A DNA stretch of 64,000 nucleotides, from assembly GCA_963815195.1 (NCBI GenBank), contig CAWFGE010000024.1:32001-96000 (forward strand), read 5' to 3'. A model generated the notes under the pieces. The model saw nothing but the letters and a program-made list of their open reading frames with translations, was not told the origin of the DNA and made no database searches. Below are positions 1-64,000 of this stretch, in pieces (position 1 is the stretch's first letter; every line of letters begins with the position of its first letter). Origin of the DNA: an uncultured Planctomycetaceae bacterium. Lineage in GTDB: Bacteria > Planctomycetota > Planctomycetia > Planctomycetales > Planctomycetaceae. The position numbers were made by a program, and so were the translations under genes.

Positions 1-1
1 G

Positions 2-3000
2 GTCGGCGGAACCGGGGACGACTCGCTCGAAGGCGGAATCGGCGACGATACGCTTTATGCCGGCGATGGCAGCGACACGATGGATCCCGTGGACACGGGC
101 GATGACACGCTGTTCGGCGGGGAGGGGAACGACTTGATCTTCGGCGGCGGCGGGAACGATTCCCTCGACGGCGGCACGGGGGATGACACCCTCACCGCCG
201 GCGATGGCGACACCAGCCTCGACGGAGGCGACGGCAACGATTTGCTCGTCGGGGGAAGCGGAGAGGACTCGCTCGACGGCGGAATGGGAAACGATACGCT
301 CGTCGGCAACGAGGGAAATGATTCACTCGATGGCGGCATGGGGGATGATACACTCTACGCCGGCGAGGGCGACGACACCGCCGCCGCCACAGGCGATGAC
401 ACGCTGTTCGGCGGCGACGGGAATGATTTGATCTTCGGCGGCGGCGGAGCCAGCCTCATCGTCGGCGGCCAGGGCGATGACGTCATCGTCGGCCGCGGCC
501 AGGATCAATACTTTGGCGACGACCTCCTCGGCAACGGGGCAGGCATCGACTGGTTCTTGTACTATGCCGATGCCGATGTCATCCTCAATGACAATTCGCT
601 GGCAGTGGCCGGCCTTGTCATCCCACTCAACAGCTTTGAGGCGGTGCAAATCACCGGCGGGGAGCATGACAATCGTTTGGATGCCTCGGGCTTCACCGGC
701 AATGTGGTCTTGGCGGGTGGTCCGGGCAACGACAGTCTGCTCGCCGGAAACGGGGATGATACGCTCGACGGCGGGGCCGGCAACGACATGCTGGACGGCG
801 GAGCCGGCAATGATGTTTACACTTTCGGCGCCGATGCCGGCGGAAACGACGTCATCAACGAGGCCGCCGACACGGACGCCGACCGGCTCGATTTCGCCGC
901 GTTCCCCCAGCCGGCAACGGTTGACCTGAGTCTCACGGAACCGCAAGACGTCGGCGGCGATCTGACGCTGACCTTCAGCGACGGGAGCGGCTTGGAAGAC
1001 GTGTTTGGCACGGCCTTCGCGGATACCATCGCCGGCAACGACCGTCCCAACAAGCTGATCGGCAGCGGCGGGGGCGATGTCCTCGACGGCGGCGGCGGAG
1101 ACGACCTTCTGCAATCCGACTTCACCAAGCGGGTGTATCTGGATTTCGACTCGGCGACCGACGCCGGCGAGCACGTTTACGCGCAAGCAGAGCGCGACGC
1201 GATCCAGGCGCGGATGGCCGCCGACTTCGGGGCGTTTGACGTGGACTTTACGCAAACCTTGCCACAAGCGGGGCCGTTCTTCCAGGTCATGTTTAATGCC
1301 ACCCCGATCATCAACGGCATCCCGCAACCGGGCGGCCGGGCGGAATCGCTCAATTGGCGGCTGTTGGGCGCCTCCGGGACGGTCGTGGTGGATGTCAATG
1401 GGTTCCTCGGACCACGGCGGCTGCCGGGCACTTCCGAGAACTTCGTGGCCCTGTCCTCCACGATCGCGGCTCACGAGTTGGGCCACCAGTTCGGCCTCCG
1501 GCACCAGGATGCCTTCGGGCCGGTGGGCAGCGGGCTGTATGCGAACTTCAAATTCAACCGGCTCTTGCCGGCTTACCTCGGTCCGGCGGCGGCGGACGAA
1601 ACGCGGTTGCATCTGCTCGCGTCGCCGGCGGCGGTGGGAACGTCGCTCGCCGATGCCACCGGCGATCCCTACTTCGGCGAGCGGGAAAGCATCAAGCTGG
1701 CCTTTGCCGAGAGCGGCAGGTCGGCCCTTGAACTTCCCGACGATCTCAAGACGCAATCCGTCACCCCCATTGGGACGCAAAGGACTTACGCGGCTCAGGA
1801 TCTCGGCGATCTGGAGATGATGCAGGTGCCGATGGCCGACGGGGATCAGATGGTCGCCGCCCTGAATGTCGCCGGGGAGATCGTCCTCGATCCCGCGACC
1901 GGCAAGAGCGAAAGCGATTTTTATGCCTTCCAGGGCCATGCCGGCGAAGTGGTCACGGTTGATCTCTATTCGAGCACATTGGACCGCATCGCCAACCCAA
2001 TTGATTCGTTGCTGCGTCTCTATGATTCCAGCGGACGTAAGCTGGATTACTACGGCAGTCCGCTGGGAGCCTTCAATGACGACAACATCGAATCGACGGA
2101 TTCCCTGCTCTTGGACGTAGTTTTACCGGCGGACGGCACGTACTTCGTCGAGGTGGATACGTTCAGTTTTTATTCGCCGGAGTTCCCGGTGTACGAACCG
2201 AACTTCGACGTGGCCGCTTTTGCCGCGGCCAACCCGACCCACACGGGGGTGACCGACCGCGACCAGGGCCAGTACGAATTATTCTTGTACAAGACAATCC
2301 CCGCTGCCGGGCAAGCCGCCCTCGCGCTGCCGGCGAACGTCCAACCCGCGGGCGATGTCCTCATCGGCGGCCCGGGAGCGGACAAGTTCATCGGGAGCAG
2401 CGGCAGCGAACAGATCGTGGGCTTCAGTGCGGCGGAAGGGGACAGCTTCTCCGATCCCAGCGGCGTGGTGGCGTTCGTCGCGGGAAACATCGCCCTCAGG
2501 CTCGACACGACCGAGATCGACGAAGGGGGCCAGGTGATCGCCTCTGTCACGCTCCCGGGCGCCACCGGAAGCGAAGCCGTTCAGATTGCCTGGGGCGATG
2601 GGCAGTTTTCGCCGGCAGCGTTCGATTCCTCCACGGGACGGTTCACGGCCTCCCATATTTACGCCGACGATCCACCGGCCGGCCTCGGCGACCAGTTCTC
2701 TCTCATCGCGTCCATCACTTCGGCCGACGGGGTGGAAACCGTCGGGGCCATGGTGCAGGTCAATAACGTGGACCCCCAGAATGTCGATGTGCTGACCGGT
2801 CCGGCCGATGCCAGCGGCCGCAGCCAAAACCGCGTGTTCCTCGATGAGGGCAGCCTGTTGATGCTAACGGGCGTCTTTACAGACCCCGGCAGCGACACGC
2901 ACACTTACGAATGGAACGTGAATGGACAGCGGGTGCCCGGGGCGACGGGGGCGAGCTACGATTTCGTCCCCGCGGACAACGGCACGTATCAGATCACGTT

Positions 3001-4468
3001 TGCCGTGACCGATGACGACGGCGGAAAATCCAGCGATACCGTGACGGTGTTCGTCAAAAACGTCGCCCCGCGGGACGTGGTGATCGAAGGAGACAACTCC
3101 ATCGTTCGGGGAGAGCCTTCGACATTCCAGGCACACTTTAGCGATCCCGGAACGGCCGACACCCACACCTTTGCTTGGAGCCTGGCCAAGGACGGCGCGG
3201 GTTATGCCGTCGGCCACGGGGAGACTTTTCGAATTCACCCCCGATACGACCGGCGTTTTTGTGCTGTCTTTGGTGGTGACCGACGACGATGGCGGCGTCA
3301 GCCAAACGGCCTCCGTGAATGTGACTGTCGTCGCCTTTCCCTTGACGCTTTCGCTGTCCGGCCCCGAGTTGAATGTGAACCAGACCGGCTTATCCGGCGT
3401 GCGGGGACAGGAGCTCGACTTTCACCGGCGCGATCACGTTTCCGGGACCGCATACGCCCGAAACTCGTGCGGTGGGACTTCGGCGATGGGACCGTGATCG
3501 ACTTCCACTCGATCGCCGATGACGGCGTCTTTACGCCAACGCACATCTTTTCCGAGGCCGGCCAGTATCTGGTGACGCTGACGGTGCGGGACGATCACGG
3601 CGTCGAGACCTCGATCTCCGGCCGGATCACCATCGCCGAAATGGCGCTTCAGCACGATCCGCTTAACGTCGGCCAATTCACCTTGGCCGTCGGCGGGACG
3701 ATGGGGGCGGATACCATCCTTCTCACGGGCAACCTCTCGCAACAGGAGCTGAGCGGATCGTTGACCGCCATAGTCATCTCGCCGCTCTCGTCGTCCACTG
3801 GGAGTTTGGAGACGCGCGTGGGGGTGTTCCAGGCGACCGCGACCGGCGGATTCGATGCGGAATTTACCCGCTCGATTGACGGAGTCGCCATCGAGACCAC
3901 AACCGGGCACTTCGCCGTTCCGGGGGCGCTCCTCTCCCGGCTTTTGGTCTTCGCCGGGGCCGGGGATGACGATGTCCAGGTCAGCGGCAATATCGGGATC
4001 TCGGCCTGGCTGTATGGCGGTGACGGGAACGATCGTCTCAAAGGCGGGGCAGGCAATGATGTCCTCCTGGGCGGAGCGGGAGACGACCTGGTTCAGGGCG
4101 GATCCGGCCGAGACCTGGAAATTGGCGGCCGAGGCGCGGACCGGATTGTGGGCAATGCCGACGATGACATTCTGATCGCCGGGTACACGATCTATGACCA
4201 CGATGAAGCCGATTTGAACCAAATCATGATCGAATGGACCAAAATCGGCGCGACGTATGACGAGCGACTCCAGGCGTTAACCGATCCAACCGCAGCGGTC
4301 GTGCTGGATCAAAACACCGTGAGCCGCGACGGCGAAGCCGACGTGTTAACGGGTTCCTCCGGCGACGACTGGTTCTGGTTCGATTTCAATCAAGACAGCG
4401 ACCGCGCGACGGACCTCAAGGATGAAGCTTTCGCCGGCGATTTGGATTGGCTATTCCTGGAGATTTAA
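2..4468 (+). CDS. Giant secreted Ca-binding RTX-repeat protein with metzincin-type protease motif, PPC-like and PKD domains (5' end outside window; compensating frameshifts ~3230-3465)
   Basis: Many GGxGxDxLxG nonapeptides at both ends. HELGHQFGLRH at 1472-1504, 'DSLLRLYDSSG..AFNDD' PPC-like segment and PKD motifs (WDFGDG, VTLTVRDD). Between ~3230 and 3465 the PKD-like reading (FEFTPDTTGVFVLSLVVTDDDGG) lies in another frame. Confidence 0.85.
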   Translation, partial: VGGTGDDSLEGGIGDDTLYAGDGSDTMDPVDTGDDTLFGGEGNDLIFGGGGNDSLDGGTGDDTLTAGDGDTSLDGGDGNDLLVGGSGEDSLDGGMGNDTLVGNEGNDSLDGGMGDDTLYAGEGDDTAAATGDDTLFGGDGNDLIFGGGGASLIVGGQGDDVIVGRGQDQYFGDDLLGNGAGIDWFLYYADADVILNDNSLAVAGLVIPLNSFEAVQITGGEHDNRLDASGFTGNVVLAGGPGNDSLLAGNGDDTLDGGAGNDMLDGGAGNDVYTFGADAGGNDVINEAADTDADRLDFAAFPQPATVDLSLTEPQDVGGDLTLTFSDGSGLEDVFGTAFADTIAGNDRPNKLIGSGGGDVLDGGGGDDLLQSDFTKRVYLDFDSATDAGEHVYAQAERDAIQARMAADFGAFDVDFTQTLPQAGPFFQVMFNATPIINGIPQPGGRAESLNWRLLGASGTVVVDVNGFLGPRRLPGTSENFVALSSTIAAHELGHQFGLRHQDAFGPVGSGLYANFKFNRLLPAYLGPAAADETRLHLLASPAAVGTSLADATGDPYFGERESIKLAFAESGRSALELPDDLKTQSVTPIGTQRTYAAQDLGDLEMMQVPMADGDQMVAALNVAGEIVLDPATGKSESDFYAFQGHAGEVVTVDLYSSTLDRIANPIDSLLRLYDSSGRKLDYYGSPLGAFNDDNIESTDSLLLDVVLPADGTYFVEVDTFSFYSPEFPVYEPNFDVAAFAAANPTHTGVTDRDQGQYELFLYKTIPAAGQAALALPANVQPAGDVLIGGPGADKFIGSSGSEQIVGFSAAEGDSFSDPSGVVAFVAGNIALRLDTTEIDEGGQVIASVTLPGATGSEAVQIAWGDGQFSPAAFDSSTGRFTASHIYADDPPAGLGDQFSLIASITSADGVETVGAMVQVNNVDPQNVDVLTGPADASGRSQNRVFLDEGSLLMLTGVFTDPGSDTHTYEWNVNGQRVPGATGASYDFVPADNGTYQITFAVTDDDGGKSSDTVTVFVKNVAPRDVVIEGDNSIVRGEPSTFQAHFSDPGTADTHTFAWSLAKDGAGYAVGHGETFRIHPRYDRRFCAVFGGDRRRWRRQPNGLRECDCRRLSLDAFAVRPRVECEPDRLIRRAGTGARLSPARSRFRDRIRPKLVRWDFGDGTVIDFHSIADDGVFTPTHIFSEAGQYLVTLTVRDDHGVETSISGRITIAEMALQHDPLNVGQFTLAVGGTMGADTILLTGNLSQQELSGSLTAIVISPLSSSTGSLETRVGVFQATATGGFDAEFTRSIDGVAIETTTGHFAVPGALLSRLLVFAGAGDDDVQVSGNIGISAWLYGGDGNDRLKGGAGNDVLLGGAGDDLVQGGSGRDLEIGGRGADRIVGNADDDILIAGYTIYDHDEADLNQIMIEWTKIGATYDERLQALTDPTAAVVLDQNTVSRDGEADVLTGSSGDDWFWFDFNQDSDRATDLKDEAFAGDLDWLFLEI

Positions 4469-4845
4469 AATGGCTAAGGTCGGTAGCGGATGCGTGTCGC
4501 ATGGTGCGGGGCCAGTTCGATCAATTCGTGCACGCACGGGGCCTTGATGATCGCGTGATCGTACTTGGCGTAAACACTCGGTCTTGTGGTCTTTTTCTGT
4601 TGGCATCTGCTCCTCCGAGGTATCATTTCACGAACTTGTCACGCACATCGAGAATCAACTTTCTAACATTGATGTCGCCCGACCGCGTCATCGTTCAGCC
4701 GCTCGTCCTGGCCAAAATAGAAGATGCCCAGCATGATCATAGGTGGGCCGGCCGTTTATAAGGAACTGCGCCCCTGAATCGAAACCTCCGTCCGCCGCTG
4801 CGGAACTTCGGTCGATTCCCCGACGCCTATGTCCGAAAAAACGAA

Positions 4846-5850
4846 TCAAACTTGGATTTCCACGACGAGAATTTCCCTCGGCGTCGCGATGGCGAAACGG
4901 CGGCGCTCCGGGTCGAGTGCCAACGGAGGCACGTTCTCCACGTGATGAGTGATGCTGCTGGTCTGTTTGCCGGATGCAACATCCTCCAGGCGGGCAACAA
5001 CTCGGCCGGTTTGCAGGTCGATCAGTTTGGGGTGCTCGTAAAACCCAACAACGAACTGGGGGTCGACCGCCATCAACGTGCCTGTCAATTCCGAGAGCGG
5101 GCGCTGCGAAATTGTCCGCGATTGGGCGAGATCCCAGATCGCGATCCGACTCGGGCGAATGAGGTTCGGGTCTTCTTCAAAATCCTCATCGTCCAGAAAT
5201 GTTTCCTCGCTGGTCGAAATCACAACGAAACGCCCATTCAGAAAAGCCGCCGCACTGATCTCCGACGATTGGGGTGGGCCGGGGACCAGGCGATCGAGAG
5301 ATTTTGGATTGCGAATCGCCTCGGCCAGCGAAAACACACCCAAGGCATCGACAGGTGCCCAAATCCAGCCGGCACTCAGGAAGTGGGAACCGGATGGACT
5401 AACGGCCAGGCGGGAATGAAAGAAATCGCACGGCTCGCGATTCTCGCATTTCGTCAGCCGTTCACCCGTCTCGACATCGTCGATTTCCAACCGGTTATAG
5501 GCATCTGGGCAATGAATCAGCACCTCCTGTCCGGATCCCAATGGCGCGATGCAGACCGGGAACTCGTAGGCGTTTGCGCAGTAGAAGCTGCGATTGATTT
5601 CCCGCAGGATTTGTCCCTGCTTGAGAATGACGCCTTTGGTGCCTCGTCGTTCATAGATGACGGCATAGTTCCCCGACGGTGACCCGCACGCCGCATCAAA
5701 TCGATACGCATAGTTCACCTGCCGTGGGACGATGCGACCGTCCAGGCCGAAGCGATTTCCGCCGGACAGCCAATCGACAAGGGCCTCTCCTTCCCACACG
5801 AGCGAGGCGACCCGTTCGATGCCAATTCTCGCCAAGATCCTGAAAGCCAT
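4846..5850 (-). CDS. Hypothetical protein, possibly a beta-propeller
   Basis: Protein-like ORF from ATG 5850 with blade-like motifs (SRLAVSPSG, IAIWDL, LIDLQTG). The upstream part of the 410-aa ORF looks non-coding. Confidence 0.65.
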   Translation of the reverse strand: MAFRILARIGIERVASLVWEGEALVDWLSGGNRFGLDGRIVPRQVNYAYRFDAACGSPSGNYAVIYERRGTKGVILKQGQILREINRSFYCANAYEFPVCIAPLGSGQEVLIHCPDAYNRLEIDDVETGERLTKCENREPCDFFHSRLAVSPSGSHFLSAGWIWAPVDALGVFSLAEAIRNPKSLDRLVPGPPQSSEISAAAFLNGRFVVISTSEETFLDDEDFEEDPNLIRPSRIAIWDLAQSRTISQRPLSELTGTLMAVDPQFVVGFYEHPKLIDLQTGRVVARLEDVASGKQTSSITHHVENVPPLALDPERRRFAIATPREILVVEIQV

Positions 5851-6225
5851 GAACTGAGCCGCCTTAAACAGGAATTTCAACGCGCCGTCGTCGCGTCCTT
5901 CCGCAAACTTGTTCGGGTTTTCCAGTGTGTGAGACCATTTCCGGTTGTCATCCTGCAACTTGAAATGGTTCCGAATGCAATTCGCCGCCAGCGTAGGCAT
6001 ATCTTTGGCACAAATGTTAAACTTGGTCTCCGAACGCATGGCTTCCTCCGTGGAAAACTTTGTCCTTCGTTTAGACAAACAATTCTCCGGAAAAGCCTCG
6101 CGTGCTTCGATTCTTCCGACAACAAATCATGGGTTTTTTGAAACGGCTGACATGGGTCGTCGAATGAACGTAACGGAAGAAACCCTGGTCGCGAGATTGC
6201 AGAAAGTGATTTTGTGAAGGATAAC

Positions 6226-6972
6226 ATGGGCCGCGGGATTTCCGTGGATTCGATTCCTGGTTTTCGAGAGCCGATCAACTCGTTTACGCATTTGATTGCT
6301 GCAATCCTCTTTCTGGGTTTGACGATCGTTCTGCTTCGGCGAAGTCAGGGACATCCTGGGCGAAAGTTTGCCTTGGGCATCTTCGGTTTTTCCAGCGTGA
6401 TGTTGCTTACGACGAGCGGCGTCTACCACATGCTCTGGCCGGGAAACGACCGAGACGTCATGGAGCGGATCGATGTGGCCGCAATCTTTATTCTCATGGC
6501 CGGCACGTTCACGCCAGCCTACGCGATATTATACCGAGGACTTGTCCGTTTTTGTCTCCTCTCGCTGATCTGGGGAGCGGCGATTGTCGGTATCGCACTG
6601 CGAATGACGTACTTTGCGGCCCTTTCGGGGTGGGCGGGGACAATTCTCTTTCTGATCTTTGGATGGATTGGGGCCATTTCCGCTCGGAATCTATGGAAAC
6701 GATATTCCTTCGCCTTCATTCGGCCTTTGGTTTGGGGCGGACTGGCGTACACATCGGGTGCGCTGCTCTTGGAGTTTCATTGGCCCACTTTGATCCCCAG
6801 AGTCCTCGGTCCCCATGAACTTTGGCATTTCGCGGTGCTGACTGGCCTTAGCTTCCACTGGCAATTTGTCTGGCAATTCGCCGATGGGCCGCCTGAGTTT
6901 GTGTTCGCCGACCGCGTCCACCTCATTTCCCATTCTCCCCCGATTGCGATCTCGAAGGAGACGACCTCTTAG
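6226..6972 (+). CDS. Hemolysin III / PAQR family membrane protein (copy 1)
   Basis: EPINSFTH, SGVYH, D-x-AAIF-x-x-x-AGTFTP and HELWHFAV motifs; about 7 hydrophobic helices. Confidence 0.92.
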   Translation: MGRGISVDSIPGFREPINSFTHLIAAILFLGLTIVLLRRSQGHPGRKFALGIFGFSSVMLLTTSGVYHMLWPGNDRDVMERIDVAAIFILMAGTFTPAYAILYRGLVRFCLLSLIWGAAIVGIALRMTYFAALSGWAGTILFLIFGWIGAISARNLWKRYSFAFIRPLVWGGLAYTSGALLLEFHWPTLIPRVLGPHELWHFAVLTGLSFHWQFVWQFADGPPEFVFADRVHLISHSPPIAISKETTS

Positions 6973-7369
6973 CCCCTTCCGTGAATCGGCGGGCAACTTT
7001 CTTGGGGAAAGTTTTGGGAATCCTTCAAACTGCACTAGCTGAGACGGAATCCTCCGCTACAATCCTTACACCGAATGGCATGGGCCTTCGGCGATGAAGA
7101 GAGCACGCCCAAGTGCCCACCTACTCGATTGATCCCTGAGGATCTTCTGCTCTGAGTCATTTTTCTCACGGCGATTCAGAATCTCCGTTGGCATTGTTCG
7201 AGACCCACCGTTCGTCAGCTTGTCTTGAGCCCGAACGCAAATTGTTGGGAAGTGGATCGTTCAAATCCTGCCGACTTGCTTGAGTCTGAGTTCGCTTCGC
7301 CCTGTTGACCACCTCCCGTGGTCGTGAGAATGGTATTTGAAGAACCCTGAGGGTTCGCAAAGGATGACA

Positions 7370-7651
7370 ATGAGTAAGAATCTCTACGTTGGCAATCTTT
7401 CTTTCCAAATCAGCTCGGACGATCTGCGCGAGCTCTTCGAGCCCTATGGCGACGTCCGCTCGGCTTCGGTCGTCACGGATCGCGACACAGGCCGCTCTCG
7501 CGGTTTCGGTTTCGTCGAGATGGAGAGCGGCGGCGATGCCGCCGTCGATGCCCTAAACGGCAAAGATCACGACGGCCGAGCCCTGACCGTGAACGAAGCC
7601 CGCCCCCGAGAACAACGGTCCGGTGGCGGCGGCCGAAGCAACCGCTACTAA
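7370..7651 (+). CDS. RRM-domain RNA-binding protein with Gly-rich tail
   Basis: RNP2 LYVGNL, RNP1 RGFGFVEM, 'LTVNEARPRE' and GGGGR tail. Confidence 0.95.
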   Translation: MSKNLYVGNLSFQISSDDLRELFEPYGDVRSASVVTDRDTGRSRGFGFVEMESGGDAAVDALNGKDHDGRALTVNEARPREQRSGGGGRSNRY

Positions 7652-7868
7652 GCCTTCATCAAATTTCTTTCCTCGCCCGGGGCTGGCTGATGCAGCATGC
7701 ACCGGACCGTCGCAACGGGTGAAAGGACCGCTTGAAGTCCGTCCGAGCGGCCGAACCGCTCGGTTCTCTAATAACTCTGAGTCGAACCGCCGCCGCGTCC
7801 TTTTCCTTCCTCGCGGCGGGGTCTCGTCTTGGTCTCATCCCCTTTTGAAGAACAGCACAGGTACATCT

Positions 7869-9203
7869 TTGACTTTACACTCCCATTCGTTTTCCGAACT
7901 CGATTTGGCCGATCCCCTTCACCGGGCGATTCGTTCAGAAAATTATGCCGCCCCCACTCCCATTCAAGCACAGGCCATCCCGCATTTGCTGAATGGGAAA
8001 GACCTGCTCGGATCGGCGCAGACCGGCACGGGCAAGACCGCCGCCTTCGCCTTGCCGATTTTGCATCAACTGGAAATCAATCGCCGTCCCGCCGTGGCCC
8101 ATGCCCCGTCGAGCCTCGTCCTTTCGCCCACGCGCGAACTGGCGATCCAAATTGCGGAAAGCTTCAAGACGTACGGGCAATTCGTTCGTTTCCGCCAGGC
8201 CGTGATTTATGGCGGCGTCCCTCAAGGATCGCAGGTCCAAGCTTTGAAGCGAGGAGTCCATGTTGTCGTCGCCACCCCCGGGCGGCTGATCGACCTGATG
8301 GACCAAGGGCACATCCAGCTTGGGCATCTGGAGACGTTTGTGCTCGATGAAGCGGACCGCATGCTCGACATGGGGTTTCTCCCCTCGCTCAAACGGATTA
8401 TCAGCGAACTCCCCACGCAGCGGCAGTCGATTTTCCTCTCCGCGACCCTGCCGCCCAAGATCATGCAACTCGCCCAGCAATTGTTGAGAAATCCCGTCAC
8501 CGTCAACGTGATTCCAAAATCCAGCAGCGTGAGATCCATCGACCAGCGCGTGCTGTTTGTGGATCGGCACGAAAAACGGGGGGCACTACAAAACCTCCTG
8601 AACGATCGGGCCGTTGAACGGGCCTTGGTTTTTACCAGGACCAAACGCACGGCCAATCTGGTCGCAGAGAAACTCCTGCGAACCGGGATCAAGGCCACGG
8701 CCATTCATGGAAACAAATCGCAAAATGCCCGGCAACGCGCCTTGGAAGCCTTTCGGCGAAAGCAAGTCCAAGTCCTGGTCGCGACGGATGTGGCGGCCCG
8801 CGGGATTGATATTGACGGAATCACCCACGTGGTGAATTTCGATTTGCCTCTCGAACCCGAAAACTACGTCCACCGCATCGGCAGAACCGGGCGAGCCGGC
8901 GCCCTAGGCATTGCCGTTTCCTTTTGCTGCGAAGACGAACGATGCGAGCTCCGCGCCATTGAACGGTTCATCGGCCAGGAATTGTTGATGGCCAACGGAG
9001 ATCCCCAGCCGGTTCGCGCGGCACGCTCCGACAAAAAACCGGCGAGCGGGAAGCCATCGGCTTCCAACCCAAAACCGCGTCGGCCCCCATCCAAACGCCG
9101 CCGTTCGACCAATGCTTCCGCGGCTGGGACGGGAACCAAACGACGGCGGCGCCCAACCGCCGCGGGCCAACCGACGCGTCAGGGCGTGAAGCCCCAAGGC
9201 TAA
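7869..9203 (+). CDS. rhlE: DEAD-box RNA helicase (RhlE-like) with basic C-terminal tail
   Basis: Q motif PTPIQ, AQTGTGKT, PTRELA, TPGRL, DEAD, SAT, ARGID, HRIGRTGR. TTG start at 7869 is inferred. Confidence 0.92.
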   Translation: MTLHSHSFSELDLADPLHRAIRSENYAAPTPIQAQAIPHLLNGKDLLGSAQTGTGKTAAFALPILHQLEINRRPAVAHAPSSLVLSPTRELAIQIAESFKTYGQFVRFRQAVIYGGVPQGSQVQALKRGVHVVVATPGRLIDLMDQGHIQLGHLETFVLDEADRMLDMGFLPSLKRIISELPTQRQSIFLSATLPPKIMQLAQQLLRNPVTVNVIPKSSSVRSIDQRVLFVDRHEKRGALQNLLNDRAVERALVFTRTKRTANLVAEKLLRTGIKATAIHGNKSQNARQRALEAFRRKQVQVLVATDVAARGIDIDGITHVVNFDLPLEPENYVHRIGRTGRAGALGIAVSFCCEDERCELRAIERFIGQELLMANGDPQPVRAARSDKKPASGKPSASNPKPRRPPSKRRRSTNASAAGTGTKRRRRPTAAGQPTRQGVKPQG

Positions 9204-9268
9204 TCTCCCCGTTTCGGATCGGAAACGGCCCGGAACATCGTCTCAAAGTTTTGAACAAGGAGTCCACC

Positions 9269-9454
9269 ATCGCGAAAAGCCAAAATACTTTAGAAAAGCG
9301 AAAACGTGAGATGGCCAAGAAAGCCAAAGCCGAAGCCAAACGGATTCGGCGCAAACAACGGAAGCAGGATCTTGACGGAGCCGATCGCCGCGACTTCGAG
9401 ACGGAACCCTCGAAGGCTGAGGAATCTGGCGGCCCGAACAACGAAATCTCCTAA
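9269..9454 (+). CDS. Small basic coiled-coil protein (AKSQNT.EKR.RE type); probable ATC start
   Basis: AAGGAG (9257-9262) lies 6 nt before ATC-GCG-AAA-AGC; Lys/Arg-rich helix. Alternative TTG start at 9251. Confidence 0.7.
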   Translation: MAKSQNTLEKRKREMAKKAKAEAKRIRRKQRKQDLDGADRRDFETEPSKAEESGGPNNEIS

Positions 9455-9523
9455 CACATTCAGATTCATTTTCTTGGTTCTGGATGTTTCTCGCGAACTC
9501 CCCGGTGATCGAAAAGGCAGGCG

Positions 9524-9742
9524 ATGAGCCCCGACCCGTTAGAGAAAAACTCGGAAACCTCCGTCACATCCGCTGCGCACCGCGACAGGAAAGAAGCGTT
9601 TCGGATCCTTGTCCAACTTCAAGATTCGGGGGAGACCGTCGCGGCGTCTCGCGCCCGCGTCACGGCTCAGTTTCACATCACTCACGAAGAATTGCGGGAC
9701 ATCGAACGAGAAGGCATTGCCGCGAAGTGGCCGCCTCTCTAA
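9524..9742 (+). CDS. Small hypothetical protein (RKE.F..LV..QD.G...IEREG....WPPL), of a type seen in planctomycetes
   Basis: 72-aa ORF with upstream AGG and a helical pattern ending WPPL. Confidence 0.75.
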   Translation: MSPDPLEKNSETSVTSAAHRDRKEAFRILVQLQDSGETVAASRARVTAQFHITHEELRDIEREGIAAKWPPL

Positions 9743-10299
9743 TCGCCCGAATCTCAGCCCCCCTTTGCCAATCGAGATTGGTCCATTCGTGGTGATGGTG
9801 GGCCGGTACTCCAGGAACGGAACGGCAGTTGCGGATGGCCGTTTACAATGGCGACGCGGACAAGGTTCGCGCGCTTGTGCATCCTTTCTTTTCGGGTTCT
9901 GTGAACGTAGGTCGTCTGTCGACGTCCGCGAGTTTGTGGAAGCGGGTCATTCCGGCGCGTTTGAAATTCGCTCGCGCGGCGGCGGCCCATTCCTTGTGGA
10001 TCTCTTAGGGGGTCAGATCCCCCACTACCCCGTGGATGTGTCCAACTCCGCCACGTGCTTCGCGCCCATCGATTGCGACAGGAACCGCGGCAAGCGGCCG
10101 TCCTGTTGCGGGACATCGCGAAACTGCCGATGGGCGGCAATGTCTTCGAACACCTCCAGGGCGTTCTTCTCGAAGTCATCGACGGCCAACGGGTCTTTTT
10201 CCAAGGCCACATCGTCCGGGGAACGCCTTGAGGTTGCCCTTCATGCGAGGAGACAGTGTTTCACCGGACAAACCGATCCTCATGAAATGCTGATTGCGA

Positions 10300-11301
10300 T
10301 TACTTTTTCTTCGAAGATCGCCTGGAGGATTTCCGCTTGGCGGGGGCTTGGGTATCTTTTTTCTTCGCGGAAGTTTTTCCGTTGGTCGTCTGCTTTTTCT
10401 TGGCAGACTTTTTCTTCGCGGTTCTCTTCTTCGCGGATTTTTTCTTGGCAGACTTTTTCTTCAACGTTTTCTGTTCCGCGGCTTTCTTCTTGGACGCTTT
10501 CTTTTTGACCGACTTCTTCTTAACCGACTTTGGGACTTCAGATCGCTTTGTGGATTTTTGGGACTTTGGGGGCGTCTCGGACGGGGGGAGCATGTCGATT
10601 CCAAAAATGTCCGACAGGTCTTCGCCGGTGAGTTGTTTGCCGCCGGGCGCGTGGAGTTCGGTGTCGAGTGCGGTCCCCGCATCCGTTTGGATCAGTTCCT
10701 CCACATCGACTCCGCGGAGCGCGAACAACAAACCCGGCGAATGATCGAGCCGCGCCCCGACGCCATAGAGCACGGCGGCAATGTGTTTGCACATGCCGGC
10801 CCAATCGGGGCAGTCACAGGTGAACTCGATTTCGCCGGGCAGGGGGAACAGGCCCTCCTTCCGATCCGTCACCACCAGCATAAGATTGTCCGACAACTCG
10901 CCGGAAAGCAATTCCAATAGCGAGCCAATCTGCCCGGTGCATTGTTTTTTGAGCGCCGTCCATTTCTTGGGAGGCAGCGTCGAAATCTCGACCGAGACGT
11001 TGTAGAGTTCGCTGCCGCTGACGATGGCTTCGATTTGGCCTTTGGCGATCTCCAGATGGCAGACGGAACCGTTTCTGACATAAGTCCGTCCCCGCGGCAG
11101 GCGGTTGGAAAAGTCGCTGAACGATTCCAAATGATCGCACCACCCCTGGCCCCAGAACGTCCTGGCGATTTTTCGGCCTTCGATTTCGATCGGCTCGATT
11201 TTCTTGCCCCGCTTATTGAGCCGGGCCATCTCGCGTTTGGCGTTAGCCCGCCGCTGGGCGACGGAGACATAGGGGCGAAATCCGTAGTAGCCGTAACCCA
11301 T
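10300..11301 (-). CDS. SWIM zinc-finger protein with histone-H1-like Lys-rich tail
   Basis: NRLPRGRTYVRNGSV, CDCPDWAGMCKH (SWIM CxCxnCxH) and KKKSAKK repeats; AGGAGG RBS. Confidence 0.9.
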   Translation of the reverse strand: MGYGYYGFRPYVSVAQRRANAKREMARLNKRGKKIEPIEIEGRKIARTFWGQGWCDHLESFSDFSNRLPRGRTYVRNGSVCHLEIAKGQIEAIVSGSELYNVSVEISTLPPKKWTALKKQCTGQIGSLLELLSGELSDNLMLVVTDRKEGLFPLPGEIEFTCDCPDWAGMCKHIAAVLYGVGARLDHSPGLLFALRGVDVEELIQTDAGTALDTELHAPGGKQLTGEDLSDIFGIDMLPPSETPPKSQKSTKRSEVPKSVKKKSVKKKASKKKAAEQKTLKKKSAKKKSAKKRTAKKKSAKKKQTTNGKTSAKKKDTQAPAKRKSSRRSSKKK

Positions 11302-11480
11302 GCGAAACCTCCTGTAAAATCGTCCTTGGGGTCGTCCGTCTTCTGTGTTCTTACACGGATTCTATAAAACCCTCGGCAAAAAATCACGATCAGACAGTCT
11401 CTCTGTCAAAGATTTTTAAGGGTTCCATGCATTCCCGCAAGGGCCCTCCTTAGAGCGATTCGCCGAATCGTGAGTGGCCC

Positions 11481-14189
11481 TTACAGCGTGGCCCGTTCCA
11501 CATCCAGAGACACGAGTTCTATCAGTTCTTCGTTGGAAAGTTCTGTCAGCAGTTTTTCGCCGCCCTCTTCGAGGAGTTCCTTGGTGAGTTGGAGCTTCTC
11601 GGTGATCATCTCGTCGATGCGTTCTTCGATGGTGCCTTGGCAGACGAACTTGTGCACCAGCACGTTTTTCTTTTGTCCGATGCGGAAGGCCCGGTCGGTG
11701 GCTTGATTTTCAATGGCCGGGTTCCACCAGCGATCGAAATGCACCACATGGGAAGCCGCCGTGAGGTTCAGCCCCGTGCCCCCGGCTTTGAGGGACAAAA
11801 TGAAAAACGGCGGGCCGTCCTCGGCTTGGAAGGACTCGACCAACTGTTTGCGTTTTTTGACCGCCGTTCCGCCGTGGAGGATCAAGCCGGGCCGCGCGAA
11901 GACATCGGCCAAGAAGACCGCGAGGGGGTCGGCCATTTCGCGGAACTGCGTGAAGATCAACATCTTTTCCTGGCGGGAGGCGACCTCTTCCCCGATCTCG
12001 GCGAGCCGGGCGAACTTGCCGCTGTCCGCCGCCGCGAATTTCCCATCCCCCAGCAATTGGCTGGGGTGGTTACAGACCTGTTTGAACCGCATCAAATAGG
12101 CCAAGACCAAACCCCGCCGCCCGATGCCGTCTTTTTTCTTTAAGCTGTCCTTCAATTCCGCGACCAGTTTGGCATAAAGCGCGGCTTGCGATTTGGTCAG
12201 GCCGCAGTAGGCTTTGATCTCGGTTTTTTCCGGCAGGTCGGCGATGATGTGTTTGTCGGTCTTCAACCGCCTTAAAATGTAAGGCTGCACCAACCGCCTT
12301 AAGGGAGCGTAGCGGTCGTGTTGGCGGTCGTTTAAGGATTTGACAAACTGCTTGAACCGCGCGGGATCCTAAAAGCCCGGGACAGAGAAAATCGAACAGC
12401 GACCACAAATCGGCCAAACGGTTTTCCACCGGCGTTCCCGTGAGTGCGATCCGGGCGCTTGCGGAGAGCTTTTTCACCGATTGCGTCTGCCGGGTCGAAG
12501 GGTTTTTGATGGCTTGGGCCTCATCGAGAATCACAAACCGCCACGCGATGTCTTTGAGCCACTTCTGCCGCAACAGCATCCCGTAAGTCGTGATGACGAG
12601 ATCCGTTTTTTGAAAGGCGGTCTCCGGATCGGCTTCCCATTGTTTCTGCTCGTCTTTGGGCGTTTGCGAGGGATGCAAAAACCTGGCTTCGAGCGAGGGG
12701 GCAAACCGCTCGATTTCGGATTTCCAATTCGCCAACAGCGACGCGGGCAACACCAACAGCGACGGCTTCGCGGATTTCTGCGATTGCGTCTGTTGGGACA
12801 AGAGCATCGCGATGACCTGAACCGTTTTCCCGAGGCCCATGTCGTCGGCCAGGCACGCCCCGAGCCCGAGGCCGGTCAGAAACGAAAGCCAATTCACGCC
12901 CACGTCTTGATAGGGCCTGAGGTCCGCTTTGAGGGTGTTCCCCGGAGCGGTTCGTTTAAGGCTCTGGGGATCGCGCAAATCGGCGAGAATCTCTTCCAGC
13001 CATTTCCCGGCCTGGATGAAGGACCATTCCCGCTCGGTGTCGGCACCGTCTTCGCTCGACAGGTCGGCAGGGGCGCCGGCCAAGAGCCGCATGCCTTCCA
13101 CGAACGAAATCCCGCCGGCGCTTTGGCCTTCCACCTGCTTCCAATGTTCCAAAGCCTGGCTGAGTTGCTCGCGATCGACTTCCACCCACTGGCCTTTGAG
13201 CAACACCAATCCGTTACCGGCGGCGAGAAGTTCCTCGAGTTCCGCTTCGGTCAATTCCTCGCTGCCCAAGGCGAGTTGCACGCGGAAATCGAGCATCGCA
13301 TTGAAGTCCAAGGACTTTCGGCGCTCATCGCCGATCGTGATGCCCACCCGCGGGCGGGGCGCTTCTTCCACCAATCCGGCAGGCGAACCAGGATGCCGCT
13401 GTCTTCGAAGATCGGCACCTCCTTCAGGAAGCGATACGCCTCGGCCGGCGTCCAGGCGAGCGGGTGGTAAATCGCGTGGGTCTCGACCAACTCCTTGACC
13501 AGTTCGCTTTGCTTGGAAGCCCGGTGCACCGGAGAGAGGAGCCGCACGAGCCCCGGCTTGTTTTTCGCCCCGGCGTAATCCGTCAAAGCCTGACTGAGCG
13601 GTTGATACTGCACTTTCCCGCTTTGACCCAACTGCGGGGCATAGGTGGCTAGGAAGGCAAAGGGGTGATCGGGGTCGCGCTTGTTCTCGGCCAGATGAAA
13701 ACACACCCGCCCCACCTGATGCCAACGCGGAGCCTTGGCCTTCAGAAACTCGGCGAGCGAACCCGACCGGCTGACCTCTTGATGCACCCACGCCTCGAGT
13801 TCCTGCCAAAGCGATTCCAAAACGTGCGGCGTGATATATTCCGCCCCGCGCATCGGCGGGGCTTCCAAGGCCCAGGTCGCGAGTTCCCCGGCAGCCGGTG
13901 GCGACACGGGCGCCATAAGGCCTGGGGGTTCTTCGGGAGTTTGGCAGAGCTTCGTCACGAACAGGGCGGCAAAGTCCCGCCAATAGCGAAACCCCGGCAG
14001 CGCGAAGCCGCTTCCCTCCAGACGCGTCAACGCGAGCAAACCCTCCGCCGAGCTTTTCTCAAAGGCTTTCGCGAGTCCCTTCTCCTGGCGATCGGACAGT
14101 CCTCCCGGCCCGTTCGCAGCGAACTCGCCCTCATCGTGTGAGGCCAGAGCAATCGACAAATGCCCGGCCGGGGTTAAAACCAATTCCAT
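11481..14189 (-). CDS. SNF2-family helicase/ATPase (frameshifts near 13360 and 12360)
   Basis: LRPYQ, LADDMGLGKT, DEAQAIKN, TGTPVENRL, SLKAGGTGLNLT, DRWWNPA and QATDRAFRIGQ are spread over three overlapping ORFs. Confidence 0.9.
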
Positions 14190-14712
14190 TTCGTTTGAAC
14201 TCCCACATCCTGATAACTGGAATTTCCACCGCCAAAGTATCGCGAACGGGCCAGCCAGTTCAACACACAGCCCGGCTTTCGCCTGTGAGCCCCCCGATCC
14301 GGATGCAAAGTGATCGACTCTGATTCCCCTTGGATGCCAATGCATCAGCAGAATCCGCCGGCAATCCCTCGTAATTCAGATAATCGGAGCGGTCTCCCGT
14401 TCGCGGCGGCACGCGATCTGTGAACATGTCGCGGCCGGCGGCACTGAGAAAGCCCCCGAAGCCGATCCAAAGGACGCCGACCTGTGGACGGCCCGGGCGA
14501 GGTTGGAGGCCGATGTTCCCTTTTCCAAAGATCGCACCGCGCCCGCCAGATCACCGGGCGGCGAATCTCCGCAAAATGAGAGGAGCGCAAGGGGGGCCTC
14601 GGCCGCTTTCTCATCCAACCGGAATTGACTATTGGCTCTGGCCGATGGGCATGTTAGCATGGTGTACCCTTCTTAAGGTCCGCTCGGTTGACATCCTTTC
14701 ATTTCGGGTTCT

Positions 14713-15303
14713 GTGATTGTGAGTCTTCTTTCGACGTCGGCGAGTTTATTGCAGCGGGTCGAGCAGTTGGATCCCGCCGCCTGGGAACGGCTGAGTTCCC
14801 TTTACGGGCCGATCGTGTATGGCTGGTGCCGGCGGGCGGACTTGCAGGAAAACGACGCGGCGGATTGCACGCAGGAAGTGTTTCGTTCGGTCTTTCAACA
14901 CTTCAGCGAGTTTCATGGGAAATCGAAGGGCGGCAGCTTTCGGGGGTGGGTGTGGACCATCACGCTCAATCAAATTCGGCTGCACTTTCGCCAGGCCCGA
15001 AACCGGGCCCATCCCTTGGGGGGAACTGCCGCCCGGCAGATGCTGGCTCAACTGCCCGAACCCAATCTCCCCCGCGAAGAACCCGATGCGGACGCCAGCC
15101 AGCGGCGGGTGATCTGGCGAACTTTGGAATGGGTGCGGGGCGATTTTTCGGAAACGACCTGGGCGATTTTTGAGCGGACGACGCTCGAACACCAGACGTA
15201 CCAAGAAGTTGCGGAAGAACTCGGCATGACGGACAATGCCGTGCGGCAGGCGAGATTCCGCGTGCTCCGCCGGCTCCGCGAGGAACTGGAAGGCCTGCTT
15301 TGA
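14713..15303 (+). CDS. ECF sigma-70 factor, kinase-associated planctomycete type
   Basis: STSASLL.R, AWERL..LYGP, DAADCTQEVF, GSFRGW and sigma4 HTH 'EVAEELGMTDNAVRQAR.RVLRRLR'. Confidence 0.93.
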   Translation: MIVSLLSTSASLLQRVEQLDPAAWERLSSLYGPIVYGWCRRADLQENDAADCTQEVFRSVFQHFSEFHGKSKGGSFRGWVWTITLNQIRLHFRQARNRAHPLGGTAARQMLAQLPEPNLPREEPDADASQRRVIWRTLEWVRGDFSETTWAIFERTTLEHQTYQEVAEELGMTDNAVRQARFRVLRRLREELEGLL

Positions 15304-18300
15304 GCCAATCCCAAAAAATCGCGTAACACCCGCGCATCTTAATTACTGGAAGCGCAAAACTTCCGCGTGAACCGGAACATCGCCCCGTTAGCCGCCAGCG
15401 AAAGAGCACTCGCATGATTGAGCCAACCGCCCCGGACCAAGATCGCCTCGAGCAGCAACTCATCGCACTGGAGCGAAATCCCCAAGCCCCCCACGATACG
15501 ACGGTCTGCAATCTGCATCAGGAGCTCGAAACCTTGGCGGACGATTTGAGACAACCGGTGCCTGTGGATCCCCACGAGGCGGAATCGGCCTGCCAACGCG
15601 CGGTCGAACAAATTCAAACGTTGGCGACGGGCCATGCCGTCAAACCATCCCGCCCGGCGGGCGAGGAGGACTCCGAGCTGAAACCCGAAACGGAGATCGG
15701 CCAGTACAAAATCCTGGCGAAGCTGGGCCAAGGCGGGATGGGCGCGGTTTACAAGGCGCTCCACACGAAATTGGACAAAATCGTGGCCCTCAAAGTGCTC
15801 CCGGAAGATCGGCTGGAAAAGCCCGACGCCGTGGCCCGGTTCGGCCGGGAAATGAAAGCCGTCGGCAAAATCGAACACCCGCATCTCGTGCGGGCCTTGG
15901 ATGCCGGCGAATCCGAAGGTTGCCATTATCTCGTGATGGAATACGTGGACGGCGTCGATTTGTCGCGGCTCTTGAAGCAACATGACAAACTCCCGGTGGC
16001 CACGGCGTGCGAGTTGGTTCGCCAGGCGGCCTTGGGTTTGCAGGCGGCCCATCAAAGCGGGATGGTTCACCGCGACATCAAGCCGGCCAACTTGATGCTG
16101 GCCCGCCAGGAATTCGGGCCGCCGACGGTCAAAGTGCTCGACCTTGGATTGGCGCGGCTCGCCGATGAATCCGGGCAGTTGGAAACCGAACTCACCACCG
16201 ACAACCAGATCATGGGCACCTTGGATTTCATGGCCCCCGAACAAGCCGGCAACAGCCGGGGCGTGGATACGCGCGTGGATATTTACAGCCTGGGGGCGAC
16301 GCTGTTTATGCTGCTCACCGGCCGGCCGCCCTACGCCGGCCCCGAGCATCAGACCATCATTCAAAAGCTAAACGCCCTCGCCAGCGAACCCTTGCCGAGC
16401 ATCAAAGACCTGCGGCCCGATGTCCCGCCGGGCTTGGTCACCGTGCTTCAAAAAATGCTCGCCAAAGATCGAGACGAACGCTACGCCGAACCGATGGACG
16501 TGGCCAAGGCTTTGAAGCCCTTCGCCAACGAGTCGGGTCTGGCCGCGCTCTTGGACGAAGCCGACACCCTCACCAGCACGCCGAGCATGATCCGCAGCAC
16601 GTCCACCTGGGCCGCCCCATCGACGGCGGCGACGGTCGGTTTGACCAAACCCTCGCGCCGATGCGCCTTCATCGCGGCGGCCTTGCTGCTGGCATTGGCT
16701 CCGCTGGTGTATTTGTACGCCGGCACGATCATCCGCTTCGCCACCAATCAAGGCGAACTGGTCATCGAAATCGATGATCCGAACATCGAGGTCAAGGTCC
16801 TGCAAAACGGAGCCATTGTCCAAGACAAAACCAAAGACCGCGAGTTCACGCTGACCGCCGGGAAGGGCGAAATCGAAGTCCTGGAAAAAGATGGCATCAA
16901 GCTGACGACGAAGGAATTCCAACTCACCCGCGGCAAGAAAACGATCCTCAAAGTCACCCTAAAAGAACTCGCGGATGCACGAACGAAACCAATTCCAGTC
17001 AAACCACGGCCGAGTAATTCCAACCCCGGCTTGCATCCTAGGAACTTTGCTCTTGAGTTTGACGGCATGGCGGATTTCGTCGAGATTCCTTCGATCCAAT
17101 ATCAGGGGTCGAACGCCATCACAATTGAATCTCTCGTTCACTTAAAATCCTATGCACATGGCACCATCGTTCGTGGAATGGGCAATGAGGGAAGCCCATC
17201 TCTATGGGTTAAGCCCGATGGAACCGTCAATGGGCATCTGCACACCCGTCAAAATACGGTCGCCGAGACGTCCGAAATCCCTTTGTCAAAAACGGTTCAT
17301 GTGGCCTGTGTCTGGGATGGGCAGAAAGTCAGAATTTTTTTGAACGGCAAGAATTCTGGTTGCGCTGCCGAACGCAAAGCCTTAGCGTGGGAAGACGCTG
17401 GCTTTTTCATTGGTGGGCTGAAGGACGCGTATTTCTTGCACGGCACTCTCGACGAAGTCCGCATTTCCAACATGGCCCGCTACACCAAAGACTTCACGCC
17501 CGCCAAACGCCACGAAACCGACGAACACACCCTCGCCCTCTACCACTTCGACGAAGGCTCTGGCGATGTGCTGAAAGATTCCTCGGGCAACGGGCATCAC
17601 GGGAAAATCGTGGGTGCGACTTGGGTCAAGGAGAATGGGACGAACCAGTATGCACCCGTGGAGCCCGAGGCGAATTATGCCCTCTCGTTCGATGGCCAGG
17701 ACGACTATGTGAAAACGCCCGTCACGCATGATGGGAAGTCGCCCGATTACCATTGAAGCCTATCTCACGCCGTCCCGAGTCGGAACGCGGCCTCATATCG
17801 CGATGACCAATACGAGTCTTACGATTCTTCATCATCCCCATCCCTGGCCGCCGGAAAATAATCGCCCTGTCTGGGCGCGAGCGGGCAGGCGGGCGACAAG
17901 TCAGGAACCCTTGGAGCATCCAGTGGCCAGACTGCCGAACTCAATCGCCAGGTGCATGTTGCGTCCGTCTGGGACGGGACGGCCTTGTCCTTCTTTCTGA
18001 ACGGCAAACGGCACGAGTTCAAGACCGATGGCCGGCGGCAATTCGCTCGTGAACTGCCGGGCGGCCTCCAGGGCTCAAACTTCCCGTTCTTCGTCGGCGC
18101 CGACCCAGGCGGCTACGTGAAATGGAAAGACATTAACCGCCTTTTCGCCGGCCAAATCGACGAAGTCCGCATCTCCAACATCGCCCGGTACACCAACGAC
18201 TTCAAACCTGCCGCGCGCTTTGAACCCGACGAGCACACCCTGGCTCTCTACCACTTCGACGAAGGCGCTGGCGATGTGCTGAAAGATTCCTCGGGCAACG

Positions 18301-19929
18301 GGCATCACGGCAAGATCGTGGGGGCGACGTGGGTGAAAGGTGCTGATTTGGGGCCGGCCATTCCCACCTGGCAACCCACGCCCGAGCAGCAAGCCTTTTT
18401 GGATCAGGTGGCCAAGCTCCCAGCGGAAAAGCAACTCGAAGCGGTCGGCCAAAAGCTCAAGGACGCGAACCCGGGGTTTGATGGAACGCTCTGGCACAAA
18501 CTCGCGGACGGTCAAATCATCTTGCTCAGCCTCAGCACGGACCACATCACAGAACTCTGGCCGGTGCGGGCGCTCCCCCATCTGCAATCGTTGGAGATCA
18601 ACGGATCTGGTGGACCTAACGGAACGGAACGAAACGGCATGCTTACGGATCTCTCTCCGCTGGCCGGCATGCCGTTAACGGCGCATCCACCTGTCCCATA
18701 ACCCCGGATTGATTGATCTGTCTCCGCTCGAAGGCATGCCCCTGCGGGAGTTTAACGCGAGCTATAACCATAGCCTTTCGAATATCTCCGCTTTGCACGG
18801 CATGCCCCTGGAGCGGATTTACTTAATCAAATGCCTTAAGCTTGATGGAAACGATCTAATGGTCGTACGAGAGCTAAGCGATCTTAACATGGTTTGGCTC
18901 TCAGCCACGCCTGTGAGAGATGTGGGATTATTGCACCTCCAGAATCTCAGCAAACTGACTGAGCTTCAACTGTATGCGGCGGGCATCACCGATGAGGGCA
19001 TGAAGCACTTAAAAGGCCTCACCAAGCTGTCGATTCTCAATCTCGATGGCAACCGAATTACCAATTCGGGTTTGGAGCGCCTGCGGGGACTCACCAATCT
19101 GACCGTTCTTAGATTGTTCGGCACGGGCATCACCGATGAGGGATTGGGCGCTCAAACGATCTCGCCAATCTGATGGTTCTCAATCTCGACGGCCAAGCTG
19201 GCATCACCGATGAGGGGTTGGGATCCTTAAAAGGCCTCGTCAAGCTCAACAACCTTTATTTGAGAGGCACATCGATCACTGAACGAGGAGTCCAGGATCT
19301 CCACAAAGCGTTGCCCCAATGCAAGATCGAATGGGACCGCGGCACGGTGGGGCCCGATGTGGCAAGTTGGACTGCCTCTGCCGAGCAGCAAGCATTCTTG
19401 GATCAAGTCGCCAAATTGCCCGCCGAGAAGCAACTTGAAGCGGTTCGGCAGAAATTGCAAGAAGTGAACCCGGGGTTTGACGGCGAACTCCAGCACAAGA
19501 TCGGTGACGGTCAAGTGATTCAACTTCGCTTGATCACGGACCACGTCACGGAACTCTGGCCCATCCGCGCCTGTCACAACTCGAGACTTTGCAAGCGCAA
19601 GGCAGTTCGAGTCCTGGTGGGACGGGGCGAAATGGAAAACTCTCGGACCTCTCCCCGCTGGCGGGAATGCGGTTAACGAAGCTGATTTGCTCACACAACC
19701 CCGACTTGAAAGACATTTCCCCGCTCAGGGGAATGCCCTTGGTTGACCTCAATCTTGGGTATTCCAAAAACATTAGCGGACTCAGTCCCCTTTCCGGGAT
19801 GCCGCTCAAAACTCTGTTCTTGGGCAACGACCATAAGGTCGGAGATGAGGGTGTTCAGCAGTTGGAAAACTTGCGCCAGTTGACCTATCTCAATCTCACG
19901 AATACTCAACTGAAAGACGATGGGCTAAA

Positions 19930-21425
19930 TTCGAGTTTCGCACATTTTGGAGTGAAGATTTGTCTCGATAAAAGGCGGCCTGCCGTGCAGAATCTAGGAA
20001 AGGAAAACGCCTGGATTCTGAAACTCACGGAGGCCGCACATGGAAGGTATCATAACGTTTATGGTTTTGCTCGATGTTTTTCAACCGGTTTTCACTCAGC
20101 CGAGTTTCGCCACGTTTCGTTTGTTGATGACGGGCTGGATTCTCTCGCATCGGCATCGCTACGTCACCGATTTGATTCTCTCCAGCGACTCGGTCGGCAA
20201 CGGCCACTTTTCCGATTACCACCGCTTCTTCAGCCACGCGAGTTGGAGCATCGATCAGCTTTGGCGATTGCTGGCGGGACTGTTGATCAAAGGCTTGATC
20301 GGCTCCGACGCCGTGATTTTGCTGGCGGGCGACGACACGCTCTGCCGCAAGCGCGGACTGGGTTTGTTCGGCGTGGGCATGCATCACGATCCGCTGATTT
20401 CCTCGAAGGCCAAGAAGCTGGTGAGTTGGGGCCACGATTGGGTGACACTGTGTCTGGTGCATCGTGAACCCCTGGTGGGCGCCCACCAAAGTGTTCGCGT
20501 TGCCGATCTGCATGCGGTTGTATCGCAATCGGCAAGGGCTGACGAAGGGGAAGAAGAAAAAGCTCACGAAGCCCAAAGCGAAAAACCCGAAGCACCGCAC
20601 GCGACCGGAACTGATGCGCGAAATGCTGAAACTTGTGGCGGGCTGGTTTCCCGAGCGGCAGTTCTTGTTCGTGGGTGACAGTCTTTACACTGGCGAGAGC
20701 GTGCTGCGTTACCTGCCCGAGAACACGCATATGATTGGTCAGGTGCATCCCCAAGGCGCGATGTACGAACCCGCGCCGGAGAAAAAGCCCGGTCGCGGCG
20801 CGCGCGCAAAAAAGGCGCGCGGCTCTCCACGAAAGAGGAGTGGGCCAACGACGGTTCCGCCTGGACCCGGTTGACGTTCAACCAGTACGGACTGCACACG
20901 ACACTCGAGGTCAAGACCCGCCAGGGGTTGTACTACAAAGCCGGCAAGGACCGCTTGCTCACGTTCGTATTGACACGCGACACCCAAGGCAAGCGCCCGA
21001 TGCAAATTTTCTACTGCACCGATTTGACGAGGGACGCGCGCAGCATCCTGTCCGCCTATGCTTGTCGGTGGTCGATCGAAGTCACGCATCATGACGCCAA
21101 ACAGTATTTGGGTTTGGAAGACCCGGCCAACCGCCTGCCTCCGGCGGTGGAACGCACGGCCCCGATGGCCATGTTCTTATATAGCTTGACCGTCTTGTGG
21201 TATGCCGAGCACGGCCACGCGCACGTGCGGTTTCCGAACCGTCCTTGGTACACGCGCAAGCGCGAGCCGAGTTTTGCAGATATGCTGACCACACTCCGCC
21301 GCTTAACCTGGGAAGAGAAATTATCGACAGTGCCGCCAGGCAGCAGTCTCCAAAATAAAAACATAAACCTGCTAACGTACCTGGCCACCCTCACCGGGTA
21401 ACGCCGGAAATGTGCGAAACTCGAA
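19930..21425 (+). mobile_element. IS701-like insertion sequence with 18-bp perfect terminal inverted repeats and 5-bp target duplication CTAAA
   Basis: TTCGAGTTTCGCACATTT at 19930-19947 and its reverse complement at 21408-21425; CTAAA at 19925-19929 and 21426-21430. Confidence 0.93.
20040..21401 (+). CDS. DDE transposase (IS701-like), frameshifts near 20463 and 20810
   Basis: GDDTLCRKRG, WGHDWV, VGDSLY and Y-x-x-R-W-x-I-E-x-x-x-x-x-x-K (YACRWSIEVTHHDAK) over three ORFs. Confidence 0.88.
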
Positions 21426-23553
21426 CTAAAATCCGTCGTCAAAATGAAAAACATCACGTATTTGGCCCTCGGCGATAACCCGATTACCGAGGAAGGGTTG
21501 GCCTACCTGAAAGAGTTGCCCAAACTTGAGGATTTAGAACTGCGAGGATTGAGAATAGGTGAAGTCGGACTTGACCATCTCGCAAAGCTGCGCAACCTTC
21601 GCTATTTGCGTCTGTATTACCTGAAAGTGGATCAGGTCGCAAAACTCCACAAAGCGTTGCCCCATTGCAAAATCGAATGGGACGGCGGCGTGGTGGAAGC
21701 CATTGCAAGCACGAACGCCGACCGCCAGGCGGCCGAGTGGGTGCTTGGGCAAAAGGTAAATCACGTGGCAACTGGTATCGTGTCGCGGACGGATGTGCCA
21801 TTTACCGCATTGGAGGTCGCGGACCTGCCGAAGGAACCATTTCGCTTGGTCAGTCTAGGCTGGCCGAACCACACGCCGACCAAAAACGTGAATGAGGAGT
21901 TCGGGCAACTGTTGGCGAGTCTGCCCAAACTCGAAACGGTGCAGTTTTACGGCTCGGACGCCGACGATGCGTTTCTCAAAGCGGTCAGCAAAAGCCGAAC
22001 TTTGAAACACCTGCACGTTTCGGGAGCCAATGTGTCAGGGGGTCAGATCACAGATGAAGGGATCGTCCATCTTCGCGAACTCCGCACGCTGCGCTCGCTC
22101 AACCTCAATTTGAGCCCGGTGACCAATGTGTCACTCGCCGCCCTGGCGGAATTGTCCGCGCTTGAGGAACTGATTGTGTTTGGTACTCGCTGCACGAACA
22201 ACGGGGTAGAAAGTTTAAAAGCCTTGAAGAAACTTCGCCATTTGGAGATCGGATCACCCTATCTCACCGACTCCGCGCTGGAGACGATTTCCACCCTGAG
22301 TTCTCTGGAAGAACTCGCACTGACGTACGGCGGAAGCTACACAGATGAGGGAGTCGCGAAACTAGCCGCTCTGGTGAATTTGCGATCCTTGCATATTGAA
22401 GAGGGTCTGACAGGCGAATCGTATGTGGCGCTCGCAACGCTGCCAAACCTCGTCGAGTTGCGACTGAAGAACTGGGGTAATTCACACAAAGTCGAAAATC
22501 TGCCCGCCTTGGAGAAGTGCCCGAAATTGGAAAACCTGAGTCTCGACTTTCGCGATAAAGTTGCTGGCGATGTCGTCCCCTATCTCGCAAAGTTGCAGCG
22601 GCTCAAACTGCTCGATCTGAGACACACCAACTTTTCAGAAGAAACCTGCCAGCAACTGCACAAGGCCCTGCCCAAGTGCAAGATCAAATGGAACGGCGGC
22701 GTGGTGGAGCCGGAAACGGAATCGGCTGCTCTCGACCGCGAGATCGCCGCGTGGGTGCTTTCGCTCAATGGCCGCGTGGCCATCGAGACTGGTGAGAATC
22801 CGCCAAAGACGATTACCGATGTGAAGGAGTTGCCGATACAGTCATTCCGGCTGACCTTGGTTGATTTGCAGAACAACTACAAAGTCAAGAAACAGCCGAA
22901 GCCTGGGTATCAAACGGCGGTCAAAGACGACGACCTGGCGAAACTCAATGGGCTGGAGAATCTGACAACTCTGAACCTGGCTTATGCGGGCATCACCGAT
23001 GCGGGCCTCGCGCATCTCGCCAATTTGAAAAACCTCGAGTCGCTGGACTTGCATTTCACCCAATTGCGGGGACCGGGTTTGGAGCATTTGACGCGCCTGA
23101 AAAACCTGTCCACGCTGAACCTGGGCGGCACCCACGTGACGGGCGCGGGCTTCGCGCATCTTAAAGAGTTAACCAGCCTCAAGACTTTGCATTTGGGCCA
23201 GAAGCCCACGCAGTTCAGCGATGCCGACATGCTGCATCTCGCATCACTGCAAAACCTAACCCGGCTGCACTTAAACCAGACGAAGGTCTCGGACGAGGGG
23301 CTTGGTCATCTCAACCAACTCAAAAACTTGGAGAGATTGGACCTCAAAGAATCGCAAGTGACGGCCACGGGCATCAAAAAACTGCACCAAACGCTGCCTA
23401 ACTGCAAAATCGAATGGGACGGCGGCGTGGTGGGGCCGGCGGAACCTATGGATTCCGACCGCAAGGCGACGGAGTGAATTCTCCTTGGCGGGAACCCGGC
23501 GCCCAATCACGGCGGGCCAATCGACGCCCCAGGGCAACAAGACCTAAGGCGGA

Positions 23554-24619
23554 TTAGCTGGCCGGCTCGCGCTTCTGGTCGGTTTCTTTGGGCCCCATGC
23601 GATAGAGCCGCACGAAGCCGTCGGCGTGGGCCACGGCCAATTGGGTTTTGTCGGGAAGCAGATCGAGCCCGCGGGCGGCGACTTTTCAGTTTGACGGTGT
23701 GAAACGGGGTTTCCTCCTCGGGCTTTGTGAACCAGAGTTCCCCCTTGCCGCTGCGATCGGCAATCGCTGCGATGAGGAGATTGTCCGGATGAAACCGCAC
23801 GCCCCAGGCGATGCCTTTGAGATTCGCGTCCGCAGACTTCACTTGCCGGCGAATCTTGCCCGTTTCCCAGTCGAACACGACGAGAATCGGGTCCTGGATC
23901 CCGGCGAAGGAGTTGACGACGTTCGTAATGCCCGCGCTGGCCCATTGGCCGCCGTCGGGGTGGAATTCGAGGTCGCGGGCTCCGCCCATGTCGGCGGCGA
24001 ATTTTTTGTCGTAGCCCGTCATCACGCTCGCATCGATGCTCTTGGTTCGCTGGCCGGATTTCAGATCCCAGATGTGAATCTGCCCCATCAGGTCTTCTGA
24101 AACCAGATGCTCGCCGTGGGGATGAAAATCCACCCCATACACGTGCCGATCGTGCCCCGCGAATTCGTGGAGGAGTTCCCCGTCGGCCAGGTTCCAGACT
24201 CTCACGAAGAGATCGTTTCCGCAGGTGGCGAGCTTTTCACCGTCCGGGCTGACGCGAACAAACCGCGCGGAGCCTTGATGGGCCTGAATCGTCCGGAGGG
24301 GTTTGGCTTCGGTTCCTGACGTGTCCCAAATGCGGATTTCTCCGCCCCAGCAGGCCGTCAGCATCCGCCGGCCGTCCGGCGTGAAATCGATCGAGCGAAC
24401 CCAGCTTTTGTGGCCTTTGAGGGTTTGCCGTTTGCCGCCCGCGAGGTTCCACATCTGCACATCGAGGTCTTCCGCGCCCGCGGCTACGAACCGGCCCGCC
24501 GGATCCGCGCGGAGCGTGGTCAGCGGCACCTCATGCTTGAACTCGCGGGTCGGATGCGTCGCTTTGGGATCGATCGCGGAGATTTTCGCCGCGATCGCTG
24601 CCGGGCTTTGCAGATTCAT
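23554..24619 (-). CDS. WD40-repeat protein (copy 1; frameshift near 23680)
   Basis: GH..WV.S..F.PDG...WD repeats; ATGA overlap with the DUF1501 stop; copy 2 shows the intact C-terminus. Confidence 0.88.
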
Positions 24620-25881
24620 GTCAACAGCTCCTTGATCGGCCCGGCCGAGGGATCGCCGATCGGAATCGACCGTCCGGGCAGGTCGTGATCGGCCAGGGAA
24701 TCCAGGCCCACCGCTTGGAGGCAGGTGTGGAACAAATGGCGGGCGTCCACTTCGCGCTCGGCGACGGCGGTGCCCGTCTCGTTGGTTTTGCCGATCACGC
24801 CGCCGGGCTGGATGCCGCAGCCACCCAAGACAACCGACCACGCCGTGCCCCAGTGGTCGCGGCCATAGCGGACGTTGATTTTCGGAGTGCGGCCGAACTC
24901 CGAATGAATCAAAACCAACGTGCTTTCCAAAAGGCCCCGATCCTTCAAGTCATCCAGCAACATGGAAAAGGGTTGATCGAACTCACCCAACTGTTCCAGA
25001 TGAAAGTTGAAATTCTCCGCGTGCGAATCGTAGCCGTGGTGGGTGACTTTGACGCAGGTCACATCGTGTTCCAACAGCGTACGGGCCAGCAAACAGTAGC
25101 GGCCGAAGTCGTGCTTTCCGTACCGCTCCAGGTCTTTGTCCGAAGCAGCGCCCTCGAAGAGAGCCTTCTGATTCATGAGTTTGATCGCCTGTTGATGGGA
25201 CGCATCATAGGCTTCGGCGAGCGCCTTGGATCGCCCTTGGGTAAACCGTTGATTGAACAGCATCCGCAGTTGGTCGCGCCGCGCCGCGATCGAGGTGTCG
25301 AGTCCCTCGGGCGTGGCGAGATTGACAGGCGGCTTCACGCCTTCGAGTTTGAGTTGGCCGTACCGCGCCCCCAGGAAAGCCGCCCCGCCGCCCACGTCCT
25401 TGAGGCCGCGCGTCGAGATGTTGATGTAGCCCGGGAGTTCGGCCGTCGGCGAGGAGAGATATTTCGAGGCCACGGCTCCCAAATAGGGATACTCGCCGGC
25501 CCGCCGGCCCTTTTCCATAAACTGCCGGCCTTGTTCGTGGTCGTTGATTTTGATGTTGACGCTCCGCACGATCGAAAGCCAATGCATGCGGCGGGCGGTG
25601 TGAGGCAGCAATTCGGAAATGTGAATGCCCGGAACCGAAGTCGGGATCGCTTGGAACGGCCCGCCATGGACAGTGCCCGGCTTCGGATCCCAGGATTCCA
25701 ACTGGCTCACCCCGCCTTGCAGGAAAACTTGCAGAATCCGCTTTTGCCGGCGCTTGAGTTCTTGAGCCTGGCCGGCGCCGCCCAGGAGGCCCAGGCCGAC
25801 CGCCCCCGCCGCCGTCCCCGCCAGGAACTGCCGTCGTGCCACCACATGGTCGATCGGCTGGCATCCTCGGTTTCTTCGCAT
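24616..25881 (-). CDS. DUF1501 family protein with Tat-like signal (copy 1)
   Basis: ARRQFL Tat motif, GG.SQLESWDPKP, YDSH and SEFGRTP.IN...GRDHW. Confidence 0.93.
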   Translation of the reverse strand: MRRNRGCQPIDHVVARRQFLAGTAAGAVGLGLLGGAGQAQELKRRQKRILQVFLQGGVSQLESWDPKPGTVHGGPFQAIPTSVPGIHISELLPHTARRMHWLSIVRSVNIKINDHEQGRQFMEKGRRAGEYPYLGAVASKYLSSPTAELPGYINISTRGLKDVGGGAAFLGARYGQLKLEGVKPPVNLATPEGLDTSIAARRDQLRMLFNQRFTQGRSKALAEAYDASHQQAIKLMNQKALFEGAASDKDLERYGKHDFGRYCLLARTLLEHDVTCVKVTHHGYDSHAENFNFHLEQLGEFDQPFSMLLDDLKDRGLLESTLVLIHSEFGRTPKINVRYGRDHWGTAWSVVLGGCGIQPGGVIGKTNETGTAVAEREVDARHLFHTCLQAVGLDSLADHDLPGRSIPIGDPSAGPIKELLT

Positions 25882-25927
25882 GGTGTGCCTTCGCTTTCTG
25901 ATGGCTTTGAGACCCTTTTTGCCAGCC

Positions 25928-27601
25928 CTAATGATTCAACCGAAACTCGGTCGAGCATAATGCCGCCCACACGAGCTGCCGAATGGCCGTCTCGCGGTCG
26001 GTTTGATTGTCTTCCAAAAACTGAGTGATTTGTTGAACTTCCTCGGCTTCCAGCCGCCGGGAAAATACCGAAAGGTAAAATTCCTCCGCCAACTGCGGGC
26101 CATCCAAGCCCTTAAGGCGAGCCGTCAAGTTCTGGCCGCTCGGCGCCAGCCAGCTTTGCAGCAACGGGTTGTTTCGCAGGAATAATGCCTGATTGGCCGA
26201 GGCATTAAACTGCGAAGTTTGCACGCCTTGGACACCGAAAATGCCGGCAAAGGTGTTCCACATGGCCTTTCAATGCCTCATGCAAGGCCTCTTCCTGCCA
26301 AACGGGGTCGTCCACGGGCGGCGGAATCCTTGGGGATCTTTCTTCTGGGCCTGGGCTTTGAGGTTTTCCAGCGTTTGAGCCGTCAGCCCCGTCGCCTGCA
26401 TCATGGACCAGGCGAGTTGCTCGGGCGACAACGGTTTGAGCAAGGCCACCGCGAAGCGGTCCTCGTTCACGCCCTCGGCTCCCTGCGGGCATCGGCTGCT
26501 CCGCTGATAGGTGTTCGTCAATGCCAATTCCCGCAACAGAAATCGCAGGTCGTAACCGTGTTCGTGCAGGCTGTCGGCCAAGAGTTTCAATAACTCGGGA
26601 TGGGAAGGCGGGTTGGCCGCGTGCCACATGTCGACGGGCTCCACGAAGCCGCGGCCCATCATCATCGCCCACATCCGGTTGGCGATATTTTGCCGAAATG
26701 CCGTGTTCGAAGGGTCGAGCATCTCGTCGGCCAATTTCAGCCGCCGGCTGTAAATCGGCACGCCCCGCTGTTTCTTGTCCGGTTTGATGTGATAAGGATC
26801 GCCCGCCACCGCAGGGTCGGGAATCGCCGGCCGGTCCAACAACCGCGGCGGCGTTTCTCCAGATTCGTTGGTAAACACCGACGTGAATTTGACCAGGCCC
26901 TCGGCCTTTTCGCCGATGGAGGCCTGTTTGGTTTTCGGATCGGTGAAGAGGGAGGCGCGATGCAGAAAGGCAGAGAGCCCGTAGTAGTGGCGCTGCAAAT
27001 AGTCTCCGATGAGCGGATGGTCGTGGCATTGGGCACATTGCAGATCCCGCCCCAAAAAGATCCGCCCCACATCCCGCGTGACATCATCGATTTTCAGTTC
27101 ACGGTCCAGGAAAAACTTCGCGGCCGGCCGGGTCTTCGGATCGCTGCCGTCCGCCGTCAGGATCTCCCGGACCAGTTGGTCCCAAGGCTTGTTTTCCGCG
27201 AACGACTGCCGGAGATAGTTTTCCCACTCCTCGGCTTTGATGTGCTTATCCGGCCGGCGTTCCATCAGCATCGTGTCGAACACGTATTGCATCCGGCGGG
27301 CATATTCGGGCGAAGCGAGCAAGCGGTCGATCAGGCGAGCGCATCGGCCGGGAGCATCCGCCAAAAACTCGCGGGTTTGCTCGGCGGTGGGAATCCGGCC
27401 CGCCAGATCAAGAAAAATACGTCTCACAAAGGCCGCATCGCCGCAATCCAGGGCCGCCGTTTTTTCAAACTCCGCCGTGCCAACCCCAATCGCGGCATCG
27501 ATCTGCACATGAAGCGGGACCTCCTCAGCCGACGCACGGACAGCGGCCAAAACAAAAACGGCAGCCAAGGAAGCGACTTTGCAGCAGTTGTCCAGAGACA
27601 T
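25928..27601 (-). CDS. DUF1549/DUF1553 (PSCyt2/PSD1) planctomycete protein with CxxCH; frameshifts near 26320 and 26265
   Basis: FVRRIFLDLAGRIPT, NKPWDQLVREIL, CAQCHDHP, NR.WA..MGRG.VEPVD, PSHPELL and WAALCSTEFRLNH. Confidence 0.9.
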
Positions 27602-27987
27602 CGATCGCAAGCATTCTCGATGAGGCAGGGCGGGTCGTCACATAGAGATGAGTTTATCCGAAACCAGGGCCGGAAACCAAGTGAACCAGCCTGGGAAAAG
27701 TGGGTTTCGCAACCAAGGACTAACCGACCTGTGTGGCGAACGCTCACGTTCTCAACCTGCTTCGGTCACATCGACCGAGCCGACATCGGGGTGACACGGA
27801 ATTCCCTTCATTTAAACCCAACAGCCTACTGCAACGACGGCAGTCCTTCGCATCCTCGGTCGACCGCATCCGTTCCAGCAACCATTGCCGGCTCTTGCGT
27901 GAGAGCTGCAAATCCATTGTGGTATCCTCCTGTGCCGGAGGATACCAATCAAAAACCGAGGCTGTCAAAAAACTTTTGCGTGCCCGC

Positions 27988-29815
27988 TTAGATCGGCTTG
28001 GGACCTGGGGGAGGAACCGGGATGAGGAGTTCTTCGAAGATCGAGTCACCGTTCTGGCTGATCGCGGTGCCGTCGAGCTCCAAGGTGCCGGCGAGCGCCT
28101 TGTAGATCCCCGTGCCCAGCCCGCTGCCGGCCTGGTTGCCGGCGAAGATGCTATCGATGATGGAGGCCGTGCCGGCGTCGACGTAAAGGCCACCCCCATT
28201 ACGGCTGGCGGCGTTGGAGGCGAAGAGCGATCCGCTGACGGTTAAGTCGCCCCCCTTGTTATAGATTCCGCCGCCGTCTTGACGGGCGGTGTTCTGGCTA
28301 AGGTGGCTGTTAATGATGCTCGATTCACTCGACGAACTGAAGATTCCCCCTCCGTTTCTTCCCGCCAAATTGCCCGTGATGCTGGAGCCGGTCACAATCA
28401 TTTGCCCTCCAGGGAGAAGGCTATAACTGAATATCCCTCCCCCGTCTCGTCCCGCCGAATTTCCGGACACGATAGAATCCGTCAGTTCGAGGGCCGCGCC
28501 GAAGAATGAGCCACTCGCGATTCCCCCACCGTCTTGACTGGCCGAGTTCTCAACGATCGAGGAGTCGCTAACTTTAATGCGCCCGGCGTTGAAAATGCCG
28601 CCGCCGTTAAGCGCCTCATTGCCCGAAATGACAGATTGATTGACTTCCAACTCCTCGGAAAAGCCCGTGTTGAAGAGGCCGCCACCGAAACGGGCGGAGT
28701 TACCGGAAATCGTCGAGTCCGCCAAGGTGATCAGATTGTCGTTTCGAATACCGCCCCCGTTGCGATTTGCGGAATTGCCTGAAACGGTTGAATTCGCAAT
28801 CTCAATGTTACCGCGGTTATGAATTCCGCCGCCTCCATCGGAATTGGAACTGCTGAGGCTTGAGTTGTCCAAAACGGAGGAATTGGTCAATGACATCACT
28901 CCGTCGTTCCGGATTCCACCTCCACTTCCGCGTTTCGCGGTGTTTCCCGAGCTCGTCAATCCCGTCAGCGTCATGGTTCCACCGCTGAAGATTCCACCGC
29001 CAGAGAATTCCGCCGTATTGCCCGAGATTGTGGTATTGATCAACGTTGCATCGCCGCTGTTGTAAATGCCGCCCCCAAAAAAGCCTGCGGAGTTTCCGGA
29101 GACCGACGAATCGATCAGGGTGACATCGTCGCTGTCGGTGTCAATCCCGCCGCCGGATCGACCGGCTGTGTTGCCCGTGACGGTCGAGCCCGTCAATGTC
29201 AGAGTTCCTCGGTTGTAAATCCCGCCGCCGGCGCCATAGACGGGTCTCGTAACCGTAGTAGCCGTAGCTGAAGTATGCCGAGTTGTTGGTGACCGTTGAG
29301 CCGCTGAGAGTCAGCGTACCTCGGTTGTAAATCCCACCGCCATAGCCAGAGACCGAGTTGCCCGAGACGGTCGAGCCGATCAGTGTCAGGTTTCCAGAGT
29401 TATGGATGCCCCCACCGTAGAAATTTGCCCCACCGGTCAGCGTCATCCCCGTGAGAGTTGCTTTACTGACAGATGTGACAAAGAGCACACTTCCGCTGCC
29501 GCCGGCATCGATCGTATTCACGCCGGGAGTGGCTTCGATTGCGACATCGCCCGAAGCGTCACTGATGACCAACGTGCCGAACTCCAAATCGAGAATCCCG
29601 GAAAGTTCATCGGCGAAAGTGATCGCGTCGTCTCCGGGATTTGCAGCGGCCTGGCCGATCGCCTCGCGAAGGCTGGTGGTGTTATTGTCGCCGACTTCAT
29701 CGACAAGTGTGTCGACGACGATGGTCAGCAATTTGCGGGACTCGAGCACTTCCACGCTGTGCGGAACCACGGATTGGGATCGGCGACGAGATGACCGGGC
29801 GCGTTTGGTTTTCAT
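27988..29815 (-). CDS. Secreted beta-helix (polymorphic membrane protein-like GGGI repeats) protein with SLREA motif; frameshift near 29240
   Basis: Arg-rich N-terminus + VEVLESRKLL planctomycete leader, V.TLVDE...TSLREAI and many S(T/V)SGN.A..GGGI.N repeats. Confidence 0.85.
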
Positions 29816-29910
29816 GAGGTCTCACTTTCGTAGCGAATAAGAGGACAAGTCAACCGGCCAAAACGATGGACCGGAACGGACTCACGTAACGACAAAGTTG
29901 TCAATCAATT

Positions 29911-31157
29911 TCAACGAGACGATCCCGCCGTTTCGGTGGGTTCGTGAAATTCCACATTTTCCAACTCATGCTGCGCGGACTTCTCACTGACGGAATCATC
30001 GGAATTTTGTGTGGACTCAGAGGCTTGCGTTTCGCTCTCAGTGGGGCCGCCATCAACCTCCGCCATACATTCGTCCGGCAGGACATAGGCGTGCCTTAGC
30101 AGGTCCACGGTTTCATTCAGCAATTCTGGTTGCCGGCGTCCGGGCAAAACTCGGATGGCGAAGATTTCATTCACGCCGCTCGTAAACTTCAGGAAGGAAA
30201 CGACCCGTCCGGTTTCCAGGTGTACCACGTAAACTCCGCAGGTCCGCTCCTCCAGGCGATCCACCAAGGGGATGCCGCTGAAAATGGCGCTCTCGCGGAC
30301 TTGCGACAATCCCACGAAGGCGAAGGGCCCGAAAAAGTCGATTCCGCGGGTGAATCCGGGCAACTCGCAGATCTTCTCATATTTCCCCGTCGCGAGATCC
30401 ACGTGGCCCAGGCTGCCGTCGCCGCTCTCCAGCAGCCAGAGTTTGCCGTCGTAAAGCCGGGGCGAATGCGGCATCGACAGGCCTTGGAGCAGCACTTCGT
30501 TTCCAGGAATATCCATCAGCACGCCGCCCCGGGCCTTCGTCTCACGCCAGCCGCCGGCGGTGTTGCTCGTGCCGAGCGCCGTGGCATACTTGGGGACGCC
30601 GTCGACCAACGCCAGACCATTGAGATGGCAGCGGTCCTCAGGCGCCAGGGAGGAGATAAAAGGCGGCCGCCAGTGGGGCACGAAACTGCAGTCTTCCCGC
30701 AGTGTGCACAGGCAATTGAAGCGGGTGTTAATCAGCCACAGCTTGCCTTCGGGGGTGTACTCCATTTCGTGAATATCAATGTCGCCGGTAATATGCGAGC
30801 GCCTGGGAAGGTAGCACGCATCATGCTGACCGGCGGGTTCGATTTTCGCGGCCACGGCCGGGTTATCGCGAAACTCCCAGACTTGCACACCGCAGCCAAC
30901 CGCCAGACGATCACCCAAGGTCGCCATGCCCATCGGCCGATCAAAGGTGCGGAAATGCGTATTGAGATGGTCGCCCGCGGATCGGAGGAAAACCAACCGG
31001 CCGGCCTGGTAGGTCGTGACGGCCACCGAAATCCCCAACTCCTCGAGCAAGTTCGGGAAGTTCTTGGTGTGGCGCTCGCCAAAGGCTTGGAGTGGCCTGA
31101 GGATTCATTGTTCGCGGCTTCGTCTATGGTGGGCTTGTCCAAGTTTGCGCGTAACAT
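29911..31157 (-). CDS. TIGR03032 / DUF4915 family protein (frameshift near 31072)
   Basis: HTKNFP.LL.ELGIS..VTTYQAG, TGDIDIHE, NTRFNCLC, PEDRCHLNGLA, LSMPHSPR, PGFTRG and VGLSQVRE; GGGAG RBS before ATG 31157. Confidence 0.9.
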
Positions 31158-31246
31158 CAGCAGTCTCCCGGTGTGAGGGATTGAGTGAAAATCGGCCGGT
31201 GGCGATTGGGTCACGCCAGCGGGTTGCGAATCGTCCGGATTCATGA

Positions 31247-31271
31247 ATGCGCGGAAAAGCCCGATTCCAGC
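31247..31271 (-). promoter_or_regulatory. Putative ECF promoter GCTGGA-N13-GCGCAT upstream of the DUF4915 gene
   Basis: Same bipartite motif and spacing at 33667-33691 and 39304-39328. Confidence 0.55.
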
Positions 31272-31404
31272 CCAGGTATCCTTCAACTTTTCCGAATTGA
31301 TTCCGAATCAACATCAGCGGCCAAGTCGCTCGCTGCCGGTTTTCCGGTCAGACCGGCGGCTAGCGCCTTGCCGCTCACTGAAATGCGACTTGGGAGTCAG
31401 CCTT

Positions 31405-33516
31405 TTACAGCAGAGCCAGCAAGTCATCGTCGAACACGTTCAGCCCGAGGTCGTCGCTGATTTCCGTGATGATCTCGTTTGCGGCAGCAATCAGGGAGTC
31501 CGCCTCATCATCACTCAGCCGCACGCCGCGCTGTTCTTCCACCTTGTCGATGAAGGATATCAGCTTGCCGATCGCCGCTTCGTCGTTGTCCGGGTTGCCG
31601 TCTTCGAGCTTTTTGATCGCTCCAGCGAGTTCCCTGAGCAGACCCTTATCAATCCCTGTGGGCAATTCCAGGGCCTCGACGTCCCCAATCAGGTTCCCGA
31701 TCGCCGCCAGCGGGCTGAGCACCGTCCAGGTGAAACTGGCGGGCGTCAGATCGACGTTCCCCGCCCCGTCGATGGCCCGAACTTGGAGTGTATGGGAACC
31801 ATCCGCGAGGCCCGTCAGGTTCAGGGAAGTTGTGGCATCCAAAAACTCCTCACCATCGAGACTGTACTGGAACGTGCTGCCGGCCTCATTGGAGTTGAAC
31901 GTGAAGCTCATCGCTTCCGAAAGGGTGGAACCGCTCTCGCCGATTGCCACGCCTTTTCCATCGCTGGCCGAATCGATCGTCGTTTCCGGCGGGGTCGTAT
32001 CGACGACGTTCACCGTGCGGATGACTTGCGCCGCCATGTTGCCGGCGGCATCGGTCGCGTCGTAGGTCACGACATAGGTGCCAACCGTGCCGGCGTCCAC
32101 GGTGTCTCCGCCGATCAGCACCGTGACGCTGGCGTCCTTGTCATCCGTTACCGTGGTTCCGAGTTCCGAGTACGGGAAGATGCCCGCCTCCAGAGTCAGC
32201 TCGGCGTCGCCAACCAGCGTGATCACCGGCGGCGTGTCGTCGAAGACAAACACGTAGGCCGAGCCGCTGCTGCTGCCCGCATCGTCATCTAACGGGCTGC
32301 CGACGACCACCGTCCCCCCGTCGGCCGAGATCGACACCGAGAGGCTGAAGAAGTCGTTGGAAGCGGCGTCGCTGGCGGTGAGCTTGGTCTCCGCGAAGCC
32401 GCTGCCGTCCCACTTGTAGACGTAGGCCGAGCCGCTGTTGCTGCCCGCATCGTCATCGGCTGAGCTGCCGACCACCACGGTCTGGCCGTCGGCCGAGATC
32501 GACACCGACTCGCCGAAGCGGTCGTCGGGCGCGGCGTCGCTGGCGGTGAGTTTGGTCTCCGTAAAGCCGCTGCCGTCCCACTCGTAGACGTAGGCCGAGC
32601 CGCCCAAGCGGCTGCCGACCACCACGGTCTGCCCGTCGGCCGAGACCGACACTGACCAGCCGAAACCGTCGCCTGCCTCGGCGTCGCTGGCGGTGAGTTT
32701 GGTCTCCGTAAAGCCGCTGCCGTCCCACTCGTAGACGTAGGCCGAGCCGCTGTTGCTGCCCGCATCGTCATCGCCGATACTGCCGACGACTACCGTCCCC
32801 CCGTCGGAGACCGACACCGACTTGCCGAAATTGTCGCCTGCCTCGGCGTCGCTGGCGGTGAGTTTGGTCTCCGTAAAGCCGCTGCCGTCCCACTCGTAGA
32901 CGTAGACCGCGCCGCTGTCGCCGAGGCCGTCCAGGCCGCTGCCGACCACCACGGTCTGCCCGTCAGCCGAGACCGACACCGACTCGCCGAAGAAATCGCC
33001 TAATGCGGCGTCGCTGGCGGTGAGTTTGGTCTCCGTAAAGCCGCTGCCGTCCCACTCGTAGACGTAGGCCGAGCCGCTGAAGGAGCCTGCATCGTCATCG
33101 CCGACACTGCCGACGACCACCGTCCCCCCGTCGGCCGAGACCGCCACCGAGTGGCCGAAGAAGGCGTTTGGCGCGGCGTCGCTGGCGGTGAGCTTGGTCT
33201 CCGCGAAGCCGCTGCCGTCCCACTCGTAGACGTAGGCCGAGCCGCTGCCGGAGCCTGCATCGTCATCGCCCCTACTGCCGACGACCACCGTCCCCCCGTC
33301 GGCCGAGACCGCCACCGAGCCGCCGAAGGCGGCGCGTGCCGCGGCGTCGCTGGCGGTGAGCTTGTCCAACTCGAAGTAGGAGCCCGCTGAGAGCAGCGTC
33401 CGAGTCTCGAGGACTTCCACGCCTCGTGAGGTCCAGGAAGATTCCGGTCGCCGGCGGCTTCGGCGATGGCGCGGGGCAGCAGCGAATAGCGAACTCAGCC
33501 AGTTCGTACGTAACAT
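31405..33516 (-). CDS. Secreted FG-GAP 7-blade propeller protein with DUF5011-like/Ig-like domains and a helical C-terminal domain
   Basis: RRSRRR + VEVLETRTLLS leader; seven KLTASDA...FG.SVS.S.DG.TVVVGS..DDD.G..SGSAYVY repeats; DDTPPVITLVG...Y.VTY.ATD.AGN. Confidence 0.9.
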   Translation of the reverse strand: MLRTNWLSSLFAAAPRHRRSRRRPESSWTSRGVEVLETRTLLSAGSYFELDKLTASDAAARAAFGGSVAVSADGGTVVVGSRGDDDAGSGSGSAYVYEWDGSGFAETKLTASDAAPNAFFGHSVAVSADGGTVVVGSVGDDDAGSFSGSAYVYEWDGSGFTETKLTASDAALGDFFGESVSVSADGQTVVVGSGLDGLGDSGAVYVYEWDGSGFTETKLTASDAEAGDNFGKSVSVSDGGTVVVGSIGDDDAGSNSGSAYVYEWDGSGFTETKLTASDAEAGDGFGWSVSVSADGQTVVVGSRLGGSAYVYEWDGSGFTETKLTASDAAPDDRFGESVSISADGQTVVVGSSADDDAGSNSGSAYVYKWDGSGFAETKLTASDAASNDFFSLSVSISADGGTVVVGSPLDDDAGSSSGSAYVFVFDDTPPVITLVGDAELTLEAGIFPYSELGTTVTDDKDASVTVLIGGDTVDAGTVGTYVVTYDATDAAGNMAAQVIRTVNVVDTTPPETTIDSASDGKGVAIGESGSTLSEAMSFTFNSNEAGSTFQYSLDGEEFLDATTSLNLTGLADGSHTLQVRAIDGAGNVDLTPASFTWTVLSPLAAIGNLIGDVEALELPTGIDKGLLRELAGAIKKLEDGNPDNDEAAIGKLISFIDKVEEQRGVRLSDDEADSLIAAANEIITEISDDLGLNVFDDDLLALL
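32250..33365 (-). repeat. Seven coding tandem repeats of 147-168 nt with near-identical cores
   Basis: GCTGGCGGTGAG(C/T)TT recurs at 32371, 32539, 32686, 32851, 33013, 33181 and 33349. Confidence 0.9.
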
Positions 33517-33666
33517 CAGCAGTCTCCCGGTGTGAAGGATTGAGCGAACTGCGGCGGGTTGTGATGGGATCCAGCCAGCCGATTGCGAATCAGGGGGTGC
33601 CGGTTTGAGTTGCCGCGGCGGCATTGCCGATATTTGGACACGCCAAACGTGGCTCCCTAATTTCCT

Positions 33667-33691
33667 ATGCGCAGAGAAGCTCGCGTCCAGC
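33667..33691 (-). promoter_or_regulatory. Putative ECF promoter GCTGGA-N13-GCGCAT upstream of the FG-GAP gene
   Basis: Shared motif, see 31247 and 39304. Confidence 0.55.
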
Positions 33692-33856
33692 CCCGGTGTT
33701 TTTCAACTTTTTCGGATTTTCTCCGAATTGGTGGGGGGCGATGCCGCACGGGATTCCCGGCATCTCGATCTCGCGAGGTGGGAACAATCCCGACCGGTGC
33801 CGAAGCGGACGCGGTGTGTCGGCCGCCAAGCAAAGCGTGTTGCTTGAGCGCGTGCC

Positions 33857-36800
33857 CTAATCCTTGGGTTGGTCTGGTCCGGCGGCGTTCTTGAGCACCG
33901 CCTCGGCCTCGCGGCGGAGGACCTGGCACCACAGCCAATACCACCATTCGCCCTTGCCGGGGATAAATTCGTCCGTCGAGTCGAACCGTTTGGCAATCTC
34001 CTCGAGGGCGACCTGATACTCCGCGCTGGCCTTCTCGGGCTGGCCTAACCGCTGGTAGGCCATGCTGAGGAAAAAGCGAATTCCGACCCGGTCCCACACA
34101 TCCGGCTGGGCCTTACGCATCCACTCGACGGCGGCCTCGAATCGGCCGGCCCGGTACTCGGCCATTCCCTTCGTCAAGACCATGGTCGGGTAATGAGGGT
34201 GTGACTGCGTTCCGACGAGGCAGCGGTCGGCTAGCCGCAGCAACTCCTTGGGATCTCCCCCTTCTTCCGACAGGAGGAGGCCCCAGAACAGAATATCCGC
34301 CACTACCAGCGAGTCGGATTCGCTGTAGCGTTCAAGTAACAACCCGGCATTCCGCTTATAGGTCACGCGGTCGTTCAGATACAGGGGCAGCGGGGCGATG
34401 CGATAGAAATAGACCCGGTCGCCCTGACCTATGGCGAAGTAGCCATCGAAGGGGGGTGCCGCCTGTTCCCAGCGCCCCTGTTTGGCGAAAGCCTGGCCAA
34501 CCTGGAGAAGGATCAAAGGATCCGACACCAACCCCGGGGCCCGGGCCAGATCGGCCTTTGCCTCGTTCAGCGGGTTGGCGCGGGCGTTTAGCATACCGCG
34601 AACGGCATGCTCCTCCTCTGTGGCCAGTTCGGCGCCTTCGAGTTGCTTGAGATGGAAAGCAAAGGCCGCGGTCTTCTTCGGGTCGCCCGCGTACAGTTTC
34701 GCCAATCTCAGGTGAGTGGCGATCGCGTGGCGGTCGGCCATTTGTAATCGAGCGGCCCGGTCCCGATCGGCTTCATTCTCCACCGACCACAGAGCGATCA
34801 CTGAGAACTGATCATGGCAGATGGCCCCGAGCCGTTGTCCATCGGAGCTAAAGCGAACCCGCGGGTTAAACCGGCGCGAATCGGGAAACAAGTGCTTACG
34901 CCCCAGTAGGGTGAGCAGTTCATGACCCGAGGCGACATCGAGCAATTTGACTTGCAGCTGGCTGGCAATGGCGAGCCGATTTCCCTCGGGGCTGAATGCC
35001 AGGTCCCTGGCCGCTTCGGGTCCGTCGCGGCTGACCTTTGGTTGCGCCGCCGACATGTCCCAGATCAGGACCGTCCGCGCAGAGCCGGCCGCCGCCAGAC
35101 GTGCGCCATCCGCGCTGAAGCCCAGGGCCTGGAACGGCTCGTCCTCACCTTGGATGGCAGGGGAACCCGTGAACTCGCCCGCGACCTTCGTGCTGCCCAC
35201 GTCGTAAACGCGCACGACGGGCCTGGACCAAGGGGCTTGCGCTTTTGCCCTGGGCATGATGAGCCGGCCAGCAATGGCGAGTTGGCTCCCATCCGGGCTC
35301 AACGCCAGTCGCGTCACGATGAGATTCGCTTCGTCGATTTGGAACAGCGGCCGGCCCTCGGCCGCGTCCCAGACCTTAACTTCCGCGTGCCCGGGCGTGT
35401 CAGGGGTGGGTTGCCCTGCAGTCGCAATGTGCGTCCCGCCTGCGTTAATGGTCACAAACCGTAAGTCCTGCCGGTGCCCCTTGAGGACGGACCGCTCCCG
35501 GCCGGTTGCCGCCTCCCAACACTTGGCGATTTTGGGATCGTCCCGGCTGATCCCGGCGAGCCAACGACCCTCGGCGTCCAGGCAAGCGGGCTCAGCGGGC
35601 GACTGCCATTGATCCGTCAGAGCGACGGCCGACCGGGAACGCCACATTGTCTGGGAGTCGCAGTCGAAGGAGTGGACCTTTCCCCCACGGCTAACGGCGA
35701 TGAGCCGCCTCCCCTCGTCGGCGAAGGCGATGGCCTCAGGGTGATCCACCGGGCTGGTGTCGATCAGGCCGTGCTCTGTGTCCTGGCTCAGGCCCCAGAC
35801 CTTGACAGTCCCATCGAGACTCCCCGACGCCAGGCGCTGCCCGTCCGCGCTGAACGCCAGGCTCAACACCTGGCCACGATGCCCCCGATACTCGCGGAGT
35901 TCGTCACCATCGGGCACGGGCCAGATCCGCACGACTCCGTCCGTGGACGCGGCGGCCAACTGGTCTCCGGCGGGGCTGAAGGCGCCGGCGGCGAATCCCT
36001 GCGCCTCCCCGAGTGTCTTCAGCACTTTCCCGGACGCGGCGTCCCATAACACCACGCCGCCCACGTGCCAGGTCGCCACGTAACGCCCATCGGAACTCCA
36101 ATCAACGCCGTTCGCGATCACCGTACTCCGGTCCAGCGCCAGCGTCTCGACGCCCCGCTCCAGATCCCAGATTTTGACTCGCCCCCACCCCCAATTCCGA
36201 TAACTGGCGGCGAGGCGGAGGCCATCGGGACTGAAGACCACTCCTGTTGTCGAATATTCGGGATCCATCGGCAGCGTCGTGCGCGGGACGAGTTGACCGT
36301 CGGATGGCGGGGGCACGTCGCAGATATCGATTTTGCCGAGCGACCCAGCGACCAGAACTTTGCTGTCGGGGCTGAAGGCCACGCTGGTCACGCCGAGTCC
36401 CCAGGTCCCGCTGAGGAGACTTCGCCCCGGCAGGACCCCCAGCAAGTCCCCGGAGGCGGCGTCCCACAGCCGCGCCGTGCCGTCCTGGCTACCCGATGCC
36501 AGAAACTGGCTATCGGGGCTGAAGGCGACAGCCGTGATCACGTTTTTGTGGCCGCGGAGGGTGCGCAACCGCGAACCGCTGGCGGCATCCCACAGAATGA
36601 CCTCGCCGGGCTCGATGCCCGTTTCTCCTTCGGACCTCCAGGATGGATTGCCGCCGCCGGCCGTGGCGAGCAACCTGCCGTCAGGGCTGTAGGCGAGGGC
36701 ATAGACCCAGTTCGCGTGTCCCCCGAGCGTCATGAGGTCGCCGTGACAGAGCTGCTTGAGGAATCGCCACTCCCAGCCGCGGCGCCCCTCAGGGCAGCGG

Positions 36801-38494
36801 TTGAGGATGTCCTCGGTGTCGGTGACGTTGTTGCCGCGGTACTTGAGTTGAGCGCGAACGATGTTGCTGCTATATAAGGCTGCCGCCGTTCGCTCCTCGG
36901 ACGCTTTGGCCTCATCTCGAGCCGATTCCGCGTCCCGACGCTGCGCGTGCTCGTCGTTCCGTGCAATTTCTGCCAACCGCCACTGCCAGAACACGCCCGC
37001 GAACCCAATCAGGATCACCAGCACAATCCCCGCCAGCAGACTCGCTGGCAGCGGGTTGCGGTGGCACCAGCGCCAGAACTTCTCCACTTCGCTGACGCAA
37101 CGCGCCTGGATGGGGCGGTCTTCCACGTAGCGTTTCAGGTCCTCCGCCAGATCGGCCGCCGTCTGGTAGCGGTGGCTCGGGTCCCGGGCCACCGCTTTGA
37201 GAACCACCGTCTCTAGGTCTAGCGGGATTGCTGGATTCAGCTTCCGAAGTTTTACGGGTTCATCGTGCATCATCTGCTTGACGAGCTTGTTCCGGTCCGA
37301 TTCGCGAAAGGCCGGTTGCAAAGCGAGCAACTCATACAGCGTCAGGCCGAGGCTGTACACGTCGCTGCGGGCATCTCCCTGGCCGTTGAAGCGCTCGGGC
37401 GCCATGTACCGCAGTGTTCCGAGCACATCGCCGGTCTGGGTCAGGTTGTCTCCCTCGCCGGTCCACGCCAGGCCAAAGTCGGCGATCCACAGGTTGCCGT
37501 ACACATCCAACAACAGATTGGCCGGCTTGACGTCCCGGTGCAGGATGCCCTGCTGGTGGGCGTATTCCAGCCCCGCCGCCGCCTGCATGCCGATCCGCGC
37601 GACGCTGTGCCAATAGACCTGTTGGGGTTTCGTTCCGGCCTGGCTCGCAGCCACCCGTTGCAGCGAGGAATTGGACAGCGAGAACGTATCGGAAAGTCGG
37701 CCCCTTTTCGCCTCGGCCGAAGAATTTCCACCTGGATCGTGCTCCTCGCCTTCCTGTCCGGCGTCTCCGATTTTCGTATCGTTCCCGGCAAGCGAGACGG
37801 CGGACGAGCCGGCCGGATCGCATTTCGTGACTGGACGCAGAAACCGGCCCGACAACAGCGACTCGGCCGCGACAGCCGCAGAGCCATCCCGCGGCGCGAC
37901 GTCCCGTTCGTCCTTCGCTCTCTGGCGGGTCTGCGAGGCCTCTCCATACCGGCGTTCAACCAGTTCCTCGAGTACTTCATCGAGTCCCAGTCCCGGGATG
38001 TACTGCATGACGTAGTAGTGAAGGGCTCCCTCCTCGCCGACCCCGAAAACGGGAACGATATTCGTATGGTGCAGGCTCCCGGCCGCTTTCGCCTCGCGGT
38101 GGAACCGCTTGAGTTGCCGGTGGTCTCGAAACCGTGATTGCAACAAGACCTTGAGGGCGACGTGTCGGCTCAAAGAGAGCTGCTCAGCCTCGTAAACAAC
38201 CCCCATCCCGCCTCGGCCGATCTCCCGCAAAATACGGTAATCGCCCAATTGTCGCGGGTGTTGAAGAGCGTGGTCGGGCGGAATGTCCGCCGGATCCCAC
38301 TCCCCCGTGTCGCTGTGGGGAGCGATCTTCTCCATCACCACCAAGGCGGGAAAAAGCTCCCGAATTTCCGCGGCATGCTGCGGACAACGGCGGATGTACT
38401 CGCTTAGCTGAGGTTCTTCGCCGCGCCGGTAGCGTTCGACGAACTCCTCCGCCAACCTCTCGACTGTTTCGCGTCGCGGTTTGGAGCTTTCCAC
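33857..38494 (-). CDS. Ser/Thr protein kinase with one TM helix, WD40 propellers and C-terminal TPRs
   Basis: GRGGMG, HRDVKPAN, DFGLA, GTLRYMAPE; TM 'LLAGIVLVILIGFAGVFWQW'; RGWEW motif; GH...V..AFSPD..WD repeats; GMAEYRAGRF TPR. Confidence 0.94.
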   Translation of the reverse strand: MESSKPRRETVERLAEEFVERYRRGEEPQLSEYIRRCPQHAAEIRELFPALVVMEKIAPHSDTGEWDPADIPPDHALQHPRQLGDYRILREIGRGGMGVVYEAEQLSLSRHVALKVLLQSRFRDHRQLKRFHREAKAAGSLHHTNIVPVFGVGEEGALHYYVMQYIPGLGLDEVLEELVERRYGEASQTRQRAKDERDVAPRDGSAAVAAESLLSGRFLRPVTKCDPAGSSAVSLAGNDTKIGDAGQEGEEHDPGGNSSAEAKRGRLSDTFSLSNSSLQRVAASQAGTKPQQVYWHSVARIGMQAAAGLEYAHQQGILHRDVKPANLLLDVYGNLWIADFGLAWTGEGDNLTQTGDVLGTLRYMAPERFNGQGDARSDVYSLGLTLYELLALQPAFRESDRNKLVKQMMHDEPVKLRKLNPAIPLDLETVVLKAVARDPSHRYQTAADLAEDLKRYVEDRPIQARCVSEVEKFWRWCHRNPLPASLLAGIVLVILIGFAGVFWQWRLAEIARNDEHAQRRDAESARDEAKASEERTAAALYSSNIVRAQLKYRGNNVTDTEDILNRCPEGRRGWEWRFLKQLCHGDLMTLGGHANWVYALAYSPDGRLLATAGGGNPSWRSEGETGIEPGEVILWDAASGSRLRTLRGHKNVITAVAFSPDSQFLASGSQDGTARLWDAASGDLLGVLPGRSLLSGTWGLGVTSVAFSPDSKVLVAGSLGKIDICDVPPPSDGQLVPRTTLPMDPEYSTTGVVFSPDGLRLAASYRNWGWGRVKIWDLERGVETLALDRSTVIANGVDWSSDGRYVATWHVGGVVLWDAASGKVLKTLGEAQGFAAGAFSPAGDQLAAASTDGVVRIWPVPDGDELREYRGHRGQVLSLAFSADGQRLASGSLDGTVKVWGLSQDTEHGLIDTSPVDHPEAIAFADEGRRLIAVSRGGKVHSFDCDSQTMWRSRSAVALTDQWQSPAEPACLDAEGRWLAGISRDDPKIAKCWEAATGRERSVLKGHRQDLRFVTINAGGTHIATAGQPTPDTPGHAEVKVWDAAEGRPLFQIDEANLIVTRLALSPDGSQLAIAGRLIMPRAKAQAPWSRPVVRVYDVGSTKVAGEFTGSPAIQGEDEPFQALGFSADGARLAAAGSARTVLIWDMSAAQPKVSRDGPEAARDLAFSPEGNRLAIASQLQVKLLDVASGHELLTLLGRKHLFPDSRRFNPRVRFSSDGQRLGAICHDQFSVIALWSVENEADRDRAARLQMADRHAIATHLRLAKLYAGDPKKTAAFAFHLKQLEGAELATEEEHAVRGMLNARANPLNEAKADLARAPGLVSDPLILLQVGQAFAKQGRWEQAAPPFDGYFAIGQGDRVYFYRIAPLPLYLNDRVTYKRNAGLLLERYSESDSLVVADILFWGLLLSEEGGDPKELLRLADRCLVGTQSHPHYPTMVLTKGMAEYRAGRFEAAVEWMRKAQPDVWDRVGIRFFLSMAYQRLGQPEKASAEYQVALEEIAKRFDSTDEFIPGKGEWWYWLWCQVLRREAEAVLKNAAGPDQPKD

Positions 38495-38645
38495 AGGCCA
38501 GCCCGTTGCAAAGGTGACGATTGGTTGCGGCGAAAGTGGGGAAAAACCCTACGTTACCATGCACCGTTCGCATTGGCCATCAAAATCCGTTTCGGAAATC
38601 AGAAAACAACCGTCAGCTCGGAACGGCCCACGGCATGGGCCGCCT

Positions 38646-39278
38646 TCACGAGTCAAACAAGCCAGGGATTCTGCGAAACTCATCGTGGAGGCGTTTGAGC
38701 GCCCGCAAATAGCGGCTGCTGGCGGTCGATTCGCTGATTTCCAGGGTCTGCGCGGCCTCGATGTTTTTCAACTGCTCGAAATGACGCAAGGCCAAAATCT
38801 CCCGGTCGAGCGGGTCCATGCTGTTCAATACGTCCTGGACCCGGATCCGTATCTCCGCCTTAACGGCCGCCTCCGAAGGGGACGTCAGTTGTCCCAACAG
38901 ATGGGCGGCCAGCGACGCGGTACTGGCGGAGGGCAGCGCCCCGCGGTGCAGTGACACCTCCAGTGCGGCATCCCGCATCTGGGCGCCCAGGTGCCGGCGG
39001 TGTGCATCAATGATTTTCTCCCCAGTCAGGTGCCGCAGCCACAGAAAAAAGGGCAACGGTCGATCGCGGAGGTAATCGCCTAGCCGTTTCGCCGCTTCCA
39101 GGTACGCATCCTGAACAATGTCGGAATCGTCCACTCGCCCCTGAAGTCGGCGACTGAGCCGCAGCCGCACCATCCGCTTGATCCGCTTGCGGTAGCGACA
39201 CAGCAGCCCATCCACCGCGTCCGCATCGTGATCGGCGGCACGTTCCAGCAGTCTTTCGATTTCGTCGGCGTCGTTCAT
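38646..39278 (-). CDS. ECF sigma-70 factor, Planctomycetaceae kinase-associated type
   Basis: RL..RLQGRVDDSDIVQ, FFLWLR, HRRHLGAQMRD, TSPS, DREIL.LRHFEQL.N.E.A..L and RYLRAL.RL; AGGAG RBS. Confidence 0.94.
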   Translation of the reverse strand: MNDADEIERLLERAADHDADAVDGLLCRYRKRIKRMVRLRLSRRLQGRVDDSDIVQDAYLEAAKRLGDYLRDRPLPFFLWLRHLTGEKIIDAHRRHLGAQMRDAALEVSLHRGALPSASTASLAAHLLGQLTSPSEAAVKAEIRIRVQDVLNSMDPLDREILALRHFEQLKNIEAAQTLEISESTASSRYLRALKRLHDEFRRIPGLFDS

Positions 39279-39303
39279 CGGAAAGTCGATCTCCTACTAG
39301 ATT

Positions 39304-39328
39304 ATGCGCAGACCGACTTCGCTCTAGC
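39304..39328 (-). promoter_or_regulatory. Putative autoregulatory ECF promoter GCTAGA-N13-GCGCAT
   Basis: Ends 25 nt upstream of the sigma ATG and just before its AGGAG RBS; matches the two downstream motifs. Confidence 0.55.
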
Positions 39329-39732
39329 TCACAAATTCTCCAGATTTCAATCCTTCTCCCTGAATTGGCTTCCCTGCGAGGTTGTCAACCGTTCATTACG
39401 CGCCATCTCCATTTGACGTAAGAGGCATCTTCGGCAATCTGGTTCCCAATAAATGGATGATGCCGCTCCCGGATCCGTTTGGCGCAGCGGTTGGAAAACC
39501 CGAAGCGGTTTCGAGTTCCGCCCAGCCGCAGGCAGTCAAGGACACCTCTGAAGCAGAGTCGGCATTTTGACGACAAGAACACTTGGCGGGCCGGCGAGCC
39601 ATCCCAAGGCCAAAGCACGCCCGTCGAACGAACCGAATCGGGGGTAACAACCCTTTACCTCCCGTTCTCGACGTCGGATTTTGTAAACGTGGCAAGAACA
39701 CCCGGCGCATAACCGTCGCTCTTTGCGGACGG

Positions 39733-40974
39733 TCAATCTGTTTGCAGGATGCCGGTTCCATTCGGTGTGTCGGACGGAAGCGGATTCGGGGCGGCTCGAT
39801 CCGCTCTTGGGTGGTGAGGATGCCTTGATTGCGGCAAAAACGCGGTCTTGTAATCCCACCCGCTGGCTTGGATTGGTTCTCGACCATCTTCGGCGGATGG
39901 GGGTGACTGTTTGGGCACAGCCATCGGTTTCGTGGGGTTAATCATTACCTCCACGGGGAGGCCCACCACGAGTTGGCGGGCATCTTTTAGCTCGATCACG
40001 ACTTCTCGTGTGCGGACATCCAGCATCTCATTGGGTTTATGGGTCCGATATTGCTTTTGATCCAGCAGGGGAGCGCAAAACACGACTTTTCCTGAAAAGG
40101 TTTTGTCACCGAGACCATCCACTTTCACTTGGGCCGAATCGCCGAGCGTCACATTCAAGGCATGCAGTTCCTCGACGTAGGTCCGCACCCGAATCGTGTC
40201 GAGATTGGCCAGGATCAAAACCGGTTCCGGGTCCGTGTCGGTCACCATCTCGCCGGTTTGCTTTAAGACATGCAGGATGGTCCCATCAATGGGCGAGACC
40301 AGGCGGGTTTGGTTCAGCATAGCTTGGGCGTGCTGCAAGTTCGCGCTCGCCACCTCAACTTGTTTGGAGGCGACTTCCAGATCATCGTTGCGAGCGGGGG
40401 CTTCCACTTCGGCGGCGAGGGCTTGTTGTTCGCTGAGCCGGGCTTTCGCCGTCTCCAAGGCATAAAACGCCTCGCTCCACTCCGAATCGGCAGCGGCGCG
40501 TTTGTCAAACAGGCGTTTAATCCGGAGCGCCTGATCTTCCAATCGCTTCACTTCCGCTTCCGCAACCAGAACTTTTGCCTGAGCGACTCGGCGGGTCTCC
40601 AGGCGGGCGGCGTTGACCAGTCTTGTGCGTTGGGTCATTGCCAGGGCAAGGTCGGCCTCGGCTTGGATCACTCGCTGCGTGAGAATGTCCGACGCCAGGT
40701 TCGCAATCAACTGCCCGCTCTGGATGCGGTCTCCTTCGCGGACGGATAAGCTCTCCAGCCGGCCGGGAATCTCGAAGCGGAGTTCGATGGTTTCAGTGGC
40801 CCCCTCGACAAAACCCGTGGCGTGGATGGTATCGGACGACATACCGGTTGCAGAAACAGTCCGCGTGGGCAAGGAATGGGACTCGGGTTGCGGAATCATT
40901 GCCGCAATTTCAGCCTGATACTTCCAACCGACGGCACCCGCCGCAATCACGAATATCAAAATGAACCATTTCAT
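39733..40974 (-). CDS. HlyD-family membrane fusion (periplasmic adaptor) protein
   Basis: N-terminal TM, lipoyl half-motifs (V.EGD.I..GQ..A; SPIDGTI) and coiled coil; ATGA overlap with the ABC ATPase. Confidence 0.9.
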   Translation of the reverse strand: MKWFILIFVIAAGAVGWKYQAEIAAMIPQPESHSLPTRTVSATGMSSDTIHATGFVEGATETIELRFEIPGRLESLSVREGDRIQSGQLIANLASDILTQRVIQAEADLALAMTQRTRLVNAARLETRRVAQAKVLVAEAEVKRLEDQALRIKRLFDKRAAADSEWSEAFYALETAKARLSEQQALAAEVEAPARNDDLEVASKQVEVASANLQHAQAMLNQTRLVSPIDGTILHVLKQTGEMVTDTDPEPVLILANLDTIRVRTYVEELHALNVTLGDSAQVKVDGLGDKTFSGKVVFCAPLLDQKQYRTHKPNEMLDVRTREVVIELKDARQLVVGLPVEVMINPTKPMAVPKQSPPSAEDGREPIQASGWDYKTAFLPQSRHPHHPRADRAAPNPLPSDTPNGTGILQTD

Positions 40975-41738
40975 GGTGACACCTTCTGCAGAGTTTGCGG
41001 TTCCCTGACACGGTTCGCGGCTTGCGTCTCGGCCAGTTCAAGACGGCTTGGCCGCGGTCCCTCCGCGGGGACGAGAAGTCCTTCTTTCATGGTGAGTATG
41101 CGATCGGCCATGGGGTAGATTCGCGAATCATGCGTGACCACGAGGACGGTTTTGCCCATTTCCGCGCACAGCGTCTTGAGGAGGGTCATCGCGGTTTGGC
41201 CGGACTCCGAATCCAGGGAGGCGGTGGGCTCATCCGCGAGAATTAGCTCTGGGCTGCCAACTAAGGCGCGAGCCAAGGCCACACGCTGTCGTTGCCCCAT
41301 GCTGAGTTGCGAGATCTGATAGTTGGCGCGGTCGGCCAGGCCCACGGCGTCAAGGATCTTAAGCGACTCGCGTTTGCTGGCCCTGCCGGATCGCCCCAAC
41401 AACCGCAGAGTGACTTGGACGTTTTCCCAGGCATTGAGGCCGGCGAACAAGTGAAATCGTTGGAAGACGAAGCCCAGATTTTCCCGGCGGAATCGCGATT
41501 GATTCTTGGGCTTGAGCCGCGAGACATCCTGCCCGAGCAGTTCCAGATGACCGCTGTCGGGGGAGAGAATGCACCCCAGAATGGAGAGCAGCGTGGTCTT
41601 GCCGCTGCCGGAGGGGCCCACCAGGAACACGCATTCCCCGCGTTCAATCGTGAGATTGACATCCCGCAAGACCGGGGTGACGGTGGACCCGTTGCGATAG
41701 GACTTTCGAAGATGAGATGCCTGGGCGATTACTGTCAT
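40971..41738 (-). CDS. ABC transporter ATP-binding protein (LolD/DevA-like)
   Basis: GPSGSGKTT, GFVFQ, LSMGQRQRVALARAL, ILADEPT and VTHD. Confidence 0.95.
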   Translation of the reverse strand: MTVIAQASHLRKSYRNGSTVTPVLRDVNLTIERGECVFLVGPSGSGKTTLLSILGCILSPDSGHLELLGQDVSRLKPKNQSRFRRENLGFVFQRFHLFAGLNAWENVQVTLRLLGRSGRASKRESLKILDAVGLADRANYQISQLSMGQRQRVALARALVGSPELILADEPTASLDSESGQTAMTLLKTLCAEMGKTVLVVTHDSRIYPMADRILTMKEGLLVPAEGPRPSRLELAETQAANRVREPQTLQKVSP

Positions 41739-41744
41739 TGTTCG

Positions 41745-42866
41745 CTATCCCTGTAAGACCATCATCGGGTCCACTTTTCGAATTCGCCGCAGGGGCAGCA
41801 TGGCTCCCAAAAAGCAAATGCAAAACACCAACAGGATTCCCCCGATCATCAACGCCGGCGGTATTTCAATGGGGGCCAAGGTGACGTTCCATGTTCGCCG
41901 AATTGCCAAAACCAATCCGGTCCCCAACAGGGAACCGATCGTCGCCACGGTCAGCGCTTGAATGAAGACCACTTGCGAAATGCTGCCGTGCTCTGCCCCC
42001 ATCGCGCGGAGGGTGGCGTAATCAGAAAGGTGATCTAATGCCAGGGCGTATAAGCTTTGCCCGACCATCACCAATCCGACGAGCAACCCCATCAACGTGG
42101 AGGCCCCAAAACTGATGCCAATTCCCGTGCGCTTCATCCAATAATCTTTCGAGATGCCGCGAAACTGATCGGCCGTGTAAACATCCAAATCGGGGAGTTG
42201 CCGGCGGATATGCTCCGCGAGTTGGGGAATGTCGACATTGTCGGCCGCCTTCACCAGGAAATAGTGGCAGTAACCGTCAGGCACTCGCGAATACTGCCGG
42301 GCTGAGTCGAGATTGGTGAAAACGATAGGGGTCGTCATGAAGCCCAACATCCCATCGGTCTTAGCGGCGACCTTTGCCCGGAGGCCGTTGATTTCAATGA
42401 CATCTCCCAGGTCGGCATTCCCCAGCTTTCGGCGGTCTTGCTCGTCGATGCTGATTCGGTCTGCTGCCACAAGATCCTCTGCCGAACCTGCGATGAAGTT
42501 TGGGGCACCGAGCCATGTCCCCGAATCACAGCCGATGACCCAGACATCCTCGTAGCCCCCATTGGGGAGCGTGGCCGTGCCCTTCCCCACGATGTAGGGA
42601 TCGGCTTGTTGAACTCCCGAAAGCCCTTTGATTCGCGAGAGTTGCGTGATGTGGATTTCTTTGGGGAGATCCACATTTTCCACCAGGCGATGCCCAATCC
42701 ACAGATCGGCATCCGCCACGTTGATTAACAGGCTGGCGCGATCCATTAGTCCAAAGTACAACCCGCCCTGGACGTTGACGAGCACTAATGAAAACACGAC
42801 CCCAATCACCGCCACCAACAGCTTGCCGCGATCGGAGAATAATGTTTTGAAGGCGAAACGGCTCAT
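41745..42866 (-). CDS. ABC transporter permease (FtsX/MacB/DevC-like)
   Basis: One N-terminal TM, periplasmic domain, three C-terminal TMs; YATLRAMGA and RRIRKVDP. Confidence 0.92.
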   Translation of the reverse strand: MSRFAFKTLFSDRGKLLVAVIGVVFSLVLVNVQGGLYFGLMDRASLLINVADADLWIGHRLVENVDLPKEIHITQLSRIKGLSGVQQADPYIVGKGTATLPNGGYEDVWVIGCDSGTWLGAPNFIAGSAEDLVAADRISIDEQDRRKLGNADLGDVIEINGLRAKVAAKTDGMLGFMTTPIVFTNLDSARQYSRVPDGYCHYFLVKAADNVDIPQLAEHIRRQLPDLDVYTADQFRGISKDYWMKRTGIGISFGASTLMGLLVGLVMVGQSLYALALDHLSDYATLRAMGAEHGSISQVVFIQALTVATIGSLLGTGLVLAIRRTWNVTLAPIEIPPALMIGGILLVFCICFLGAMLPLRRIRKVDPMMVLQG

Positions 42867-44714
42867 TGTTTGAATTCCCAGTCCATCCGGCCCCGCGCAA
42901 ATACTGGAATCTTTGGAGGCGTTGTACAACAAGCATGGACCTCGCTGATCCGCAGACGGGGCAACGGGGCCACCTCATAAGTTGGCGCGTCGGAGGACAT
43001 AAAAGGAGTAAACGGAGGAATCTCTTCGCACGGAATGCGAAGCTCGATTACGCCGGGGCGATCGGCTTGCTCAAGGTATTCCCGCAAGCTGCTGCTCAAT
43101 TGATCGATGGTGCCCGCCGACCCGACCCATAACTGATCGGACGCCCCCAGGCCACGGGCCATGTCCGCGATGGAAACAGCGGGATATTGCGAACCTTCGA
43201 TGCGGCCTTTGAAGTAAAGCTGTTGCCGCGTGACGCACATGCCATGCATGCCGTTGTTGAAAACCACAAAGAGGATCGGCAACTGGTAATGAACGGCGGT
43301 GTTGACCTCGGTGCCCAGCATCAGGAAGGCACCATCGCCGCAGAAGACCATGGTTCGAGAGTCGGGGGCCGACCCCATCTGGGCACCGACGGCGGCCGGA
43401 ATAGCGTAGCCCATTCCGCCCATTCCCAAGGCGATCGTGGTGCTGACGGCACGAGGTATTCGCAGGTAATGCAGTGCCGCCGCCGCGCAGTTGCCCGCGT
43501 CGAACACGACGCGGCCCGTCTCTGGCAGATAATCTTGAAGCACCTCCAGCGCCTCGCTTTGCCGCAGGTCATCGGGCAGGCCTTTCGCCAAGCGCGCAAA
43601 ACGCTTTGGGGCCAGTTCAGGCGCCATCCGCGCCGCGTACCGTCGGATGGGGACTGGGGGACAGTTTTTAAGGGCCGGGACGATTCGATCGCAGAGTTGA
43701 TTCAACTTTGAAAAGACAATTCCTTCATCCGCCTCAATCACAATCGCGGGCGTGGCGACCCGCAGCACACGCCCCATTTCGACGTTCACAACGGCCAGGC
43801 GAGTCTGGCTTTAGCGCCTCTTGGATGGGCTGGGTCGTCATCACATCGAAATCCGTTCCCACCGCGACAATGAAATCGGCTTCCTCTCTGAGAAAGCGAT
43901 GCGCCGACGGCTCGCCGGCCACGCCCACCATGCCGATGTACAACGGGTCGTCGTTGGGAAACGAATTCTTGCTCGAAAGAGTCGTGGCCACGCGCACGCC
44001 CAGGCGATGCGCAACGTCGTGGACCGCGCCAGGATTCGTGCAACGATCCACGCCGCTGCCCAAAAGCAGTACCGGGGCATGGGCGTCTCGAATCGCGGCG
44101 AACAGATCGCCGACTTCTTCGACCGAGACATCGCGCGGACAGATAAAGTCCGCCACTCGGTCCGGCAGCCAGGCGGGTCGTGGTCCCACTTCGCAGTCAA
44201 AGAGATCGCGGGGGATCATCAATACCGACGGTCCAGGTCGGCCGTTTAAGGAGTCGGAGACGGCCGATTTCAGGCATGGCCAGAATTGGTCCGAGTCGCT
44301 GATGGTCGCCCGATACTTGGTGATGGCCGACCACAGCCTGTCCGCGTTGACCGTGCGGCCGATGCCCGACGAGTCTTGAAAGGCACCTCGTCCGTGCAGT
44401 TTGGTCGGCGGCTGGCCGACGAGGGCCAACACGGGAATCGACTCGGCGAATGATTCCGCGATGCCAACCGCCAGGTTCATCATCCCGCCGCCTGACGTGG
44501 CGCAGCAAACGCCCAGCGTGCGATGTGTCCGCGACCGGCAATCGGCCATGAACGCCGCGCCGATCTCCGATTTGGCGCATACGGTCTGGAATCTTCCGCG
44601 GCCGAGCCGATGGACCGCATCGTAAACGTGTTCGATGTTCGCACCACCCACGCCGAAGACATATTCCAAGTTCCAGTCACGCAGCGTTGAAACGAGGGCA
44701 TCCGCCAGTTTCAT
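42863..44714 (-). CDS. Thiamine-diphosphate-dependent enzyme (acetolactate/acyloin synthase-like); frameshift near 43790
   Basis: VFGVGG, SE.GAAFMAD, TSGGG..N, GMGGMG and GDGAF..(24 aa)..NN ThDP motif; AAGGAG RBS. Confidence 0.9.
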
Positions 44715-44792
44715 CGTCAAAACTCCTTCATGAGGCTTCTCTCGGTCGAGAGTTGGTTTCCCGAAAACGTCATCAATCCTTGCCTTCGAGAG

Positions 44793-45800
44793 TCACGCGC
44801 GACGTCGGTTCCAGTGGATGACGGCGGCCGCAGCCAAGTCTCCGGCATGGGCGAATCCGCCCAGAACCAGGTGACTGTCACGCTGCAACTGCCCGGTGTC
44901 GACGGCTTCTTCCAGGCAGATCGGCAGAGCCGCGCCAAACAGATTTCCGTGCCGCTCAAAGGTTGAAACGTGCCTTTCCGCGGGCAGCTCGATCGCTTCG
45001 CGCCAGTTTCGCAGGAAGATGCGGTTGGGCTGATTTGTGATGAGCGTTCCGATCTGGTTGGTCGGCAGCTCGGCTTGCCGGCACGCTTCCCGGATGGCCT
45101 CGGGAACGATGCGATTGGCTCGGCCCATGATGTGGGCCAGCTTGGCCTCAGTGAAATCGACGTACGTGCAAGAAAGACTTGGCTCCCACCACTGGCTGTG
45201 GTCGTCGCGAACCACAGCCATGTCCCCGGCATACTCGCAATAGTTTCGTTGAACGATTGCCTTGACCGGTGATTCCTCCGAAGCCACCACCCAGGCCACG
45301 CCGCAGCCATCGCCAGGAATCCGCGCCTGTTTCAGCTTGCGGGTCTCTTCTTGCGCGAAAAGACGGCCGGCGGCGTTCTGCACGTTGCATAGCAACGCCG
45401 TCTTCACGCCGTGGCAGGTCATCAACATCTGCGCCTGGGCCAGCATCTGAATAAACGAAACGCAGCCGCCGTTGTGCAGATCAATGATCCAGTCCGGGCG
45501 ACAACCCAGCGCCCGGCCGACCTCGGCCCCAGAGCCCGTGAAGGGCTGGTCCGGGGTGGTGACGTTGGTAATCAAAATCTCGACGTCGCGTTTCAGGTCG
45601 ATATTCAGGCGATCGGCCAGCTTGCGCGAGGCCTGGACGATCATCGCCGCGCAGGTCTCATCCCTCGCGACGTGATGTCGTTGTTTCACGCCGCGAAACA
45701 GAGGATGCGTTTGTTCCTCCCCAGGCTGCATGAAGAATGAGTTGTCGACGACTTGCCGCGGCAGGTAACTGGCCGCGCCGACCAGGCTGATCGTTTTCAT
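44793..45800 (-). CDS. 3-oxoacyl-ACP synthase III (FabH-like) condensing enzyme with atypical active site
   Basis: SYLP, GGCVSF (catalytic Cys), PGDG, TNQPN in place of PHQAN, GNLFGA. Confidence 0.88.
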   Translation of the reverse strand: MKTISLVGAASYLPRQVVDNSFFMQPGEEQTHPLFRGVKQRHHVARDETCAAMIVQASRKLADRLNIDLKRDVEILITNVTTPDQPFTGSGAEVGRALGCRPDWIIDLHNGGCVSFIQMLAQAQMLMTCHGVKTALLCNVQNAAGRLFAQEETRKLKQARIPGDGCGVAWVVASEESPVKAIVQRNYCEYAGDMAVVRDDHSQWWEPSLSCTYVDFTEAKLAHIMGRANRIVPEAIREACRQAELPTNQIGTLITNQPNRIFLRNWREAIELPAERHVSTFERHGNLFGAALPICLEEAVDTGQLQRDSHLVLGGFAHAGDLAAAAVIHWNRRRA

Positions 45801-46438
45801 GGCCGGCCTCCCATCGTCATGGGCAACCCCTGGGCATGCCGGTATTCGAGAATGTGCTTGAGGTTCTCCAGCTCGATCCTGTGCCCGGCGTAGAAGAAGG
45901 GCCACATGTCCCCCACCCAGACCTTGCGGCCGGCCGGGGCCAGTTCGGGAAACGGATTGTTGTCGTAGAAGGGGTGCCGGCAGTTCGCCCAAAACACGAC
46001 ACAACCGGGCCGACCCAAGACCAGGGATGCGGGCACGATCCGCATCAGGTAGATCATCCACAGGTGCGTGCCCTGGTCCCAGGCACAGTGATAATCGACC
46101 GTCATGGCCTCCCGGTTGGAGGTCACTTTGGTGTAGATCTTCGTGGCACCACCGATGCGGTCCGTGGCGATGACCATCCCGTCTTCCGACATCTCCGTGA
46201 AGTCGCGGAGACTGTAGGTCCACTCCTGCAGGGTATAGACATCCGCCAGGTAGTCGAACGCGTTCTCCGGAGGGCAGTTCACGTATTCCTGGATCGCGCA
46301 ATAATCGCCATAGACTTCGTCATGGGGGTAGACCGAGTGGGTCATTTCCATCGCCAAGCTGGTCAATCGATCCTTTGTGCAATTCTCGATTCGGTGGACG
46401 CCAGGCAACCGATCCAGGTCGTGTAGTACGGCCGTCAT
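45797..46438 (-). CDS. SRPBCC/START-fold protein (possible cyclase)
   Basis: YVNCPPENAFDYLAD...L.EWT helix-grip N-terminus and C-terminal 'H.IELENLK.ILE' helix; GGAG RBS; ATGA overlap with KAS III. Confidence 0.8.
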   Translation of the reverse strand: MTAVLHDLDRLPGVHRIENCTKDRLTSLAMEMTHSVYPHDEVYGDYCAIQEYVNCPPENAFDYLADVYTLQEWTYSLRDFTEMSEDGMVIATDRIGGATKIYTKVTSNREAMTVDYHCAWDQGTHLWMIYLMRIVPASLVLGRPGCVVFWANCRHPFYDNNPFPELAPAGRKVWVGDMWPFFYAGHRIELENLKHILEYRHAQGLPMTMGGRP

Positions 46439-47141
46439 GTCAAGCTCCGTTGCGTGAGTGATGCGAAACAGTAGGGATTTGGCAAACTCGCCGGCAAAAA
46501 AACGCCTGCGTTCTGGATCTGGGACCGGTATGCTCAATCGGCTGAGTAGCGATCATTTGATCTCCGCTCGCCGTGGAGTCGCGTTGCTTCCCACACGAGA
46601 TAGATTGCACTCCACTCGGCAAACAGGACAAATTTGAGTCGCATTTTTGGGGCCGCAATGGGGACCGAGCGGTGTACGCCACAGTCGATCCAACACCCCT
46701 GTGATGTTGAGAGATCCCTCGCAATTGGGGCTAGGACTCACTTTACGAGTTGACAACGAGCTCTCTTGGCAAGCGGGTTGGAATCGGAAATCCCAGATCC
46801 GCCTCGGCTCCAAACACACCATGTCGCGTGAAGACGTGATTCGTCAGCTCGTGCGGCGGCTTGTTCCAACCCCCGTTCGTTTTCCGGGACTTGGGCGTTT
46901 AGTTCGAGGGCCTCTGGCCCTTTGATTCGAATGATTGGCAGATTCGCGGGCCGCGGCGCATGCGCAGGGATTTGTATTCCCCGCGATCCACAGTCGCCAA
47001 ATCCCACACAAATTTCATGGCTGATCGGGATCCGCATCTCAGAGAATGAATTTTGTGCCATGAGCGGATTGAATTCCGCCAGTATTTGGGTTTCAATGAC
47101 TGTTGGTGTGCATTCGGCTACCCGCAAACCTGGAGGGCCTG

Positions 47142-49367
47142 ATGACGGGTGCGGAAGGTCAGGGAACATCTCAATCTTCGCGCAATCAGCGCATCGAGGC
47201 CATCCGAGCGGATTTTGAAAAAGCTTGGACAGGCGCGCAGAGTTTGCAGATTGAGGAACTGCTCGCCGTGGCTCCCGAAGCTGAACGGGGCGATCTTCTT
47301 CGGGCACTCGTTCGGACCGAAATCCTCTTGAGACAACGAGACGGGATTCTTTGGCAGAAGTCGGAATACCAGAATCGGTTTCCGGGTTTTCGAGAGGAAA
47401 TTGACTGCCTTTTCCATGAACTTGGCACCTCCTCAACCGTCTTCCATTCGCTGTCCCTGTCCAGCACGATCGAAGGCGGGTCCGCGTCATCAGTTGCCGA
47501 TGACCTGTTTCCCAATGTGGGTCGGTATCAGATCAAGTCCGTCTTGGGACGGGGCAGTTTCGGCCGCGTGTTTCTCGCGCACGACGATGAGTTGGGCCGG
47601 AACGTGGCCGTCAAGATTCCCCACAAGCACTTGATCGCGACGCAAGCGGATATCGATCTCTACATGGCCGAGGCCCGGATCCTGGCCAGCTTGGATCATC
47701 CGGGCATTGTTCCCGTTTACGACGTCGGCCGGACGGACGATGGGCTTTGCTATGTGGTCTCCAAATTCATCGAAGGCGAATCTCTTGCCGAGCGGATGGG
47801 AAAGGTGCGATTTCCCTTCGAGCAATCCGCCGAGCTGGTCGGGGCCATCTCCCAGGCACTGCATTACGCGCATTCGAAGGGACTGGTCCATCGTGACGTC
47901 AAGCCGGCGAATATCCTGCTCGATCAAAACGATTGTCCCTATGTCGCCGACTTCGGGCTCGCCCTCCAAGAAGCGGATTGGACGCCGGCGGTCCAGGTTG
48001 TGGGAACCCCCTCTTACATGAGCCCGGAACAGGCGCGGGGGGAAGGCCACATGGTGGATGGGCGGGCCGACATTTTCAGTCTTTGCATCATTTTCTATGA
48101 ACTCCTTGCCGGCAGGCGGCCGTTTTTGGGATCGAACCGCAGCGACTTACTGGCGATGATCCAAAAGCAGGAGGCCCGCCCGCCGAGGCAAGTCGACGAT
48201 TCGATTCCTCCCGAACTGGAACGTATCTGCCTAAAAGGGCTTCAACAGCGGGTTTCCGACCGCTATTCCACGGCCCTGGACCTGTCCCGAGATTTGCAGG
48301 ACTGGCTGACGGAATGCCAAACAGCCCCGATCGAAAAACGCCCCGCTGCGCCATCCAATCCAAAAATCGACGCGCCCGCGCCGGCCCCAAAGATCGTCCC
48401 GAAGGGGCTTCGATCGTTTGATCTTCAGGATGCCGAGTTCTTTTTGGAACTTTTGCCGGGACCGCGGGACCGCTACGGGATTCCGGATTCCATCCGGTTT
48501 TGGAAAACCGCCATCGAAGAGACGGATACGGACCGGACGTTTCGGGTCGGGCTCCTATACGGGCCGAGCGGGTGCGGCAAGTCCTCCTTCATGAAGGCGG
48601 GGCTACAGCCCTTGCTGTCCGCGGCCGTGCTGTCGATTCCTGGTTTTCGTGAGCCGATCAACTCGTTTACGCATTTGATTGCTGCCATCATCTTTCTGGG
48701 GCTTGCGATCGTTCTGCTTCGGCGAAGTCAGGGACATGCTGGGCGAAAGTTTGCCTTGGGCATCTTCGGTTGTTCCAGCGTGCTGTTGCTTTCGACGAGC
48801 GGCATCTATCACATGCTCTGGCCGGGAAACGACCGGGACCTCATGGAGCGGATGGACGTGGCCGCAATCTTTATTCTCATTGCCGGCACGTTCACGCCCG
48901 CCTATGCCATTTTATATCGAGGGCTCGTCCGTTTTTGTCTGCTCTCGCTGATCTGGGGAACGGCGATTTTCGGGATTGCGCTGCGAATGATGTTCTATGC
49001 GTCCCTTTCGGGGTGGGCGGGGACAATAGTCTTTCTGATCTTTGGATGGATTGGCGCCATTTCCGCGGTCAATCTCTGGAAACGATATTCCTTCACCTTC
49101 ATTCGGCCTTTGGTTTGGGGCGGATTGGCCTACACCTGCGGCGCACTGCTCTTGGAGTTTCATTGGCCCACGCTGATCCCCCGAGTCCTCGGTCCCCACG
49201 AACTTTGGCATTTCGCGGTGCTGATCGGACTTAGCTTCCATTGGCAATTTGTCTGGCAATTCGCCAACGGGCCGCCCGAGCTTGTTTTCTACGACGGCGT
49301 CCCTCGGGCGTCCCATTCTCCCCCGATGGCCCTCTCGAAGGAAACGGCTTCTGAGTCCCTTCCGTGA
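47142..49367 (+). CDS. Chimeric protein: Ser/Thr kinase + truncated STAND-like P-loop NTPase + complete hemolysin III/PAQR domain (copy 2)
   Basis: GRGSFG, HRDVKPAN, DFGLA, GTPSYMSPEQ; 'PKGLRSFD..DA.FF' and GPSGCGKSS; then in frame SIPGFREPINSFTH..., matching the gene at 6226. Confidence 0.88.
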   Translation: MTGAEGQGTSQSSRNQRIEAIRADFEKAWTGAQSLQIEELLAVAPEAERGDLLRALVRTEILLRQRDGILWQKSEYQNRFPGFREEIDCLFHELGTSSTVFHSLSLSSTIEGGSASSVADDLFPNVGRYQIKSVLGRGSFGRVFLAHDDELGRNVAVKIPHKHLIATQADIDLYMAEARILASLDHPGIVPVYDVGRTDDGLCYVVSKFIEGESLAERMGKVRFPFEQSAELVGAISQALHYAHSKGLVHRDVKPANILLDQNDCPYVADFGLALQEADWTPAVQVVGTPSYMSPEQARGEGHMVDGRADIFSLCIIFYELLAGRRPFLGSNRSDLLAMIQKQEARPPRQVDDSIPPELERICLKGLQQRVSDRYSTALDLSRDLQDWLTECQTAPIEKRPAAPSNPKIDAPAPAPKIVPKGLRSFDLQDAEFFLELLPGPRDRYGIPDSIRFWKTAIEETDTDRTFRVGLLYGPSGCGKSSFMKAGLQPLLSAAVLSIPGFREPINSFTHLIAAIIFLGLAIVLLRRSQGHAGRKFALGIFGCSSVLLLSTSGIYHMLWPGNDRDLMERMDVAAIFILIAGTFTPAYAILYRGLVRFCLLSLIWGTAIFGIALRMMFYASLSGWAGTIVFLIFGWIGAISAVNLWKRYSFTFIRPLVWGGLAYTCGALLLEFHWPTLIPRVLGPHELWHFAVLIGLSFHWQFVWQFANGPPELVFYDGVPRASHSPPMALSKETASESLP

Positions 49368-49379
49368 ATCGGTCCGGGC

Positions 49380-49620
49380 TTGTCCCGTACGATCTTGTTC
49401 AGAATTTGCTTCGCCTGGTCGTCTTCATTTTGCCGGCGAAGGAACTTCATCAATCTCAAGAGCGGCAAGGCGTCGACCGGGGCCGCGGTCCGGCAGAGGT
49501 TGGCTTGATGCAGTTCCGTTTCGCTTAACGCGACAGCATCGGGACCCGCGAGCGGGAGCAAAATCTCTCCGCCCGGAGTTCCCAACCGAAACAAAGCCAG
49601 CGCAGGGCCGCCCGTCGCCG
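49380..49620 (-). pseudogene. Possible relic of a TPR-containing gene
   Basis: Helical TPR-like stretch 'DALPLLRLMKFLRRQNEDDQAKQILNKIVRDKP' that abuts the end of the duplicated hemolysin-III segment and has no clear start. Confidence 0.25.
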
Positions 49621-49982
49621 AAGAGCATCCGGAGATCCGCGGGGGCAGTTTCCCTTTCGCATCCAGACTGCTCCGTGTCGCGTCGATCGTTTTTGAAGAT
49701 CGGCAAATTGACTATCGATGCCAGCCACAGAGTTCCGCCGATCAGCCGCCGGGTTGCCAGCCCGGCGGCTGTTGATAGGGTTCAAATTGTCAAAGAGCAA
49801 TTGGGGCACGCGATCGTGCTCGACCGGCGACGCAATAAGACCGGGAAAACATGATGCGGCGACTCTTCCAACTTACGCATCGCAAAAGTACGCCGTCGGT
49901 TGGCTGTGTTGACGCAAATGTCGAGGGGGACCTCGGCCACTCTGCCGATGCCTCCTGAGATGTTTGCAGCGGCGGATGGGTA

Positions 49983-50459
49983 TCAAGGGGCGATTTCTTC
50001 GCCTTCTGGGATGCCTCCTCCTTGCTGGGTGGCCCGGGACTTCGCCGGTTTCGGCGGCTTTTTGGACTTTTGCGACTCGTGCTGCATCAAATGCAAAAGG
50101 CGGTCGACCTGCCGGGCAAATTTCAACTCGATTTCCATCGCGCCGCCGACTTTTTGGAACCGCTCGAGGGAGAGTTCCCCGGCGGCGAGGTGATTTTGAA
50201 TTGCCTGGTCCAACTGAGCGATGACCAGCATCATGCTGCCGGTCGTCGCACCGAGACTCGCATCGAACGGGTCCGCGGCCTGGAGCGCCTGATCCAGACA
50301 TTCGAGGGCGCGATTCACCCGTTGTTCGTGCCGGTTGGGCGGCGTCTCGGGAGTCGAGTCGCGGACCGCTTGCCGAGGCACGGCTTCCGGCCGGTCCGGG
50401 GGCTTGGCCGGTGAACGGTTCTGTGCGTTCGCCTTGTCGCGCGATGCGTGTTGGGTCAT
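49983..50459 (-). CDS. Hypothetical helical protein
   Basis: AGGAGA RBS + ATG 50459; amphipathic helices. Confidence 0.65.
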   Translation of the reverse strand: MTQHASRDKANAQNRSPAKPPDRPEAVPRQAVRDSTPETPPNRHEQRVNRALECLDQALQAADPFDASLGATTGSMMLVIAQLDQAIQNHLAAGELSLERFQKVGGAMEIELKFARQVDRLLHLMQHESQKSKKPPKPAKSRATQQGGGIPEGEEIAP

Positions 50460-51015
50460 CGGTGGTCTCCTGTTGAGGAACACGAGAAATAGGGCCGTCT
50501 TGGCCGACGGCGGGAAGGACTTCGCTTTGTGGAGGGTTTCTGTTGGCGTGCGACGTTCCGGACCGGCGGATCGCATAGCCGTGATAGTGATAGCCCCGCA
50601 TCCCGAGGATCGGTGCGAGGAGGCGTTTCGTCTCCCGCAGGACGCCCCGGGCCGCCCGTTCTTGTTCGGCGAGTCGGCGCTCCGTCCGGCGGACCTTCTG
50701 CAATTCGGCCAACTCGTTTTGCGCCTGGTGGGCGGTCGCGAGATCCGCGCCGAGATAGCGGACGACCTGCCGGCCCCCGCGACGAAACCGCAGCTTATAA
50801 TACCGCGTTCCGCCAACCCGGATGTCGGCGGACACGAATCCCTGCCGGGTGAGGGCCTGCCACTCCGCCTCCGTCAGCCGCAACCGTGCAAGGACGGGAA
50901 ATTGTCCGCGCTGTTTTTCATGGGCGGCGGTTAAGCCGAATCCGGCAGGCGCGGGAGAGGCGGCGCGGAGATGGAGATCGGTTGCGGGGCAAAAGGCTGG
51001 GAAATCTGCTGGCAT
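50460..51015 (-). CDS. Hypothetical basic protein (YYKLRFR..GRQ.VRYLG motif), possibly DNA-binding; ends uncertain
   Basis: The protein-like segment ends near GYHYHGYAIRR, but the frame stays open to 49873 over the next gene, suggesting a frameshift. Confidence 0.5.
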
Positions 51016-52370
51016 TGGCGGATCTCTTTGATGACTTGAAGGAGACGATCGGCGAGGCCGAACAGATGCTTTGTGTCCTTTTCGGGCGGCGATTCCATCC
51101 GCGCGAGTCCCCTCGCTTTCAGTTCCTGCTGGCGCCTCTCGGCCATCCGCGCCATGTCGAGCTGGAACTCTTGGCTGACATCGGCCAAGCACAACAGCAG
51201 GATTTGTTCGAGGGGGTCCGAGCTTGCCAGGGCCGACTCGCGGATTGGCTGGAGGACTTGCTGGTTGAGATAGCGCACGATACTGTCCCAGGCCCGCTGC
51301 TTCTCTTCGCGCCCCAGACGCCATAAGGATCCGGAAGCGGAGTCGACCTCGAGAAACCGGGCCAGGGCCGCGGGATAACTGGCGGGCAACTGGGGCCGCG
51401 GAGGCGGTTCTTGGGCAAAGTCCTGGATCGTGTCCTGCATCCCCGTGGCTGCACCCCGGAGCGCCTCCCGAAACAGAGGGCCACTTTGCCGGCGGGCGAG
51501 GAAGTTGAGTTGCGCTAACGTTTCGTCTGTCGGACTCCAGAGACCGAGTTCGCACAATTCCAGATCCAAAAAACGCTGGAACTCGTGCAGGCAATCGCTG
51601 ACCGGCTTGAGCGGTCGGGGAATCGCGCACGTGAGCGTCGATGGCAGCCAGGCTACAAACGTGAGCCGTACGCTCTCGACCACCGGCGTGCGGGGACCAT
51701 CCGGCGCGGGCTGTCGAAAGGGATCGCGTCTCACTTGGGGAGAAGAGGGAATTGGGGTCCCAACCGGTCGAGAACTGCGGCGAGGCGACAGGAACCCCGG
51801 AGGCGCCGGGAGCCCCGGAGGCGCCGGCATCGGATCGGCGATTTCACGCAGTGGCGGCATCTCAAACCACTTTCGAAATCGCTCCACTTCGCTCAGCGGC
51901 AAGTCGGCGAGTCCCGTTCCCAAGGTCGCCGATAAGCCGCACGCCCGCAGCAAGAGGACGTCTTCTATGTCAAACGCTACGAACAGATCCTCGCTTTGGT
52001 TCAGGCCGACCTGAGTGAAGCGATCGTCCAGGATCGCAAAGACGGGAATGACCCGTCGCGAGACGCAGCCGGCTTGCGTCAGTATCTCATAGGGGCGAGA
52101 GGTCGCGACGTCCAAAAGCGCGAGAAATCGGTGGGCCGTGAGCGCGGGGGCCACCTGCAGGCGCCCGTCGGTCGTCTCCTCCAGAACCCCGCTGGCCAAC
52201 AAGTCTTCGCGGGAAAACCTCTTGCTGAGGCTTGTCGATACCGCATCGGGTTCGGCGGGCGCCTCGAAGACGTTCTCGTCCGGAACGAGACATCCCAAGA
52301 GCGGATCGCTTGACCGCGCGCACGAATCCAGAAAAACTTCCAGAACGTCAGCGGGCGAATTGTTTGGCAT
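50931..52370 (-). CDS. Hypothetical protein with degenerate DnaG/TOPRIM-like segment
   Basis: GGAGG RBS + ATG 52370; FSREDLLASGVL and LFVAFDIEDVLLLRACGLSATLGTG resemble the primase core. Confidence 0.6.
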   Translation of the reverse strand: MPNNSPADVLEVFLDSCARSSDPLLGCLVPDENVFEAPAEPDAVSTSLSKRFSREDLLASGVLEETTDGRLQVAPALTAHRFLALLDVATSRPYEILTQAGCVSRRVIPVFAILDDRFTQVGLNQSEDLFVAFDIEDVLLLRACGLSATLGTGLADLPLSEVERFRKWFEMPPLREIADPMPAPPGLPAPPGFLSPRRSSRPVGTPIPSSPQVRRDPFRQPAPDGPRTPVVESVRLTFVAWLPSTLTCAIPRPLKPVSDCLHEFQRFLDLELCELGLWSPTDETLAQLNFLARRQSGPLFREALRGAATGMQDTIQDFAQEPPPRPQLPASYPAALARFLEVDSASGSLWRLGREEKQRAWDSIVRYLNQQVLQPIRESALASSDPLEQILLLCLADVSQEFQLDMARMAERRQQELKARGLARMESPPEKDTKHLFGLADRLLQVIKEIRQCQQISQPFAPQPISISAPPLPRLPDSA

Positions 52371-52646
52371 ATCGAACCTCCAGCTCCATTCTGGCACCGT
52401 GGAGCGGGAGTTCGAGCGGACTTTGGGTGGAGTTCCAAAAAAAACGGGTTCGGCGGGCTGTGCTTGCGAGCGCGGTGCTGCGCCAAAGCCGCGGCATTTT
52501 GTCATGCCGATGAATGAGATTTCAATGTTCGCGCCGAGTTCGGCGGCCCGGCAAATCGGCCAATTGCCAATGACCGCCGGGTGCGGCGGGCCGTTTCTGC
52601 CTTGGCGACCGGGATCTGCCGCGGAACACGGGGAGATTGGAGGGCG

Positions 52647-53249
52647 TTAGGAACCGGCAGTTTGCCATCGAACCTTCGTTCCACCCCCTTGCTGGCCAAA
52701 TCGGATGTCGGCGAGTCCCTCATTGAGGGATCTCAAAGTGTCGCGCAGCTTATCTCGATCAAAGCCCCGGGGAGCGGGAATCTGCGGGGGCCAACCCGCC
52801 GTTTCGAAGGCGTCCAAAATGATCTCGACATTGGAGCGGGTTTGATGCATTTTGACCGTGCGGATCACGTGGCCGCGAAAGCGAATCTGTCCTGCGACTC
52901 GGTCCCATTGCGGGCGATTTCCGAGTGGAAGCGACGCATGACCGCCAAGGACTTCGGCAAGCCGCGCCGCCCGGTGATCGGCAATCAAGTGAAGCCGCCG
53001 AGCCAGATCGACGGCAGCCAACTCGAGCGTCTCCATTCGTTGCAGGTGTCGCCAGAGTCGGATCGTTCCTCCGTGGCTTTGCCAAGCCGTGGGAAGATCA
53101 TCGCCCAGCTCAATCTGTTGATCGCGGGTCAAGAGGGTATTCCACATCTCCGCGGCCGCGGTGTTGTTATTGACGCGCTGGACGCATTCCTTGAGCCAGC
53201 TCATAAGCGGTTCACCCAGGTTTTGAACCACTTCTTGGGATTGAGACAT
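52647..53249 (-). CDS. Planctomycete hypothetical protein with probable C-terminal winged-helix DNA-binding domain
   Basis: P.WD....I.F.G..IR, IILDAFE..GWP, LRDTLRSLN.GL..I.F...G.G..V.W pattern. Confidence 0.7.
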   Translation of the reverse strand: MSQSQEVVQNLGEPLMSWLKECVQRVNNNTAAAEMWNTLLTRDQQIELGDDLPTAWQSHGGTIRLWRHLQRMETLELAAVDLARRLHLIADHRAARLAEVLGGHASLPLGNRPQWDRVAGQIRFRGHVIRTVKMHQTRSNVEIILDAFETAGWPPQIPAPRGFDRDKLRDTLRSLNEGLADIRFGQQGGGTKVRWQTAGS

Positions 53250-53422
53250 GCGGCGCCTCGCTGCAGGGGGTGGAAGATATGCCGGGGCTTATATCCGCTC
53301 CAAAAAATCGATCCCTCCACTTTCGGGATCCCTGTCGCCACCGTCAAGTCAATGCCAAGGCACGAACTTCCCACCGGTTTGGGAACATGCAGGAACAGAC
53401 CGCCGCCGATTCGCTCTCGATT

Positions 53423-53464
53423 ACGAAGGCCTTCGTTGACATTCGACGAAGGACTTCGTATGTT
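53423..53464 (+). promoter_or_regulatory. Sigma-70 promoter (TTGACA-17-TATGTT) overlapped by two palindromic BlaI-family operators ACGAAGG(C/A)CTTCGT
   Basis: Operators at 53423-53436 (perfect palindrome) and 53446-53459; -35 at 53436-53441, -10 at 53459-53464. Confidence 0.85.
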
Positions 53465-53491
53465 GGTGGAAAGCTTTGATTGAGGAACTCG

Positions 53492-53881
53492 ATGGCGAAA
53501 TCATCCAAACGAAATCCGACCGATGCCGAGTTGGAGATCCTCGGCGTGCTTTGGGAGCGCGGCCCTTCCACGGTCCGGCAGGTTCACGAGGTGTTGGAGC
53601 CCGCGCGGGGCGTGGGTTATACCACCGTCCTCAAACTGATGCAGATCATGTTCGAGAAAGACCTTCTGGACCGCGATGAATCCGATCGCTCGCACATCTA
53701 CCGGGCCAAACCTCGACGCGATGCGATGCAAAGGCGGCTCGTCAAAGATCTCGTCAACCGCGTGTTCGGCGGTTCGACGGAAAAGCTCGTCATGCAGGCC
53801 CTCTCCACGAAGAAAACGACCCCTGAAGAAATCGCCGAGATCCGCCGCTTGCTCGATGCGCTGGAAGGAGAGTCCCAATGA
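53492..53881 (+). CDS. BlaI/MecI/CopY family repressor
   Basis: PTDAELEIL.VLW, TVRQVHE, YTTVLKLMQIM.EK and VFGGS..LV. Confidence 0.95.
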   Translation: MAKSSKRNPTDAELEILGVLWERGPSTVRQVHEVLEPARGVGYTTVLKLMQIMFEKDLLDRDESDRSHIYRAKPRRDAMQRRLVKDLVNRVFGGSTEKLVMQALSTKKTTPEEIAEIRRLLDALEGESQ

Positions 53882-56800
53882 ACTTCGTTTCGCAATGGCT
53901 CGGACAGCCTGGGACGGAAACGCTGGGTTGGACCTTGCTGCATTTCTTGTGGCAGGGCGGTTTGGTCGCGGCGTTATTGGCTCTTATTTTGCGGTGCCTG
54001 CGGTCCGCCTCGGCCAATTCGCGGTATCTGGCCGCTTTGGCGGCGCTCGTTCTGTCGGCTTTATTGCCGGTGGGAACCGCGGTTTGGATTGCCCAGGGGG
54101 CTGACGATTCTCAAGTCGCAGATTCGTTCCCCGCCGGAACGAGGCAAGTCGAAGTCGCGGAGGATTCACCCGCCGATGTCACGTTGGCACGGAATCGAGA
54201 ACCTGTTCGCGAACCGAAAAATCCCTCAACGGCCGATGGTCAAAGTCGTGTCGCTCGGAAAGAAAACGGGCAAGGCGTCGCGGCCGCTCCGGTTTCACGT
54301 CGCATCAATCCGAAGTCCCAGGAGGATTCCGAAGAACCAGCGAGGGGATCGGCTTCGTGGGGAACCTCGTTCGTGGAGTGGCTTCGCCCGCGGCTGCCCT
54401 GGCTGGTTGGAATCTGGCTCATCGGCGTCTTCATAATTTCCCTCCGGTTGGCGTTCGCTTGGATTGGCGTGCAGCGGCTCCGGCGGGTGGGCCTCGTCGC
54501 GGCTTCACCGGACATTTCCGATCGGCTGGCCCCGCTTTGTCGGCGGCTGGGAATCCGGCGTTCGGTGCGGCTCTTCGGTTCGCCGTTTGTGGACGTCCCC
54601 ACCGTCATCGGCTGGTGGCGGCCGGTGATCCTGTTTCCAATCTCCGCTTTCACGGGCCTCGCGCCCGCGCAATGGGAATCCCTTCTGGCCCACGAACTGG
54701 CCCACATCCGCCGCTGGGATTATGCGGTCAATCTGTTGCAGATCGGGGTCGAGACCTTCCTGTTTTATCACCCGGCGGTGTGGTGGATTTCCCGCCAGGT
54801 CCGGGCCGAGCGGGAGCATTGCTGCGACGACCTGGCGGCTTCGGTCACCGGCGATAAAGTCGCCTATGTGAAGGCGCTGCTTGAGATGGCGGAACGTCAC
54901 GTCCAGAGAAACCACATCGCTTTGGCGGCAGGAGACGGGGATTTGCTGAAGCGGGCCAAACGCTTATTGGCAAAAAACTCCACCGGCCCCGGCGGCCGAT
55001 TCGCATCGGCGGGCGGCGTGCTGCCGGCGGCCCTCATTGTGGGATTGCTATCGATGGGGATTCTCAACGCCGCCTGGCCGAAAGCGGAACCCGATCCAAA
55101 ACCGGCCGCAAAATCCGAAGAACGTGCCGATGAGATCGATTTCAAAAACCTCACGCCGGAAAGGATCGCAAAGGAAGTCGAAGCGGCGATGGGGCGGTTT
55201 TCCCGCGTGAGGTATGCGGCCAACTTTACCGAAACGCGAAACGCAAACTCCTACCTCAAAGAGGGTGTGCTGCCCGTGAGCGGAACTGGGAAATGGGAGT
55301 TTGTGACCGACGGCAGACGCTGGCGGGCCAAGCAGGAGGGATTTACGGTCAACCTCGGAGAAGCCGGCGCGATTCCCACGCAGAACACGAGCGGGTTTGA
55401 CGGCGAAGAGTTCTATCAGCGGGAACGCGGGCAGTTTGTGCTCGGCGAGGATCCCAGGACCAATGATCTCTTGAAGCCGCGGACGGTGTTTTGGCGGGGG
55501 GCCCGAACGGTGGAGTGGTTTCTGGCCGCGTTAAAATCCTGGAACGCCCGGATCGATCGCGAAGTCACCATCGACGGCAAGAAGCGCGTCGTGATTCTGT
55601 CAGAACCCGGGCGGCCCAAGCCCGGCGAGGAACCAAAAGAGGGCTCCCAAGACACCCGCTGGCAATACGAGATCACCCTCTCGCCTGCGCAGTCCTGGCT
55701 CCCGCTCAAAACGATCGTCCGCAGGAACGGAAAACTCTATGCCGAGGAATCGATCGGGAAGCTCGCACAAACCGCGGCCGGCGTGTGGTATCCCGAGGCG
55801 ATCTCACAAAAACAGCACTTCCAACCGGACCCGCTGATTTCCCGCACGATCGAAATCACGCGGCTGGAACTTGCGCCCGCGTTTTCTTCCCGGGCGTTTC
55901 AATATGCCTTGCCCATTGGCGAAGACATTGTGGATTATTCCAGCGGCCGCACCTGGCATCACGATCCCTGGTGGCCCGAAATGGAACCTTGGCTTTTGTC
56001 GAAGCTCGATTGGCCCCGGCCTGCGCTTCACGTGCTGGGCGACATGAAAAGTCACGTCAGCGAAAACACCGACGGGCAAACCGCTCCGCCGATCTACGCA
56101 GAGAAATGGCTCGGCAAGAAGCCAAACGCCTGGCCGAGGGAGGACGGGAAAATCCGCGTGCTGGCGTTTATCGGCGGCTGGGCGATCGATCCCACGCCCC
56201 GCTGGAACGCGGCTCTCAGGGAACTCGAAAAACGCTACGGCGGCGATGGGCTCGAAGTCATCGGGATCGCCACCGCCACCGCGGACCCGGAATTGGTGGA
56301 ACGGGCTTACCGCGTCTTGAAACCAGGTTTTCCGTGGGCGATCGATTCCAAAAACGAAGGCGAAGGCAACGCGTTCGGCCGGACGTTTGACGCCTATCAC
56401 CTCAGGCATTACGCGGGCGTGCTTCTCGTGGATTCCCACGGGAAAATCAGCACGCTGGAATCGGTCAGCGTTCCCAAGGGTTCCCCGCTAAGTCCGCTCG
56501 AATTCGCGATTCGCCGGGCGCTCGGCAAAGACGTGGCAAACTATCAGCCTCCCGCCGACCGGCTCAGCGATGAAGACATCAAACAGATCGACGCCGAGTG
56601 GAAGCGCCGCCGAAACGCGGTCGAGGGCCGCGGGAAAATCACAGGCCAAATCCGCATCGATGCCGAGGGCCGCGAGCATTTCGGCGAGCGGGCCCTCACA
56701 AAAACCCTGCCGGAGGTCGCCGTGCGGCTCCGCGCGGTGCCGCAAATGAAAATGCTCCATTCGGACACGCCGGGCGGCTGGACGAATTTGATGGATTATC

Positions 56801-57315
56801 GCCATGCCATCGAAGAGGACTTCAAGGCCAAAGAAACCGTGGCATTAAAAGACCTTCGCAAAGGCAGTTATCAGATCACGATTCGCCCGGATGGACTCGC
56901 CGCCCGGGACGTGGTCGTTTCGCTGCTGTCGGATGACGATGAGAAGGAGTTCCATCTCGATTTTCATCAAGGCGACACGATCACCGGCCGCGTGGTGGGG
57001 ACGGATGGCAAGCCGATTGGCGGGGCCACGGTGAAAGCCCCGCGCCGCCACTTCGATGCCAAAAACCTCCGCAGTTACACCACCAGCCATCTGCCGGACG
57101 ACGCGGTCACGAATGCCCAAGGCCAATTCACTTTGAAAGGCCTCTTCGTGGGGGCGTTTGATCTGGAGGTCGTCGCTTCAGGCTACGAGAAGCGAACGAT
57201 CCAACACGTGCCGGCCGGCAAACAAGCGGTGAAGATCGTGCTGCAAAAACCCGGTGAAGCCAATGTGACGATGCGGGAGGCGAGACAGACGGAAGTTTTA
57301 CCGACACCCAATTGA
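53878..57315 (+). CDS. BlaR1/M56 family metallopeptidase sensor with thioredoxin-like and carboxypeptidase-regulatory-like extracytoplasmic domains
   Basis: LGWTLLHFLWQG, HELAHIRR.D, FYHPAVWW and ERE.CCDD; later ITGRVVGTDGKPI.GA.V; ATGA overlap with the repressor. Confidence 0.93.
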   Translation: MNFVSQWLGQPGTETLGWTLLHFLWQGGLVAALLALILRCLRSASANSRYLAALAALVLSALLPVGTAVWIAQGADDSQVADSFPAGTRQVEVAEDSPADVTLARNREPVREPKNPSTADGQSRVARKENGQGVAAAPVSRRINPKSQEDSEEPARGSASWGTSFVEWLRPRLPWLVGIWLIGVFIISLRLAFAWIGVQRLRRVGLVAASPDISDRLAPLCRRLGIRRSVRLFGSPFVDVPTVIGWWRPVILFPISAFTGLAPAQWESLLAHELAHIRRWDYAVNLLQIGVETFLFYHPAVWWISRQVRAEREHCCDDLAASVTGDKVAYVKALLEMAERHVQRNHIALAAGDGDLLKRAKRLLAKNSTGPGGRFASAGGVLPAALIVGLLSMGILNAAWPKAEPDPKPAAKSEERADEIDFKNLTPERIAKEVEAAMGRFSRVRYAANFTETRNANSYLKEGVLPVSGTGKWEFVTDGRRWRAKQEGFTVNLGEAGAIPTQNTSGFDGEEFYQRERGQFVLGEDPRTNDLLKPRTVFWRGARTVEWFLAALKSWNARIDREVTIDGKKRVVILSEPGRPKPGEEPKEGSQDTRWQYEITLSPAQSWLPLKTIVRRNGKLYAEESIGKLAQTAAGVWYPEAISQKQHFQPDPLISRTIEITRLELAPAFSSRAFQYALPIGEDIVDYSSGRTWHHDPWWPEMEPWLLSKLDWPRPALHVLGDMKSHVSENTDGQTAPPIYAEKWLGKKPNAWPREDGKIRVLAFIGGWAIDPTPRWNAALRELEKRYGGDGLEVIGIATATADPELVERAYRVLKPGFPWAIDSKNEGEGNAFGRTFDAYHLRHYAGVLLVDSHGKISTLESVSVPKGSPLSPLEFAIRRALGKDVANYQPPADRLSDEDIKQIDAEWKRRRNAVEGRGKITGQIRIDAEGREHFGERALTKTLPEVAVRLRAVPQMKMLHSDTPGGWTNLMDYRHAIEEDFKAKETVALKDLRKGSYQITIRPDGLAARDVVVSLLSDDDEKEFHLDFHQGDTITGRVVGTDGKPIGGATVKAPRRHFDAKNLRSYTTSHLPDDAVTNAQGQFTLKGLFVGAFDLEVVASGYEKRTIQHVPAGKQAVKIVLQKPGEANVTMREARQTEVLPTPN

Positions 57316-57429
57316 CCGGCGACTAACAGAATCCTCCAACGACTCTTCCTCCGGCTCGCAGCGGGTCCGCTGCGAAAGATGGCAAAAAAATGGGTTTGGT
57401 AAGCCATCTTGGCACGCCCTTCGGGCTCC

Positions 57430-60400
57430 TCACGGAACGATCTCTTTCAGGTCGAAGCGAACGCCTTTGTGGAAACCGACGCCGGGCGGTGCGGGGCCGG
57501 CTTGCCCGGTGAGGTTCGCCGTCTGCGTAATGCGATCGGTCGTTTGGATCAGGCCCAGATTGCCTTCGCGGGTAACAAACAGGAACGCCCCGTCCGCATT
57601 CGGCACGTATTGTTGCGATTTCTCGTCGTAATGCATCAAGAGTTCGCCGACCGGCCGGCCTTCGGGAAGCTTGCCGGCGCCGATCAGGTTGTCGAGATTC
57701 CGCGCGTCCCGCGGGCTGATCTCCTTGACCTTCATGCCCAGTGCCCGCAGCACGTAGGTTTCGGTCCCGTCCGGTGAGCGATGCGTGATGCACATCAAAT
57801 CGACGCCGCGCTCGGACGCCCAATCGTCGAGTTGCTTTTCCTTGCGAGACTCCGCATCTCTGGGGATTTCGCTGGGCCAGTGGGGCTGATAGCCGGTGTC
57901 GAGATCGTAAAAGTAATCCACAGATTGGCCCTTCTCGGTCGGCGGAGAGAGCACCGCCCCGCTCATGCCATCGCCGATGCGGGCCGACTTCCCGATTCCG
58001 TTGGGAGCGGGAGGCAACGGCTTCTCCGCGAGTTTCAGGTCGACCTTCTGGTACGCCTTATCCTTGGTGAAGTTTTGCCAGTTCGCTTCCCACCACGTCT
58101 GCCAGCGATTTGCCTGTTTTTCAAAAATGCGGCGCTGGAGAATTTGCCGGCGCGGGTCTTCGCTCAAAAACAAGAAGAAGAGTTCGGCATCCGCAAAATC
58201 CTGCCCCGCCAGCTTGTGCAGTGCGCCGAAGATTTCCCGTAAGGGTCTTCCGAAGCTGAAGTACGTGCCGCGTTTTCGTTTGTCCAAATCGTGAGTCTGC
58301 ATGAACTCGGTGAGATCCTTGTCGCCGACAATCAACCCGTAATCGCTGCTGGCCGGCAAAAGCGTCTTGGGGATCGACCGGATCAATGCCGGCACCGCCC
58401 GCGGATCGCCAATGGCCCGCAAGGCAAAGCCCAGACGCCTGAGCATTCCGCTCTCGGTCGTTCGATCCAGCTCCGCGCAGAGTTGGGGCGTGGCATCGGC
58501 CCCGACGGCGACCAATTCCCGCATCAGCGAGCACCACAACTCGGTCTCATCCACGGTGTGATTGAGCTTGCGGAATTCGAGCAGAATCTGCGCGGTGCGT
58601 TCCGTCGGTTTCGCCGACAACTCCTCGACGAGCTTTTGTGCCGCCTTGAGTTTTTCCTCGGGAGAGTCCGGAGGCGTGATCAGCATGTTGTAGGCGGTGG
58701 TCTCGCCGGCCTTCACCACGACCGGGGGTTCTTTTTTGGTGGTCCAAACCATGCGTTCGCCGCGGATGTTGAGGAGATACGGAAAATTCTCTCCCGGGGC
58801 CGCACGCAGGACAAATCCGCCTTTGTCATCGGCCTCGGTCAACATCGCTTGTCCCTTGGGTTGAGACGGCCCGAACAAACCCAGCCGGATCGGCTCCCCG
58901 TTTTCGGAAACGGAAACCGACTGCCCCGTGGCCGTGTTGACGATGCGGCCCGAGATGAATCCGCCGGCAATCAACTTGAGGGCCGGCAATTCGATCTTCT
59001 CGCCCGCGAGGCATTCGATATCCGTGACCGCCACGCAGACGCGATCCTGCGACTCGGCCTGAAAGTTGTAACGCCCTTCCGGCACGACCAGGCGAAATCG
59101 CCCCATTTTGTCCGTGGCGGCGAATTCCTTGCCCCATTCGTCCAGTCGATGAGCAATGATCGTCGCTCCCGCGGCGGGTTGCCCCGTCACTTCATCGGTG
59201 ACGACGCCCGTCACGGAGCAGCCAATCGGCAAGGTCACCGTCAGATCGGCCGGCAGCGACTTTGCCTTGACCGATGTTGGCGGATAATCCCGATGCCGCA
59301 CGGCCAGGTTGACGGGCACGGGCTTTCCGCTGGGCCATTTGTAAACTCCAATATTCTCCAGCTTAAAGCGGCCGTTGGCATCCGTGGTTGTCGAGTTCAG
59401 GCCCGGCACCGGCCGGTTAATGACAAAGTGCGGCAGGACCGCCGCCCCTGCCACCGGCCGGCCATTCGCATCAACCACTTGGCCGGAAACCGTGGACGTT
59501 TCGCGCGTCATCTGGATTTCGACAACTTCCTTCCCCTCACGAGTGTGCATAAAGGTGATTCCGATCGGCCGGTTTTCGGCGAAGCCGACGACCTCGTATT
59601 TCAGATAATCGGAGCGGTCTCCCGTTCGCGGCGGCACGAGACCTGTGAACGTGTAGCGGCCGGCGGCGTCCGTCCGCGTTTTTGCGATTTCTTTTGGCGG
59701 AGAAGTTCGCCCGGCCACGCGATACAGTCGCACGGAGATTCCCGCCAACGGGGACTTATCCGCATTCTCCACGCAGCGTCCGCTCACCGTGTAGGTGTTG
59801 GCTTTGGGTTCCGCGTGCTTTTCCGGCGGGGCGTCTTTCGGTGCTTTTCCTTCGACGCCGGGCATCGCATCCGTCAGTCCCAACATCGCCAAGCCGATCA
59901 GCAAGCCGGCCGCGATCGGTGCGCGGAGCGTCCTTCCCGGAGGCGATCCGACGAGTCGCGTGATCCGCTTTTTCAGCCGGCGGGCGGAGGACAGAAAACC
60001 GACCAGCCCCGGCACGATCGCCGAGGGTGTCAGACTCGCCGCCAGTTCAACGATGGTGGCGGCATAGGCGGATCGATCGGGCGCGCCGAGCGAATCGCAG
60101 GCCAGGTCGTCGCAGGCCGCTTCCCGCTCGGCCTGCATTTCGCGGACGGTCCACCAGACAACCGGATTGAACCAGTGCAAAGTCCTTGCGGCCAACAGCA
60201 GCCAATTCGTCCACAAATCGCGGCGGACGAGGTGGGCGAGTTCGTGCGCCAACACATGGCTGAGCCGTTCGGTGGATGATCCCGTCACCACCGACTCCGG
60301 CAGGACGATTTTGGGCCTCCACGTGCCTGCCGTGAAAGGACTGAGGCACTCGGGCGTCACGAGCAATTGGGGAGGCCGATTTAGTCCGATCCGCCGGCAA

Positions 60401-60993
60401 GAGGTTTTCAGAAGTTCGAGGAGCGAGGGATCCCTCACCGGTCGGCAAGCCGAGAGACGCCGGCGCAAAATGACGACATTTGCCAAAAGCCTCAAACTCA
60501 AGATCATAGATCCCGCGAGCCAAAAGGCCGTCAGGATTCGCGAAATCAAAACGCGGTCGAATCCAGGATCCGTCGGCGGCGCGGACGCGATTGCGGTTTG
60601 GGAAGGCCTGTGCGGCACGCCTGCGGGAACAGGGTCTTGCGCTTTGAAAGGCACAAAGACCGGGGCGGGAGTTTCCGGCGGTTTCCTGCCGGTCTCGTCG
60701 GCGTGAAACTCAACCGGAGTCCTCTGCGGATCGACTTCGGTTTGAGCGATTGGCGCGCCATCGGGTTCCTGATGCGGAATCCCACTCGCCAGGTTGAACG
60801 CGCTCCAGGGACTGGCCGGCGTCGCCACAAACAGCAAGCGAGCGATCACGAGGCCCCAGATCCAGAACCGCCAGCGGGGCGACAATCGCTCGCCCAAACA
60901 GCGGAGCAGCAGAAAAACCGGAACGGCCAAGGCCGCCGATTGCCAGGAAGCACGCCAGATGGCCGGTCCCATTGTATCGAGCAGCGCGATCAT
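57430..60993 (-). CDS. BlaR1/M56 family metallopeptidase sensor with repeated carboxypeptidase-regulatory-like domains and a HEAT-like motif
   Basis: HELAHLVRRD, LHWFNPVVW and EREAACDD; G.VVDA.G.PVAGA repeats; ALRAIGDPRAVPAL. Confidence 0.93.
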   Translation of the reverse strand: MIALLDTMGPAIWRASWQSAALAVPVFLLLRCLGERLSPRWRFWIWGLVIARLLFVATPASPWSAFNLASGIPHQEPDGAPIAQTEVDPQRTPVEFHADETGRKPPETPAPVFVPFKAQDPVPAGVPHRPSQTAIASAPPTDPGFDRVLISRILTAFWLAGSMILSLRLLANVVILRRRLSACRPVRDPSLLELLKTSCRRIGLNRPPQLLVTPECLSPFTAGTWRPKIVLPESVVTGSSTERLSHVLAHELAHLVRRDLWTNWLLLAARTLHWFNPVVWWTVREMQAEREAACDDLACDSLGAPDRSAYAATIVELAASLTPSAIVPGLVGFLSSARRLKKRITRLVGSPPGRTLRAPIAAGLLIGLAMLGLTDAMPGVEGKAPKDAPPEKHAEPKANTYTVSGRCVENADKSPLAGISVRLYRVAGRTSPPKEIAKTRTDAAGRYTFTGLVPPRTGDRSDYLKYEVVGFAENRPIGITFMHTREGKEVVEIQMTRETSTVSGQVVDANGRPVAGAAVLPHFVINRPVPGLNSTTTDANGRFKLENIGVYKWPSGKPVPVNLAVRHRDYPPTSVKAKSLPADLTVTLPIGCSVTGVVTDEVTGQPAAGATIIAHRLDEWGKEFAATDKMGRFRLVVPEGRYNFQAESQDRVCVAVTDIECLAGEKIELPALKLIAGGFISGRIVNTATGQSVSVSENGEPIRLGLFGPSQPKGQAMLTEADDKGGFVLRAAPGENFPYLLNIRGERMVWTTKKEPPVVVKAGETTAYNMLITPPDSPEEKLKAAQKLVEELSAKPTERTAQILLEFRKLNHTVDETELWCSLMRELVAVGADATPQLCAELDRTTESGMLRRLGFALRAIGDPRAVPALIRSIPKTLLPASSDYGLIVGDKDLTEFMQTHDLDKRKRGTYFSFGRPLREIFGALHKLAGQDFADAELFFLFLSEDPRRQILQRRIFEKQANRWQTWWEANWQNFTKDKAYQKVDLKLAEKPLPPAPNGIGKSARIGDGMSGAVLSPPTEKGQSVDYFYDLDTGYQPHWPSEIPRDAESRKEKQLDDWASERGVDLMCITHRSPDGTETYVLRALGMKVKEISPRDARNLDNLIGAGKLPEGRPVGELLMHYDEKSQQYVPNADGAFLFVTREGNLGLIQTTDRITQTANLTGQAGPAPPGVGFHKGVRFDLKEIVP

Positions 60994-61382
60994 TTCTTTT
61001 TCCTCCGGGAGTTCTTTTTCTGGGCGAGCAATTGGCGAAGTTGTTCGATCTCTTCGGAATCCAAGGGCGACTCGGCGACGAAGTGCGCGAGCAGCGCGAC
61101 AGCGTCTCCGCCGAAGGCCTTCTCCAGAAACGACCGGCCCTCCTGGCGGACGCATTGCTGGCGGGAGACGGCGGCTCGATAGATATACCGCGTGCCGTCC
61201 ACCTCGTAGTTCAAAGCCCCTTTTTGGACGAGCCGCGCCAGGAGCGTGCGGATCGTGCTTTGGCTCCAATCGTGCGTCGCGCGCAATTCCTTAATGACAT
61301 CGGCCGCCGTACACGAACCGACGGCCCAGACGGGCTCCATCACATCCCATTCCGCATCCGAAATCTGCAAACCCCGCGACAT
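60990..61382 (-). CDS. BlaI/MecI/CopY family repressor
   Basis: ISDAEWDVM..VW, WSQSTIRTLLARLVQKG and F.G....LLAHF; AGGAG RBS. Confidence 0.95.
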   Translation of the reverse strand: MSRGLQISDAEWDVMEPVWAVGSCTAADVIKELRATHDWSQSTIRTLLARLVQKGALNYEVDGTRYIYRAAVSRQQCVRQEGRSFLEKAFGGDAVALLAHFVAESPLDSEEIEQLRQLLAQKKNSRRKKK

Positions 61383-61398
61383 GGCGTTTTCTCCTCTG

Positions 61399-61444
61399 GC
61401 TACAACTGTAGCTAAGTCTAACTACACTTGTGGCTAATCGTCAA
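61399..61444 (-). promoter_or_regulatory. Sigma-70 promoter (TTGACG-18-TAGACT) with two BlaI/CopY-type TACA-NN-TGTA operators
   Basis: GCTACAACTGTAGC at 61399-61412 and CTACACTTGTGG at 61422-61433. Confidence 0.85.
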
Positions 61445-61578
61445 GAGGAAAAACCGCCGATGTCGAGAGCGGCAAGCCGATTGCCACACGCGTCGGAATC
61501 TTTTCCGTCACGGTCAAGGCCCTTGCGCAACGGGCCGACGGGCGCTGGGAGCATAGAGGTATAGAGCCCAAACGCGGC

Positions 61579-62648
61579 TCAGCTGGCCGGCTCGCTTTTC
61601 CGATCGGTTTTGGGCCCCATGCGATACAGCCGCACGAAGCCGTCGGCGTGGGCCACGGCCAATTGGGTTTTGTCGGGAAGCAGATCGAGCCCGCGGGCGG
61701 CGCTTTTCAGCTTGACGGTGTGAAACGGGATTTCGTCTTCGGGCTTTGTGAACCAGAGTTCGCCCTTGCCGCTGCGGTCGGCAATCGCGGCGATGAGGAG
61801 ATCGTCCGGATGAAACCGCACGCCCCAGGCGATGCCTTTGAGGTTCGCGTCCGACGATTTCACTTGCCGGCGAATTTTGCCCGTGCCCCAGTCGAACACC
61901 ACGACGATCGGATCCTGGATCCCGGCGAAGGAGTTGACGACGTTCGTGATGCCCGCGCTCGCCCATTGGCTGCCGTCGGCCTGGAATGCGAGGTCGCGGG
62001 CTCCGCCCATGTCGGCGGCGAATTTTTTGTCGTAGCCCGTCATCACACTCGCATCAATGCTCTTGGTCCGCCGGCCGGATTTCAGATCCCAGACGTGAAT
62101 CTGCCCCATCAGGTCCTGCGAAATCAGATGCTCTCCCTGGGGATGAAAATCGACCCCATACACGTGCCGATCGTGCCCCGCGAATTCGTGGAGCAGTTTC
62201 CCATCCGCCAGGTTCCAGACTCTCACGAAGAGATCGTTTCCGCAGGTGGCGAGCTTTTCGCCGTCCGGGCTGACGCGAACAAACCGCGCGGAGCCTTGAT
62301 GCGCCTGAATCGTGCGGAGCGGTTGGGCGACGGCGTCCGAGTTCGACGTGTCCCAAATGCGGATTTCTCCGCCCCAGCAGGCCGTCAGCATCCGCCGGCC
62401 GTCCGGCGTGAAATCGATCGAGCGAACCCAGCTTTTGTGGCCTTTGAGGGGGTTTGCCGTTTGCCGTCCGCGAGGTTCCAGATCTGCACATCGAGGTCTT
62501 CCGCGCCCGCGGCTACGAACCGGCCCGCCGGATCCGCGCGGAGCGTGGTCAGCGGCACCTCATGCTTGAACTCGCGGGTCGGATGCGTCGCTTTGGGATC
62601 GATCACGGGGATTTTCGCTGCGATCGCTGGCGGACTTTGCGGATTCAT
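61579..62648 (-). CDS. WD40-repeat protein (copy 2; frameshift in the G-run near 62450)
   Basis: Highly similar to 23554-24619. Confidence 0.88.
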
Positions 62649-63909
62649 GTCAACAACTCCTTGATCGGCCCGGCCGAGGGATCGCCGATCGGAATCGACC
62701 GTCCGGGCAGGTCGTGATCGGCCAGGGAATCCAAGCCCACCGCCTGCAAGCAGGTGTGGAACAAATGCCGGGCGTCCACTTCGCGCTCGGCGACGGCGGT
62801 GCCCGTCTCGTTGGTTTTGCCGATGACCGCGCCGGGCTTTATGCCACAGCCTCCCAAGACGACCGACCACGCCGTCCCCCAGTGGTCGCGGCCGTAGCGG
62901 ACGTTGATTTTCGGGGTGCGGCCGAACTCCGAATGAATCAAAACCAATGTGCTTTCCAAGAGGCCCCGATCCATCAAGTCATCCAGCAACATCGAAAAGG
63001 GTCTGTCGAACTCGCCCAGTTGCTCCAGATGAAAATTAAAATTCTCCGCGTGCGAATCGTAGCCGTGGTGGGTGACTTTGACGCAGGTCACATCGTGTTC
63101 CAACAGCGTACGGGCCAGCAAGCAGTAGCGGCCGAAGTCGTGCTTTCCGTACCGCTCGAGGTCTTTGTTCGAAGCAGCGCCCTCGAAGAGCGCCTTCTGT
63201 TTCATGAGTTGGATCGCCTGTTGATGGGACGCATCGTAGGCTTCGGCGAGCGCTTTGGATCGCCCCTGGGTAAACCGCTGATTGAACAGCGTCCGCAGTT
63301 GATCGCGGCGCGTCGCGATCGAGGTGTCGAGCGATTCCGGCGTGGCGAGATTGGTGGGGGGCTTCACGCCTTCGAGGTTGAGTTGGCCGTATTTCGCGCC
63401 AGGAACGCCGACCCGCCGCCCACGTCCTTGAGGCCGCGCGTCGAGATGTTGACGTAGCCCGGGAGTTCGGCCGTCGGCGCGGAGAGATATTTCGAGGCGA
63501 CCGCTCCCAAATAGGGATACTCGCCGACCCGCCGGCCCTTTTCCATAAACTGCCGGCCTTGTTCGTGGTCGTTGATCTTGATGTTGACGCTCCGCACGAT
63601 CGAAAGCCAATGCATGCGGCGGGCGGTGTGAGGCAGCAACTCGGAAATGTGAATGCCCGGAACCGAAGTCGAGATCGCTTGGAACGGCCCGCCGTGCACA
63701 GTGCCCGGCTTCGGATCCCAGGACTCCAACTGGCTCACCCCGCCTTGCAGGAAAACTTGCAGAATCCGTCGTTGCCGGCGTTTGAGTTCCTGAGCCTGGC
63801 CGGAATTGCCCAGAAGGCCCAGGCCGACCGCCCCCGCGGCCGTTCCCGCCAGGAACTGCCGTCGTGCCACCACATGCTCGATCGGCTGGCATCCTCGGTT
63901 TCGTCGCAT
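62645..63909 (-). CDS. DUF1501 family protein (copy 2; frameshift near 63395)
   Basis: Highly similar to 24616-25881. Confidence 0.9.
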
Positions 63910-63955
63910 GCTGTGCCTTCGCTTTCTGATCGCTTTGGGACCTTGTTTGCGAGCC

Positions 63956-64000
63956 CTAATGATTAAACCGAAACTCGGTCGAGCATAACGCCGCCCACAC
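63956..64000 (-). CDS. 3' end of DUF1549/DUF1553 protein (copy 2, partial)
   Basis: Encodes VWAALCSTEFRFNH-stop, matching the end of copy 1. Confidence 0.8.
   Translation of the reverse strand: MWAALCSTEFRFNH

Follow-up and report, generated by a model that had tools for sequence, protein, structure and literature searches.

A six-gene operon on the minus strand of the window (the whole 64,000-nucleotide stretch of planctomycete DNA that was analysed) encodes a carbazole-synthase-type three-enzyme core that probably converts tryptophan into a C1-acyl-derived carbazole catechol or quinone, followed by an exporter probably acquired from an older cluster for N-acyl amino acids. Judged by sequence comparison, the core belongs to the CqsB1/2/3 (NzsJ/I/H) type, its KAS III being a variant (Cys-Asn-Asn), because the SRPBCC protein is a homologue of CqsB2 and the accompanying ThDP enzyme falls together with that of a cqs-type cluster. 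Open reading frames and profile matches place six co-oriented genes between 46438 and 39733, with two further features inside them.

45797..46438, minus strand: CqsB2/NzsI-like carbazole synthase, Bet v1/START-fold cyclase (SRPBCC), 213 aa; PDB match
44793..45800, minus strand: KAS III-like condensing enzyme in the CqsB1/NzsJ position, 335 aa; Pfam ACP_syn_III_C
42863..44714, minus strand: ThDP-dependent carboligase in the CqsB3/NzsH position; TPP_enzyme_N/M/C
41745..42866, minus strand: DevC/FtsX-MacB-type ABC permease, 373 aa; profile matches
40971..41738, minus strand: DevA-like ABC ATPase, 255 aa; best model TIGR02982, below cut-off
39733..40974, minus strand: DevB/HlyD-type membrane fusion protein (MFP), 413 aa; profile matches
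39801..39839, minus strand: ThiF gene relic, first codons; match to the ThiF gene 3' of the MFP gene in relatives
43804, unstranded: extra single base breaking the ThDP frame; absent from the X1 and X3 contigs

Direct reading of the sequence gave ATGA overlaps at three junctions (45797/45800, 42863/42866 and 40971/40974), as the initial annotation had described for these six genes. The remaining junctions are a 78 nt gap between the KAS and ThDP genes and a 6 nt gap between the permease and ATPase genes. From the overlaps it had been concluded that the exporter is translationally coupled to the enzymes. The overlaps themselves are present here, but the one between ThDP and permease is not conserved: in the X3 relative (~90% identical) the ThDP stop codon occupies 42885-42883, which leaves a gap of 16 nt to the permease start. 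Within the operon no ORF for an ACP or CoA ligase was found, in agreement with the earlier description, and neither was an aminotransferase gene nor the ammonia lyase and CoA ligase that would supply a cinnamoyl-type CoA ester. Promoter scans gave nothing above chance, terminator scans gave no site tied to the operon ends, and upstream of the cyclase start no conserved motif was seen past the first 35 nt. The ECF sigma factor and kinases on the flanks were left out of the system because these neighbours vary among related loci.

The cyclase has a sole convincing PDB match, CqsB2 (6ipv, E 3e-49, residues 17-204). The catalytic residues of CqsB2 are E105, Y144, Y172, H206 and E209 (PMC7466098); when mapped by hand on the PDB-match alignment, they correspond to D93, Y130, Y158, H186 and E189. 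Four of the five are identical and the fifth is a Glu-to-Asp exchange (E105 to D93). All five positions are invariant in 56/56 homologues, and the Asp is found throughout the clade of the planctomycete core. The protein is 43% identical to the cyclase of an anchor locus from Embleya, which falls outside the clade on a long branch in a quick tree. On these data the SRPBCC protein and the carbazole synthase CqsB2 are homologous.

The ThDP gene is split into two frames in this assembly (44714-43734 and 43789-42863) and intact in near relatives; the orthologue at locus L001 on contig JBFXBJ010000253.1, 90%/83% identical, was used for comparison. This intact protein is 53% identical to the Embleya enzyme, whose locus is the best of 90 plasmid-record matches (next best, 38%). 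The Embleya locus has the order KAS-cyclase-ThDP-squalene/phytoene-synthase-like gene, equal to the cqsB1-B4 set, and served as the single canonical cqs-type anchor, identified by this gene content. Its ThDP enzyme nests inside the planctomycete core's clade with SH-aLRT 95-97, in quick trees that carry SH-aLRT support only. A tree excluding it from the clade was rejected at p-AU 0.037, a marginal value from a test chosen after the tree had been seen. The other ThDP enzymes of the genome fall outside this clade.

A frameshift had been predicted near 43790, and a single extra base was located close by, at 43804. It is absent from a 1033-nt contig of X1, which has five other differences, and from a 7481-nt contig of X3, a relative that carries the whole operon on two contigs. 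Because two independent contigs are without it, the base is either an assembly error or a strain-level lesion. A real lesion would leave the cluster inactive in this strain, as part of a decaying locus, and would be compatible with assigning the family to the carbazole type. Between X1 and the window there are differences at the synonymous positions 43451 and 44013 and in 9 nt near the end of the KAS gene, so X1 represents a different strain and is no proof of an assembly error. Further deletions are present in the region, namely the ThiF relic and a fused kinase-HlyIII next door. However, 52 frameshift-like junction bins were counted in the 602 kb of the genome covered by paralogues, about 1 per 12 kb by a crude measure that includes true pseudogenes, so that background alone would put about 0.5 into 6.7 kb. 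The reading frames of the other five genes are uninterrupted, and X1 and X3 both lack the base. Inactivity in this strain is considered rather unlikely.

The KAS protein scores far below the fabH cut-off (88 vs 292 bits), and its predicted structure has the FabH fold (TM about 0.83). That structure is an alignment-based refold replacing a single-sequence fold of pLDDT 34, and a fold search with it returned generic FabH/PqsC matches only. Its putative active-site residues are C113, N256 and N286: Cys and one Asn are retained, and the other Asn takes the place of the usual His; all three are invariant in 31/31 homologues. The genome carries a separate FabH with HQAN. A scan of genome contigs with the KAS alone gave three loci only. 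The protein is 25% identical to the KAS of the cqs-type Embleya cluster, which does have the His. In a quick tree made without rows L055, L067 and L034, the Asn-type proteins form a clade separate from the His-type Embleya KAS, which sits outside on a long branch. The His-less clade is large, and literature searches turned up no characterised member. A KAS without the catalytic His may have a different chemistry.

A structural model with the cyclase dimer docked on the KAS scored 0.75, compared with 0.00 for the best of three controls. This mark was reached by 116/157 solved complexes and 2/215 mismatched pairs, counts that hold here only roughly. Two of three runs scored, at least 9% of contacts are shared between runs, and partner pLDDT is at least 84. 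The predicted interface residues are slightly more conserved than average (0.77 vs 0.73 and 0.70 vs 0.63). The model supports docking of the two enzymes. According to a review of carbazole biosynthesis, KAS and cyclase must act in concert, protecting an unstable intermediate; the model names residues with which such concerted action could be tested, such as R264, N265 and E268 of the KAS and M30, T33 and H34 of the cyclase.

Although the operon had been called an orphan, its core is widespread. The KAS gene follows the cyclase gene in 71/71 metagenome loci with room for it, and the ThDP gene adjoins the core in 41/41. The cyclase was found in 0/400 genomes of the phylum and 2/397 of the family, and in 7 genomes of a 300-genome Actinomycetota sample, none of them identified as a canonical Streptomyces cluster. 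Related loci carry carbazole tailoring genes (class I/II aminotransferases, O-methyltransferases and P450s), and one has an ACP and an acyl-AMP ligase. Another planctomycete copy, G545, has an O-methyltransferase and a P450 downstream of the core. An aminotransferase gene stands beside the core in several relatives; the best homologue of these cluster-linked aminotransferases in the present genome is 32% identical. The initial annotation had named two computable outcomes that would speak against a specialised-metabolite operon, namely grouping of the ThDP enzyme with housekeeping or catabolic enzymes and failure of the genes to co-occur. Neither was found, since the ThDP enzyme stands apart from the genome's own ThDP enzymes and the core genes occur together elsewhere, and that classification is upheld.

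The proposed pathway would begin with indole-3-pyruvate from a housekeeping aminotransferase encoded elsewhere in the genome, from which the ThDP carboligase likely makes an acyloin-type intermediate. C113 of the KAS would be loaded with an acyl group from an acyl-CoA or acyl-ACP of primary metabolism, which was the source of substrates suggested earlier. The KAS would condense this group with the intermediate, with loss of CO2 and with Asn256 standing in for His as hydrogen-bond donor. A docked cyclase dimer is predicted to take over the unstable product. Attack of indole C2 on the new ketone, dehydration and water addition would then give ring A. Export of a lipophilic product would fall to the DevC/A/B-type pump together with an outer-membrane channel from outside the operon. 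The roles assigned earlier to the three enzymes (ThDP acyloin formation, KAS III-like acylation and START-fold cyclisation) all remain likely, but not the furanolide or butenolide product derived from them.

A ThDP enzyme, a KAS III-like enzyme and a Bet v1-fold cyclase also occur together in the carquinostatin (cqsB1/B2/B3) and neocarazostatin (nzsJ/I/H) clusters of Streptomyces. The planctomycete operon keeps the cyclase catalytic residues apart from Glu105, but has the gene order cyclase-KAS-ThDP, a divergent KAS with Asn for His, a different host, an ABC/MFP exporter downstream of the core, and neither aminotransferase, ACP, second KAS III, prenyltransferase nor P450. The carbazomycin cluster (cbz) of Streptomyces luteosporeus demonstrates that such a core works without a cluster ACP or NzsF, and CqsB1 accepts acyl-CoA. 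However, cbz includes genes for an aminotransferase, an O-methyltransferase and redox enzymes, none of which are present in the planctomycete operon.

The same core could instead yield a related non-carbazole ring system, if acylation or condensation by the His-less KAS takes another course (an O-acyl acyloin or a rearranged indole ester being examples of the outcome) or if the ThDP enzyme takes another aromatic 2-oxo acid. The separation of the Asn-type KAS clade from the cqs-like His-type enzyme and the clade-wide Asp at CqsB2 Glu105 are consistent with this, as is the rearrangement of uncyclised CqsB1/NzsJ products to indole esters described in the carbazole review; literature searches turned up no characterised member of the core's clade. 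On the other hand, the water-binding and acid/base residues of the cyclase are invariant, the ThDP enzyme is close to the cqs-type enzyme, and the tailoring genes beside relatives' cores mirror those of carbazole clusters. The published mechanism also implies that the ring must close at an electron-rich carbon, of which indole C2 is an example. A different end product is considered unlikely, and a carbazole is preferred.

Cyanobacterin-type furanolide clusters also pair a ThDP acyloin enzyme with a KAS III-like enzyme (cybE/cybF), and in such a reading the START protein would be a helper. Since cybE and cybF are the only such genes clustered in Plesiocystis, a missing CoA ligase does not by itself exclude a furanolide. 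Compared by published route only, CybE/CybF synthesis uses coumaroyl- or cinnamoyl-CoA, O-acylation and a Morita-Baylis-Hillman step, with no START cyclase. Here a CqsB2 homologue is the fixed partner in all 71 loci. With ScyA-type models, whose cut-offs are at least 1000, the C-terminal half of the ThDP enzyme reaches about 61-65 bits, and no ScyA model is among the best 25 for the intact orthologue. A furanolide is not the best fit because the cyclase is a CqsB2 homologue, unlike in the published route, and is regarded as very improbable. The view that these are housekeeping or catabolic genes beside an unrelated pump is largely refuted and hardly credible: the best named models are of the acetolactate synthase and FabH families, but all scores are far below cut-offs (acolac_lg, 253 vs 538 bits for the intact orthologue), the genome has its own FabH and other ThDP enzymes, and the cyclase is rare in phylum and family.

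The exporter shares with the DevBCA/MacAB family a separate permease, ATPase and adaptor, and DevC, DevA and DevB models are among its best matches. DevBCA is the heterocyst glycolipid exporter, with a glycolipid cargo. All three proteins score below the cut-offs of TIGR01185, TIGR02982 and TIGR02971 (109/290, 234/296 and 77/129 bits), and the exporter is of DevBCA-like architecture and not a DevBCA member.

The exporter had been described as dedicated to the operon, but its orthologues belong to a different cluster in relatives. Amino acid identity to same-genus orthologues is 72-73% for the permease (G417 and G418), 73-76% for the ATPase and 46-55% for the MFP, and the DNA match to three same-genus genomes stops exactly at the permease ATG. 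In all three the orthologues stand in a FeeM-exporter-ThiF operon setting: G417 and G418 have the order FeeM-permease-ATPase-MFP-ThiF-P450 and G419 has FeeM-exporter. In relatives the exporter orthologues are housed in a FeeM-ThiF-P450-desaturase-nitroreductase-like operon. The cyclase was found in none of the three genomes, which are 85-94% complete. FeeM lies upstream of the permease orthologue in 13/24 family loci, five of the 13 from one genus, and ThDP in 0/24.

A remnant of this older arrangement is the ThiF relic, 13 codons with 10/13 residues and 30/35 nt matching. Its score of 55 was reached by 0/1000 shuffles of the 600-nt region (best shuffle, 54). No orthologue of the relatives' ThiF was found in the genome (best, 34% over 116 aa), and an orphan, frameshifted FeeM orthologue lies on contig C15. 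The relatives' gene set matches stieleriacine/tyrazolone-type N-acyl amino acid clusters (NAS + ThiF + nitroreductase; PMC12479983), of which only the 13 ThiF codons are left at this locus, while FeeM lies elsewhere in the genome; the available portion of that source makes no mention of transporter, export or ABC.

The carbazole-type enzymes precede a pump that close relatives keep in a different lipid-making cluster, which suggests that a soil planctomycete likely gained a new product by an enzyme swap with the pump retained. The core chemistry is already known and the surprise is limited in that respect, but the locus clearly captures a cluster in the course of exchanging its enzymes and keeping its exporter. 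Five compound classes from planctomycetes are listed in a 2025 review, which does not mention carbazoles, so carbazoles, if made, would be an additional, alkaloid class for a phylum that has been little mined. More tentatively, and with the balance against all parts holding together, planctomycetes may make and export lipophilic carbazole alkaloids via a core reduced to three enzymes, with its His-less KAS III and cyclase dimer joined in a channelling complex. Such a core would be a mobile cassette that repeatedly recruits lipid exporters and that here displaced stieleriacine-type enzymes, kept the pump and left a 13-codon scar.

Six co-oriented genes on the minus strand, running from 46438 to 39733 on contig C24 of the host genome (8.87 Mb, 25 contigs), were present as described in the initial annotation, as were ATGA overlaps at 45797/45800, 42863/42866 and 40971/40974. 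The second overlap, between the ThDP enzyme and the permease, is not kept in a relative from another sequencing run (X3). Pfam and curated models assigned genes two to six to KAS III, a ThDP enzyme in two frames, an FtsX/MacB permease, an ABC ATPase and a HlyD-type adaptor. The first gene, the cyclase, had no Pfam match.

It is this first gene that decides the reading of the operon. Its sole convincing match among solved structures was CqsB2 (E 3e-49, residues 17-204), the carbazole synthase of carquinostatin (PMC7466098), and the operon is therefore read as carbazole-type. The catalytic residues given for CqsB2 in that review, E105, Y144, Y172, H206 and E209, correspond to D93, Y130, Y158, H186 and E189 by a hand count on the structure-match alignment, and the latter were invariant in 56/56 aligned cyclase homologues. 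In the known pathway, CqsB3/NzsH joins indole-3-pyruvate and pyruvate, CqsB1/NzsJ carries out a condensation between the resulting compound and an acyl thioester, and closure of ring A is the task of CqsB2/NzsI (PMC7466098); related literature covers NzsH substrate range (PMC9822442), chlocarbazomycin (PMC10100901) and furanolide chemistry (PMC13288894, PMC8777810). A bare core can work, because the cbz cluster still yields carbazomycins without an ACP and NzsF (PMC11610953) and CqsB1 accepts CoA esters (PMC7466098).

An intact ThDP orthologue in a same-family genome (L001) matched the window's two halves at 90% and 83%. Among 90 matches of this orthologue to plasmid records, the best was an Embleya locus (53%) and the next reached 38%. 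The Embleya order, KAS, cyclase, ThDP enzyme and a squalene/phytoene-synthase-like gene, is the cqsB1-B4 set, and this locus is the only canonical anchor for the comparisons. Its KAS and cyclase share 25% and 43% identity with those of the window, and in quick trees both fall outside the window clade on long branches. This is the main reason for keeping the alternative that the core gives a product other than carbazole, which we regard as unlikely. A carbazole-type core is the preferred reading; in the quick trees the Embleya ThDP enzyme nests with the window's among cyclase-KAS-ThDP-order loci, apart from ThDP-cyclase-KAS-order loci and the host genome's own ThDP enzymes. Holding it outside the clade was rejected in a marginal, post hoc test (p-AU 0.037). 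None of the curated family models reached its cut-off against the ThDP enzyme; among solved structures it is closest to BbmA and CsmA-type entries and to acetolactate synthases. Beyond the last conserved PPF motif, the window's enzyme has a tail of 48 residues, versus 15-26 in most homologues. On the Embleya sp. NBC_00896 plasmid record, the cqsB1-B4-type cluster (L005:8783-13480) is unannotated and includes a prenyltransferase-like gene; this strain likely makes a prenylated carbazole.

A single extra base at 43804 in the window's ThDP gene is absent from contigs of two sequencing runs, X1 and X3. Because X1 differs from the window at synonymous sites, it represents a sister strain and not proof of an assembly error. 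Across 602 kb, the host assembly contains 52 frameshift-like junction bins, of which some are duplicates, so one frameshift in the operon is unremarkable. Many frameshifted genes in regions L102-L104 of three same-genus assemblies (G417, G418 and G419) point to these also being indel-prone.

The KAS III-like enzyme was modelled with a FabH fold (pLDDT 92.5, TM ~0.83), and C113, N256 and N286 were invariant in 31/31 homologues. An NQP motif was found in 74 of the 77 extracted homologues; in the Embleya enzyme this motif is HQP, and the remaining two rows could not be read clearly. Enzymes of this Asn-type clade may also work without a cyclase, as one lies beside an AMP-binding-like ORF in a Solirubrobacterales genome (L002:8001-9083) in which no cyclase was found. 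Docking of the cyclase dimer with KAS scored 0.75 (runs 0.76, 0.75 and 0.00), the best of three controls scoring 0.00; the same mark was attained in 116 of 157 solved complexes, against 2 of 215 mismatched pairs, and these figures apply only roughly here. The runs shared at least 9% of contacts, with partner pLDDT of at least 84. In the model, the cyclase N-terminal arm meets KAS residues 217-233 and 259-271, which neighbour N256 in a region that is presumably the FabH tunnel mouth. These predictions support binding of the cyclase dimer to KAS. The arm of CqsB2 covers its own pocket (PMC7466098), and the CqsB2 structure entries contain CqsB2 alone.

The exporter had initially been taken as dedicated to these enzymes, which was not borne out: it has a different history. 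It occurs in 3/3 same-genus genomes at 71-73% DNA identity, the match ending at the permease ATG (window 42866), and in all three a gene for a FeeM N-acyl amino acid synthase lies upstream of it. The operons of these genomes, of the type FeeM-exporter-ThiF-P450-desaturase-nitroreductase-like, are at L102:11015-19434, L103:292-8620 and L104:3956-10249.

In G417 and G418, genes for a PRK08223-type ThiF, a P450, a desaturase and nitroreductase-like proteins follow the exporter, with an exosortase/exopolysaccharide locus alongside. The same gene set has been proposed for stieleriacines and tyrazolones (PMC12479983), and the operon, which carries its own pump, is a candidate cluster for an N-acyl amino acid or oxazolone. 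The permease was detected (E <= 1e-80) in 31/397 family genomes; within 1.5 kb flanks, FeeM lay upstream in 13/24 family loci, five of the 13 from one genus, and a ThDP gene in 0/24. A 13-codon relic of a ThiF start (window 39839-39801, minus strand) sits exactly where ThiF starts in the relatives. The relatives' ThiF has no orthologue in the host genome, which holds nine other ThiF-family matches, and a lone frameshifted FeeM orthologue lies on host contig C15. The most economical account is that the core took the place of FeeM and that the genes downstream were lost by deletion, a direction drawn from unrooted gene distributions. The joined operon also occurs outside the window assembly: X3, from a separate study, has the stretch from KAS to MFP on one contig at ~90% identity and the cyclase on a second.

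Two further loci were noted in the host genome. A second DevB/C/C/A-like exporter, with apparent frameshifts, lies at G000:C12:98911-103783. At window 47103-49367 (plus strand), a Ser/Thr kinase with an nSTAND1 stub passes in-frame, near residue 513, into a HlyIII/TrhA membrane domain. In G419 the orthologue extends to a kinase-nSTAND1 protein more than 1300 aa long, and the match to the HlyIII portion lies at a separate place in G418; the ORF is likely a local deletion-fusion or misassembly.

Among the best 80 of 482 confirmed metagenome loci, KAS followed the cyclase in 71/71 with room and a ThDP gene adjoined in 41/41 with room on both sides; the order was the window's in 36 and the other in 24. 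Within the phylum the cyclase is rare: it was found in 2/397 family genomes, in 0/3 of the genus and in 0/400 of a phylum sample. Wide spread of the core is already known, because homologous cores have been noted in other actinomycetes, Sorangium and Scytonema (PMC7466098). In chosen ORF subsets (44 and 36), neighbours included aminotransferases, O-methyltransferases, P450s, sulfotransferases and one ACP with an acyl-AMP ligase. A DevC-type pump was adjacent in five loci of the 15-locus clade around the window (the window, L008, L010, L011 and L016), the other four pumps being only 23-27% like the window's. Three more (L014, L018 and L019) had an MMPL gene, and the remainder had none or were too short. 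This repeated pairing suggests a lipophilic product.

Other cores differ in their tailoring genes. After a second planctomycete core (L091:6606-12826, genome G545) come genes for an O-methyltransferase and a P450, a set that resembles carbazomycin/neocarazostatin tailoring. Locus L062:8163-17821, with an ACP, an acyl-AMP ligase and two methyltransferases, is a candidate long-chain, lipocarbazole-like variant. Lipocarbazoles come from Tsukamurella, and a Tsukamurella plasmid record also carries cyclase and ThDP genes; the compounds are listed in the carbazole review (PMC7466098).

A literature search, with most subscription papers outside its scope, found no paper linking planctomycetes to a carbazole cluster, and the accessible part of a 2025 review has no mention of "carbazole" (PMC12078418). 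The operon is likely a variant of the carbazole-synthase-type cluster that has captured its exporter. Its chemistry is known; what is new is the planctomycete host group and an enzyme swap that can still be read.
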